Assembly (NCBI GenBank): GCA_951406725.2
Contig: OX597833.1
Coordinates: 72,106,001-72,170,000, forward strand
DNA: 64,000 bases
Reading direction: 5' to 3'
Source of the DNA: Octopus vulgaris
Lineage: Eukaryota
Made by a program: the position numbers and the translations under genes. The notes beneath the pieces were generated by a model, which worked only from the letters and a program-made list of their open reading frames with translations, was not told where the DNA came from and searched no databases. This document shows, in pieces, positions 1 through 64,000 of this stretch. Each line of letters begins with the position of its first letter. Within the stretch, counting starts at the first letter, position 1.

Positions 1-60
1 TCAATGCCCATTGTTCTCTTCCTTTATTTAACCCTTATAATATAAGAGTGAATCGCTGTT

Positions 61-133
61 GGCCCTGTGGCCTAATGGATAAGGCGTCGGCCTCCGGAGC
101 CGAAGATTGTGGGTTCAAGTCCCATCAGGGTCG
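61..133 (+). tRNA. tRNA-Arg-CCG: tRNA-Arg, anticodon CCG (94-96), intronless
   Basis: 73-nt cloverleaf: acceptor stem GGCCCTG/CAGGGTC, discriminator G, A box TGGCCTAATGG, anticodon arm TCGGC-CTCCGGA-GCCGA, T arm GTGGG-TTCAAGT-CCCAT. Confidence 0.95.
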
Positions 134-143
134 TTAGCCACTA

Positions 144-149
144 TTTTTT
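144..149 (+). terminator. Pol III terminator (T6) of the tRNA gene
   Basis: TTTTTT 10 nt downstream of the tRNA 3' end. Confidence 0.75.
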
Positions 150-1280
150 ATTCCGTTCCGTTTTTACTTGGAATTATTTGTCAACGACAATTCAATGTTG
201 TTTATCAGTTACGAGTTGTCTCCATCGTTGGGAATAAAATTAGTGGAAGCGAAAACCAAAATTGTTGTTAAACCCCCGGTCATTCCTGACTGATGATCAA
301 CGACATTTCATTCGTGACTATTGTCACTTTATTATCCCATCGCTATTTATAAGCTGGGTGAAGAAATTGAGAAATTTGGCTGCAACCTTTAATAGCTCAC
401 AAAGAGAAAATATGATGTTGATGGTGTTGTTTTAATTCCAGGCCACCTCTCATCGAGCAGGCCTATAATGAAAAGACATTACAACCATGACCATTCCTAC
501 GTTTTGTACATTCAAGACTAAACTATCAATTGCACATCTCTCTCACCCCCGCCTCTCCCTCATGGCGGAAAGGTGTAATCTGATAGGAAATTGACTGTTA
601 TTTCCAGTAAATCGATTGAACACATAACGACTTCCTTGGTGCACAGTGGAGAACAACTAATCGGTGTTTTAATGCACAGTTCAAAGTGCACGACCAGGTA
701 AGCCGACTTCAGTTCTTTTGTTTTCCAGTATGCTTCTTCTTTTTGCACGTATAATTCTTATTGGCCTTTCTCGTTGCTATTATTTAGTCCCAGCTAAAAG
801 CTACGGACATTTGTGTGCTGTCGTTATTATCATTACTCTTCGTTGCATAGTTAGAAATGATATCCAGTACTTGACTGGCACTTTATTTTATCGAATTCCG
901 GAAGATGAAGAGGAAAGTTGATCTCTCTAGAATCTGAACCCAGACTGTAAAGGGATGTAACTAAATACCGTTTGCATCTTGTCGGACGCTCTAAGAAGTG
1001 TCCAAATTCACAGCCATGTTGTTATTGTTTATCGCCAGACCGTCCTGGTGGAGCAGACCAATGATGAAAGGCTTTCCAAATCGAGGATCATCGTAGGTCG
1101 GTTCTTTTTTGGTTAGCTCACCCCCATTAAAAAATTGGGTTATCTCCCCCAACTAAAAAAATTGTTTAACCCTCAATAAAACAGAAGGAAACTGAAAAAT
1201 AAATAAACAAGAAAAGGGGAAAGATTATTGAATCTAACAGTTTAATAACAAATAGGAAGCGGAGTAGAACAAGGAGGAAG

Positions 1281-1436
1281 AGTAGTAGTGGTTGTGTGGC
1301 AAGAAGATTGCTTCCCAAACACATGGTTCCAGGTTCAGTCCCACTGCGTGGCACCATGGGCAAGTATCTTCCATTATGACCCCAGGCTGACCAAAGTCTT
1401 GTGAGTGGATTTGCTAAACGGGAAAAAAAACTGAAG
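1281..1436 (+). mobile_element. tRNA-derived SINE, family B, 5' fragment
   Basis: GGTTCAGTCCCACTGCGTGGCACC B-box head, homologous to the full copy at 52581-53019. Confidence 0.75.
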
Positions 1437-2101
1437 AGATTGAACATCTTATTGAATCTAATAACCTTTTTATAGCAAATCATACCCTGCGTATTGAGGA
1501 GGCCGAAAGTTAACAATGTGTCGAAGTATTGAATGAAGAGGATCTAATCCTTTTAATCCAATCTCTTGTCGCCACATAAACTCAACTTTTAGTGGGGAGA
1601 TAATCCAATTTTTTAATGGCAAATTTTTTAATGGGAGTGGGATAACCAAAAAGTAGTCATAGGTCTGCTGGACCACGACTGACCTGGAGTTAAAAGAATA
1701 GAAAAGAGAAAAACGAAAGAAAGAAAACAGAAGCACATAAAAAAAATCCGTCGTTGTCTCTCCTAAGTGGGTGTATATAATAAAGAGGAATGGAAGATCA
1801 ATTCAATACTTGTTGCAATATTTGCAACTTCTATATGGCCATTTATTATTATTCATATTTTTTACGTACCTAAATATTTCAAGAAATTCCTAAAGACTAG
1901 AGCCAGAAATTATTTAGTGTGTCAAAAGCGATAATTTTCGGATGATGTGTATATTTAAGCATTGTAAATTACAATTCTGTAAATTAAATTAAATTGAATT
2001 CTAAAATATAAAACGGAACGACGTTTAAACATCACCCGATTTGTGCCTCCGTCCAATTATGGTCACTTTTCAATTTTCTTTCAAAATTTTTTCCAGATTA
2101 A

Positions 2102-2114
2102 TGTGTGTGTGTGT

Positions 2115-2180
<66 letters not shown>
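2102..2180. repeat. (TG)n-(AG)n compound microsatellite
   Basis: Directly visible. Confidence 0.95.
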
Positions 2181-2184
<4 letters not shown>

Positions 2185-2204
2185 AAGAAAGAGCGTATGT
2201 ATAT

Positions 2205-2300
2205 TTCTTCAATTTTTTTTTAATTATCATAAATCTTCCACTAAGGAGGGAGCCAGTTTCCAACAAACATACAAGGTTCCATCTTCGGGATGTAGTTAAC
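2205..2300 (-). mobile_element. 3' UTR fragment of an R4/Dong-like LINE
   Basis: Similar to the 3' UTR at 10640-10730 and, inverted, to 49480-49560. Confidence 0.5.
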
Positions 2301-3389
2301 ACAGACAAAAGTACATATATGTATGCATGTATGTATTATACATATAAGTGAGTGTGTGTGTGTATGTATGTATGTATGCATGTATTATACATATAAGTGA
2401 GTGTGTGTGTGTCTGTATGTATGTATGCCTGTATTATACATATAAGTGAGTGTGTATGTATGCATGCATGCATGCATGCATGTATGTATGTATGTATGTA
2501 TGTATGTATGTATGTATGTATGTATATTAGGTCAGGTCACTTTCGAGTGCTACTGGTAACATGTAACCCAGTACAACCTGTTGCATGGTCGGGTCGTCGG
2601 CTACTAAACCGGCAACCCCACCAAGCTTCTTTGGTGAGGAGGGTGTTTATTGGACACCCTGCGGGATGAAAACCAAAACCCGTCAAAGGGCGGAGGAACT
2701 CATGAGAGTCAACGGCCATCCAATAAATGTCTTAAGGCTGTATCATGCGCGGGGACATAGAAGTAAACGGACTGAATACTCGATCGCGCGGTTAAACCAT
2801 TGGGAGTGAAGGACCCCTAGCCTTTGTTAGGGCATCCTTCTAGGAGAAACTGGGATAACTCCAACATAAAACCTGCGGCTCAGTGGTTACCGATGATGTT
2901 GACTTATTCTTCTTTTCGGATTATGGCTGCTGTTGCTTAGTGAGTGGGATTGACTCAGTGCACAGCCTTTCCTCACTTTAAAAAAATCTTCTTGCACAGG
3001 CATTGCATGATAACAGCATTGATTAAGCTTCGTGCAATGGCCATACTCGATAACAAGTGGGCAGCCACCATACCATGTATGTATGTATGTATGTATGTAT
3101 GTATGTATGTATGTATGTATGTATGTATGTATGTATGTATGTATGTATGTGTGTATATGTGCAAGTGACAAAGTCATTTTGTTCAAGTCAAAACAGCTCA
3201 CGAGGTTTGTGGTTACCTGAATTAGCTGATATATGCACGTGTATATTCGTATGTATATGCGTGCGTCACAATAGGACACAAGTGTGTATATTTCACTACT
3301 ATTTATGTATGTGTGTGCGCGTGTATGTGCATTACATATGTATGTATGATTGTGTGCATATATTCTCTAAGGAACCTCAAATAGGGAAT

Positions 3390-3660
3390 CCCTGAAATGA
3401 TTCCAAATTTTCACTGTTCCTTTAATCGATTATATCTGGAGAATGTGAATCGGTTTATTTTATTCTCTTTTGGGCAATTCAAGTATTTCTAGGTTTCCAT
3501 GCGGACCTGATGTTATGGAGCCCATTGCACCGATGGTAATAGAAACAAATGCAAATCTATATTCCTGGGTACAAGAGGTGTATGTTTCTAATCAGTTCTT
3601 CATAGATGTTCTCATTTCCTCTCAATTTGCGCAGCTGATCTCTACAATGGTACGCCTACA
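3390..3660 (-). mobile_element. degenerate R4/Dong-like LINE, endonuclease C-terminus
   Basis: Minus-strand remnants VEISC...YEELIRNIHLLYP resemble the 10821-11330 ORF; contains stops and frameshifts. Confidence 0.55.
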
Positions 3661-3788
3661 TGAGAGTTTCTTTCATGGTATCTACTACAGTATAGTTTGT
3701 TCTAACAGAACATCCACATTTTAAGTGGGAATAAATGTTCTCTCTCGGTATTAATACTGCGTCTGTCGTTAATATGTATATTAGGTAA

Positions 3789-4172
3789 GGCGGCGAGTTG
3801 GCAGAAACGTTAGCACGCCGGGCGAAATGCTTAGCAGTATTTCGTCTGCCGCTACGTTCTGAGTTCAAATTCCGCCGAGGTCGACTTTGCTTTTCAACCT
3901 TTCGGGGTCGATAAATTAAGTACCAGTTGCGCACTGGGGTCGATATAATCGACTTAATTCGTTTGTCTGTCCTTGTTTGTCCCGTCTGTGTTTAGTCCCT
4001 TGTGGGTAGTAAAGAAATAGGTATTTCGTCTGTCTTTATGTTCTGAATTCAACGACTTTGCCTTTCATCCTTTCGGGGTTGATAAATAAAGTACCAGTTG
4101 CGTACTAGGGTCGATCTAATCGACTGTCTCCCTCCCACAAAATTTCGGGCCTTGTGCCTAGAGTAGAAAAGA
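3789..4172 (+). mobile_element. SINE family A, full-length with internal duplication
   Basis: GGCGGCGAGTTGGCAGAA...GAGTTCAAATTCC A/B boxes; core TTTCGGGGTYGATAAATWAAGTACCAG present twice; flanks ATGTATATTAG/ATGTATATCAG look like a TSD. Confidence 0.85.
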
Positions 4173-4745
4173 TCATGTATATCAGATTTTTATTGAATCC
4201 TTGTCTTTACAGGAGTTTCAATATTCAAAGGAGACAACTCTTGTTTCTTATTCTCTCCGTGTCATATTGAGAGTGGTGTCCCCGTTTGATTTACTACTAG
4301 CATATGAAACTTTTTTAAATTGAGTTCCTCCGTAGACTAATTAAAATCTCATTAAAGTGGGTGCGGTGGGGGCCGAAGGAAAGCGGCAAATCACACAACA
4401 GTTCGTTGCATGTTATCCTCTGTGGATTTTAAAACCCATCAAAATTTTATTGATCTTATTTCTAAAACTGTTTTCCGATGTGTATAAAAAGATCCTCCAA
4501 GATTCAAAACCTGCCAAAAACGAATTTTTCTGGTAACAAAAAAAAAAAGAAAAGAAAAGAAAACGAAAAAAGTAATGGAAAGTATTTCAAGCTTTCAAAA
4601 TCAGTAACTAATAAGAATTTGAGGAGATATAAATATTGCTGTATTTAGGGATGGTCATTTTCCAATTTCTTTTGCCATATAAACCTACACATTATATGTT
4701 CGTTCTTCACTCGTTTTTACTCTTTTTATTTTAACTAATATCCAT

Positions 4746-4790
4746 TGTCTGGAAAATTTTTGTCACACATCTGTGACCTCTTCAGCGACA
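4746..4790 (-). ncRNA. degenerate minimal hammerhead ribozyme (Penelope-type)
   Basis: Minus strand TGTCG-CTGAAGA-G-GTCACA-GATG-TGTGAC-AAAAATTTTC-CAGACA; G12 has become A. Confidence 0.5.
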
Positions 4791-4974
4791 CTTTCCGTCC
4801 TACTGTGTGCTCCTGCTCTGTTTAGTCCATTCTGTGTTTCTACATTTTCAGATTTAAAAAAAAAAAAGCATCACCATCACAAAATACAACATTATCTGTT
4901 TCAACACACGGTTTCACATCAGAAATCTTGCAACACAAATTTATAAACGTAAATGTGTTTATTTGTGTATACAA

Positions 4975-5041
<67 letters not shown>

Positions 5042-5080
5042 TAGATAGATACATACATACATAATACATACATACATACA

Positions 5081-5134
<54 letters not shown>

Positions 5135-5168
5135 GATATATACATACATACATACATACATACATACA

Positions 5169-5252
<84 letters not shown>

Positions 5253-5283
5253 TGTATGTATGTATATATGTATGTATGTATCT

Positions 5284-5322
<39 letters not shown>

Positions 5323-5485
5323 CACATATATATAAATACATATATAAATACATATATATATATGTGTGTAGTTATATATGTATACATATATAAATACATA
5401 TATATATATGTATTTATATATATATATATATATGTATTTATATATATATATATGTATTTATATATGTATACATATATAAATACAT

Positions 5486-5533
<48 letters not shown>

Positions 5534-5562
5534 GTATTTATATATGTGTGTGTGTGTGTGTG
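4975..5562. repeat. compound (TA)n/(CATA)n/(TATG)n/(TC)n microsatellite block
   Basis: Directly visible; source of the YI/MYVC pseudo-ORFs. Confidence 0.95.
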
Positions 5563-5579
5563 CGTGTATTTATATATAC

Positions 5580-5892
5580 TCTTACTCTTTTACTTGTTTT
5601 AGTCATCTGACTGCGGCCATGCTGGAACACCGCCGTTTAATCGAGCATATCGACTCCAGGACTTATTCTTTGGAAGCCTAGTACTTATTGTAGCAGTCTT
5701 TTTGCCGAACCGCTAAGTTACCGGGACGTAAACACACTATTGGAGGGACAAACACAAATATATACACACACATACCAAATCGACTCACAAGGTTTTGGTC
5801 AGGCCGAGGCTTAGTAGAAGACATTTGCCCAAGGTGCCACGCAGTGGGAATGAACCCGGAACCAAGCTACTTACCACACACCCACTCCTGCG
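5580..5892 (-). mobile_element. SINE family B, internally deleted
   Basis: Reverse complement of 52581-53019. Confidence 0.8.
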
Positions 5893-7069
5893 CTATATAT
5901 ATATATCGCTTGAATTTGAAGCGCTTAAATATATTTGTGTTTATAATTACATTTTTGTCCTCAAAATACTGAAACAACATATATTTCAAAGACAAATTCC
6001 AAGCATTGAAATGCTGGTGAATTTATAAAGTCAGTAGAGCGTCAAGAAAAACGCATTGATGGAGTAATTAGTGATGGCCTTTTAGTTATGGCTGGTTTGC
6101 TCTCCAATCTAGGTTATTAGTGTGTTGATGTTTTTGGTATGTTGCTTGCGGCTGCATGTGGTCCCATGTTGTGTATTGTAGAAAGCTAGAATCGAACTTT
6201 GTAATTAAATTTTGACTAGAAAAGATTACTGTCGCTTGAGAGGCAGAAAAGTGTTGGTTATATTTGAAAATTTCCTTTTTTACTCTGGGCTGAATTTCAA
6301 CAAAGCAAAACTTGATGCTGTAATGGCCAGTTGCTTGTGGAATTAAAGGCCGCGTTTTTTGGCTTGCTTTTGGTAAGAGGTGAGAATATGTGTTCCCCGG
6401 TGGCTTTCTTAACTTCTGTGTTGATTCTGGCAAGCTTTTGCTTTATACTACGAAAAATTCAGGAACTTCTAGAAATCTGTAGAATGTTCCACTGTATATA
6501 GCAGGATATTTCTGCTAACCGACCAGTTGATAACCAGGTTACGCCGCCTGACCTGAATGTGGTTTTACACTAGTAACTGAAAATGCGAGGTTTCGATCCT
6601 AGGTTTCACCAAAGACCTTTATGTTCTGAATTAAAATCGCACTAAGACCGACTTTATCTTCATTCTCCCAGGATCTATAAAATAAAGTACAAGTCAGGTA
6701 CCGAGGACAATATACAAAGTGTCTCATACTGATGAAGCATTTTAAATATAACTAGGATTCTAATAATCACATATATTAAAAATAAATTACAGGTATCACA
6801 AATAAAATGTGTGTCGTTGTTATGGGACATCCTATTTATTCTTATAATGTATACGAAGTGTGAATGGAATTATAACAAAAGAAACAGCAAATTATTGATG
6901 AATGGGAATTTACGATCTTAGACTTTTTCAGTCACCGGGCAAATATTTAGTGTAGCTATATTACGACAAATTAAAATGAATTTCTGCAGTGTTACCACTG
7001 GCTCTCAGGTCTTTTAATGGTGACTAATTGAAGAATCACGAAGAAAATATTTCGAATGAACCATGTCCA

Positions 7070-8020
7070 TCATTTCAGTTAGAAATAGCAGAGGAAAATA
7101 TAAGGTTTTTCTACAGAAAATGGAAATCGTATTTCTAAACACGGATTCTTGACGCAATAAGGCGAGTAGAATCTATACAATAAAAAATATATAATCCAGG
7201 AAACAGAACAAAACTTTCCAATAATAATTTTATTGTTTATGATAACAATGTTTATCCAGAGAAGTTAAAATCAAAGATAAAAATGCCTCACTTGAACAGA
7301 TTTAAAATCATCTGAGAAATATATAGAGTAAATTACGAAGAAACCGAAACAGAAAAATGTTTCTGCAATTGAATTTCTTCATGTGAGGACGACGACGCCA
7401 TTCAAAAAGCAGACGACAGAATTTCCGTTGTTCTTCGGAATTCTTTTGAATTGATGTTCGGTCTTTACTAGCATAACTTTCCGTGAAACAAATTCTTGTC
7501 ATGTCTTATCTGATTTTAGTCTCAGTTCAAACAGTAAAAATAAACATCGGACGAAATATAGCAAAATATTTTATAAACAGTTACAGTGAGAAAGACCGGA
7601 CATAAATTTGTAATTCCGAATGACAACGGAAACTTTGTCGTCTGTCTTTTGAATGGCGTCTTCATCTCGACAAGAACAGTTTCGATCGTGAGTTTAGAAA
7701 TGCTTTCTTTTTTTTGGAACCTTTTCTTATAGTTTTCCCATAAAATATTTCTGAAATGGTTTAAAATCCATTCAGGCTTTAAATCCATTCAGCATGTGAG
7801 GCACATTCCTCTTGGTTATAACTTTCGTTATCGTTAACAATTCATATAAATGAAAAGATTTTCAAGTTTTCATTGAAGATGGACCGAAATATCGTTAATT
7901 TGTTTCATTGAATTCTTTTTGTTTGCGTTATCGAGTCGGGGATTCATGTTCAGTGAAACGGTTTCGATTTTACGTAGAAGAACCTTAATTTTCCCTCCTT
8001 TTCTATTTCTAATTGAAACA
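7070..8020. mobile_element. old foldback/MITE with long diverged inverted arms
   Basis: 7073-7165 is a diverged inverse of 7925-8018, and 7380-7445 of 7610-7675. A direct partial copy lies at about 9920-10265. Confidence 0.6.
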
Positions 8021-9486
8021 AGACGTCTCTCCTAATTCCATTCTTGTAGTAATGTAAACTACTCTCCTCGGATTTTTATTTTATTTTATTGAAGTGGGAA
8101 GAGTTAAAAGCCAAGTTGACCTCGGTGCGGTTTCAATTCAGAACGTGACCACCACTTAATGTGTTTCATTGATGCTCCACCGACTTTACTAATCAATCAC
8201 CATTTCAGCGAATTAGGAAAACGTTTGAAATTTATTTTTGTTTTCTAAAAACATACAATATTGTTCATTCTTTTCTTGGCCTGGTTTGTCGTTCGCTAAT
8301 TTGCTCGGTGAACCATTCCAATTTGTGTCCTGTGTGGAGAAAGCTTGTCTTAAACAATCTGATGATGAAAAGTGTTCCACCAAAACCACCCAGGTTCTGC
8401 TTGTTTTTTCTTTCATATTTTATTTCATACCCTGATCAAGATCTGTTGTGAAAAACATTCCAGCCACAGGCATCCAATCACTACCCATCCTGTCATGTCC
8501 TTCCTTTTTTAAGATGATAAAGTGTAACGTAAGACTGATTTGACGTCTGTTTCTAGTAGATCGGACGACCGTCTTACAGTCTCCGTAGTTTGTAACAAAA
8601 CTTGAAAATTGTCTCGCTTGTGGCAAATGGAATTACAAGATTTAATATTAATTCAGAATGATTTTGGTCTATTATTATTATTAAAGTAAATCGTTTATTT
8701 TATAGCCATTAAACCTTGCTGTTTTTAGTGAGTTCTTTTCCTGTTTTTTTTAAAAAATTTAATATCTTCGCCATTAATTATTCCAGGAATTCATTTATTA
8801 TTGATATGAATTCAATCAGTCCCAGCCACTCGTTTTCCATGTTCCTAAGTCTATATTAAAATTCATTTGGTTTCAAGCAGGAATCAACATAGAGAACCTA
8901 ATTTAAGAGCAGCATGAGCTGTGTTCAAACTATTCTAATTCTGCCTTCTTATCTTCTTCTCACACCAATGTCGATTTTGTCTTACTTTCCGCCAGTGAAT
9001 TGATATTTAAAATTAATATCAGTTCAGTCAATCTTCAAATACATATCCATAAAACGTCCACTTCTTGCTAATATCACATCATTCCACTTTGCTAATTCGT
9101 AAGAAAAACGGCGAATGAATTGTGTATGTTTTGCCTACCAAAGATTAAGAATTTTGAAAAAAATTCATTTTTTAAATGAATAAAAAGAATTAATCATTAA
9201 AAAATGGTCAGGATTGGGGGATTTTAATTACACTTTATAATAAATCCATATCGTTTGTAATAAATATTTTTTGCAATCATAAATACATTTTACTTGCATT
9301 TATAATTTTCTAAGGATGAAAAAGTTTTTTTCTTTTAATTTTTTCAATTGTGTTCTCTGTTTTGTCCACATGTGAATAAATTTATATTAGATATCTACAA
9401 ACAAACAAACAAAAGCAGCTAAATCTACCTCAGGTCACATAACGAGGAGACATTAGATCAATGGTTTCCAACCTTTTCACTATCCT

Positions 9487-9603
9487 TCTCTACTCTTGGC
9501 ACAAGGCCTGACATTTTGGGGATAGGGGCCAGTCGATTAGATCGACTCCAGTACGCAACTGGTACTTAATTTAACGACCCCTGGGAAGATGAAAGGCAAA
9601 GTC
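9487..9603 (-). mobile_element. SINE family A, 3' fragment
   Basis: Reverse complement of about 4055-4172. Confidence 0.75.
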
Positions 9604-9785
9604 CTGAGAGGAAATGAAAAGGTGGATGAGCAGAGTTTTGGAATAAGAAACTTTTATTACAGAAAAAATAAACGGAATGGTGGAAAAACTTTTTTTTTTC
9701 AGAAAATTAAACTTCTTTTAAAATATAATTGCTACGTTTAAATAAGCTTTAAACGTAGATCAGGTCGCAAAACGGAATAAATTAT

Positions 9786-9899
9786 TCTTTTCTACTCTAG
9801 GCACAAGGCCCGAAATTTTGGGGGAGGGGGTCAGTCGATTAGATCGACCCCAGTACGCAACTGGTACTTAATTTATCAACCCCGAAAGGATGAAAGGCA
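9786..9899 (-). mobile_element. SINE family A, 3' fragment
   Basis: Reverse complement of about 4055-4172. Confidence 0.8.
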
Positions 9900-10275
9900 G
9901 GATCAATGCTTAACAGCGAAAACAAAATAAGTCGGATAAAGTATGACGAGAAGTAGTACGGCGGGAAAGACCGGACATAGATTAAAAAGTAATTCCGAAT
10001 GACAACGGAAACCGTGTCGTCTGCCTTTTGAATGACGTCGTCGTTCTGACAAGAACACCTTCGGTCATGAGCTTAGGGATACTTTATTTTTTTGTATCAT
10101 TTATTATAATTTTACCTTAGAATATTTCCGTTCAGGCTTTAAATCCATTCAACATGTGAGATGATTTTCTCGTGGGTTTAACTTTCGTAGATAAACATTA
10201 TCATGAGCAATAATGTCGTTCAAAAGATTTTCAAATTTTATTTAATATGTACCAAAATATCGTTTATTGTCGATC

Positions 10276-10534
10276 TTTCGATACTAGTAACATAACTGCC
10301 ACTTATAAACCACGTGGGTTTATTTACATTTCTGAAGATATATATATATATGTACATACATACACTGCGCACTGTAACCTTTTGAATTAAAGGTACACTC
10401 ACGGGATAAATGTCAACCCAGTGACTCCTGCTCACGATGTCACGCAGTGTATGTATGTATATATATATATATCTTCAGAAATGTAAATAAACCCACGTGG
10501 TTTATAAGTGACAATTATGTTACTAGTATCGAAA
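10276..10534. repeat. inverted repeat with arms of about 93 bp (10276-10369 / 10443-10534)
   Basis: TTTCGATACTAGTAAC...TACACTGCG versus CGCAGTGT...TACTAGTATCGAAA, few mismatches. Confidence 0.9.
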
Positions 10535-10639
10535 TAACGCCAAGTGGGAAACTTCGCATTTTCTCTTTTTGTATTTCTGAGTGAAAGAACGGTGATGTTA
10601 AATATCATATACACATACATACATACATGCATATATGTA

Positions 10640-11610
10640 TGTATGTCATTATTCAGTTTATTTCAAAATTTCTTGCCGATAAAAAAAGAACCGGTTTCTA
10701 ACCTAGATCCAAGGTTCCTTCATTGGAATTTCAGCATGTTTGTATGTATGTGCAGATTTGTATGTTTTATCTATGTACTCTCATGCATATAGTTGCATAT
10801 CTAGACATGCTCATATATATTTAAATGATAAACTTCTGGAAAGTTTTACAGATTTTTACAGTTCCAGTGATGGATTGGATCAGTAGTCTTTGAATTAGCT
10901 TTCTCCTTTCTGGTTTTGAGAAGTCTAATTTCTCAATATTGGTATTTAGGCCGTGTATTACATATCCCAGGGCCCCAATAATTACAGGTATAAACCTGAA
11001 CTTGTAGTCTGAAAAGAGTAACTGCGGATTCCTCAATAGTTCAGCGTTGGTGTTCTCTTTTTCTCTGATCTTCAGTTTTATATTAACATCTGCTGGGCAG
11101 CTGATTTCTACAACTGTGCACATTCTCTCTTCTCTATCCCAAACCATTATATCAGGTCTGTTGTGCATACATTTTATTGGGGTTTTCACTGGAGCATTCG
11201 ACCAGTTCTCCTTTTTGTTATGTGTTGCTACAGCTTCTACCATATTGTGGGTTCTTATTTCTTTGTCCTTGGGATTATCCTTCTGATGGATTTCATTATA
11301 GAGTGTCCTAGCTACAACATCATGTCTCATCGGTAGATAATACTATGATCACATTTTCGGACAACTGCTTATGATGTGTGTGATATCTTCAGTGTGAACT
11401 CCTCAAAGTCTTCATTGGTTGTCACATTTTATGGCTTTTCCTGCATCTCTATTCCTTTTGTGCATCAGGTACTTGGTTGGATATTGGCCCATGATAAACT
11501 GCTTTGATGATCGATGTTACTATCATCACAGAGCTTTCTACTGACATATCCATGCATAGTCTTCTGCTCATCCTTTCATCTGATGATATGTTGCGGTAGA
11601 GTTGTGCAAC
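10640..11610 (-). mobile_element. 5'-truncated R4/Dong-like (restriction-like endonuclease) non-LTR retrotransposon
   Basis: ORF 10821-11330 has RHD and RPDIMVWD...VEISCP RLE motifs; a decayed CCHC knuckle (THIISSCPKM) lies upstream; the 3' UTR ends in (CATA)n. Confidence 0.85.
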
Positions 11611-12444
11611 TCTCTCTCTTTCACTTTTGTGAAGGCTCGGTAGGTAGGTAGTTGCAGGTCTGCTACTAGTTTCCTATCGAGCCTTCACATCTATTCTTAC
11701 TTTACAACTCCAATATACACTACCTTCCTCCCCTTTCTAAGGTCTATACCATGTTTTATACTATGTTCTTTATGCATAAATTTTATCAGTTAATGGTTTG
11801 CAGTCATATACTCAACATGCAGGAATTGAATACCTATTTTGTATATCTTAAACTACCTCTGACAAGATTTGATTTTCAAATAATTTTTGATTTTACTAAT
11901 TAATTTTCTGAAGGTCTAGAATTGAAACAGCTGTAAGAGATGTTTGTCAATTTTTTAATTAATAAATAATAAATTATTAATTATCTCTCTATTTTCTTAT
12001 CATATTGTAATAAATAAATATATATAAACCACGGTTTATATAGTTGCCTTACAGTTGAATATTAATTGTAATGTTCAACACTCTTTGTTTAGGTAACTAA
12101 CCTGTACTTTCATGGGATTTTGCTATCCCTTAATGTGGTTTGTAGCCTTTATTTGAACTTATATATATATATATATATATATATAATCTGAAGGTTCATA
12201 GCTTAGTGGTTAGGCTGTTGCACTCATGATTGCTAGATCGTGGGTTCAACTCCTTGATTGAGTGGCATGTTGTTTCTTGAAGAAAACACTTGAATTCATA
12301 TTGCTCCAATCCCCCTTTCAAGGGTGGGGTGGAAGAATGTTGTTCTGCTCACCTAGCCAGCAGAGTGGTGACATTTGAATGCTAAAACAATGCAAAATGC
12401 ATTGTGACCAGTGATGTGTAATATCTTCCCAAGAACACAGTGAA

Positions 12445-12515
12445 GAATGCATGCACCAGGTTCTGGAGCTGTCTTGAGGCCATAGTGGAAGCTGAGGGTG
12501 GTTACTTTGAGTAAA
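12445..12515 (+). mobile_element. Tc1/mariner (maT-like) transposase C-terminal fragment
   Basis: Translates to KNACTRFWSCLEAIVEAEGGYFE*. Confidence 0.6.
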
Positions 12516-13964
12516 CTGTTATCTCCTAGACATAATCATCATCCTCATCATTTAATGTCCTTTTCTCCATAGTCACATGAGTTGTACAGTTGACAAGAAC
12601 AGGTGAGCCCAAGGGATCTGCCTTGTTCTGTGTTTACTTTGGCATGATTTCTACTGCTGGATGCCCTTCCTAATTCCATCCACCTACCAGAGTGTACTGG
12701 GTACTTTTAATGTGGTACTGGCACTGGTGAGGTTACCCAGTACCCAGAACATAAGATCCCTCAACTAAATAGAGTATAGACTGGTGGAATAAGAAACTAT
12801 GATAGACAAAGAAGAGTAGGTGTCTTGATGAAGAAATGAGAACATGGCTTGCCTACCTGGAAAGTGAGAGGGAGAAAGAAAGAGATGTAAGGGTCCAGGG
12901 AGAAGGTGAATATGAGACAGAATAGAAGAGGTGAATGTGTTGGTGAGTGTGCACTGAGTAAAAATAGTGTGACAAATGATTAGAGATAGGGAATGAGTTG
13001 GATAGAGAGGATATCAGTTCAGTGTAGGGGAAAGTGAGGAAAATAGAGTAACAGAAGACTGATGGAAGAGCAGATATCAGAAAATGAGTTGTGGTGGCAG
13101 GATTGACAAAGCTTCAATTCTGCAGATATGGACTTTTATAGTTTGTACGTTTCCAGAATGACATTCAAGCAATCAAAGACATGAAATAAAACAGTGAAAC
13201 CTACTTTTTTGGTTGGATAGGGAAATAATAATAGTAATGCACAATAAAAATCAATATAAATGCCAGGATCCTTAGTGAATTTGGTTGCTTGACATGCTAA
13301 AAAGAGTAAACAATTGCCCTCAAATCTCAGTTTATCATTCTGAAAAAAAAAAAAGAGACGTATTTGATAATGTAGTTCTAGATATACCATTTGAAAATAA
13401 AAAAGAATGTTCACAACAAGAATGCGTTTGGCTCAGGGTTAATCTGAGGTTAAAAAACAGCAACAACATAATTCATATTGTCCTATTGTTAATGGGACAT
13501 AGCTGAGCAATAAAGATTTAGATGTAATTGAAATCATATACTTCCACAAAAAGGAAATAATTACACCTCACACTTATCAAAAATATGTTAAGTGTTGTTT
13601 ATTGAACTGGTTGTATTATCTACAAAGTCAAGAGGTACATGTAATTCTCCGTTTAATATGGATTTAACCTAAGATTATAATCTTAGGTCAATGATTGTAA
13701 TATGACTTATATTAGATAATTATCTAACATAGGTCATATTGTAGTCATTGCTATTTCCAGCTATTTGGGAAATTCCATGTTTTCTTAGTTCCCTTTGAAA
13801 ACAATGTTTTTGGAGAACAGCAGTTTCAAACTTGTGTGTTATGGGTTAGATCTTATTTTTCAAATATTTTGCAAAAACGGGCACTTTAGCTTAATGGGAA
13901 AGTACTCAGCTGGTCTCTGAAAGATGCAGGCTTGAGTCCCATGGCTATTTGTTGACAACTTTAG

Positions 13965-14358
13965 GTGCAGATGTCGCTGTATGGTAAGAAGCTTGCTACC
14001 CAACCACATGGTTCTGGATTCAGTCCCACTGCATGGCACCTTGGACAAGAGTCTTCTATTATAGTCTCAGGCTGACTGAAGTCTTGTGAGTGGATCTGGT
14101 AGACAGAAACTGAAAGAAGCCCATCGTATATATATGTATATGTGTGTGTGTCTGTGTCTGTGTTTGTTCCCCATCACTGCTTGACAATCAGTGTTGGTGT
14201 GTTACATCCCTGTAACTTAGCGGTTCAGCAAAGGAGAATGATAGAGTAAGTACTAGGCTTTTAAACAATAGTCCTGGGGTCGATTTGTTTGACTAAAACC
14301 CTTCAAGGCTGTGTTCAAGCATGGCTGCAGTTAAATGACTGGAAGAAGTAAAAGAATA
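13965..14358 (+). mobile_element. SINE family B, CpG-decayed
   Basis: Colinear with 52581-53019. Confidence 0.85.
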
Positions 14359-16647
14359 AAGCAATAAAACAACGCTACCCCGAGCCATAGAAGACATAAT
14401 AAGGGATACAATGTTTACTGCAACCAAAAACCTAAGTTTAATTGTGGTATAATTCTGAGAATGTTGCAAAGACAAGATAATTTATTTTTCAAAAATTTAA
14501 ATGAAATGTAATATATTCACTAATATGTCATACAGTAAGCCAAAAACAAAATATAAGCCACAACACATTTATTTCTAACAAAAACTAAGAAATATTTCCC
14601 CAAGAAAAATATCAATGTTTATTTAATTAAATTTGAGGAAAATTGTTTTGATTTAAATATGAAAAATTGAGAGCCATGGAGATTTATCCTCTTGTCAAAA
14701 TGGTTGAGATAGTAAAAGTTTAGAAACTTCTTAGCGTAAAAGACTACAGTAGTCACATTTTGTATGACTTAGAGGAGGAAGATCAGCATCATAGCCCTTT
14801 TAAGGGCCTTAAAGCACCTATAATAAAAGTATTAAAGTGGATGATTGAGCAACCTGAGCAACCTGCATGTCAAATACAATGGTTTGAAAGCAGGGACTAA
14901 ATAGCCAAATCGGTTCAAAGAATGTTTTTCAGTATGCTACACAATTACTCAGTTTGGTTAGAAATGAGTAATGTAATATCACCAAAAAAGCATGTTTTCA
15001 TTGACTTGGTTCAGTGTATGTCAATCAATGAGTATGTTGTCTTAAAGTAGCTTAGTTTTGTAAAGAATGATTTGAAGGTAAATTTACATAGATCTTCTAC
15101 AAGTGCTACAAATGGAAGCAAGCATGGCTATGTAGTTTAACAGTTCATCTCACAACTATGTAGTTTTGGGTATGATTTCACTAGACTGCACCTTCGGAAA
15201 GTGTCATGTACCATATAGTTTATGCAGACATGAAATTTGATTCCCACGGGTGATATTACAACTTTTCCTTTGTATGTTAATCATATCTTGACACTGTTAA
15301 CTGAATTCCCCATTGACAGGCCAATGCACATCGACAAAGACTGTAAACAATGTTGAGAAAACCAGCAAACTCATGCTTTTGAACTTAAAAATACCGTGTG
15401 TGGTATTTGTTCTACCTAAATTATGCAGATACTTGTTTATTATCCTCATGGCTCATTGAAGACCTGGAGCCAACAACACAATTGTTCACAAAATACCATA
15501 CAAAATATATATATAAATAAAACAAGATTCTGTGGTTTTCCAGTTTTCAACATTGTCCTCTGATTAGGCAACTTGCCCAGACTAATGCAACTCTTCCATA
15601 TCAAATATCCCAATTGTGCTCTGCAGTATGACCATCTGGCTTGGGTTTTAGTCACATTTGGTCTCTTGCTAGCAGAAATATCTCACCTGTGCATGCCATG
15701 ACTACAGATGATAGCAGTAGTTCACTAATCGAACTGATTGATCCTGGCTATTGGTAGTTTGTTGTTTGTTCATTAGCTCAGTGTCAAGTGATACTTGTTG
15801 ATGACAAAATTTCATCTGCTGAAATTGTTCACATCCACAATGCTGCATCCCATGATTTTAAGGTACCTTGGCTCAGGTGGTTACATGCTGTTTAACCCAT
15901 AGCTAGGACCCAGATAGGTGGGTCAGAGTAGACCTGGGAACAATAATGCCTAAGAGGTAATTCCACACTTGTCAAAACCTGGAACTTCCAAACTAGGGCC
16001 TCCATTACCAATATTTTTTTCTTTTCAATGTATAAATTGTTTTGTGGATTTATTTAGATTTAATCTGTTTACAAACTGTTATTTAGTCCTAGGTCAGCAC
16101 TACGTAAAAGAACAATGACCAGAAGCTTTTCAGTGAGCACTACCCCATGCTTTAATGTCTTTTCTGGTGCACAGTTATGTAAGACTACAATATCCAATGT
16201 AACCTTGCTTTTCTTTTTAAAACAATCTTGTGTGATTGTTGGAGAGTGGGTTGGAGGTTGAGGTGGAGTCAGATCAAACTGCTCTTTTGAACAGGCCAAG
16301 CAACAATGTAGAGGCCCCTTCATAGGCTTGATGATGGTTTTAGTGTTGTTGGTAGTGGTTATTCTTGTTTAATCTCAGGTCAGCCCTGCTCAAGCAGACC
16401 TGTAATTAAAGGTGTTCCAAATTGGTTAAAAGAGTAGGATTTTGGGTAAATGGAAATAATCACAGGAAAAATATTGCATAACATTTAAATACTATAAATA
16501 ATAGTTGCAGTAATGTTACATATAATAGAATGCGATGTGTGTTTCAACAGTCCCTCTAGTAAAAAAAGGCTAAAACAACAAACAGAGTGGGAGTGAGTGA
16601 TAGTTAGAAATGCTAGATGCAGGTGAACCGTAATGAGCTTTGAAGTC

Positions 16648-17342
16648 TGTGGTGTTGGCAGTCGGTGTTATGGGACGTGATGAGCTAGGTGGAGAGGATG
16701 ACAGATGAGGTGGGGGAAGTAGGGCTTGCAGGGGCCGGTGGAAGACTGCAGGGTGCATGTGTCGCAGGAAGCAGAAGAGGTCAAGCAGGACGCACGTGTG
16801 GTCATTGACGAAGGGCCAGTTTGAGGATAGACGACGAAGCGACAGGACGTGTCGAATTCATGAGAGACCGCTGATCTTCACTGAGGTAAGGCCTTTTGTA
16901 TTTCTTTCTCCTGTTGTCCTCTTCATCCATCACACTACAAGCTATTTCGGCTCACAAAAAAAAAAAAAAACGATGAGTGCCCGTATTTCGAACGAGATGA
17001 TCAAACCATTTTGCAGCGACACAGATGTGGTTGCTTGGTTGAAGAAGGTGAAGTTGGTGGCGAAGCTCCATGGTATAAGCGACCTAGCGAGTTTTATACC
17101 GCTGTACTTGGATAGTCTGGCATTGGTGCTGTATCTAGAGATGGAGGAGATGGACCAACTCAGCGCAGAGAAAGTAGAAATCCGGTTGATGGAGGCCTTT
17201 GCGGAGGGAATGTTTGAGGCATATGCTCGACAGGATGTGTCGAATTCGTGAGAGACTGCTGATCTTCGCTGAGGTAAGGCCTTTTGTATTTCTTTCTCCC
17301 GTTGCTTCTTCTTCTGTTGTCCTCTTCATCCATCACACTACA
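16648..17342 (+). mobile_element. internally deleted LTR retrotransposon, probably Ty3/Gypsy: 5' LTR 16648-16939, PBS 16940-16951, gag N-terminus 16973-17227, truncated 3' LTR 17228-17342
   Basis: TGT...ACA termini; perfect 5-bp TSD AAGTC (16643-16647 / 17343-17347); 16840-16939 is repeated at 17228-17342; gag-like MSARISNEMIKPF...DVVAWLKKVKLVAKL...FIPLYL. Confidence 0.88.
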
Positions 17343-17429
17343 AAGTCACTGGTATCTTAATCAAAATAAAACTGCAAATTTTTATCATGAATCGAATTTA
17401 GTTTATCAGTTTCATACACTCACACACAC

Positions 17430-17482
<53 letters not shown>

Positions 17483-17639
17483 CACACACAACTATATATA
17501 TATGAAATTAAATATTAAACTCTTTTATTATCAAAATACTATTTCCTTTTCCCAGTAAAGAAAAACATATATTACAGATTTCATTGACCTAGCAGTCCAG
17601 AGTCCATCATTGACCAGACCACTTTAACTGGCACTCTAT

Positions 17640-17900
17640 TGGTTATGATAATGAGGGTTCCAGTTGATGCTATCAATGGAATAGCCTGTTGCAATGTGCA
17701 AGTAGCTGAGCACTCCACAGACACATGTTCCCTTAATGTAGTTCAGCATGACACAGAATGTGAATTACAGGTACAACTCATTTTTGCCAGCTGAATGAAC
17801 TGGAGCAATGTGAAATATAGCGTCTTGCTCAAGGACACAATGTATCTCTGGGAATTGAACTCATGACCTTTTGATTGTGAGCCAATTACCCTAAGCTTCA
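17640..17900 (-). mobile_element. tRNA-derived SINE, family D
   Basis: Minus-strand head GAGTTCAATTCC followed by TGTGTCCTTGAGCAAGAC. Confidence 0.6.
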
Positions 17901-18022
17901 CTTGACAAGACCAAGGAAGGTCAAGATCACATTATCTGGTGGTCTCGGTGCTAGAGATGGTGAGGGTTTATCTACCCACTCACACACACTCACTAATAAT
18001 ATAAACAGAGTGCATTTTGCAC

Positions 18023-18410
18023 CATCATCATCATCATTGTTCGACCGTGGTCGAGACAATGGAATTTACTATGTTACGCCAGACTTCACGGTCCATCATA
18101 GCATTACGGAGGTCCTGTTGCTGGATGCCTGTATCCCTGGAGATTACATCAGGGTAGGAGAGTGTGCGCCCTCTGGTATTGCGAGTAGATGGCTTCCAGA
18201 GGAGAAGAGTAGAAATTACTTCTTTTTCAGCTCTACAACAATGACCAGCAAACTGGACTCTCCTACCTTTCACAAGGGATGACACAGGTGGTAGTTTCCA
18301 ATATATTTGCATTTTGGTTGGATGGCGCTTCCACAAGAGATTTTGAGCTCTCATAAGGAGGCGAGTGTAGGTTCCATCCAACCGCCTCTCAAGCTTCTTT
18401 GCACCATAGA
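18023..18410 (-). mobile_element. RTE-like LINE 3' end with (TGA)n tail
   Basis: ORF 18034-18432 (LERRLDGTYTRLLMR...FAGHCCR...AMMDREVWR) is an RT C-terminus; same family as 62181-62680. Confidence 0.85.
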
Positions 18411-18599
18411 CCAATATGAGAGTTTCTCTCATGGTATCTAGAGAAATATAGTTTGTTCTAAGAGAACATCCATGTTTAAGTGGGGATAAATATTACATTC
18501 TAATTGTCAGGAGACATGAGGACGGTTGTAGAGACACTACCTCAGTAGTGGTCAGCACATACATACATGACTGCATGCATGTAAACGTACATGTAACTG

Positions 18600-20165
18600 A
18601 TACATACAACTAATAAAGTAACACTTTTGTTATGGACAGAATCAAGCTATCAACAACATATTCCAGAGTGATAGCTTCTCTATAATGTTTGTCCTAGCAG
18701 TGAACCCCTTGTCAGCCCTGTTATCAAAGTGCCAAAGCTGCATGCTGGGACATACAGAAAAGAATAAAATTAATGTCATCCACTCATTTTTTGTTAATGA
18801 CCTAAAGTTATATTCTGGTAACACGAACAAAATCAAGACAATTAGAAATATTCACAACATTCTCACAAGACATAGAAATGGAATGTGGGCAGGATAACTG
18901 CTCGGACACGAAAGTCAGCCAAGGAAAAATTGTCAACCAGGCAGAGAACATGTATATCAATAGCTTGTCTCTCTCCCTTACATCTAATGATGAAAACTAT
19001 AGATATCTTGGTATTGACGAGAATGTTGCATACATTAGTGCTGTGACTAACACCAGAATAGCAAAGGACTACTTCTGAAGGCTCCAGAAAATATGGAACT
19101 CGGAGCTGTCTACATTTAACAAGACCATATCTCACAATATTTTTACAGTGCCAGTGCTATTACCAACATTTGGGTACTAACACTGGCACTGCAAAAGCAT
19201 TGTGGACTGGATGCTTGATGAGATCTGGAGCCTGGACATCAAAACTAGAAAGGTACTGACCACTTCCACATCAACAGTGACACCAGTAGGATGTATGTGA
19301 GACAAAGTGATGGTGGTAGAGGCATGAGGTCTGTTCAAACAGCCTTTGAATGTTGCCTTGTATCACTCGCACAACACCTGCTGAACAGTAAAGAAAAAGA
19401 TGTGTCCATTTCATGCATATTCAAAAGTGAGAGCAACAATATCTTCTGAGTTGGAGAAGAACTACTGTGCAGGTTCTCTGAGAATACAACTGTCTCTTGT
19501 GACTCAAAGGAGGCTGGACTGGCCTACATAGAAGCAGGCTGTGTACCAGCAAAAAGTAATGCATGGGTACATATCCTGTAAGCTAGAGTATTACAACAGC
19601 ATTGACAGGAAGAGTAGTTTCTCTTGGATCTGTGATACCTACATCCCACCTTGAAGGAAATACCTTCACTATCCAGGAATGGAGACAGCTACTAAGTACC
19701 TGATAAACAAGGAAAACAAAGATACATCCAGACTTCCACATTGTGATAGAAAATGTCAGCTCTGCTATGTGTGGAAGATATCGTCCACAACATCACCAGC
19801 TGCCCCCAAATGTCTATGAGTCACTATCTGCCCCTGAGATATAATATATTTGCAAAGACTATTTTCAGTGCTATCTGCAAGAAGGACTGTCCTGATGTAT
19901 ACATCAAAAGCATGTCAGAACCAGCATGCATTTGCATCTTTACAAACAAGGAATACTGGTGGAACCCTCCAATAAAAACAGCAATTCAGTGCAAACATAA
20001 TAGAGCTGATATTGTTCACTGGGACAGAGAACAAAAGACATGCCCTGTTATAGAGGTCAGCGGCCTGGTGGATGTGAACGTACCAGGCAGAGAGCATTTA
20101 TGGTGAATTAATGAGGAACTTACAGCTATTATATCCTGACTATAAATTCTCATTTATACTATGTC
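18600..20165 (+). mobile_element. degenerate R4/Dong-like LINE (RT, CCHC knuckle and RLE)
   Basis: Remnants include FVLAVNPLS, FFVNDLKLY (YxDD-like), YRYLGI, HNITSCPQM and HNRADIVHWDREQKTCPVIEVS. Confidence 0.85.
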
Positions 20166-20218
20166 TATACATGCACATATATTTTGAGTGTGAATGTGTG
20201 TGTGCACGAGTATATGTG

Positions 20219-20258
<40 letters not shown>

Positions 20259-20276
20259 TTATATTATACGTATATA

Positions 20277-20335
20277 CTAGCAGAGGTACCTAGCCTTGCT
20301 CAGGATTAAAATAGCATAGTCTTTCTATTGTTTTA
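20277..20335 (-). mobile_element. Helitron-like 3' end (hairpin plus CTAG)
   Basis: Inverse of 23845-23902; ends ...CTGCTAG followed by T. Confidence 0.55.
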
Positions 20336-20652
20336 TTTGTTGTAAGTCTAGTAATTATTCTGTTGCTGTCTTTTACCGAACCACTAAGTTATGGGAATGT
20401 AGACTCAGCAACATCAGCTGTCTAGCAATGGTGAGGGTACGAACACAGACAGATGCACACATAAATATACACATATATACAACAGTCTTCTTTCAGTTTC
20501 CATGTACGTAATCCACTCACAAGGCTTTAGTCAGTTTGAGGCTATAATATTCCATTTTCCTGAGCGCCTAATAATAATAATACTGTAATTGTTCCACGTG
20601 TTGTTGTTTTTTCTGTTTTCCCGTTTGGATTAACCTTACATATATATATATA

Positions 20653-20697
<45 letters not shown>

Positions 20698-20699
<2 letters not shown>

Positions 20700-21050
20700 T
20701 CATCATCATCATCATTGTTTAACATCCGCTTTCCATGCTAGCATGGGTTGGACGATTTGACTGAGGACTGGCGAACCAGATGGCTGCATCATGCTCCAAT
20801 CTTGATCTGGCAGAGTTTCTATAGCTGGATTCCCTTCCTAATGCCAACCACTCCAAGAGTGTAGTGGATGCTTTTACGTACCACTGGCACAAGGGCAGTA
20901 CTGGCAGTACTGGAGTCAGGTGGTACTGGAGTCAGATGGTACTGGAGTCAGGTGGTACTGGCAATGTCACTCTCAAATGGTGCTTTTTACATGCCACCTG
21001 CATAGGGGCCAGTCCAGTGGCACTGGCATCGACCTCACTCAAATGTTTTT
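20698..21050 (-). mobile_element. RTE-like 3' UTR with (GAT)n tail
   Basis: Inverse of about 42700-42935. Confidence 0.7.
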
Positions 21051-21059
21051 TCTTTGCCT

Positions 21060-21138
21060 CAATAATCATAATTGAGTAGAATCATTAAGATTACTTTAAA
21101 GCAATTAAGCCCCAAGCAACGCCGGGCACTTCTGCTAG
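21060..21138 (+). mobile_element. Helitron-like 3' end
   Basis: CCCAAGCAACGCCGGG hairpin, spacer, then CTAG followed by T. Confidence 0.5.
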
Positions 21139-22432
21139 TATATTATATTGAAAGTAATAGAAATGAAAGTACAGTCTCTGAAGACAATGGCAAAAATGTA
21201 CTTAAAACTATACTTCCACAGACAACAGCTAAATATTTGGAATTGTCACCCTTCGCCACTGCAACAGTTATGTTAACTAATGTGTTTTCCTAATTGACTA
21301 ATTAAATACACTGTGCTTATTTTTGTTGTTGAAATACTGAAACCCAAAGTTCTGTAATACAGAAATTTGCCGTCAGCATATCTTTATTATTAAATTAAAT
21401 TATCAATTAACCTATACTATTGTTGAATTATTCAGTATCTCACATTTTGGCAAAAGACCTTTGTCCGAGACGTTAGACAATCAAATTTACGGCAACCAAC
21501 TTACTCTTACAAACCCTATATGAAACTTTATATTATCTAATCTCATTTTCAGTAAAATCTTAATAGTCAATTTATTTGTTTATTTTTATCTTGATTTTAA
21601 TCAGTAAATTGATTCACACCGTGCTGTTTGTTTGTTCAAATGTGTTTATATTTGTTTGTTGACGCAGTAAAAAAATATATAAAACACTAAACATTGAGAG
21701 AGAACACTTAAACAATTACTCTCTCATTAAGATTTGCTCAGGTCAACCCGTTTCTTTAAGATTATTATTACACTAACTTTACTCTTAATCAGGCTAAATC
21801 TAAACTATAATTAGGCATCTTGAGAATGTTAAAAATGAACTAAATTTAAAACTAAGGAAGGGTTATGATTGCAAGCTTCCCCTACGTGCCTATGTATTAG
21901 TGTAATCAATCTATTCTCTCATCCCTCTTATTTTCACGATTTTTCCCACTCATTTTATTTAAAGCATCTTTTTCTGTGTGTGTATATGTACACATATTTA
22001 CGTAAATAAACACCCACCAGAATACATTCATACAAATATACAAACAGACAGACACACGCACAAACATAACATACACGAAAATGAACACGCACACACACAT
22101 AAAACCAGAACATGCTTATACTGTAGGCTCTCACAAGTTTCACATAATGAGTTAAAAACATCGATGAACTGAGATTATCATTGTCATTAGTAAGCAAAAT
22201 CTTCCTCGGTGGGCTTTTAAAGTTAAAGAAATTAAGAATAATAACTCGTGGAGTAAGTCAGTGGAAATTGTCCAAAGGTAAAGATGATGCAAATAGGAGT
22301 GGAGCTTTTCAAAACCAATGTTCACCACTTGGTTTTAAAGATAAGATCCCCTCGTATGTAAAAGCAACATACATATATATATAATGTGTATACATATATA
22401 TATATAATGTGTATATATATTATGTATGTATG

Positions 22433-22477
<45 letters not shown>

Positions 22478-22485
22478 ATATATAT

Positions 22486-22519
<34 letters not shown>

Positions 22520-22520
<1 letters not shown>

Positions 22521-22733
22521 TTCAAAATGTGACCGCGTGTGTACCATAGGCGATTTTTTTTTCCTCCGTCTTCCCTTCTCTGGATCTTTCCGTTTCCTAT
22601 GTTTCTGACGAAGAGCTCTGCTCGAAACGTAAAACCCTCCTTCTTCCCTTCCTTCCTGAGCATCCAATAATACTATATTTGTTCCACGTCCTCACGTTGT
22701 TGTGTTTTCTCTTTGCGTTTTCATGTTTGGATT

Positions 22734-22738
<5 letters not shown>
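22520..22738 (+). mobile_element. about 220-bp Penelope pLTR- or retrozyme-like element embedded in (TA)n
   Basis: Flanked by (TA)n on both sides; carries a hammerhead motif; its 3' part is repeated at about 20555-20637. Confidence 0.6.
22601..22635 (+). ncRNA. minimal hammerhead ribozyme
   Basis: GTTT-CTGACGA-A-GAGC-TCT-GCTC-GAAAC-GTA-AAAC; stem I GTTT/AAAC; palindromic ACGT in place of stem III. Confidence 0.7.
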
Positions 22739-22813
<75 letters not shown>

Positions 22814-22904
22814 ATATATATGTATATTGCAAATAAGAAAATGGAGGAGAACAATAGGTGGTTCATCAACTTTTGGACATTAAAATGTTAACTTCTTTAT
22901 TTAT

Positions 22905-23213
22905 TAAACTGATGATTATAACATACATACATATAGCATATTATTCTTTGCATATAAGATATAAAATATAGTAATATATAAGGATACCAGTAATTATTAT
23001 AATAAACATGAATATAAATTGGTAAAATAACTTACAGCTGTTTCAGCCAACTTTTATCTATTGGCTGAAACAGCTGTAAGTTATTTTACCAATTTATATT
23101 CATGTTTATTATAATAATTACTGGTATCCTTATATATTACTATATTTTATATCTTATATCTTATATGCAAAGAATAATATGCTATATGTATGTATGTTAT
23201 AATCATCAGTTTA
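22905..23213. repeat. near-perfect palindrome (146/153-bp arms, 10-nt spacer), probably an inverted Penelope pLTR
   Basis: Arms 22905-23050 and 23061-23213 differ by a 7-nt duplication; both contain GAAACAGCTGTA. Confidence 0.9.
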
Positions 23214-23844
23214 TTAACCCCCATGAGCCTTATTCCCTCTGCCATGCCATTTGAATTTACGTGACGGCAGTTTTCCGTAAAAGTATGCTTTGCAATGGGC
23301 AAGGCACAGGAACAGTAGTTACAAGTAGATGGCCTAAATCTGACACAGCAGGTATTTACCCATGGTCAACTATACGTCGGATGTTAATCCGGCCAACACC
23401 AGGAACGTTGTCTACAAAGACACCCTGCAATAACACTTTTGAACTTATGGCCATTACTCTCCCATTGCTGGAGTCATTGTCAGTTTATCAATTTTTTAGC
23501 CCAACTGCATCCACCTTCTTCACGTTGCTGGCCACCTCTGCCAGTCAAACTCGCAACACATATCGTATCCAAAACATTGTAAGTGCAGTCGTATTGTATT
23601 ATTTCAGTTTTGTGAAACAACCTGATTGGTGTTTTGTTTTTCCAGCATTTTCCCTTTATTCTTTGTCCTTCACATCTGCATCCGCAAGGTTCCTCCAGTC
23701 GCTTCTCAAAGACTTTTTAAACATTTGGCATACTTTTTTTTATTACCAATTTTCATTTCTTTGTTTTTTTTTTGGAATTCCTCATCTTTAAAATGTGGCC
23801 CGAGTAGACCCGAATGAAATCGGGTTATAATACTGAAACAAGTA

Positions 23845-23902
23845 AAACAACAAAAAAAACTATGCTATTTTAATCCTGAGCAAGGCCGGGTTTCTCTGCT
23901 AG
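23845..23902 (+). mobile_element. Helitron-like 3' end
   Basis: CCTGAGCAAGGCCGGG hairpin then TTTCTCTG-CTAG followed by T. Confidence 0.55.
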
Positions 23903-23986
23903 TAAATTATAAATAAGAATTGCACCCGTATTGTAACGTTGGGGAACCACTTGATTGTTAAATTTCTTTAAGCGTTTTCAGCTGAC

Positions 23987-24300
23987 AGATCGATTATACT
24001 GACCCTAGTGATCAACTGGTACTTATTTTATCAACGCCAAAAGGAGGAAAGGCAAAGTTAACCGTGGCAGAATTTGAACTCAGAACGTAAAGATGGACGA
24101 AATGTCGCAAAGGATTTTACCCAGTGTGCTAACGATTCTGCCTCATTGCCACCTTATAGTTAAGAAATATTCTTTTCTACTCTAGGCACAAGGCCCAAAA
24201 TTTTGGCGAGGGGGCCAGTTGATTAGATCGACCCCAGTTCGCAACTGGTACTTAGTTTATCGACCCCGAAAGGATGAAAGGCAAAGTCAACCTCGGCAGA
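23987..24300 (-). mobile_element. two adjacent SINE family A fragments
   Basis: Inverse of 3789-4172; the second fragment is flanked by AGTTAAGAAATATT/AGCTAAGAAATATT. Confidence 0.8.
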
Positions 24301-24749
24301 GCTAAGAAATATTAAAAAGTAATGAGGTTTGTGTATGTATGTATGTATAACTGTGTATAATCAATAAATTCAATCAGAAGAAAATTGTCGAAGTTGACAC
24401 ACGTCATGGTTCTTATATAAATTGTCTTAAGAATGGACTTCAACATTTGGTTAATATACCACACTATTGAAACTCGTGTAGTGATGTTTTGAGATATCCA
24501 TTCGTTTTTATTTACTAAATAATTCACTGCGTAACACATGGCCAATTATGCGTTTGATACAAATAGAAATTTGCAGGATTCTGGTTTTGTTTTTAGAGTT
24601 AAGAGAAACACAGGCTGCCCCCCTCGTAGCCAGGTTTAGCTTTTGTCACTGACCCACTTCTGAATCACCTGGAATAATTTCTTTCAGTGTAATCTGTTTA
24701 GCCAAGAGTAGTACTTGGATGTGCCAAGATCTATTTGATCTCCTTTGTT

Positions 24750-25463
24750 TACACACACACATGCATACATACATACATACACACATACATACATACATAC
24801 ATACATACACACATACATACATACATACCTACGTTAGTACATACTTACATGCACACATACATACATACGTACATACTTACATACATGCACACACACATAC
24901 ATACATACACACATACATACATAGATACATACACACATGCACAGACACATACATACATACATACACACATACATACATGCATACATACATGCACACATAC
25001 ATACGTACACACATGCATTCGTACATACATACATACATGCATACATACATGCATACATACACACATACATGCACACATACACACATACATGCACACATAC
25101 ATACATGCATACATACATGCACACACACATACATGCATACACACATACATACATACATGCATACATACATGCATACACACATACATACATGCACACACAC
25201 ACACGTGCATACATACATACATGCACAACACATGCATACACACATACATGTATACATACATACACACATACATGCACACATACATACACATACATGCATA
25301 CACACATATACATGCACACATACACATGCATGCACACACACATACACACATACATACATGCATGCATACATACACACATACATACATGCACACATACATG
25401 CACACACACACACACACATACATACACACATGCACACACACACACACACATACATACATACAT
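24750..25463. repeat. about 710-bp degenerate (CATA)/(CA)/(CATG) microsatellite
   Basis: Directly visible; source of the HTYI/MYVC pseudo-ORFs. Confidence 0.95.
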
Positions 25464-26180
25464 AACACAACTTGCCTGAACATCCAGTACGCCTGTAGGT
25501 GAAACTGAGTTTCGTTTGTAGGTATTGATGGGCTTTGCTCATTTGTAGTTTTCTGGGCATAGCATGTGAAAGCCTGGTGAAAGAGGTAAATCAGGAGATA
25601 TGAAAGAGGGAAAGTAAAGCGAAGATAGGGGAAGGAAAGTGATGGAAAGAAAATGAAAAAGAAAGGAGAGTAAAAGAAAGAAAAAGTGGGAGGAAGAAGA
25701 AAAAGGAAAATGAAAGAAAGAAAAGGGGAAAAGTAGAAAAGAAAAGGAAAAGAGAGAGAGGGAGAGAAGAAGAAGAAAAGTAGAAAAAGAAGAAACAGGT
25801 TATTGGAGCATACAGTTTGGATAGAAAATTATATATAACTGCAAACACCATCAATTTTCCATTCACCGTTTGTCTGAAAATCCTATATGCCTAGAGGAGG
25901 CTGACTCGACCAAATTAAAATATCACTAATCTCTACCCTAGTATTGAGTACGCTCTTCTCCGAAAGTTAATAACAAACGGGTGTGTGTGTGTAGGCTGCA
26001 GATTGATCGAGTATAACCACCTTTTGTACAAACAATACAGATTATAGCACTTATCTATTTTATTGTCATACCCTCTCCCTCCCTCGCCTCCACACTCGCA
26101 CACACACATACAAACACACACACATATAATATCCCTCCCCCTCGCTCTCTTTCTAATGCCCGTGCACACACATCCCGGTT

Positions 26181-27121
26181 GGATCTTTTCCCTTTGAATG
26201 GCAGTTTTCAGCACAATTTCTAGTTAACTAAACACTTTTAAACTTCGTTTTCTGGTAGAATGTGACAAAATAAAACATTTTTTCCTCTTGGCTTTCTTGA
26301 GAAAATTGTAATTTGTAAGTTTAACGTAGTTTAATTTTTTGAATTTTAACCAATCAATGGCCTCTATTGAGCTAAAATCATTTGCTGCGTCTAAAACAGA
26401 CAACATCCTGTCACTAACCCTAACCCTAAATTTTAGCCTTTCGTTTTTTTTTTCTTAATTGTTAAATTAATTTAATTGTTACGCATGTGTCTAAAATTAT
26501 TTGTTTTGTTTTTGTTTTGAGTTTTTGCTTTCGTTTTTTTTTTCTTAATTGTTAAATTAAAATTATTTTCCATTGCTTTCGTTTTTTTTTTCTTAAATGT
26601 TATCCTTAAATCAATTTAACAATTAAGAAAAAAAAAAACGAAAGGCTAAAATTTAGGGTTTGGGTGAGGGTTAGGGTTAGTGACAGGATGTCTGTTTTAG
26701 ACACAGCAAATGATTTTAGCTCAATAGAGGCCATAGGATTTTTCGTTTTAGCCTTCCGTTTATTTTTTTCTTAATTGTTAAATTAAAATTATTTTCCATT
26801 GCTTTCGTTTTTTTTTTACTTAATTGTTATCCTTAAATTAATTTAACAATTAAGAAAAAAAAAAACGAAAGGCTAAAATTTAGGGTTAGTGACAGGATAT
26901 TGTTTGTTTTAGACGCAGCAAATGATTTTAGCTCAATAGAGGCCATTGATTGGTTAAAATTCAAAAAAATAAACTACGTTAAACTTACAAATTACAATTT
27001 TCTCAAGAAAGCCAAGAGAAAAAAATGTTTTATTTTGACACATTCTACCAGTATACAAAGTTTAAAGTGTTTAGTTAACTAGAAATTGTGTTGAAAACTG
27101 CCGTTCAAAAGGAAAAGATCC
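26181..27121. mobile_element. non-autonomous foldback DNA transposon with long TIRs and telomere-like repeats (Merlin-like)
   Basis: GGATCTTTTCC...GGAAAAGATCC termini; inverted arms of more than 250 bp; flanks TCCCGGTT/TTGCGGTT (6/8, possible TSD); right half repeated at 36304-36573. Confidence 0.8.
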
Positions 27122-28268
27122 TTGCGGTTTTGTTCTTAGAGTTACGAGAACCACAGGCTGCCCTTGTAGCCAGTTTTAGCTTTTGTCACTGACCCACTTC
27201 TTCGTTTATGCTGTACTTCTGTAATAGATATAAATGGATTGAATGAAAAATTGAGTGTTAATGTGCAGGCCGGGTGCCTAGGCTACTAAGATCAATTACA
27301 CCAGTGCAACTGTATGTTGGTTAGAAAGAAGTACCGAAGGTCACCAGGAATGTAATTGAAGCAGTGGCGATAGGTATAAATGACAAGAAAAAAACAACGA
27401 TTAAAATAGCTTTTAGTTACCGTCACAGTATACAACTACTTCGAGTTGTTAATGCATAAAGACTTTCTGTTGCTGGTGTAGATAGCTGTGGTCATTTGAG
27501 GAAAGAAAACAGGTAAGTACCGGATAGAAAGAGAGAAAGAATTCTGTTAGGGTTCCGTATTTTTAATAATTTCCTTAGGAAAGTAGGTCAAGAGAACAAG
27601 GTTATTTCATCATTTTTCTAATTTGAACTGATCTTGATCCAAGAATGTCAAGAGGTTAACAGATGACTCATAAATTTTGAAGTGCTTTTGACAGAAGAAT
27701 GGAAAGAAGTCAGCAGAAACATTTATGCTGCAGTTTCAATTCCTTGTTGGAAATCCAGGAACAAATCGTTTCACCAACGAACTAAAACTCTGAGATTACC
27801 CCTCTCCTCCAGGAGGTGAAGTAGAAGAAATTATGATTGACAGGTACTACGAATAAAAGTATTCTCGGAAAGTAATCAAGTTTATTGTTACACCCTTTCT
27901 AATCACCCGAGTTTTAATCGTCTATAGTGATGTGTGACACACTTTTTTGAGTAATTCTATACAATACGTACGGAAAGAAGAGGCAATGGGATAAGGCGTA
28001 AAGGCAAAGGGGCTGTGAGCCGATAATCAATGTCGTGAATCGCTGTAATACACAATAGTTTCCCTATTTACAAGATTGTACAGCGATTCCACGAGGAGCC
28101 GCAGTTCATTCTTAGGAGATGTAGACATGCCCCCGTTTGCTCTCACATGTTCCCTTTTTCTCTTCGTCTCACATTACCACCTCAATTGATTCCTTTTCTG
28201 CTTTGTTTATCTTCTCTTGGTGGCTTAGTCAACGGACTAAGGGTCAAAGCCTTCGTGATTAGTTAGAG

Positions 28269-28676
28269 CAGTGGTTCCCAAACTACTTTTCTCTGGGCCA
28301 TATTTTCAGAATGAAAATTTGTTGGCGCTTCACCAAAGGGCCAGGGCGAGCGTTGAAGGGAGATAACTGCGGATTCGAAGTCGGAATACTATCATTGATA
28401 ATTCTCTCCTCCAATTTGCGGACCCTAGTTACTATATTCTTAATACTTTATATAATGCAAAAATATCCCAATGATAAAATCGGTCAATAATTATTTATAA
28501 CTATTTATTCTGGGACTCATGCATGCAATTACAAGTAATCCATAATAATATTTAAAATTTTGAATTCATATCTATTTTTGACTTATGAATTTTTAAAACT
28601 CTTTCTAAATCTTTTGTTTTTCAATCATGCCGCCTCATCCGCTATCCTCTTCCGCCGCACCGGTTGGGAACCTCTG
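28269..28676. mobile_element. hAT (Charlie-like) MITE
   Basis: TIR CAGTGGTTCCCAA / TTGGGAACCTCTG; 8-bp TSD AGTTAGAG/AGTCAGAG. Confidence 0.8.
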
Positions 28677-29719
28677 AGTCAGAGGAGGTTTTCCGCAGAC
28701 TGGAGGCTTAACACAAATGCTTGCACCACTCAAGTACCAGATGGTGATAGTGAAACTACAGATAGATGAAGGGTCAAGTTTACCACTTAATAAATTTTGT
28801 ATATTTTTCCATTGAAAAGGGATGCGGATCAGTGTGCTGACAACTAGACTGATTAGTCTATGGTTTCATATTGACTTGGCAGGCGACATTCCTATTACTT
28901 TAATGCAAATATGTTGTTTAAATGAAATAAGTAAATATATCTTCTAGGCGTATGCTTCAGCTTCCGGTTTTCACTTAAAGATCTACTTTAGCTGGACGAC
29001 TTAGAACATTACTAGACTGTTAGCTTGCACGAGCTGTTGCCCACTTCTGTTTTACTAATTTTTAAAGATTTTTATTTTGTACGCTTATATATCTTACATT
29101 TAGTGCAAACATCAATTATTTTTTTCTTTTCGTGGGAGGAGTTAAAGTCTTATGGGGTGGGGTGGGGTTGTGACAATTGTAAGCCAGCTCCCCTCAGAAC
29201 GTGAGACCGATTCAGTTAATGTTTCTCTAGAATAGATGTAAGTTGACGGCTGCATGGAAAACATGGGCAAGAAGGAAATTCCAGAGGGTCCACGTTCTGA
29301 GAAGGAAGAAATTGGTGAAGTGGTGTAGGGTGTGGTGGGGAGGACACAGTTTTAGTGATGAGTGGACCAGAAACGAATGAAACAGCACGAGACCAGCTTG
29401 CTCTAAGGATCAGAAGCCACCATAGCTGCAGTAGAGAGAAAAGACGGTGTGTGAAAGTAGTGCTGGAATATGCTGGCTAGCGACTTTAAGCCAATCTGTT
29501 GGATTACCCTACTTGATGGAGGTGGAGTGCAGTCTAGGGTGTTTGTATGTTTAGCAGCAGCACTGTTCCAGGTGTGAGAGCAGAACTTCACTGTGAGTCT
29601 CACTTAAACTTTGTAGAAGATTAGTAGTTTGTTTTTTGTTATGGTATTTGAGTGGGTGGAGTATTTTCTGGTCCCAAAGAGGAAAGCTAATCTTAGGGAT
29701 ACAATCTTTGCAATGTTGA

Positions 29720-30400
29720 GTATTTGTTAACATATTTAATTAAGTGAAATTTAAAATCTCACTAGAAATAAATATGCAGAAGAAAAGAACGGTATTAGTG
29801 TATGGCCAACATCAGTCTAATTCATCAATATTTCAGCAAGTACAAGAGACACTCGTGACTGTTTCAATATTATTATGAACTCATTAGCGAAGCCTTTTTA
29901 GTGTTCCCGGTATTAAGTGTGTTAACATTAACTTATATTTATATGTCACAGAACAAATGCCATCAGTGAATATGAATACAAATCTCTAACATTGAAATGC
30001 AGAAACAAATTAGGATGAGGATGGGGCTGTAGTAGATTGAAGCAATACCAGTATTTGGTTGATAGTGCATTTTATGGAGCAGGAAAGAGATGTAGCTAAG
30101 TACTACAAGGCTTTTGTTGTTGTTGTCAAGGGATGATATTGGATTACGTTTTTCAATCAAAGAAGAACCTTTCTTGCAATATGGCGAGCAAAACTCGTCA
30201 TGTTGCCAAAAAAAAAAAGGGGTTTATGAGGCACTTTAATTTGTACGATATTAAATGACCGCTGAAACTGCCACTGAGGTTGCCAATAATTATCCTGAGG
30301 AGATGAAAGAAATTGTCGGGGGAGGTTATATTGCTTGTAACATAAAATATCCAAAGTTCCGACAGGTGAATCACACTGAAAATTCAAGGACCTTCAGAGG
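29720..30400 (-). mobile_element. possible highly degenerate Penelope-like RT/GIY-YIG remnant
   Basis: Weak motif resemblance only (RNPISSLD..NKSLVV); many stop codons. Confidence 0.3.
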
Positions 30401-30498
30401 CTACACTATGGTTTAATCTGATTGTGGTTTGGATGGCTACGAGCCTTCTCTTTTCTCCGGCCAATGAATCAAGGCCTGATAACTGACTTCTTAGATAC

Positions 30499-31460
30499 TA
30501 TAATAATAATAATAATGAAATTATTGTATACAGTGCTCAGGTGCACCACAACTTGTCAGAAAGTGCATATAAAGTACATGCAGTAATGTAGAAATGTCTG
30601 CAAAGCGAACAATGTATGAGTCAGATACATGCTTGTGTGTGTATGGAGGGGAGAAAATCAAGTGTAGTGTTGGCGAATCTCAGGAAGCATGGAAGTTTTG
30701 AAGGATGCAGTGCTCCGACAACTAACAACCGATGCCGGCAGTTTGTTCCATGCTTCAGCAACTCTCAGCGTGAAAAAATGTTTCCTAAAGTCATGGGAGG
30801 TGTGCTGTTTTCTTACTTTGTAAATATATCCACGGGTGTTAGATGGGTGGAGTTTGAAGAGGTGCTCAGAGTTATTGTTTGTGCGATGGTTGATAATTTT
30901 ATGGGTGTCTGCCAAGTCAGCTGCCAGACGTCGGAGTTTCAATGTGTCCATGCCCAGGGAAGTAAGGCGTTCAGGATATGGCAAATGCCTGATGGAGGGT
31001 ATTCTTTTGGTTGCACGTCGCTGAACAGCTTCCAGATGATTGATGTCCTGGGCAAGATAGGGGTTCCAGACCGGTGATGCAAATTCCAGGTGAGGTCTTA
31101 CCATAGCTATATAAAGCCGCAGATAGATAGCCGGAGAGTGGCTCACAAAGGATTTGGTGAGTGATGCCAAGACACCCTCAGCCTTCTTGACAATTTTAGC
31201 GATGTGTTTTGTCCAACGCAAATCACTGTTGACAATAACACCCAGGTCACGTTCACATGAAGACTTTTTGAGACTAGTGTTGTGGAGGGAGTAGGTGAAC
31301 GCTGGGTTTTCCTCCCAAAATGCATGGTCGTACATTTGTCCACAGCCAGCTTGAGTTGCCAGTCCATGATCCACTGCTGCATTGTGTCCAGGTCTGCTTG
31401 CAATAGAGATCTATAGTGTACAGGATTTGACCTCTTTATTTCGAGGTACAGCTTGATGTC
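30499..31460 (-). mobile_element. CR1/L2-clade LINE, 5'-truncated, (ATT)n tail
   Basis: ORF 30658-31374 contains ERDLGVIV, LYIAMVRPHLEFASPVWNPY, LEAVQRRATK and FFTLRVAEAWNKLP. Confidence 0.92.
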
Positions 31461-32043
31461 GAAAACCTTTGTACAGATCACGAAAGTAACTGATGAGGAG
31501 GATGAACCTGCAGTTAAGGACTTCAGTATTAAGTTCAGCATAATAAATTCTGAAGATAACATAGCCGAGTCATGGGCGGAAGTGAATCCTTCGCTTAATA
31601 TTGGTGCTTGGAAATGCATCACCAAACTGTGTCCGTGACTTTACAGGTTTTCCACAGAAAGTCTGCATCTTAAGTTCAGCAAAATATTGTGATTATGGCA
31701 AATGATATAGAATTCGAAGAAGTCATAGATGTTGTTGTAAGAACCTGTTGAAACCCCCGGGCCCTGGTACAGTGCCAGTAATTCTGTCCATCTCTCTCTT
31801 GTTAGATCACTCCACTTTCACCAAATTCACATCTCTGCCCACTCTCTCCAGTTAAACACATTTGTTCTTCATCTGTTCTCAATCCTTTCAATCATTCACT
31901 CACCACTTTTATCTTTTATCTCTATCTTATCCCTCTCTCTGTCTTCTTTCAATTTTCTTTCCTCTCTCTTTTCCGGTCTTTATCCTTTTCTATCTCCCTC
32001 TTCCACTCTTTTTCTCGCATTCTCTCACTGACCACTCAGTCTT

Positions 32044-32265
32044 TGAGCTGGCAGAAACGTTAGCGCCGCGGGCGAAATGTGTAGCCATATTGCGTCTGCC
32101 GTTACGTTCTGAGTTCAAATTCCGCCCAGGTCGACTTTGCCTTTCATCCTTTCGAGGACGATAAATTAAGTACCAGTTACACACTGGGGTCGATATAATC
32201 GACTTAATCCCTTTGTCCTTGTTTGTCCCCTCTGTGTTTAGTTCCTTGTGGGTAGAAAAGAAATA
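32044..32265 (+). mobile_element. SINE family A
   Basis: Matches 3789-4020; CpGs retained. Confidence 0.85.
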
Positions 32266-32269
32266 TATC

Positions 32270-32730
32270 TTGATCTTTCTATCTCCTTTCCGTTTTCTTT
32301 TTCCTGCTTTGCTTCTTTCTTCTTCCTTTCTCTCTTTCTTTATTCTTGTTCCGATCCATCTCTTTCTTTCTACTTCTTTTCTCTTTATTATCTTTCCTTT
32401 CACTTTCTTTGTCTTTCCTTCTAACCGATCTCCCCCTTTTCTCTCTCTCTCTCTCTCTCTCATCTGCTTTTCAGTTTCCTATTCTTTTTCCTATCTTTTC
32501 ATTCTTTTTTAACCAAATCTATTTACTTCACTCTTTCACCCTCCCTCCTCCTCCGCCTCCTCTTTTTATATTGCACTCTACTCCCCTTCTACCTAATTAT
32601 TTTAAGCCTTATCCACACCCTCCCACTTTTATTTATTGTTCTTCATTTCTTTCACTCTCTCCTCTCTCTTTTTCCCTCTTATCTCTCCTGTTCTCTTTCT
32701 ATCTGTCATTCACTCACACACTTCATGCTT
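32270..32730 (+). promoter_or_regulatory. putative TATA-less promoter/5' UTR of the ABCC gene (polypyrimidine tract; Inr-like TCATTC at 32706-32711)
   Basis: No AG acceptor within about 120 nt upstream of the ATG, so this looks like a first exon; the Inr match is inferred. Confidence 0.4.
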
Positions 32731-32775
32731 ATGGCGAGAGACAACTTTCAAGTATTCTGCGAATCGCCTCTATGG
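32731..32775 (+). CDS. ABCC1: ABCC1/MRP1-like ABC transporter, coding exon 1 (MARDNFQVFCESPLW; an in-frame ATG also occurs at 32725)
   Basis: FC...PLW followed by a gt donor in phase 0, like human ABCC1 exon 1 (MALRGFCSADGSDPLW); joins exon 2 in frame. Not shown in the ORF track. Confidence 0.8.
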
Positions 32776-32866
32776 GTAAATGTTATATAATTATTATCAT
32801 TTTTTGTTTTTTCCCTTCATTGACTTTAACGAAACTCCGAGTAGCTTTTAGGTATCTGTGTACCTG

Positions 32867-33054
<188 letters not shown>

Positions 33055-33638
33055 TTAATCTCAGTAGCTAGATTGTTTAGCTCTCGGCATGCATATTTTT
33101 CTGTCCCATCATCTAGCTATTTATATCTGACTAAATGTTTTAATTGTTGTATTTGTATACATTTCTGTGAGTTCGTTTCTCTGGATATCTTGTTAGGTTA
33201 TTTTGTATCTATCGATAATAATCCCGTACATTTTATTGTGTGCGTGTATTTGTCTGTGTATTTGCGTTTATATCTAATTGATCGGCTGATTATCATCGAG
33301 TAAACGAGGGAGTCACAAATGTGGTTGTTCGATTAATTAGAAATAACACTCAAATCGCCATATCGCAGTTTGCCGAAGAAACAACAAAACGATCGCGGTT
33401 GAAATGGTTTGGATCGTAGAGTCTGCTTGATCAGAGCTGTCCGAGTGTGTGTGCGTGCGCACTCACGAACACGCGTTAGAATCGGGAAGTCATAAATGTT
33501 GACTTCCCTTCCAGACAAGAGTAGAAAATATATTTATACACAAATATATAATGTGTGGGTACTTGTGTGTCGTCAGCCTATCGTATATCCGAAAAAGAAG
33601 CACGCTCTAATAAAATTACTTTTATATATATAAAAACG

Positions 33639-33885
33639 GAGGCGCAATGGCCTAGTGGTTAGAGCAGCGGACTCGCGGTCGTACGATCGCGGTTTCGATT
33701 CCCAGACCGGGCGTTGTGAGTGTTTATTGAGCGAAAACACCTAAAGCTCCACGAGGCTCCGGCAGGGGATGGGTGCTGTACTCTTTCGCCACAACTTTCT
33801 CTCACTCTTTCTTCTGTTGGCCTGCTCGCTTAGCCAGCGGGGTGGCGTCATTTGAAGGCTAAAACAATGCGTAACAACATCTGAT
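33639..33885 (+). mobile_element. young tRNA-derived SINE, family C
   Basis: A box TGGCCTAGTGG and B box GTTTCGATTCC followed by a non-tRNA body; a decayed relative lies at 12195-12420. Confidence 0.75.
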
Positions 33886-35164
33886 TTGCGAGAAAATGGG
33901 TATATATATACATGTGCGAGTCTTTTAAGGAAAAAGTAGAGTGGGTATATTATCCGAAATATTCAGTCGTTTCGAGTCTCAGGATTGTCATCGACTTGTC
34001 AAGATTCGTTCGTTAGTTTCCGTGTGCATGACAGCACGTGTTGTCAACTGTAAACACATGAAATATTATCACTAATGCGGTTTTTCCACGCACTTACATA
34101 TACATACTTCTTTTCTGTATGTATGTATGTGTGTGGAATGTAGATAAAAGCAATGTCGTATTTTCAGCTTGAGAAAAGCCTTGCATATTTGTTCTTACCT
34201 GTTTCATTTGTGTATGTATAATCCATGAGAAAACTAGATCAACATCGATAAAGTGGTATTATTTATAATAGTCCATGTGGGTTTCGGATAACCACCGAAG
34301 AGCCAAAATATTGCAACATGCATGGAGAAAAGGAACAAATACGCAAGGCTTTTCTCACGCTTAAAATGCGACATTGTTTTCGTTATTTACATTCCACATA
34401 AATACATAAAACAGAACACGCTCGCACACACACACTCGCACGCATGCGCGCGTGAACATATACACCCATTAGCTACCCCCACACACTTAAATACATAAGC
34501 ACACACACGTACACGCCCGCCTGCCTCTTCCAATTCGACAAGAATGTTTACAGTTAACAAGACAACATGTGCTTTCAAATCCTGTTTTCTGATTGGATAA
34601 AAATTTTTCAAATATACTGTCTCTCACCACAACACATACCCCTTCACACATATTGTACCCACCCCCCCGCACAGACACACCACACACACCACACGCTAAC
34701 ATAACCCCTTCCCCACGACTTTATCCTTTACAGAAAGAAAACAGACCAACGAACATAGCTATATACACCTACATCCCCCCCCCCTCGGAAAAAATCATGC
34801 ATATGACACCACTACACATACCACACACCCCATCCCCACAGGAGTAGCTCATTAATAGTACACACTTTGGCCACTTCAAGATTATTTTTGCCCGCTTCAC
34901 AGCATACCCGACCAAGGGACATAGCTCCTAAACTAATCCTGTGGCTCGTTTTGATCCACCACCTTTTTCACAGCAACCACCTCCGACACTAAGAGAGCAG
35001 TTGCCAAATTCTCTTCCATATCAGCTAACTCTGATGAGTGTTAGGTAATATAATCAGTTTGTTACCTAACACTCCATTGCATTCTTGATGTGAAACCAAT
35101 TGGTAAGCCCAGTCATGTTGGATATTCAGTGCTATACTTTTCGGATAATGTGTGTGTAGACATC

Positions 35165-35900
35165 CGTCAGTCTTGCAAGGCCATGGATCTGTGTCCGAAG
35201 AAATCTTGTTGGCTGCTGATGGTGGTGCAGTGTCTGTTGTGGCTGTACAGGCCTAGATGGAAGTGATAGTTACACATACAGCAACTACATTTGAAGGAGC
35301 TCTCTGCTGGCACTACTGGTTTTTCCTTGTCAAGTGCACTTTTCTTTGGTAGTGAGTTCTTGTTTTTTCTTCTGCTCTCTTCATCCCCTTTCGCAGTATT
35401 TGCCACCAGTAAGGGCGATCATTTGCAACTTCCTATCTCAGGATGTCCAGATCAAGCGACTTCATATCCTTCTTACAGACGTCCTTAAAATGAAGATGAA
35501 GTTGTCCTTGTGCTCTTGTGCTGGTGGTCAATTGCCCTTACAGGAAGTCTTTTGGGATCCTTCCATTTGGTATGTGATTTACATGACTGAGCCAGTGCAA
35601 ACAACGCTGCTGGAGCAGGGGGAATATGCTGGGTCTCTTCACTTGGTTGAGGACTTCGGTATTGATGGTGTGGGTGAACAACTTCATATCCAAGATGCAT
35701 TTCAAATTACTAAGGTGAAAGGTGTTGAGACACTGCTCCTGTCTGGAGTAGAGGCTCCACATCTCACTGTTGTAAGTTAATGTACTAAGGACACACGCCT
35801 TATAGACAGCAATCTTGGTGTTAGCAGCCAGTTTTTTGTTTACCCAGACTCTCTTTGTGAGCTGGACAATGTAGAGGATGCTTGTCCGATTCACCTGTTG
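35165..35900 (-). mobile_element. RTE (BovB-like) LINE 3' part
   Basis: TKIAVYKACVLSTL...LHWLSHV..IPNGRIPK, plus a C-terminal C2H2-like motif FKCSCC...GLYSHNRHC. Confidence 0.85.
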
Positions 35901-36303
35901 ATGGTGATGGTGGGGGATGCTTGATACTTTGGCCCATTACTTCTTCAGATTGATATATATATGTATGTATGTATGTATGTGTGTGTGTGTGTGTGTGTAT
36001 GTATTTATAAATAGAGTTCATAGATGAGATTCAAATGTTCTCAGTATAGAATACACTTAGTAGTGCTCAAGAGGTTTAAACTTGAGCAGGTTTAGAGGTA
36101 AATGTAGGGACAAACGATTTTGAATGGATCAATATATAAAGTATATCAAATACATGAACTACAAAAAATGTATATATGTATACATAGGAGTAAGCACATA
36201 AATGTGAAACAAGGTGGAAAAAAAAGAGTACTCAAATACCAGAGGTAGAGTAATATGCTTTATTGAAAGCAGCAGAAATATCACAAAACCAGTTACTCAG
36301 AGT

Positions 36304-36573
36304 AAGGCTAAAATTTAGGGTTAGGGTTAGTGACAGGATGTTGTCTCAGTTTTAGACGCAGCAAATGATTTTAGCTCAATAGAGGCCATAGGATTGGTTA
36401 AAATTCGAAAAATTACATACATTAAACTACGTTAAACTTACAAATTACAATTTTCTCAAGAAAGCCAAGAGAAAAAAGTTTTATTTTGACACATTCTACC
36501 AGTATACGAAGTTTAAAAGTGTTTAGTTAACTAGAAATTGTGCTGAAAATTGCCGTTCAAAAGGAAAAGATCC
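36304..36573. mobile_element. right arm of the foldback element seen at 26181-27121
   Basis: Nearly identical to 26868-27121, including TTAGGGTTAGGGTTAG. Confidence 0.85.
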
Positions 36574-37865
36574 AGCCTTCCTGTCGCTTTTCTAAAAGGA
36601 TCGTTATAACCGAACTGATACAGAAAAAGGTTTAGTTTTGCTAATCATAAAAACTAAAACTTTTTACGCATAAACGAATTCTTTTGCTTTTCTATTTTCT
36701 TTTGTTTTCTTTTTGTCTGCCTCATAAAGCTCAAAAATTGAGGTGTCGCGATTAACAGAACTTAAACGTGATCACTCGAAATGTTAGAAACAGCAGCCAA
36801 ACTTCCCTCAAACCATACATTACTGACCAAACTTATAAAAAATAAAGTAATTGGAAAATTATCTGATGTATTCTTCCTTGCCTTTTCTTTTTAATTTATT
36901 TTAAAGAAAAGAGAGTGATTAGGCTGTTATTTTTGACACATCGTACGAACTCGTGAAAGTAACATTCATCTGCAGATTGCTTTGCGATGATTATATAATC
37001 TGTGCTATGTAAAATTCTGTGTTAACGCAAACATAGGTGTACGAAATGATAGATTATTATTAAATACAAGCGGTAAGAACAAACATAACAAAACAAGAAC
37101 TTTTTGTTTTTTTTAATTTTCTTTCTTTCGAAATAGAATTTTAATTTCAGCTTAAGACATTGATAAAAGTGTTATACTGTTCGACCTTTTTCATTTTCAT
37201 TTTCCATAATGATAAACACACCCTTGCACTGACAGTTAATTTAACAGGCAAAAGTACATTTTCATTAAGCAAGTCTCATTGTCTCTTCTTCACTCTCTCC
37301 CTTCTCATTGTGGGAGTGGATGACCGATCTAACTCGGAAGCCTCTTGCATAATGTAGTCCTGGATACTTTTAAAAACAACAATGGTCTGCTTAATAGAGA
37401 TTGTTCTGGGACTTAGTAAAAACAACAAATAAGCATTCTTTCATAAAAATCTCTCCTCTTGATCTTTTTTATACGATTCACTGTATTGTAATAATTTCCT
37501 CCTACTCTCACGTAGTCCTCGTGCACGCACACATATTTATGCTCTTCAGCCCACACTACCAAATGTACTTTAGCCTTACATACACTCATGATACATTCTC
37601 TCGTGTACACCGAAGCAATTCCTTTTTTCTCTTCTTATACCGACACAACTTCTCAAGATACACATTCGTAAACATATTTATGCATCCATTAATATGTAGT
37701 CATTTAGTCTTACGAATAAATGAATATGTCTGTGTGTGTGTGCGCGCGTGCCTATCTATCTGTCCTGTCTGTGTGCAGCCCTGTGTGGCTAATAAAGAAA
37801 CATATCTATCTGTCTGTCTGTCTGTCTTCCTGTCTGTCTGTCTGTCTATCTATCTATCTTCTCAA

Positions 37866-38366
37866 AAACATGGTTCTGGGTTCAGTCCCACTTTAAGCAA
37901 GTATCATCTACTATAACCTCGGTCCAACCTAAGACTTGTGAGTAGATTTGGTAGACGGAAACTCTGTGTGTGTGTGTATGTGTGTAGTTCAAGTTTATAG
38001 AAAACAAAATACGAAGACAGGTGAAGGAACAACGAGCAGGTGTATTAGTCTAATGCTCGAGAAGAATGGAAAAGTCTTTGACGTTTTGAGCCGATGCTCC
38101 TCAACAGAAAGGATTGATAGGGAAAAAGTGTGTAGGGATTAACGGTCCAGCATGATAAAATGTGTGTGTGTGTGTACTTGTCTTTGAGTCGTCCCCCACC
38201 ATCTGGTGTTGGTGTGCTTATGTCTCCATAGCTTTGTGGTTCTGCCAAAGAGACAGTATAACTACTAGGCTTTAAAAAATAGTTCTGGGGTCGATTCATT
38301 TGACAAAACACTCTTCATGGTGGTGCCCCAGAATGGCCACAGTCTAATAACTGAAACAAGTAAAAG
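37866..38366 (+). mobile_element. SINE family B, interrupted at its (TG)n tract by a pLTR-like insertion (about 37985-38160)
   Basis: The two SINE halves are colinear with 52581-53019. Confidence 0.7.
38076..38111 (-). ncRNA. degenerate minimal hammerhead ribozyme
   Basis: Minus strand CTTT-CTGTTGA-G-GAGC-ATCG-GCTC-AAAAC-GTC-AAAG; same architecture as 22601-22635 with two core substitutions. Confidence 0.55.
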
Positions 38367-39029
38367 GTGAAAAATAGAAGATATATGTATGATGTGTGTG
38401 TGTACGTATATGTATATCGTTGGAAAAATATACATATACGTTTTATATATATATATGTTTTATATATAAAGGTTGTTCTGCCAGGCCTGATCTTTCTATC
38501 TTGGTTCGACTACCATCCGTGCTACGTTTATATTCCTCCCTGTGCCTGTTAAATCTTATGTCTCTGCCATAAGGCTTTACTTCCACACATGCCAGTCAAC
38601 AGACACCTGTTGTTATGTCCTGTTAATTGCATTTGTATTTGTGTAATATTTCTCTGTTTTTTTTCTGTCTTTGTTTTCGTATACATTCACTGCTTTCTTC
38701 CAAGGAATCTAATGCTCTTAGCTTATTTTTTCTTTGGGGCTGGCCAGATTGGAGCAATCTTGAGTATAACTAACCAAAATTGCAAAGATAATCTGGAACT
38801 TGACTGAGGATAGAAAACTCTGAATGACCCATCCTTGTTTTCCTTGTATCGTCTGTCTGGATGCTTTGTTGCCCCTTTTTTGTATCACCTAACTGTCTGG
38901 ATGTTTTGCATTCTTGTCCCATTTTTGTATTTTATATATATATATTTATAATAATAAATATTAGGGAATAAATCCAAATTTACAGGGAAAATCAGATTTA
39001 GGATTGAATCCAATTTTATAGTAAAATAT

Positions 39030-39265
39030 TATATAATATTAATTAGAGACAAAACCACTATTTTGCAAATCAAACAAAGAAAGACTTAATCCAATACATA
39101 AAAAAATGTTAATATAAATTAAATAAAATTATATTCGCCACTACAATTGTTTCATGTCTCTTCTCAGGACATTCATCAGGTGGATTTCAGATCTAAAAAT
39201 AATCAATATTTTTAAGATATAAATTTAAAATGACTAAAACTATCAATAATATAAATTTATCAATG

Positions 39266-39313
<48 letters not shown>

Positions 39314-39490
39314 CTATATATAATCTATATATAATCAAGAACTAAATTAACTAAATTAAGAGACATGAAACAATTGTAGTGGCGAATATAATTTTATTTA
39401 ATTTATATTAAAATTTTTTTATGTATTGGATTAAGTCTTTCTTTGTTTGATTTGCAAAATAGCGGTTTTGTCTCTAATTAATATTATATA
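39030..39490. repeat. inverted repeat with arms of about 133 bp (39030-39162 / 39358-39490), probably an inverted Penelope pLTR
   Basis: Arms are nearly identical; the left copy continues into a complete hammerhead. Confidence 0.9.
39138..39183 (-). ncRNA. canonical minimal type I hammerhead ribozyme
   Basis: Minus strand CCAC-CTGATGA-ATGTC-CTGAGAAGA-GACAT-GAAAC-AATT-GTA-GTGG; all core nucleotides and stems are intact. Confidence 0.85.
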
Positions 39491-39492
39491 TA

Positions 39493-39647
<155 letters not shown>

Positions 39648-39659
39648 TATATTTATATA

Positions 39660-40450
39660 TTGTTTGCGTGATGCCATGTTGATGTGTGTGGTGTGCAAGA
39701 AGTAAGATAGAGGGGAACCTCAGTTAGATTTCTTGCAGGTAAGAGACAAATTCAGATGGAGTAGATGGTGTAGGTATACTGTTAGCAGAAAACTGGGTAG
39801 ATGAGGTAACTGAAGTAGTCAGAGTATGTGATCGAATTATTAAGATAAGACTTATCATAGATAAATTAACAGTTACACTTATCTCTGCCTATGCTCCTCA
39901 GTCTGAGCTGACTGATGAGTAGAAGGACCAACTCTATGTGGTCCTGCTGCAGACTACCTCAACAACAAATGACAGAGACTTTGTTATTGTGACTGGTGAC
40001 TTCAATGGACATGTTGGATAGCATCTCCATGGATCCCAAGGAGTGCATGGGGCTATGACTTTGCACCTAGTAGTGAGGAGGGAACAAGACTGCTGGAGTT
40101 TTGTGATGCAAATGATCTCATGATCTGGAACACTAACTTCAGAAAACCAGCCAGCCACCTAATCACTCATCAGTCTAGTGGGCACATAAGCCAGATTGGT
40201 CACCTCTTCACTAGGCAATGAGATAGATGGATAGTTAAAAATACAAAGTGTTTCCCAGGTGAAGAGTGAACAACCCAACATAGGTTACTAGTTAGTAACT
40301 TAGAATTAGAGCCTGAAAGAGAAATAAACCAATCCGGAAAAGAAAACTATGGAAGCTCAAAGATCCAGCAAACAGACAAAAATTTATAGATTTACTAATG
40401 GAAGCTTCTGATGAAATAGAGGAAGAGTTGGGGGACATATAGCATAGAAG
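39660..40450 (+). mobile_element. degenerate RTE-like LINE, AP-endonuclease region
   Basis: Remnants LISAYAPQSEL and IVTGDFNGHVG. Confidence 0.8.
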
Positions 40451-40454
40451 ACTT

Positions 40455-41513
40455 CGAAAGTAAATAGTAGTGACCTCTCTTGAAAAATCAGCATTGTGGT
40501 GTTATCAAGTACCTTCAGGAAAAGGGTTTAGCCACCAAGGACATTCATGTTGACATGATTGCTACATTAGGGGATGATGCTCCAGCTTTATCAATAGTTC
40601 AACAGTGAGCAGTTAAATTAAAGATGGTAAGGGAGAGTCTTGAAGATGACACAAGGTCTGGACATCTTGAAACTGCCACTACCAAGGAAAACATAGATTG
40701 TGTTCACCATGTGATGAATGACTGACAATTGATTATAAATCAAATAGACAATGCTGTTTGCATATCCCATGAGAGAATCAAGAATATTTTGCACAATGAA
40801 GTTGACATGCTGAAGGTTTCTGCTTGATGAGTTCCACCTCTTCTGGCACTTGATCAAAAGTGTACCAGGCTGATTGTGTCACAGGAAAGTCTGACATTGT
40901 TTGAGGCAGATCCAGTTGGTTTCCTCAAACAGTGAGAATATCAGTTACGCTACAAAACAATAGGCGTTTCATCTGCAGAAAAAGTGATGGCGTCAGTTTT
41001 TAGGATATAAAGGCTTTGTGCTTACTGACTATCTTGAAAAGGACCAAACCATCATTAGGGAGTACAATGCCAACTTGTTGAGGCACTTATGAAAAGTTAT
41101 CACGACCAAATGTCCAGAAAAACTGGTGGAAGTGGTCTTGTTTCATCAGGACAATGCTCCAATACACATGTCCTTGGTTTCAATGACTGCTGTGTGTGCT
41201 GTAGCTTAGAACTGGCTTATCATCTTCCCTATTCTCCTGATTTGGTTCCATCTGACTATCATCTGCTCCCCAACATGAAAAAACACTTGGTTGGGAACCA
41301 GTATCACAGTGATGATGATGATGTTGCATCTGCTATTAATGACTTTTTTGACCAACAGGATGAAAGCTTCTTCACCAATGTGATTCAAGCACTGCAACAG
41401 CGATGAAAGAAGTGAGTGGACCACAAAAGGGACTATGTTGAAAAATAAACCTCATTTGGTTACATTCCATGAGAGTAACTGGGTCAGCCTGTGAACTTTC
41501 CAGGTGACCCTTG
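40455..41513 (+). mobile_element. mariner transposon, degenerate transposase
   Basis: PYSPDLVPSDYHLLPNMKKHL (YSPDL and third catalytic D); ends ...GACCCTTG followed by TA. Confidence 0.85.
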
Positions 41514-41658
41514 TACTGCTGCATTTGACAATACTGATGACTCAACAAACATGCTCCTGAAAGAAGCTTGTTATATACATATATATGGCTAACAACTAGC
41601 ACAGTGTGCTTGAAACTCAAGAATACCAACAAATTTGAATCAATCTGTTTTGCTCCAT

Positions 41659-41719
<61 letters not shown>

Positions 41720-41723
<4 letters not shown>

Positions 41724-42903
41724 CTAGAAATAGTTGATAGTTTCCGTTACCTAGGTGACCAAGTCAGCAGCGGGGGCTGGTGTGCTGAAAGTGTAACTGC
41801 TAGAGTAAGAATAGCTTGGGCAAAGTTCAGAGAGCTCTTACCTCTGCTGGTGACAAAAGGCCTCTCGCACAGAGTGAAAGGCAGACTGTATGATGCGTGT
41901 GTACGAACAGCCATGCTACATGGCAGTGAAACATGGGCCGTGACTGCTGAGGATATGCGTAAGCTCGCTAGAAATGAAGCCAGTATGCTCCGATGGATGT
42001 GTAATGCCGGTACTCACACTCGGCAGAGTGTAAGTACCTTGAGAGAAAAGCTGGACCTAAGAAGCATCAGTTGTGGTGTGCAAGAGAGACGTTTGCGCTG
42101 GTATGGTCATGTGGCGAGAATGGATGAAGATAGTTGTGTGAAAAAGTGCCACACCCTAGCGGTTGAGGGAACCTGTGGAAGAGGCAGACCCAGGAAAACC
42201 TGGGACGAGGTGGTGAAGCACGACCTTCGAACTTTAGGTCTCACTGAGGAAATGACTAGAGACCGAGACCTCTGGAAGTGTGCTGTGCGCGAGAAGACCC
42301 GGCAGGACAAGTGAGTCCACAACCCGTGGCCTTCTACATGGGATGGAGCCAGCCTACGTATGCATATCTTCCCTTCTTGGGACACAAAACTCTACTTGTG
42401 AAGACGTGTTGAGGCAAGTGAGGATCAGAATCGAAATCGATCAATGGAAATTGCGGATGTGCTACCAGTGCCGGTGGCATGTCGAAACTCTGCTTGTGAA
42501 GACCCATTGAGGCAAGTGAGGATCAGAATCGAAATCGATCAATGGAAATCGATCAATGGAAATTGCAGATGTGTTACCAGTGCCGGTGGCATGTAAGAGA
42601 ACTTTCCGTTTCGCGACCGTTGCCAGCACCGCCCCGTTTCGTGTCCGTTGCCAGCCTCGCCTGGCCCTCGTGCCGGTGGCACATAAAAAGCACCATCCGT
42701 TCGTGGCCGTTTGCCAGCTCTGTCTGGCACCAGTGCGGGTGGCACGTAAAAAGCACCCACTACACTCACGGAGTGGTTGGCGTTAGGAAGGGCATCCAGC
42801 CGTAGAAACACTGCCAGATTTGACTGGGCCTGATGAAGCCTTCTGGCTTCACAGACCCCAGCAGAACTGTCCAACCCATGCTAGCATGGAAAACGGACGC
42901 TAA

Positions 42904-42935
<32 letters not shown>
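41720..42935 (+). mobile_element. young RTE-like LINE, 5'-truncated, with repeat-containing 3' UTR and (GAT)n tail
   Basis: ORF 41850-42314 KGRLYDACVRTAMLHGSETW...RLRWYGHV...RGRPRKTW. Confidence 0.92.
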
Positions 42936-42947
42936 ATATATATATAT

Positions 42948-43560
42948 ATGAGGGAACCTGTGGAAGAGGCAGACCCAGGAAAACTGGGACAAGGTGGTGA
43001 AGCACGACTTTCGAACTTCAGGTCTCACTGAGGAAATGACTAGAGACCGAGACCTTTGGAAGTGTGCTGTGCGTGAGAAGACCCGGCAGGACAAGTGAGA
43101 TCATAACCCGGGATGTGCCAGTCCACTTATGCATACCTTTCCTTCTGGGGACACAAAACTCTACTTATGAAGACCTGTTGAGGCAAGTGAGAATCGAAAT
43201 CGATCAACATCAATGGAAATTGCAGCTGTGATACCAGTGCCGGTGGCACATAAGAGAACCATCTGAACGTGGCCGTTGCCAGTGCCGCCCCGACTGGCCT
43301 TGTGCCAGTGGCACATAAAAAGCACCATCCGATCGTGGCCATTTGCCAGCCTCGTCTGGCACCTGTGCTGGTGGCACGTAAAAAGCACCCACTACACTCA
43401 CGAAGTGGTTGGCGTTAGGAAGGGCATCCAGCCGCTGAAACATTGCCAAATCAGACTGGACCTGGTGCAGCCTTCTGGCTTCCCAGACCCCAGTTGAACC
43501 GTCCAACCCATGCTAGCATGGAAAGCGGACGCTAAACGATGATGATGATGATGATGATGA
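42948..43560 (+). mobile_element. second 5'-truncated copy of the same RTE family, head-to-tail
   Basis: Matches 42165-42935 with its own (GAT)n tail. Confidence 0.9.
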
Positions 43561-43574
43561 TATATATATATATG

Positions 43575-44081
43575 CTGTAAATCCTCGAGTATAATCTGCA
43601 TTTTTTTCCTAAAATTTAAAGGTCAAAATCCCTAGTGCGTACTATATATGAGGTTAAAAATGAAAAATATTTTCTAAGCAATGTCCGAGTCTCTATCTGC
43701 TGTCCGGCAATGTTTATTCAGACGCATTTTGTGATGTCGGGTGCGAAAATACCTTAAGCTAAGCCTGAAAGCAATGAAGTCATAAAAGAATCATCCATTA
43801 CTTGCAGTAAGCAACATTTATTAAGATAAAAGTATTCAGAACACAGTAACAAAAACAATTTGCAAACATATTTACATTCCCATATAACAGTTAAGAACAT
43901 CACCATTATTGTATTACGCATGCATGGAAGTGTTTGTTCGACTAGGTGCTGCTGGCTTAATTACGCACGACTCAAGTTAGAGAAGTATTATATACAAGGT
44001 TTAAATTTTTCAGAAGTACAGCCCCCTAAAAATCCCCTGCATATTAATACTCAGGGGCAGACTATACTTGAGGATTTACAG
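43575..44081. mobile_element. pogo/Tc2-like MITE
   Basis: TIR CTGTAAATCCTCGAGTATAATCTGC / GCAGACTATACTTGAGGATTTACAG in a TA context. Confidence 0.8.
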
Positions 44082-44121
44082 TATATATATGTATATACAT
44101 ACATACATACATACATACATA

Positions 44122-44283
44122 CAACAGGCATCTTTCCATTTCTGTTTACCAAATCCATTCACAAATCTTTGGTCAACTCAAGACTGCAGTAGAAGACATT
44201 TGCTCAAAGTACTGCACAGTGGGACTGAACCTGCAATCACACAGTTAGAAAGCAAGTTTCTTAACTACACACCTTTGCCTGTA
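44122..44283 (-). mobile_element. SINE family B, 5' part, decayed
   Basis: Inverse of 52581-52745. Confidence 0.7.
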
Positions 44284-44575
44284 AAACTTCTTTTATTATC
44301 ATCATCATCATTATCTCTTTCTTCTTGGACTTTCTATTTCTACAAACTTATCTTGGAGTTGACTGTGCATTAAAACTAATTAGGTTAATTTGATAATGAG
44401 TCATTTAATTAACAAGGTTGTCTATTTTGATTTGTACATGTGTTTGCTTGTTTGTGTGTGTGTGTGTGTGTGTGTGTAAACCTTATTGTATGTCAGTGCC
44501 AACTACTTTCAAGTCTCATGGTGAGACTTGATATATAACTTTCCATATTTAACAAGAAAAAAATTATTTAGGTAC

Positions 44576-44578
<3 letters not shown>

Positions 44579-44631
<53 letters not shown>
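44579..44631. repeat. (AG)n microsatellite
   Basis: Directly visible. Confidence 0.95.
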
Positions 44632-44636
<5 letters not shown>

Positions 44637-47097
44637 AGGCACAAAATATCTTGATTATAAAGCTGTATGAGCAAGAATTTGTTCTCTAGAACCAATGTGG
44701 ATACTTCTGTGTGGTCACTTCTTCTATTAGAATTAGCTAAATCTTAAATTATGTCCACTCATTTAAAAAAGAAACAAAAGACACATTGAAGTGTGCTGTT
44801 CTAGATATATGAAAAGAAAGGATAGGCAGCTGGAATGCCTTTGTTTATATATGACAGCTCAATCAAGACTAACATAGGATTAAATTAAATACTGTGGTTT
44901 CCAATCCTAAAGTCATATCTCCCTTTAGAAATCATTGATCAAATTATTCCTTAATAATTGTAGCAGAGGGTTCCTAATGTAACAGTTTTTAACCATTGTC
45001 TTCCAGCAAATATAGCTTATACATCTATGGCATCATTAATATTTTTGAAAAGCTGAATGAAAAATTTTGGGTGGAGGGTCACAAAGTTGTCAAAGGATTG
45101 GGAACCACTACTGCTCTAACCATTTTCCTTTTATTTTACTGGTTGCAGCCATTTAACTGAGGTTGTGCTGGGGTACCACCCTCAACAGTTTTTAATTGAC
45201 TATGTTCATCACGGTTCTTTGTTTGCTACTTATTTTATTGATTGAGCAATTCATGATAGCGTCGTGAATTCTATGATGAAATGTCTCAGAATTATCCTCC
45301 AATGGGATTGTACCAATCTTATCTCCTTCAACTAAAAAGCAAGAAGAAAGAAAAGAAGAAAACACTATCATTGCAAATATCAAGAAAATATCATTGGGTT
45401 TCAACCCTCTTAAACATGAGCAGTATGCAACCAGAACCTTTGCAATTGCTCCAAATGTTAGGCTTCACTGTTTCTTTTTGAGAGCACACATTCTTAACAT
45501 AACAAAAGCTGGACTTTCTTTTCACTTGCACAAAAAAAAGTATGAAAGTGTAACGATTGAAGTGTGACCCACAATAGAGTACTGCTTCCACATCTATACT
45601 GTTACACACAGACACCTAACAATGCTTTCAGAGAAAGATTACTCAGCTGATTACTTTGAACTCACAAACACAATTCAGATCATGCTCCTTTCTCTGATTT
45701 TTCTACCAATATTACAGTAGTCTTTGATTCTTGGAATTGGTTGGTTTCATTCCACTTCCATTCAGGCAAAGGTGACTTTATCAGGATTTAAAATTCTTCA
45801 TTAGTAGCAAAAATTTAAAAGGTTCCTAGAATAAAAATCTGATTGAGGGCTTTCAATATGAATACTTAAAAATAGGTGGTTTTGTATCACAGAACCATAA
45901 ACTTTGGGTAGAATGACATCTTCCTCTCATTTCTTTCATTATAATTTCATTCACAACTAGGATGTTGAAGAAAACTACTAGATCAACCCAGTACTTGATT
46001 AGAACTTTATTTTAAAAGATGGAAAGCAAAATTGATCTTGGCAGGATTTAAACTTTTTTTTATTATTAACTTAAAAGAATCTTTGCATGAAATTGTTATA
46101 GATTTTAATTTAAATGGTGGATTATCTATCAATCTTGACAATGAGCATTCAATTGATTAGCCAAATGAATTGCTACTCATGAAATCAATGTGCAAATGAC
46201 TAAATATTCGAGACATGCATACTCTTAATACAATTCTTACACTGAATAAGTATGACAAAATGTGATAAAGCTGGACCTTATGAATTACAGGTATAATCCT
46301 GAGAGAAGGAAAAGAATCAATCCCAATACTGGATCAATACTTTTGTTATTGAGTCTAAAAGATGAAAAGCAAAATTGATCTTTGCAGGTTTCTGCAGTTT
46401 GATTTAAATATGAATACTTTAAACAAATGGTTTTGTATCATAAAACCAATCTCAAACGGGTTGATATCTCCCTCTTAGTATTTTATCGTAATTCCAATCT
46501 TTTATTATCTGTTAGTGTATCTGTATGAATCAGTAGTATTCTCTAAAGAGAGGTTACTCCCTAAAAAGATAAACTCAGTTATTTGATAAATAAGAGTGAA
46601 TAAAGTGAGTACTAGACTCAGTACTGGGTTGATAGATTGTACTAAAACCAACCCTTAAATACGCTACCTCAGCATGGTCACAATTCAGTGACTTAAGCCA
46701 GTAAAAGAATAAATACTGGTCCCTAAAGGCCACTAGAGTTTATGAGGTAATTATATCTTGTCCTTTGCTCTGTACTAAGATAGTAAAGCAGAGCAAGCAA
46801 ATGATCCTCTATGCCAGGGGATGGAGAGTTTTTATAGTACCTGGAGAGAATTGAAAAAAACATAAGAACCTGTATGGAAAACACACAGAGAAAAATAATG
46901 CATCTTTAATTTTACAAATTCATTTGTATGTAACTTATATTTGTGTGTAACTTTATTGACTTTGAGAGAATGAAAAGAAATGTTGACTCGAATAAATACC
47001 ACAAGGTATTTTGTCCAATGTTGTAATGATTTTGTCAATTCACTGAGTTATTTAAATAGACACATACATAAACTCAATTCAATATTCTGCAAGTTAG

Positions 47098-47330
47098 GAC
47101 AGTGAGTTGGCAGAATCAAAGCATGTTGGGCAAAATGCTCAGCAGCACTTCATCCATTTCTGCATTCTGAGTTGAAATTCCACCAAGTTTGACCTTGCCT
47201 TTTATACTTTCGGGCTGATAAATTAAGTACCAGTTGAGCTCTAAGGGGTAATTGACTTACCCCTCCCCCACCGCGAAATTACTGGTCTTGTGCCAAAACT
47301 TGAAACCAATATTATTCTGCAAGCCCAGCT
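47098..47330 (+). mobile_element. SINE family A, heavily CpG-decayed
   Basis: Alignable to 3789-4172 with most CG changed to TG or CA. Confidence 0.75.
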
Positions 47331-47799
47331 TGTTTAACCTTTGAACTTTGCTTTGTAAAATATAAAGAAAGGAATTTAAAGTTATCTCTGGAACCCAAAT
47401 AAATAAAACGTTGCTTTTTTTTAATACTCTCTCTCTCTCATAAATGCGCGTGTGTGTGTGTGTATCCATTTTCTATTTTATCCCAATTAATTACAATCTC
47501 TCTTACCTCCTCCTCTCTCCTGCACTTTCTCTCATTTCGTCACTTTTCCTTCACCTTTCATTTAGTTATTTAAGCATTACGCTCTGCAATGCTGACAACT
47601 TGTAAAGGTTGTTTAAGCATTTCGAGGTTATCTGTCCTCAACCCTTTATGCATAATTTATACCTAAATTAATTATATAATTCAGAGACATTATCAAGTAG
47701 GCTTGAAAAATAATATCTTAATCAATATTAACATATTACATGCAGAGTTAGCTTTTTATTGCTTCCCCATATTAAATACATTTAACTTTAGCTCAACTA

Positions 47800-49562
47800 G
47801 ATACAGGTATCTCCAGGTTATGCTGTATTCCTAAAAATCTTGCCATAATCACATCTGCTATAACTCTTAAAGAACACCTAAGAGAAATCTACAGTATATA
47901 TAGTAATGAAATTGCTAAGCAGAAGCAACCTAGATGGAAAACAAAACTAGAAGAAATCATCAACAATCTATGTTGCCATATTGGATGGCTAACCATGATA
48001 ATAAGATGTAAGAGCAATAATGAGTTTAAACCTCATCAATTTCATCTTATGAACCAATTAACAAAACTGTATAGTGATTCTTCACACTGCACTCGTGAGG
48101 GTAGGTTAATTACTCTAAAACACAAACTCAGGGCTCTGGATAAAAAATTTCACTACCACAGGCACATTCTTGGATGAGCCTGTGTAAATCACAGGTATGC
48201 TTCTAACCCACAGACAGTATATAGAGAGATGAGGAAGGGAAATATTATCGTTAAGAAATCCCCTTTCCAAGAAGATCTTGAACCATTCTGGTTGAAAATC
48301 TGGAACAAAAAGAGGAATCTCAACCTCACTGAATCATGGCTAAATGCAGTAAGGAAAAAATACTGTAGCAGCATCAACAGTAAAACATGCAATTGAAACT
48401 TTCACCATAGTTGAAGGCAAACCACGTGATGAGAAGACACCTGGTAGGCACCTAATACTTGGATACTGGTGGAAGAGGCTGACATTTTACAGGAAACCAC
48501 TAGTAAGTATATTCAAAATTATTATGGAAGGACAGTTTGACATACCAAATTGGCTCGCTATAGGACAGATGAATCTTGTAGCCAAAATGGAACCATCAAG
48601 TTGTCTGAAAACTATGGGTCCATTGCTTGCCTAAACATTATTTACAAACTGTACACAAGCTGCCTTAACCAATTCCTCCAGGATCAGTGTGAGTCCAACA
48701 ACATAGTGACCAGAATTTGGGGATGTGCTGAACAACTTCTGATAAAAAACATCGTAGGAGCCTTACAACAGTATGGCTTGATTATAGGAAGGCATTTGAC
48801 TCTATTCCCCTCTTGTGGCTGCTGTGTCTCTTTTTGGCAAAGTGCCTGCTACATCATCAAGGTACTGCCTCCTTATGTGACTTGATGTTATCGCAAAAAC
48901 AATATACAAATCGTCAGTCAAACTGTCCAATCCATGCCATCATGGAAAGCGGATGTTAAACAATGATGATGATGATGATAATGAATGCTATCCAGGAAAA
49001 AAGATTGTACTGGAATAAATATAGAGAATCCCTGATGTTGAATATGTACACAAATATCAGCACAGGCAATGATAGTGGAACATTCCCATCAAAGCATCTG
49101 TCAAGTGTAAGCATAACAGGCCAGGTATTGTTTGGAAGAGACAAGAAAAAGTATGTACCATCATAGAGGTCAGCTGTCCTGCTGATGTGAATATCTCTTT
49201 GAAAATCAAAGAGAAAGAAAATAACTATGAACAACTGTTGTGAAACATCTAGCTCTTATATCCGGATTGCAAATTTACATTTAGACCAACAATAATTGGA
49301 ACATTTAGTTTTGTAAGTAAATGCCCAACTGTCAATCTGGATAAGCTTGGATTTTCAGAAAAAGAAATCAACCGACTCATACACTGCAAATAGAGTCTGT
49401 GAGCAGAACAGTAAAACTATGCCAGACTTTTCTCTCAAGTTTAAAATGTTACATTATTTTTGTTATCTACATTCCTATGATGGAGCTTTGTATCTTTGTT
49501 AGAAACTAGCTCCTTCTTCAGGGCGAAACATTTAAATGATTAAAAACAGAAGTGACATACAT
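47800..49562 (+). mobile_element. degenerate R4/Dong-like LINE fragments ending in (CATA)n
   Basis: ENYGSIACLNIIYKLYTSCLN and WGCAEQLLI (RT); IEVSCPADVNI (RLE); 3' UTR shared with 10640-10730. Confidence 0.8.
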
Positions 49563-51124
49563 ACTTACTTATATACATTGACACATACATACATACATTC
49601 ACACACACACACATGTATGTGTATTGTGTGTATGTATATATATATCATTATTTTAACTTCCACTTTTCTATGCTTGCATTGGTCAGAAGGACTTTGTTGA
49701 GGTAAATTTTGCATGACCAACCAGATGCCATTCTTGTTGCAAACTCTCAACTGTTTCCAAACAAAGTAATATCTATCCATCCATCCATCCACCACCCCCC
49801 ACACACACATGGGTGCGGTGAATATATTGTCGTCTAAATTACACAAAAATGAAAATAACACTGACATCTCATTTCAACAGATATATTTATGTGTCATGGT
49901 GGTATTTTTCTCGTAGATGGGGCCCAAAAATCAAAAACAATGTGCATGCACGAAATTAGAAATATAAAACGTCAACAATTTACTCATTGCACCCTGTATG
50001 TGACTGAAAGGTGTCTATGACACACACACACATTTACAGGGTGTTCTTAACCTCGTAGTCATGCCTGTACCTATTTGATGTATGTGTGTGTGTAGGTTTA
50101 TACCTTTAGATATATGTACTTTTGAACATGTATTCACACACACATACATCCATATAGCCTCTCATCCCTCTAACATATCTACCCTTCAACCCTCTTGTCT
50201 CATAGATCTGTTGTCACTCACTTGCTTGTCACTTGTGTCTTCCATATGACTTTTGCCTCTGTCATTAAATCCTCTACTGCTCATCTCTCCATCATTCTTT
50301 CCTCTTCTCACCCTCACTGTACCATACTCTTGATGTCACTAATGATAGCAGTGCATCTTTTCAGCTCACTATACATTACTCCCAGTATAACTAGGAATAC
50401 CATGGAACCTATCTGATCCTCTGCATCACCTCATCCCTCCTTTTCTCATCCTTATCACCCAATCACTCTCATTATCTTGAGGTATATACTTCAGGAATCT
50501 GCAGCTACTTCATACACAATGTATACTCCCAATTGCCATTTGGTATTGACAGCTTTCATTCATTCTTATTTCCATACATCCATCTATTGCTATCCACTAT
50601 CTCACATCTATCCTCTCCAGTGCAGGTGTCACAATAAAATACACACAGTTCATTCTTCCTAAGTGTAAGATTATGAGGTCCCTTCAATTTTGTTGAAGAC
50701 ATAACAACCTCTCTAGTGCTGGTGCTGAAAAATGCATCCAGTACACTCTGTAAAATGGTTGGCATTTGATAGTGCATCTAGCCATTAAAACCATACTTTC
50801 TTTTTATCAATCTTTATTTAACAAAAGGTTAGGTTCACCTGTTTGATTAAATTCCTTTGGAAACATAAGTTAGATCCCTTTATATTTTTTAGATAGTTGT
50901 TTTAAGGACACAGAATGCTTGTGTCCCATAGCCAACTGGAAATGGTGTTTCCTGAGGCTAAATATCAATAGCATTCTTCCCTTTCCTGGGACTTCCACAT
51001 TAAGTTGGTAACAAACCATCACTTTAGCATGCTGCTACTGTATAAGTCTATCTCAGAGATTTGGAAATGCAATATTTAAAATTTTTTTTGTCTTTTATTT
51101 ATTATTTAAATTTTTGTTTTTCAG

Positions 51125-51310
51125 AATTCCTCATTGACATGGAGTTCAAACAACGGTTCTTGGCCCCAGTTTACCGACTGCTTTCAAAAAACAGTTCTTG
51201 TATGGATACCTTGTGGTTGGTTGTTTCTCACACTGCCTTATTACTCATATTACCTCATCACAACTCGTGGAAAATCTAGGCATATCACATTTTTTAGCAT
51301 TTTAAAAACT
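51125..51310 (+). CDS. ABCC1: ABCC1/MRP1-like, exon 2 (TMD0)
   Basis: ag acceptor, NSSLTWSSNNGSWPQFTDCFQKTVLVWIPCGWLFLTLPYYSYYLITTRGKSRHITFFSILKT, gtaagt donor; 186 nt, phase 0/0; matches human PDFTKCFQNTVLVWVPC...KT. Confidence 0.95.
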
Positions 51311-51980
51311 GTAAGTAAAAAGCTTCTCTTTCCTCCTCTTCTTCGTCATCGTTGTTGTTGTTGTTGTTGTTGTTGTTGGGTGTGGTGGTGGTGGTGGCAG
51401 TGGTGCAGTAGTTTTGGTGATGATTTTGGTTGTAGTGACAGTACTGATTGTTATGGTAGTATTTGTAGCTGAAAGAAAGGTGGAGTTCAGCCTGAGTATT
51501 GTTGAGGGGGAAGTCTGTTATGATAGTGGAATTGAGGGCAGAGGTGACATGTTGAGGAATGTGAAAGAAGTTATTGTGGTTAAGAGTAAGATTGAAGATA
51601 GCTATTCTGATTAGGAGGAAGTTGTAGGTGGTTGTTTTAGAAGTAGGGAAGTGGGGAATAGAAAGTAGTTGGGGTGAAGTTAAAACGTGTTGAGGTGGTG
51701 ATGGATTGTAGAGCTGAAAGTGGCTGTTGCCGCTGAGTGCAAAATAGCTGTTATGGTTGGAAATGTTGGAGTTGGTTGTTTTGGTTGAAGTGAAAAGTGG
51801 TGATGGTTGTTGTTGTTGGGGGATATGCAGCTGATAGGTGTTATTGCATTTTGATTATTTTCCAGGTGATATTTTGAGGATATTCTTTTTTGTTTAGCTC
51901 TTGGTTATCACTGTTGAGCAACTCAACTGTGACCATCCTGTCTTAAATTCACATATAATGTATCTCAGACTACATTATCC

Positions 51981-52771
51981 AGATCTATTTGGTTTGGTTG
52001 CCAGCATTTCAAAAATTAATGTTTATCGAAAATTTAAAAATTTGGTACATTAATATACTTTTCCAAGCTGAATCGCTGGAGTTATTTCATTTTTTCGCAG
52101 AAAAATGTTTTTAAAAAGTTATAGGGGTTTAAAGTTTGATCATTTTCACCCAGTCGGGAAACAGGATTTGGATGCCATCATTTTGTGCTGGACTGCACAT
52201 TTTGTTGTCTACATCTTGAAAATAGCATGTGTTGTCAAGAAAGAGTAAACAACAACGTCTTTTGTAATTTTAAGCATTGCAATAGCATGAATTTAAAGAT
52301 TTGTCCAAAAGCATTATTTAGCTGTTACTTTTAGTACACCTCACAACCTCCTCAATGACAAAAAGAAATGAGTAAATAACACGTATTTTGTAGCTTTAAG
52401 CATTCAATATGCATTTAGCACAAACTTAAAAGATTTGTCTAAAAAAAAAATAGCACATTACAAATTAAATATTTAAAAAAAAAAAAACATTTTGTTAACC
52501 AGTTCATAAATTCACATGTTCAATTGTCAACAGTTATATAAAACAAGTGGTTTCAATATATTTGTCAACAGGCGCAATTAGACGCAGGAGTGGCTGCGTG
52601 GTAAGTAGCTTGCTTACCAACCACATAGTTCCGGGTTCAGTCCCACTGCGTGGCACCTTGGGCAAGTGTCTTCTACTATAGCCTCGGGCCGACCAAAGCC
52701 TTGTGAGTGGATTTGGTAGACGGAAACTGAAAGAAGCCCGTCGTATATATGTATATGTATGTATTTATATA

Positions 52772-52804
<33 letters not shown>

Positions 52805-53263
52805 TTGTGTGTCTGTATTTGTCCCCCCCTCCTCCAACATCACTTGACAACCAATGCTGGTGTGTTTGCTTCCCCGTAACTTAGCGGTTCGGCAAAAGAG
52901 ACCGAGAGAATAAGTATTAGGCTTACAAAGAATAAGTCCTGGGGTCGATTTGCTTGACAAAAGGTGGTGCTCCAGCATGGCTGCAGTCAAATGACTGAAA
53001 CAAGTAAAAGAGTAAAAGAGGTGCTTTCTTGCAGACAAAGAGTTCTCATGTTCTGCTTGTTACTATGGAAACAGGTATGAATGGCTTACAATTGGCAAAA
53101 ATTACCCAAAATTTTCAAATTTTAATTACAAATAACTCTTTATTTATTGATTTATAGTGGAAATGATTTTGACATCATTCATTAGCTTAAAAAGTGTATC
53201 CTTATACTGAATATGAAATCAATTTGAACAGAATTGATGCTGGCTGCCAAACCGAATAGATCT
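51981..53263. mobile_element. non-autonomous TIR transposon (Merlin-like, 8-bp TSD) with a nested SINE
   Basis: TIR AGATCTATTTGGTTTGGTTGCCAGCAT / ATGCTGGCTGCCAAACCGAATAGATCT; TSD CATTATCC/CATTATGC. Confidence 0.8.
52581..53019 (+). mobile_element. young full-length tRNA-derived SINE, family B
   Basis: A box TGGCTGCGTGG, B box GGTTCAGTCC, central (TG)n, tail AGTAAAAGAGTAAAAGA. Confidence 0.9.
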
Positions 53264-55102
53264 CATTATGCTGTATGTTCTTTCTTTTCCTTTTTAAAAC
53301 TATAAGATGTGATTTGAGGAAGATTTTGGTTGTTATTTCTGGCAAATTGAGCTATGATATAAAGTCTACTCTGTTGGTAGAGATACAACAATTGTGACTG
53401 AGGTGGTGGAGTTGAAGGTTGTTTTTGTAGTAGTGGAAGCCAGTTACGCTCTAATTGATAATGGATGTGGCTCTTGTTAGAGCTCATTGTTTACATACAA
53501 CCAAACATCCTAATAACATAGTTGCCACTATACACGAACTTTTTGTCTTTTTCTTATTGATTTGGCCTGTCAAAATGGTCTGTGTACATGGCCTTTACAG
53601 GTTCTCTGAGGCCCAGTTAGGTGAAATCACAATCCTCTATCTCTTGGATCTGTATATGCTCTCTTGAGTTTATATATAATCAACATTTGTTTTAGAGCAT
53701 GGCTGTAGAATTTCTTATGAAGAATTAATCTTGCTATTGTTATAGATGCAGGGATAACAATAGTTAAGAAATTCACCTTGCAATCATATCATGTGACTTT
53801 GAATTTAATCTGTCAGTGCTGTACATAGGGCAAGTGTCTTCTGTCATAAACTTTAGTTGATAATCTTATGAATAAAATTTCAAATATAGAAACTATTCCA
53901 AAGCCTATTGGAGGCACCATTCCTGTCCTTAAGTGAGAGACTTAATTTGTTATCCTACTTTACACCACTGCCTTTTAGTGGAGCATGCTTGGTTGAAAAT
54001 TATTGGACCTTGTCTCCAGTGTGAGGATAACTTCCTCATTTTGTCCCATCAGTCGTAGAGGCCCAGGAAAAAGTCATGAATACTGCCCTTTCTTCTCTGA
54101 CTAAACTATTAAAAAAATTATTAAAAAATGCATTATAACAGGTTTCTCTCTGCTACAGACCTATTTAGTTAACTTTAACTGTCCAGTTTTTTGGGTGGGG
54201 TTGGGGTTCCATTTTAGTCTTAGTCAGGAGGGAGAGACTACATCATGACTTTTACAGTTCCTCTAAAACTGGTCAGATTGATACAGTTGATATGCAGCTT
54301 GGGCAGTTGCAAATCATTAGCTTTGGGGGAAAATGTTGGTGGGAGGTTCATTTCCAGATAGTTGATGTTGTTCTGAAGAAGAAGGTTTCAGGAAAAATTG
54401 GCTAGTGCAGAGCCTGAGAAGAGTAATATAGAATAGGTGATGAAAAGGGAAGAAATATGGACAGGGTAGTATGCAACCAGCTAACTCTGAGCAACAGAGA
54501 CTATTGTTATGCAAGTACTAAAAGACATGCCTGTCAGCTGATGATGTTTGTGAATGAGTCCTTGTCAGTCATCTAGATGGCTTTCCTTTGGATGCAGTCT
54601 GTTATGTTTTTTTTTGTGTAGCCTTAGCACCATATCAGATTTGGGGTCAGTTTTCTATTGTGGGCCTCACTTGAGTATTATAGTGCATCAGTTACTCAAA
54701 GCTAAAAGTATTTTCTATCTCTAAAATGGAAATCTTTGGGATACAATTTTTTCTGTTATAAATGTTTGTTATGTATAAGAGATCACAAGTAGATGTTATC
54801 AATGAATCACTACATTTGTAGTGGTTTTGAAGGTTTTAATTGATTCATTGTCCATAAACTTAGATGCTGAAGTAGCAGATATGTATTGTCTTTAAATGAA
54901 GCATTAATATCATATGGTACTTTGTATTCAGCATTTAGCTTGTGTTGGAAGGTTGCATTAAAAACAACAGATTGGTGTTAAGCTCCTCATAAACCTTGTC
55001 TGTGACCTAGGTTTGATTTCCAACTGTTAAAACATATCCGTGTTTGGATATCTTTTTCAATATGTCAACAAATTTTTGTATCTTCATACTTTTATTTTAC
55101 AG

Positions 55103-55222
55103 CTTTTAAGCTTCCTCCTGGCTGTTTTTGTCCTTTGTGATTTAACAGTGAAGATCTACTATGAAAATACACATCCTACAGCAGTGGACTATATTGCAGG
55201 TATATCCCAGATCATAGCTTAT
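55103..55222 (+). CDS. ABCC1: ABCC1/MRP1-like, exon 3
   Basis: tttacag acceptor, LLSFLLAVFVLCDLTVKIYYENTHPTAVDYIAGISQIIAY, gtaagt donor; 120 nt, phase 0/0. Confidence 0.88.
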
Positions 55223-56160
55223 GTAAGTATTCAAAGGTGTTTCTCAGTTGTTTCCTTACAGTAACAGCAATAAAATGTTTAATTCTTTTGATACTACAAC
55301 ACCATACAAAACTTAGTGCTTTGTGATGGCAATTTTTATTTTTTGTTCAGCATGTGTGGTTATCTATAGACTGAGTGTTGAAAACTTTCCAATATGGTGC
55401 AAATGTTGAAAAAATGTTGAAGGGTTAACATTTTGTTCTGCAACTTCTCAAATTATTCTTGCATGATTTCAGTTCAGTTGGTTGCTGTCAATTAGAGAAA
55501 GTAATCTGTGACTTTCTTCAAGACTCATGCCCTTGCTATGAAAGTTTTGAAGCCAGTGTTGAGCTTTACATTTATTGAGTGTCTCCTAACTGGATACGTG
55601 GTTAATATTATGAGCAGTTTTCTCTGCAATGTGTTACACTTTAAACTCACTAAACTTGCTTTGTCTATTATTGTCTTACATCAGTAGATTTAAATCTGTA
55701 TATCAATTAAATAAAAGTTTATTCCAAAGTGAAGATCAAAGTTTAAAATAACAAAATGCACAATTATCTAATGTATTTTGTGTGTGTGTGTGTGTGTGTG
55801 TTTGTGTCTGTGTGTGTGTCTGTGTGTGAGGATCAAGGTTTAAAATAACAAAATGTTTAATTATCTAATGCATTTTGTGTGTGTGTGTGTGCACGTGCAT
55901 GCATGAATAGCCGAATCTGTATATATGTATATTAGGCTGAATGGCTAAGTAGTCATAGGTTAAGGGTTCAATCACACTGTATAACATCTTGAGCAGTCAT
56001 GCCACCTGGGTTTGCCATTTCTAAAAGCCAAGAATCACTTTCTGTTGAAAGAACTGACCAGCTGTATAAAAGTAAACACATTTTTTCTTCTTTCTCTCTC
56101 CCTTCTTCCTTTCCTTCTCTTTTCCATTGACACTCTTTACAGATACAAAAGCACACATGT

Positions 56161-56192
<32 letters not shown>

Positions 56193-56195
56193 TCA

Positions 56196-56263
<68 letters not shown>

Positions 56264-56617
56264 GTTGTGGGAGAGTGTAAAAGCTGAACACACATTAGGA
56301 TGGTGTCTTTCCACTACCAGATAATTGTAAATTTCTATCCTTTTACTATTGTCCATCACCAAGGTACATAACTCTCAATCAGTTCACTTTATGGTAATCA
56401 AATGGTGTGGAAAGTGGACTTATTAATATTATCAAGCAGAAAGATATAGGAGCTTTGTATAATTGGCACAGAATTCAAAACTTACCATAAATATTGTTTG
56501 GTGAAGTGTAGCTCACCCCAGGTAGCTCACCCCAGATACACAAAGCTCGTGAGGATGAATATTTTTCTGTAATGTTTCTATAACCCAATGGTTATTACAC
56601 TTAGACACGCACGCTTG

Positions 56618-56660
<43 letters not shown>

Positions 56661-57286
56661 TTACAAACACATTGTATGGAGCTGGGTTTTAATGAGTTCC
56701 TTATCTGCATTTTTAATCATTTCCTCTCAAGTCATAAATTACCTGACTGAAGCTAATAAGAAGGCTGCTACCTTTCAAGCTAGCAAGAGGATTTCTATGC
56801 AGTCATTTGACCTGTTAGAAGCAGCAGCTCAATCTTCTTCAAATTACAACATTATCATCTCAAATACAGATGAGTGCATGAGAGTAAGAACTCCCCAATG
56901 CACAAAAACATAGGACGGTCACAGTTGCGACACCTTTGATCACAGGTCAAACAAGGCTGATTTGAGATCAAACAGTCATTTCCGTCTCCTTCCACCACAT
57001 CTTGAAAATGAAAGTTTGAAGTATTTAAAACAAAAGCTGAACTAGTTATTAGCTTCTTGTCTTATATTCATTATCTTTGTCCTCTCTATATCTCAGTATC
57101 TTCCTTCTCTCTCTCATCCTTCCACACTTTCTCATGCTTCCTTACTGTAACTTGCCTTCTCTCTCTCTCCACAATCCCTCCATATTCTCCTTTCTCCCTA
57201 TCTCTTTCTTGTCTCTTTTCTCCTCTTTCTCCCTCCCCCTCTCTCTCATTCATTTATATCAACAATTAACCCTTTACCATTTACAG

Positions 57287-57415
57287 TTATGTGCAATGGT
57301 CCTGATGCAAGTTGAACGCTGGAATGGTGCTGTGGCATCAGGAGTTCTCTTTATATACTGGTTGCTGTCATTGCTGTCTGGCACTGTTCTGTGTTACAAC
57401 AAAGTCATAATGAAG
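57287..57415 (+). CDS. ABCC1: ABCC1/MRP1-like, exon 4
   Basis: tttacag acceptor, LCAMVLMQVERWNGAVASGVLFIYWLLSLLSGTVLCYNKVIMK, gtaaag donor; 129 nt; ERxxG..SG..F.W TMD0 motif. Confidence 0.93.
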
Positions 57416-57531
57416 GTAAAGTACGCCTGGACTGGTCTCACCCTCGTATGTATTGAAAAAGGAGGGAAGGGCAGGGTTACTACAGACTTATTTTATTACA
57501 AATAAAACTCTTGTTTAGTAAACTACTTATC

Positions 57532-57583
<52 letters not shown>

Positions 57584-57649
57584 CCTTCATCAGCAACATC
57601 ACTATCTTAAATATCTTAGCACTGTATTAACTGCAGATGAATATTGGTG

Positions 57650-57735
57650 ATGTGCATGTGTGGAGTGGACATGTGCAGAAAGGTGTTGCTATAGCAACAC
57701 CTTTCTGCACATGTCCACTCCACACACATGCACAT
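57650..57735. repeat. spacerless palindrome with arms of about 42 bp
   Basis: Centre GTTGCTA/TAGCAAC at 57691/57692; one 2-nt indel. Confidence 0.9.
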
Positions 57736-58532
57736 TGGCAACATCCGTCTATTTCTTGAAAACGGGGTCATAACCCCAAAATACTGAATACAAGGTAAGT
57801 CTACATTAATTCACATATTTGTTTTCTTGTGATTTAACTTGCATTTACTTAGCATTGTTTTGGCCTTACCTACGATCCTTTATACAATATATATATATAA
57901 ACGATGATGATGATGATGATGATGATGTATGTCATCATGATCATTTAACATCTGCTTTCCATGCTGGCATGGGTTAGATGGATTAACTGGAATTAGTAAG
58001 CTGGAAAGTTGCACCAAGTTCTAGTCTAGTTTGGCCTGGTTTCTACAGCTGGATGTCCTTCCTAACACCAACTACTCCAAGAGTGTAATTGGTGCTTTTT
58101 TGTATGCCACTGGCATGGAAGATTGTTTATAATATATTCAATTATACTATCTTAATGCCTGTTTCATTAACATAAGATGATTGTTACTCACATAATACAA
58201 ATTACATAATCAATACTTAATACCAAATAGTCAGAAACATGTAACTTTTATATATAACATTATTGGATTTAACAGGTGACCAAATTCTGTCATTTTCCAT
58301 AATTTGCATTCTGTAACTAATAATCATCTCATGTCAATGTAACGTGCAGAAGGTGGTTTTACTAGATATCTTGTAAATGATCTCTCCCGTTTTGTTTTCT
58401 GCATATACTCTGTGTAACACACAAATCTTGATTTCATTACAAAGGATAAAATTACAATACTGGAAAAGAAATACAAGTAGAGTTCTAAATACTGGTTATT
58501 TGTCATGGTTGCAAAGATATATATATATATAT

Positions 58533-58869
58533 TTAAACATAAAAGAAAATTACCCTTTAACAGGTAATTTTTACATGCTAGAAAGAGCATTAACACAGTT
58601 AAAACCACAATTTAATAGCAATTTTTGAAGGAAATGAAAAATAAAAACTTTTACCTTGTTATTTTTATTTGCAGTTATACCATGATTTTAAATTTCTTTA
58701 GCAAACAAGATTATCCATGGTATAACTGCAAATAAAAATAACAAGGTAAAAGTTTTTATTTTTCATTTCCTTCGAAAATTGCTATTAAATTGTGGTTTTG
58801 GCTGTGTTGGCTGCTTATTCTAGCATGTAAAAATTAACCTGTTAAAGGGTAATTCTCCTTTGTGTTTAA
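58533..58869. repeat. inverted repeat with arms of about 152 bp and a 31-nt spacer
   Basis: 58533-58684 versus 58716-58869. Confidence 0.9.
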
Positions 58870-58981
58870 TTGTACACCATTTTAAAATACGAATATGTTG
58901 TTTATTGACTATTTATACATGCTAGGCCACTGGTGGTGACATTTATAATGAATATTCGCTACCCTATATATGTATCTTATG

Positions 58982-59015
<34 letters not shown>

Positions 59016-59016
<1 letters not shown>

Positions 59017-59477
59017 GAGGTCTGATCTCAGAACTGAGAGAAACATCACAGATGTGCATGCAGCTGTGAAGAAAAATAATTGAGTCACCATCCGTGAGTT
59101 ATGAGAGGATGTGCAGATTAGTTACAGTTCAGTTCAGTCCATTATCAGTGAAGATTTGGGTAAGAGATGCATGTCTGCCAAGTTTGAGCCAAAATTACTT
59201 TCAGCTGATGAAAAAGGCACTCAAATTTCAGTTGCACAACATCTTGATTGTGTTGAGAACAATGAAAGCTTTTTGAAAACTTTGTGTAGGTCTCTGAGCA
59301 GGTACCGCCAAGCTTTTGGCTCAACTTTCTCCATTATGGTCAATGTGACGAACATACAAACATTACTTCCAAGCATTGCTGTAAACAGCAGAAGTGTGCT
59401 AGCACGTTAAAACTTAGTACACATGCTTTAGTTTTGTTACTATGGCAACAATCAGGCTACTCATTGATCAGACCATG
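59016..59477 (+). mobile_element. internally deleted mariner
   Basis: TA-CGAGGTCTGATC...GATCAGACCATG-TA; IISEDLGKRCMSAKFEPKLLS is a WVPxxL-linker remnant. Confidence 0.8.
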
Positions 59478-59838
59478 TATATAAATATAAATATTGATGA
59501 TGTAAACATGTTTGTCCAGTTTTTACCTTATAATTTTAAACTCCCCCCCCCACTTTATATATATATGTGTATATTTGTACCATTGGTAAACAAAAATTGT
59601 CGAAACTAGTTTGGTATGTGAATAAATCTATTTAACAACTACACACATTTCAGATTCAGGTGCATTTTCAAACCCCAAAACAAATTCTACAAATATATAT
59701 TATATTTGCCTCCACAAAAACACACACACTGACACACATAGATATGTGTGAGCCAGCATGATATTTATGTATATACCCACTAACACACTGACACACAGGT
59801 AACTTAGATGTGACCTTTCTCTTTGTCTCATGTTACAG

Positions 59839-59964
59839 CAATATGAAACTGATATTCTACACTTCAACGTATTCCTTGCATGCTATACATTCATCGTCTT
59901 GGAGGTTGTGTTCCATTGCTTTGCTGAAGTGCCACGCAAATACGACAAGAAAGCATTACAAAGG
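59839..59964 (+). CDS. ABCC1: ABCC1/MRP1-like, exon 5
   Basis: ttacag acceptor, QYETDILHFNVFLACYTFIVLEVVFHCFAEVPRKYDKKALQR, gttagt donor; 126 nt, phase 0/0; CFAE resembles human CFSD. Confidence 0.9.
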
Positions 59965-60139
59965 GTTAGTTTATGTTATTTTTCATATTTTTATATTTTT
60001 TATTTTATGATGTTTATTTTTAAAGTAAAGTGGATGATAAAGTGAATAACATACTGAACTCAGAAATGTTAATTAATTTATATTACACCTTAACAGATAT
60101 ATTTGCTAAAATTACATAAAAAATATCTAGAAATACTGA

Positions 60140-60700
60140 AGAGTAAATTTATTCAGTAAAATCACCATTGGCTTCAACCACAGCCTCCAGACGACTTCGG
60201 AATCTCCTGCAACTCTTCTGAATGGTCTCCTTGTTTAAGTTGGTGAATACTGCCATAATCCTTGCCTTTAGTTCATCTTCAGTCTTACAAGGAGTTTTGT
60301 TGGTCTCTCATTCAACTGTGCCCCACACATAATAATGAAGCGGGTTGCATTCTAGGGAGACAGGTGGCCAGATGTTAGGGGTAATGTGGTCACAGAAATT
60401 GTCTGACAGTCATGACTAGGTTTTTCTGTGTGATATGGTGCAGTGTCCTGTTGCCAGACATAAGGTGTTCCAGCAGCCACCCTCTTCACCCAGGGCAGCA
60501 CTGCCTCCTTGAGGTATTTGATGTAGGCCTCCATGTTGGGTCTGTGGCCATGTGGGAGTATGAATGGAGGTATAATGTTGCCATCACTAGTAATCACTCC
60601 AAACACCATGATCTTGACTGGATGTTTGATTTTTATCACTCTCAGTACATGTTCTCAGATTGACAACCCAAACACTGAAATGTTTGTGTTGGAGCTTCCA
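60140..60700 (-). mobile_element. Tc1/mariner (maT/DD37D-like) transposase remnant
   Basis: KHPVKIMVFGVITSDG...YVWQQDTAPYH, then WPP.S.ECNPL.YYVWG. Confidence 0.8.
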
Positions 60701-61056
60701 GCATGAATGCCAAGCAGTACAGCATGTCGTTTCCAAATTTCTGTGTTTGTGTGTGTGTGTAGACTTAGCATGGTTGTGTGGTTAAGAAATTTACTTCATA
60801 ACCACATGACTTTGGTTCACTCATCTTGGTCAGTTATCTATAACTGTAGCTCTGGGCTGATCAAAGTCTTGTGGGTGGATTTAGTGGAGAGGAACTGAAA
60901 GGAGGTGTGTGTGTGTGTTTCCTTGTCTGGATATCACATGTTAATTATAAACAAATATCACCATCACACAAGAAGTGTCATTCATTTGCAATCTTCTGCA
61001 AAAACAAGTCCAGATCCTTTCAAACCATCCAGCACACCATGGAAAACGGATGTTAA

Positions 61057-61092
<36 letters not shown>

Positions 61093-61474
61093 GTGATGAT
61101 GTATATAAATTAGTAGTATAAGATGTAGATTCAGAGATTCATGTGGTCATCGCAGAAAGCTCTTATGGACTCAGTCATCAGCCTGCATAATAGTCAATTT
61201 CAAAGAAGTGTAATTTAGAGTGTCCATGTAACTGAGAATACAGTAAAATCCAGCCATGAGAGATATATAAAAGCATAAAGGTGAATATATTTATCTAACC
61301 ATATTCTTTCCATGCTGACTGTACATAAAAAACAAGCATATGTAATTTCTTGCAGACTGAAATTATTACTACATAAAAAAGATTGCAAAATGGATGTAAC
61401 CTTATTAAAGTTGTGTGGTTAAAGTAACATACATTCACCTCTCATGCTTCCAGACTTTATGGTTTTAGATTTAT

Positions 61475-62180
61475 CACCATCATCATTTAGTATCTGTTTT
61501 CCATGCTGGCATGGGTTAGACACTAAGTGGAACTAGTAAGCTGGAGAACTGTACCTGGCACCAGTTTGATTTTGGCTTGGTTTCTACAGCTAGATGCTCT
61601 TCCAAACACCAACCTCTCTCAGAGTGTAGTGGGTGCCTTTTATGTGTCACCAGCACAGGTGCTTTTTACATGTCACTAGCACTGTCCATGACTATGATTT
61701 CACTTGGCTTGATGAGTCTTCTCAAGCACAGCAAACTGCCAAAGGTCTCTATCATTTGTCATTGCCTCTATGAGACCCAACATATAAAGATCATAATTCA
61801 CTACCTCATCCCATGTCTTTCTGGATCTACCTCTTGCATGGGTTTCTTCCACAATTAGGGATCAGCACTTCTTTATGCAGCTGTCCTTATCTATACACAT
61901 CACCTGACTTTACCAGCGCAGTATTCTCTCATGCATACCACATCTGATTCCTTGTATACCCAGTTTTTCTCTCAAATCACTTACACTCTAGCATACATGC
62001 ACACTAACATTATTCATCTAGAGGAGCATTCTGGTTTCTTTCAAACCTTCTCATATATTCTCAGCAGTCACCACCTATGTCCTATGTTCACTGCCATGTA
62101 GCATAACTGTTCAAATACAGGTGTCGTACAATCTGCCTTTCACTCTGAAGGAGAGGCCCTTTGTTATTAACAATAGTAGA
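61475..62180 (-). mobile_element. degenerate RTE-like LINE 3' end (family of 41720-42935)
   Basis: Inverse similarity to 41850-42900. Confidence 0.75.
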
Positions 62181-62680
62181 TCACCATCATCGTTGTTCGA
62201 CCATGGTCAAGACAATGGAATTTACTATGTTATGCCAGACCTCACAGTCCATCATAGCATTACGGAGGTCATGTTACTGGCTGCCAGTATCCATGGAGAT
62301 TACACCAGGGTAGGAGAGTGTGCGTTATCTGGTATCGCGAGCAGATGGCTTCCAGAGAAGAGTAGAAATTATTTCGTTTTCAGCTCTACAACAATGTCCA
62401 GCAAACTGGACTCTTCTACCTTACACAAGAGATGATACAGGTGGTAATTTCCCATGTATTTGTACTTTGGTTGGATGACGCTTCCACGAGAGATTTTGAG
62501 CTCTCATAAGGAGACAAGTATAATAAGTTCCATCCAACTGCCTCTCCAGCTTCTTTGATAACATCCAGGTTTCTGAGCTATATAGTAGAATTGGTTCAAC
62601 TGTGGCTTTGAAGATTTTAAGCTTGAAATCTCTACTTAGATTTGATGACCAGATCTTATGCATATCATTACAGGCAGACA
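62181..62680 (-). mobile_element. RTE-like LINE 3' end (family of 18023-18410)
   Basis: KLKIFKATVEPILLYSSETW; highly similar to 18023-18410. Confidence 0.85.
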
Positions 62681-63311
62681 ATATAGTTCTAGAGACACAA
62701 AATATATGAGCTAGTCATGGTTGATATGCTTTGATCATAAGTTTGCTCAACTAGGGTTGTCTTGAGGGCTAAACATCAGCAAAATTATAAAAACAATTTT
62801 TTAAGCTTTACTTGCTCTCAAGAATAAGATGCATATTGCTGTTTCACTTGCAGCTGTTGTTGGGCAAGTGTTTTTTTACTATAGCCTTGGGTTGACCAAT
62901 GCCTTATGAGTATATTTAGTAGATGGAAGCTGTGAAAACCCACCAGATATATGTGTACTTGTATTGTTGATGCTTGATCCTAAGTCAACTCTGATTGAAT
63001 AGACCAATGAGCAAAAGTATTTTAGTCAAGATCATCTGGCCTTTTTCTATATCTACAACATAATTGTCTAATGTATTCTTTCTGTTTTGTGACAGCAAGT
63101 TGTAAATTCAAGGAGTTTGATTACTAAGAGAGCAAGTGATCATATAGAATCTCTTTTAAATGCTTGAAGTACCTCTTGAATTAAGCTGTGTCCCAAATTG
63201 CATGTCTTTATGTAAAAGTATAACTTAGCTAGTCAAAAAATAGTCATCAATAAAATAAACCCTTTGATGCTGGTGCTGTTGCATGATCACAGCCTAGTGA
63301 CTGAACAGTGG

Positions 63312-63355
<44 letters not shown>

Positions 63356-63505
63356 ATGCGTGCGTGTGTATGTGTGTCTGTGTGAATATTTTGTTTGACA
63401 TTGAGAAAATGTGTAAAATTTATTAACTGTATACCCAATCAAACCATCTAGCTCATTCCAGCATGGAAAATAGATGTTTGATGATGATGATGTCTATATT
63501 TACAG

Positions 63506-63567
63506 AAACCAAATCCAGAGCTGGAAGCATCTTTCCCATCCAAGTTCACACTTCATTGGATCACTCC
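63506..63567 (+). CDS. ABCC1: ABCC1/MRP1-like, exon 6 (L0/lasso); gene continues beyond the window
   Basis: tttacag acceptor, KPNPELEASFPSKFTLHWIT(P), gtaagt donor; 62 nt ending in phase 2, like human [21 protein letters not shown]. Not shown in the ORF track. Confidence 0.92.
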
Positions 63568-64000
63568 GTAAGTCCAAAGAATACTTTCTAAAATCAATGT
63601 AAAACCAGTATTCTTTTCATGACCACATTTGGTGAGGTTGTTGAGATGCTTGAATGGAGGTGTGTTGCAGTCAAGAGGTATGGTAGAGAGGAGCTTCAGC
63701 CAAGTTCCTCATGGAAAAGGCACACTCTGTAATCATTGTCTGAAAAGCACTGCAAAATGAGACGGAGCTAGCTCACTTCCTAAAAGTTTCCCGATCCTTC
63801 ATTGTCAAAATTCTCTTGAGAATGAGATCTACCTAGAGTTGCCTCTCTTAGGTACATCTCTTTGACAAGAGTCAAAAACTTGAAACATCAATGTCTGAGA
63901 TTCCCAAGAGATGGCGACACTAAATGAACTGGGTGTTTTCACACCTTTTTAACATAAGAGAGATTTTTCTCCATGGTAATTGCAGTGTATTTGCCTTTAG

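Follow-up and report, generated by a model that had tools for sequence, protein, structure and literature searches.

The window analyzed here, i.e., the whole stretch of 64,000 nucleotides of Octopus vulgaris DNA, harbors a palindrome that is placed between a (TA)n-rich tract and an unrelated repeat. The features found at this locus are as follows.

22736-22828, no strand assigned: (TA)n-rich tract that adjoins the left arm; likely the target site.
22829-23050, minus strand: left arm, a 5'-truncated 3' end of an element, from TTGGCT to the inner 3' end of the family; tail-less.
23045-23050: AGCCAA, left side of the palindrome centre.
23051-23060, plus strand: CTTTTATCTA, loop of the palindrome; this unpaired centre is family sequence found in the right arm only, i.e., the 3' strand of the true stem II.
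23051-23213, plus strand: right arm, a 5'-truncated copy that starts about 26 nt upstream of the predicted cleavage site.
23061-23066, TTGGCT; 23067-23070, GAAA; 23071-23076, CAGCTG; 23076-23078, GTA.
23063-23085, plus strand: hammerhead 3' half, with GGCT, GAAA, a 2-bp helix III with an AGCT loop, the GTA site after 23078 and the start of the stem I 3' strand.
23211-23915, plus strand: unrelated repeat with inverted ends, of which about 410 nt of the left part are missing.

In a self-alignment, the mirrored segments 22905-23050 (146 nt) and 23061-23213 (153 nt) differ by no substitution and by a single 7-nt indel, an additional ATATAAG unit in the right arm. The corresponding self-BLAST match (E 7e-136) lies far past chance expectation, i.e., the palindrome with 146- and 153-bp arms that was described in a first-pass annotation of this DNA is real, as is its centre, AGCCAA-CTTTTATCTA-TTGGCT followed by GAAAC-AGCT-GTA. 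The annotation also assigned the structure to an inverted pLTR-type insertion of a Penelope-like element (PLE), and both arms indeed match family sequence: the left arm is 92% identical to the family consensus over 234 columns and has the same terminus as other copies, while the right arm is 96% identical and stops about 70 nt before the family's 3' end. Rare variants are common to the two arms, and the C at 23051 is a family variant seen in 3 of 28 copies. On the left side the element continues beyond the mirror to the family 3' end at about 22829, beside the (TA)n tract, and (TA)n is found directly 3' of the family end in most copies. The right arm meets the unrelated repeat at a common TTA (three shared bases) and, because this repeat is itself truncated, the end of the right arm is likely a deletion; intact copies of the repeat are about 1.2 kb long with inverted ends of about 125 nt (MITE-like).

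That the palindrome is an artefact of assembly or of a chimeric read is scarcely credible. Logan contigs from six runs of other samples contain no piece that bridges the junction, but the right flank is uncovered at 98% identity, which makes this result uninformative; on the other hand, the flanks are unmirrored, the arms differ by the 7-nt indel, each arm has sequence that is absent from the other, and the same architecture is found at dozens of loci. A MITE or foldback DNA transposon was also considered and rejected: the palindrome is not the amplified unit, its junction is present in one copy, and the arms are variable fragments of a longer element. Taken alone, the palindrome is an ordinary inverted pLTR.

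The hammerhead 3' half of the right arm is mirrored at 23026-23048 on the minus strand, and, relative to the predicted cleavage site, the left arm starts about 17 nt upstream, with TTGGCT. The 5' core, CTGANGA (CUGANGA in RNA), is absent from both strands of both arms, in agreement with the annotation, according to which a mirror image stands in its place; the window copy is therefore not a ribozyme. The annotation's reading as the 3' half of a Penelope-type minimal hammerhead stands as far as the 3' half is concerned, but the motif is not minimal: a helix III of 2 bp is present, closed by a palindromic loop, and the motif therefore belongs to the canonical metazoan type I rather than to the helix-III-less form.

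Other features in the window include a decayed relative of the hammerhead 3' half at 11908-11937 (plus strand), which retains a remnant of the core (CTGAAGG) but lacks most of stem II. A further hammerhead, minimal and unrelated, lies at 22530-22735 (core at 22605, plus strand; CTGACGA, short stem II, GAAA-CG-TA) in a repeat of very high copy number, which terminates at the (TA)n tract that also adjoins the left arm. At 39024-39497 (core at 39179, minus strand), an inverted repeat beside (TA)n contains a type I hammerhead whose stem II is short and whose helix III reads CAATTG; this repeat is likely a further PLE stub of the head-to-head kind. Other families contribute long inverted repeats at 58533-58869, which adjoins (TA)n, 10267-10543, 7388-7666 and 26181-27121, and a tRNA-Arg(CCG) gene is located at 61-133 (plus strand).

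In the 2.8-Gb genome, 1,697 sites match an 18-mer of the hammerhead 3' half exactly. A genome search with the right arm yielded 1,183 candidates, of which 40 were scored, and 28 other copies of the window family were fetched for comparison. The window copy contains no ORF, but walking upstream of window-family copies led to RT fragments, and at three loci (L264, L270 and L271) an RT ORF is collinear with a UTR of the window type, at L270 also with an endonuclease; this link passes via older or internally deleted copies with 68-89% DNA identity rather than via an intact element of the window's subfamily. A young sister family (L265:2414-5278, L266 and L272) has open frames of 955-962 residues, 1,323 exact matches to its 3' marker and many inverted pairs. 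In the 955-aa frame of L265, YRDD is found at 385 and a GIY-YIG-like motif from 837, an order of RT and C-terminal GIY-YIG that is the same in L270, and the sister-family ORF has an asparagine-rich stretch between RT and endonuclease. RWR is present in L265 and RWK in L263; both have DKT and neither has DKG. A CxCX5C linker, CxxC and CxH are located at 817, 915 and 943 in L265, the linker being found also in L263 and the latter two motifs in L270, while a CX2-5CxxC finger has no match in the element ORFs examined. Pfam returned no family for five proteins, nor for one further protein; the Atlas neighbours include RVT_1 clusters.

Judged by these motifs, i.e., RWK/RWR, DKT, CxCX5C, CxxC/CxH and the C-terminal GIY-YIG, the family fits a Hydra-type PLE. 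The same motifs, with CxxC/CxH near the end, are described for Hydra-clade PLEs (Craig et al. 2021, PMC8557442), as are (TA)n targets, a hammerhead near the 3' end, 5' truncation, inverted copies and a tail at one end. Insertion in (TA)n is seen at the window's left flank and in most copies, and a hammerhead lies near the 3' end, with a stem II far longer than in the published rows. The sister-family unit, about 5.6 kb, and the tail, about 150-170 nt, also exceed what is described in PMC8557442 (generally <3 kb for the unit, 30-40 bp for PLE tails). A Naiad identity of the RT is ruled out by the C-terminal endonuclease, DKT and CxCX5C. A non-LTR retrozyme is likewise ruled out, as the copies are dispersed as 3' fragments, in line with an RT ORF, rather than arranged as non-coding tandem units that each hold a hammerhead.

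Intact family copies read CTGACGA-AGCC-TAGAG, then a long hairpin, then TATCTA-TT-GGCT-GAAA. The annotation expected CTGANGA upstream of GAAACAGCTGTA in the family, and it is present: in 17 of the 28 copies it is found about 90 nt upstream of TTTTATCTATTGGCT, in the type I core order CUGANGA, GAAA, NUH; nine of the remaining copies are truncated before the core and two have a mutated core. The annotation's reading of the central hairpin as stem-loop II of the ribozyme fails. In the family, TTTTATCTATTGGCT is preceded by a long hairpin instead of AGCCAA, the true stem II region spans about 97 nt, and CTGANGA-AGCCAA occurs in 0/28 copies. Because the copies carry AGCC-TAGAG and the long hairpin at this position, AGCCAA is a mere mirror of TTGGCT, and the AGCCAA/TTGGCT hairpin of the window is a product of the inversion.

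The loci together yield 79 distinct core-spacer-core motifs, a few of them chance motifs, with a median spacer of 97 nt; 72 of these spacers are closed by pairing at their base, and z is below -2 for 73. The spacer is 85-86 nt in the sister family, and the stem II region overall spans 85-107 nt. The core is invariant except at N7 in 18/18 aligned copies, which were chosen for their core. The structure drawn for these 18 copies is 80% paired, compared to 35-39% when it is slid along the alignment, and double-sided changes are found in 38 cells vs 17 when shuffled (0/500), covariation figures that are inflated by the relatedness of the copies and by the structure having been drawn from L002. Only two pairs of stem I are invariant. 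The hammerhead core does not form in the minimum-energy fold of L002 or in the consensus fold of the alignment, Rfam gave no hit on four family loci, and there is no hammerhead among the best 150 of 184 Rfam matches to the window. Hammerheads of PLEs have been reported to be weak cutters on their own, one of them requiring protein (Cervera and De la Pena 2014, PMC4209133; Frangieh et al. 2024, PMC11167929). The intact relatives are predicted, from sequence and computed pairing, to carry a self-cutting RNA with an unusually long stem II.

The CUGANGA and GAAA core of this RNA is that of the type I hammerheads of PLEs and non-LTR retrozymes (PMC4209133; Li et al. 2026, 10.64898/2026.07.22.740005), with which it also shares a short palindromic helix III that would permit a dimeric fold. 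In these sources helix II is 4-8 bp long, whereas here it is a long bulged hairpin, and the ribozyme is linked to a coding element rather than to a tandem non-coding repeat as in retrozymes. Similarly, six Hydra rows in File S2 of PMC8557442 have a stem II of 4-7 bp with loops of 4-9 nt, compared to the 85-107 nt of the stem II region described here.

Junctions between head-to-head arms were mapped relative to the predicted cleavage site. For the window family the sample consisted of the first 100 among 701 marker matches and for the sister family of the first 100 among 1,323; nearly all of them lie on contigs C1-C2. Among 91 marker-chosen loci of the window family, at least 21 are head-to-head; together with nine from other searches, that of the window among them, these gave 30 window-family junctions. 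They are scattered from -227 to +159, and the junction of the palindrome is the only one of the 30 in which both ends (-17 and -26) lie within the 3' strand of stem II; its exact pattern is matched at a single genomic locus. The annotation proposed that the inversion arose by snap-back priming on the stem II hairpin of the ribozyme. The location of the two window ends would suit such an event, as would a few other junctions on the 3' core (inversions at L034 and L151 are centred there, at the helix III palindrome), and self-priming has been proposed for PLE palindromes (Arkhipova et al. 2013, PMC3846280). However, the 5' strand and the loop of the true 97-nt stem II are missing from the palindrome. 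No junction joins natural stem II partners, as taken from computed folds (0/30 in the window family and 0/36 in the sister family, i.e., 0/66), at most one base pair is available for priming at the window junction, and the helix III palindrome is the only place where the cDNA end folds, at -2.4 kcal/mol. Snap-back priming on stem II is therefore very hard to sustain, and the hairpin is a product of the inversion because no junction joins natural partners and no more than 1 bp could prime. The breakpoints thus do not cluster at the stem II loop, where the annotation placed the link between ribozyme and inversion, but a link does exist, at the predicted cleavage site.

The geometry of the inverted pairs is informative as to their origin. 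In the window family, a 3' tail is found on exactly one arm in 26/30 pairs and on both arms in none; in the other four, including that of the window, one arm is cut short. The sister family provides 33 pairs, in which one arm ends near +202 and the other near +374. Of its 36 rows, four were set aside (a copy of an old subfamily, two rows whose partner is truncated and a tail fragment), one pair that holds an insert was added, and three complex loci were interpreted manually. The tail-less arm reaches further 5' in 12/25 pairs of the window family, one pair with a 382-nt insert having been dropped, and in 12/33 of the sister family. These 24/58 pairs do not derive from the copying of one cDNA, because each arm holds sequence that is absent from the other. 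Nevertheless, the arm ends are coupled: in the sister family 18/33 pairs end within 60 nt of each other, compared to 4.2 by permutation (0/20,000), and in the window family 13/25 end within 25 nt, compared to 6.8 (P 0.005). Subfamily alleles are common to paired arms, with no clear mixed pair in 32, and the junctions have overlaps of 0-4 nt in 19/36 (sister family) and 0-3 nt in 10/30 (window family). Two cDNAs that started from two sites, on opposite strands, and were copied from one RNA or one source locus fit these data best.

A different origin is that one cDNA folded back without help from its sequence and was copied, the second end being resolved by the endonuclease. Near-identical arms and coupled ends would be explained, as would the presumed tail arm of the window being 10 nt longer at the junction, and some pairs may be fold-backs since the tail arm is the longer one in 11/15 closely coupled sister pairs. 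In the window, it is the right arm that extends further at the junction, and its distal end is lost; the ends of this copy alone thus do not discriminate this case. As a general mechanism it cannot yield the 24 pairs described above, and for the window it is considered unlikely. Smaller still is the probability of an inversion after insertion, by template switching during replication, or of arms homogenized by gene conversion. The window arms share one variant found in 0/28 and one found in 1/28 other copies, where private changes number 1-6 per copy, as would be expected from such events. On the other hand, the left arm stops at the exact family 3' end beside (TA)n, which, like the one-tail rule, indicates a structure formed at insertion, and arm divergence in other pairs ranges from 0 to 12%, several pairs being as alike as that of the window; later gene conversion may nonetheless have acted on the arms.

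Collectively, a high-copy Penelope-like retrotransposon is the source of the window palindrome, which consists of two of its 3' ends, each 5'-truncated, placed head to head and probably made as separate cDNAs on opposite strands in one insertion, with the central hairpin as a by-product. According to this two-cDNA scenario, the endonuclease would nick both strands of a (TA)n target, and reverse transcription would start at the inner site on one strand and at the outer (tail) site on the other. Both cDNAs would end at nearly the same point, the template probably being RNA of a single source locus, and their junction would involve either 0-4 nt of microhomology or some filler bases. At the window, the stops 17 and 26 nt upstream of the cleavage site may reflect stalling on entry to the long stem II; a later deletion likely took the last 70 nt of the right arm together with the tail. 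Since the copy holds the uncut site, its template RNA was not cut. Among 5' ends in general, the signal of stalling in stem II is weak for the window family (2.0-fold, p 0.18) but present for the sister family (4.4-fold, p 0.002).

Similar structures are known from other systems. The inverted pLTRs of Adineta vaga Pen (PMC3846280) have head-to-head arms with an asymmetric junction, an optional tail on one arm and an asparagine-rich stretch in the ORF; the palindromes are there attributed to self-priming on the antisense template, whereas the pair geometry observed here is fitted better by two cDNAs. For Anolis carolinensis Poseidon in vitro (PMC11167929), two internal start sites define the tail, both strands are cut and extended, and the hammerhead is protein-assisted, a chemistry that the two-primer model matches.

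The 5' ends of family copies are not evenly distributed. In the window family, 30/100 ends fall at -7 to +32 of the predicted cut, an interval picked after viewing these data, which is 4.0 times the flanking rate (p 3e-8), and the best 40-nt interval beat 300/300 constant-rate simulations. In the same interval, the sister family has 11/102 ends (100 marker matches and two partner arms; 4.5-fold, p 1.5e-4); its best interval starts at -8, with 7/300 simulations as good. The ends are alignment calls in AT-rich flanks, accurate to about 5-10 nt, and a constant rate is a crude null. When one arm is counted per insertion, the enrichment is 3.9-fold (91 loci, p at most 1e-6) and, in the sister family, 3.8-fold (69 loci, median p 0.008). 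The pile-up is not explained by AT or TA richness (AT 0.79 vs 0.84 and 0.75; 0.77 vs 0.75 and 0.79). It is possible that the pile-up is a footprint of hammerhead cleavage in vivo, i.e., that the 5' ends of many other copies reflect ribozyme-cut RNA. In a rival reading the pile-up is due to stalling at the folded ribozyme, and four ends in one family and three in the other lie just upstream of the cut, which cannot be derived from cut RNA.

The sister family has a further hot spot of 5' ends at -577 to -540 (18/102 ends, 16-fold), where a self-complementary 12-13-mer is found downstream of two CCAAT boxes (L322, L359, L325, L296). With a sharp edge and a tail of similar width to the cut-site pile-up, it may mark a pLTR transcription start.

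Inverted and tailed pLTRs are already known (PMC3846280, PMC8557442). What appears to be new is the long stem II and the pile-up of 5' ends at the predicted cut site in two sister families: outside subscription journals, a literature search found no report of a PLE hammerhead with a long stem II or of truncation at the cleavage site, and such cases may exist in the rest of File S2 of PMC8557442, in Repbase models and in the supplements of PMC4209133 and 10.64898/2026.07.22.740005. The function of the hammerhead in endonuclease-bearing PLEs is called unclear in PMC8557442. In the Poseidon work (PMC11167929), cleavage is dispensable in vitro and cut RNA ends were not seen, with no RNA-seq ends at the site, whereas here genomic 5' ends are enriched at the predicted site. 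A replicated 4-fold pile-up of insertion 5' ends thus offers a genomic handle on cleavage in vivo. The relaxed core search described in PMC8557442 uses a spacer of 7-17 nt and half cores of 35-50 nt; because a stem II of about 100 nt would escape it, some PLE families scored as lacking a hammerhead may have one. The two-primer model is testable, since the sister family has long open frames and young inverted pairs in the hundreds. A broader picture, put forward tentatively and held at somewhat less than even odds, is that a Hydra-type hammerhead with a stem II of about 100 nt, beyond published descriptors, cuts in vivo, and that the cut end, like a promoter-defined RNA start, sets the run-off of the RT. 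The ribozyme would thus govern the ends of many solo and inverted pLTRs, and two polymerases would copy one RNA from two starts, their products being joined head to head.
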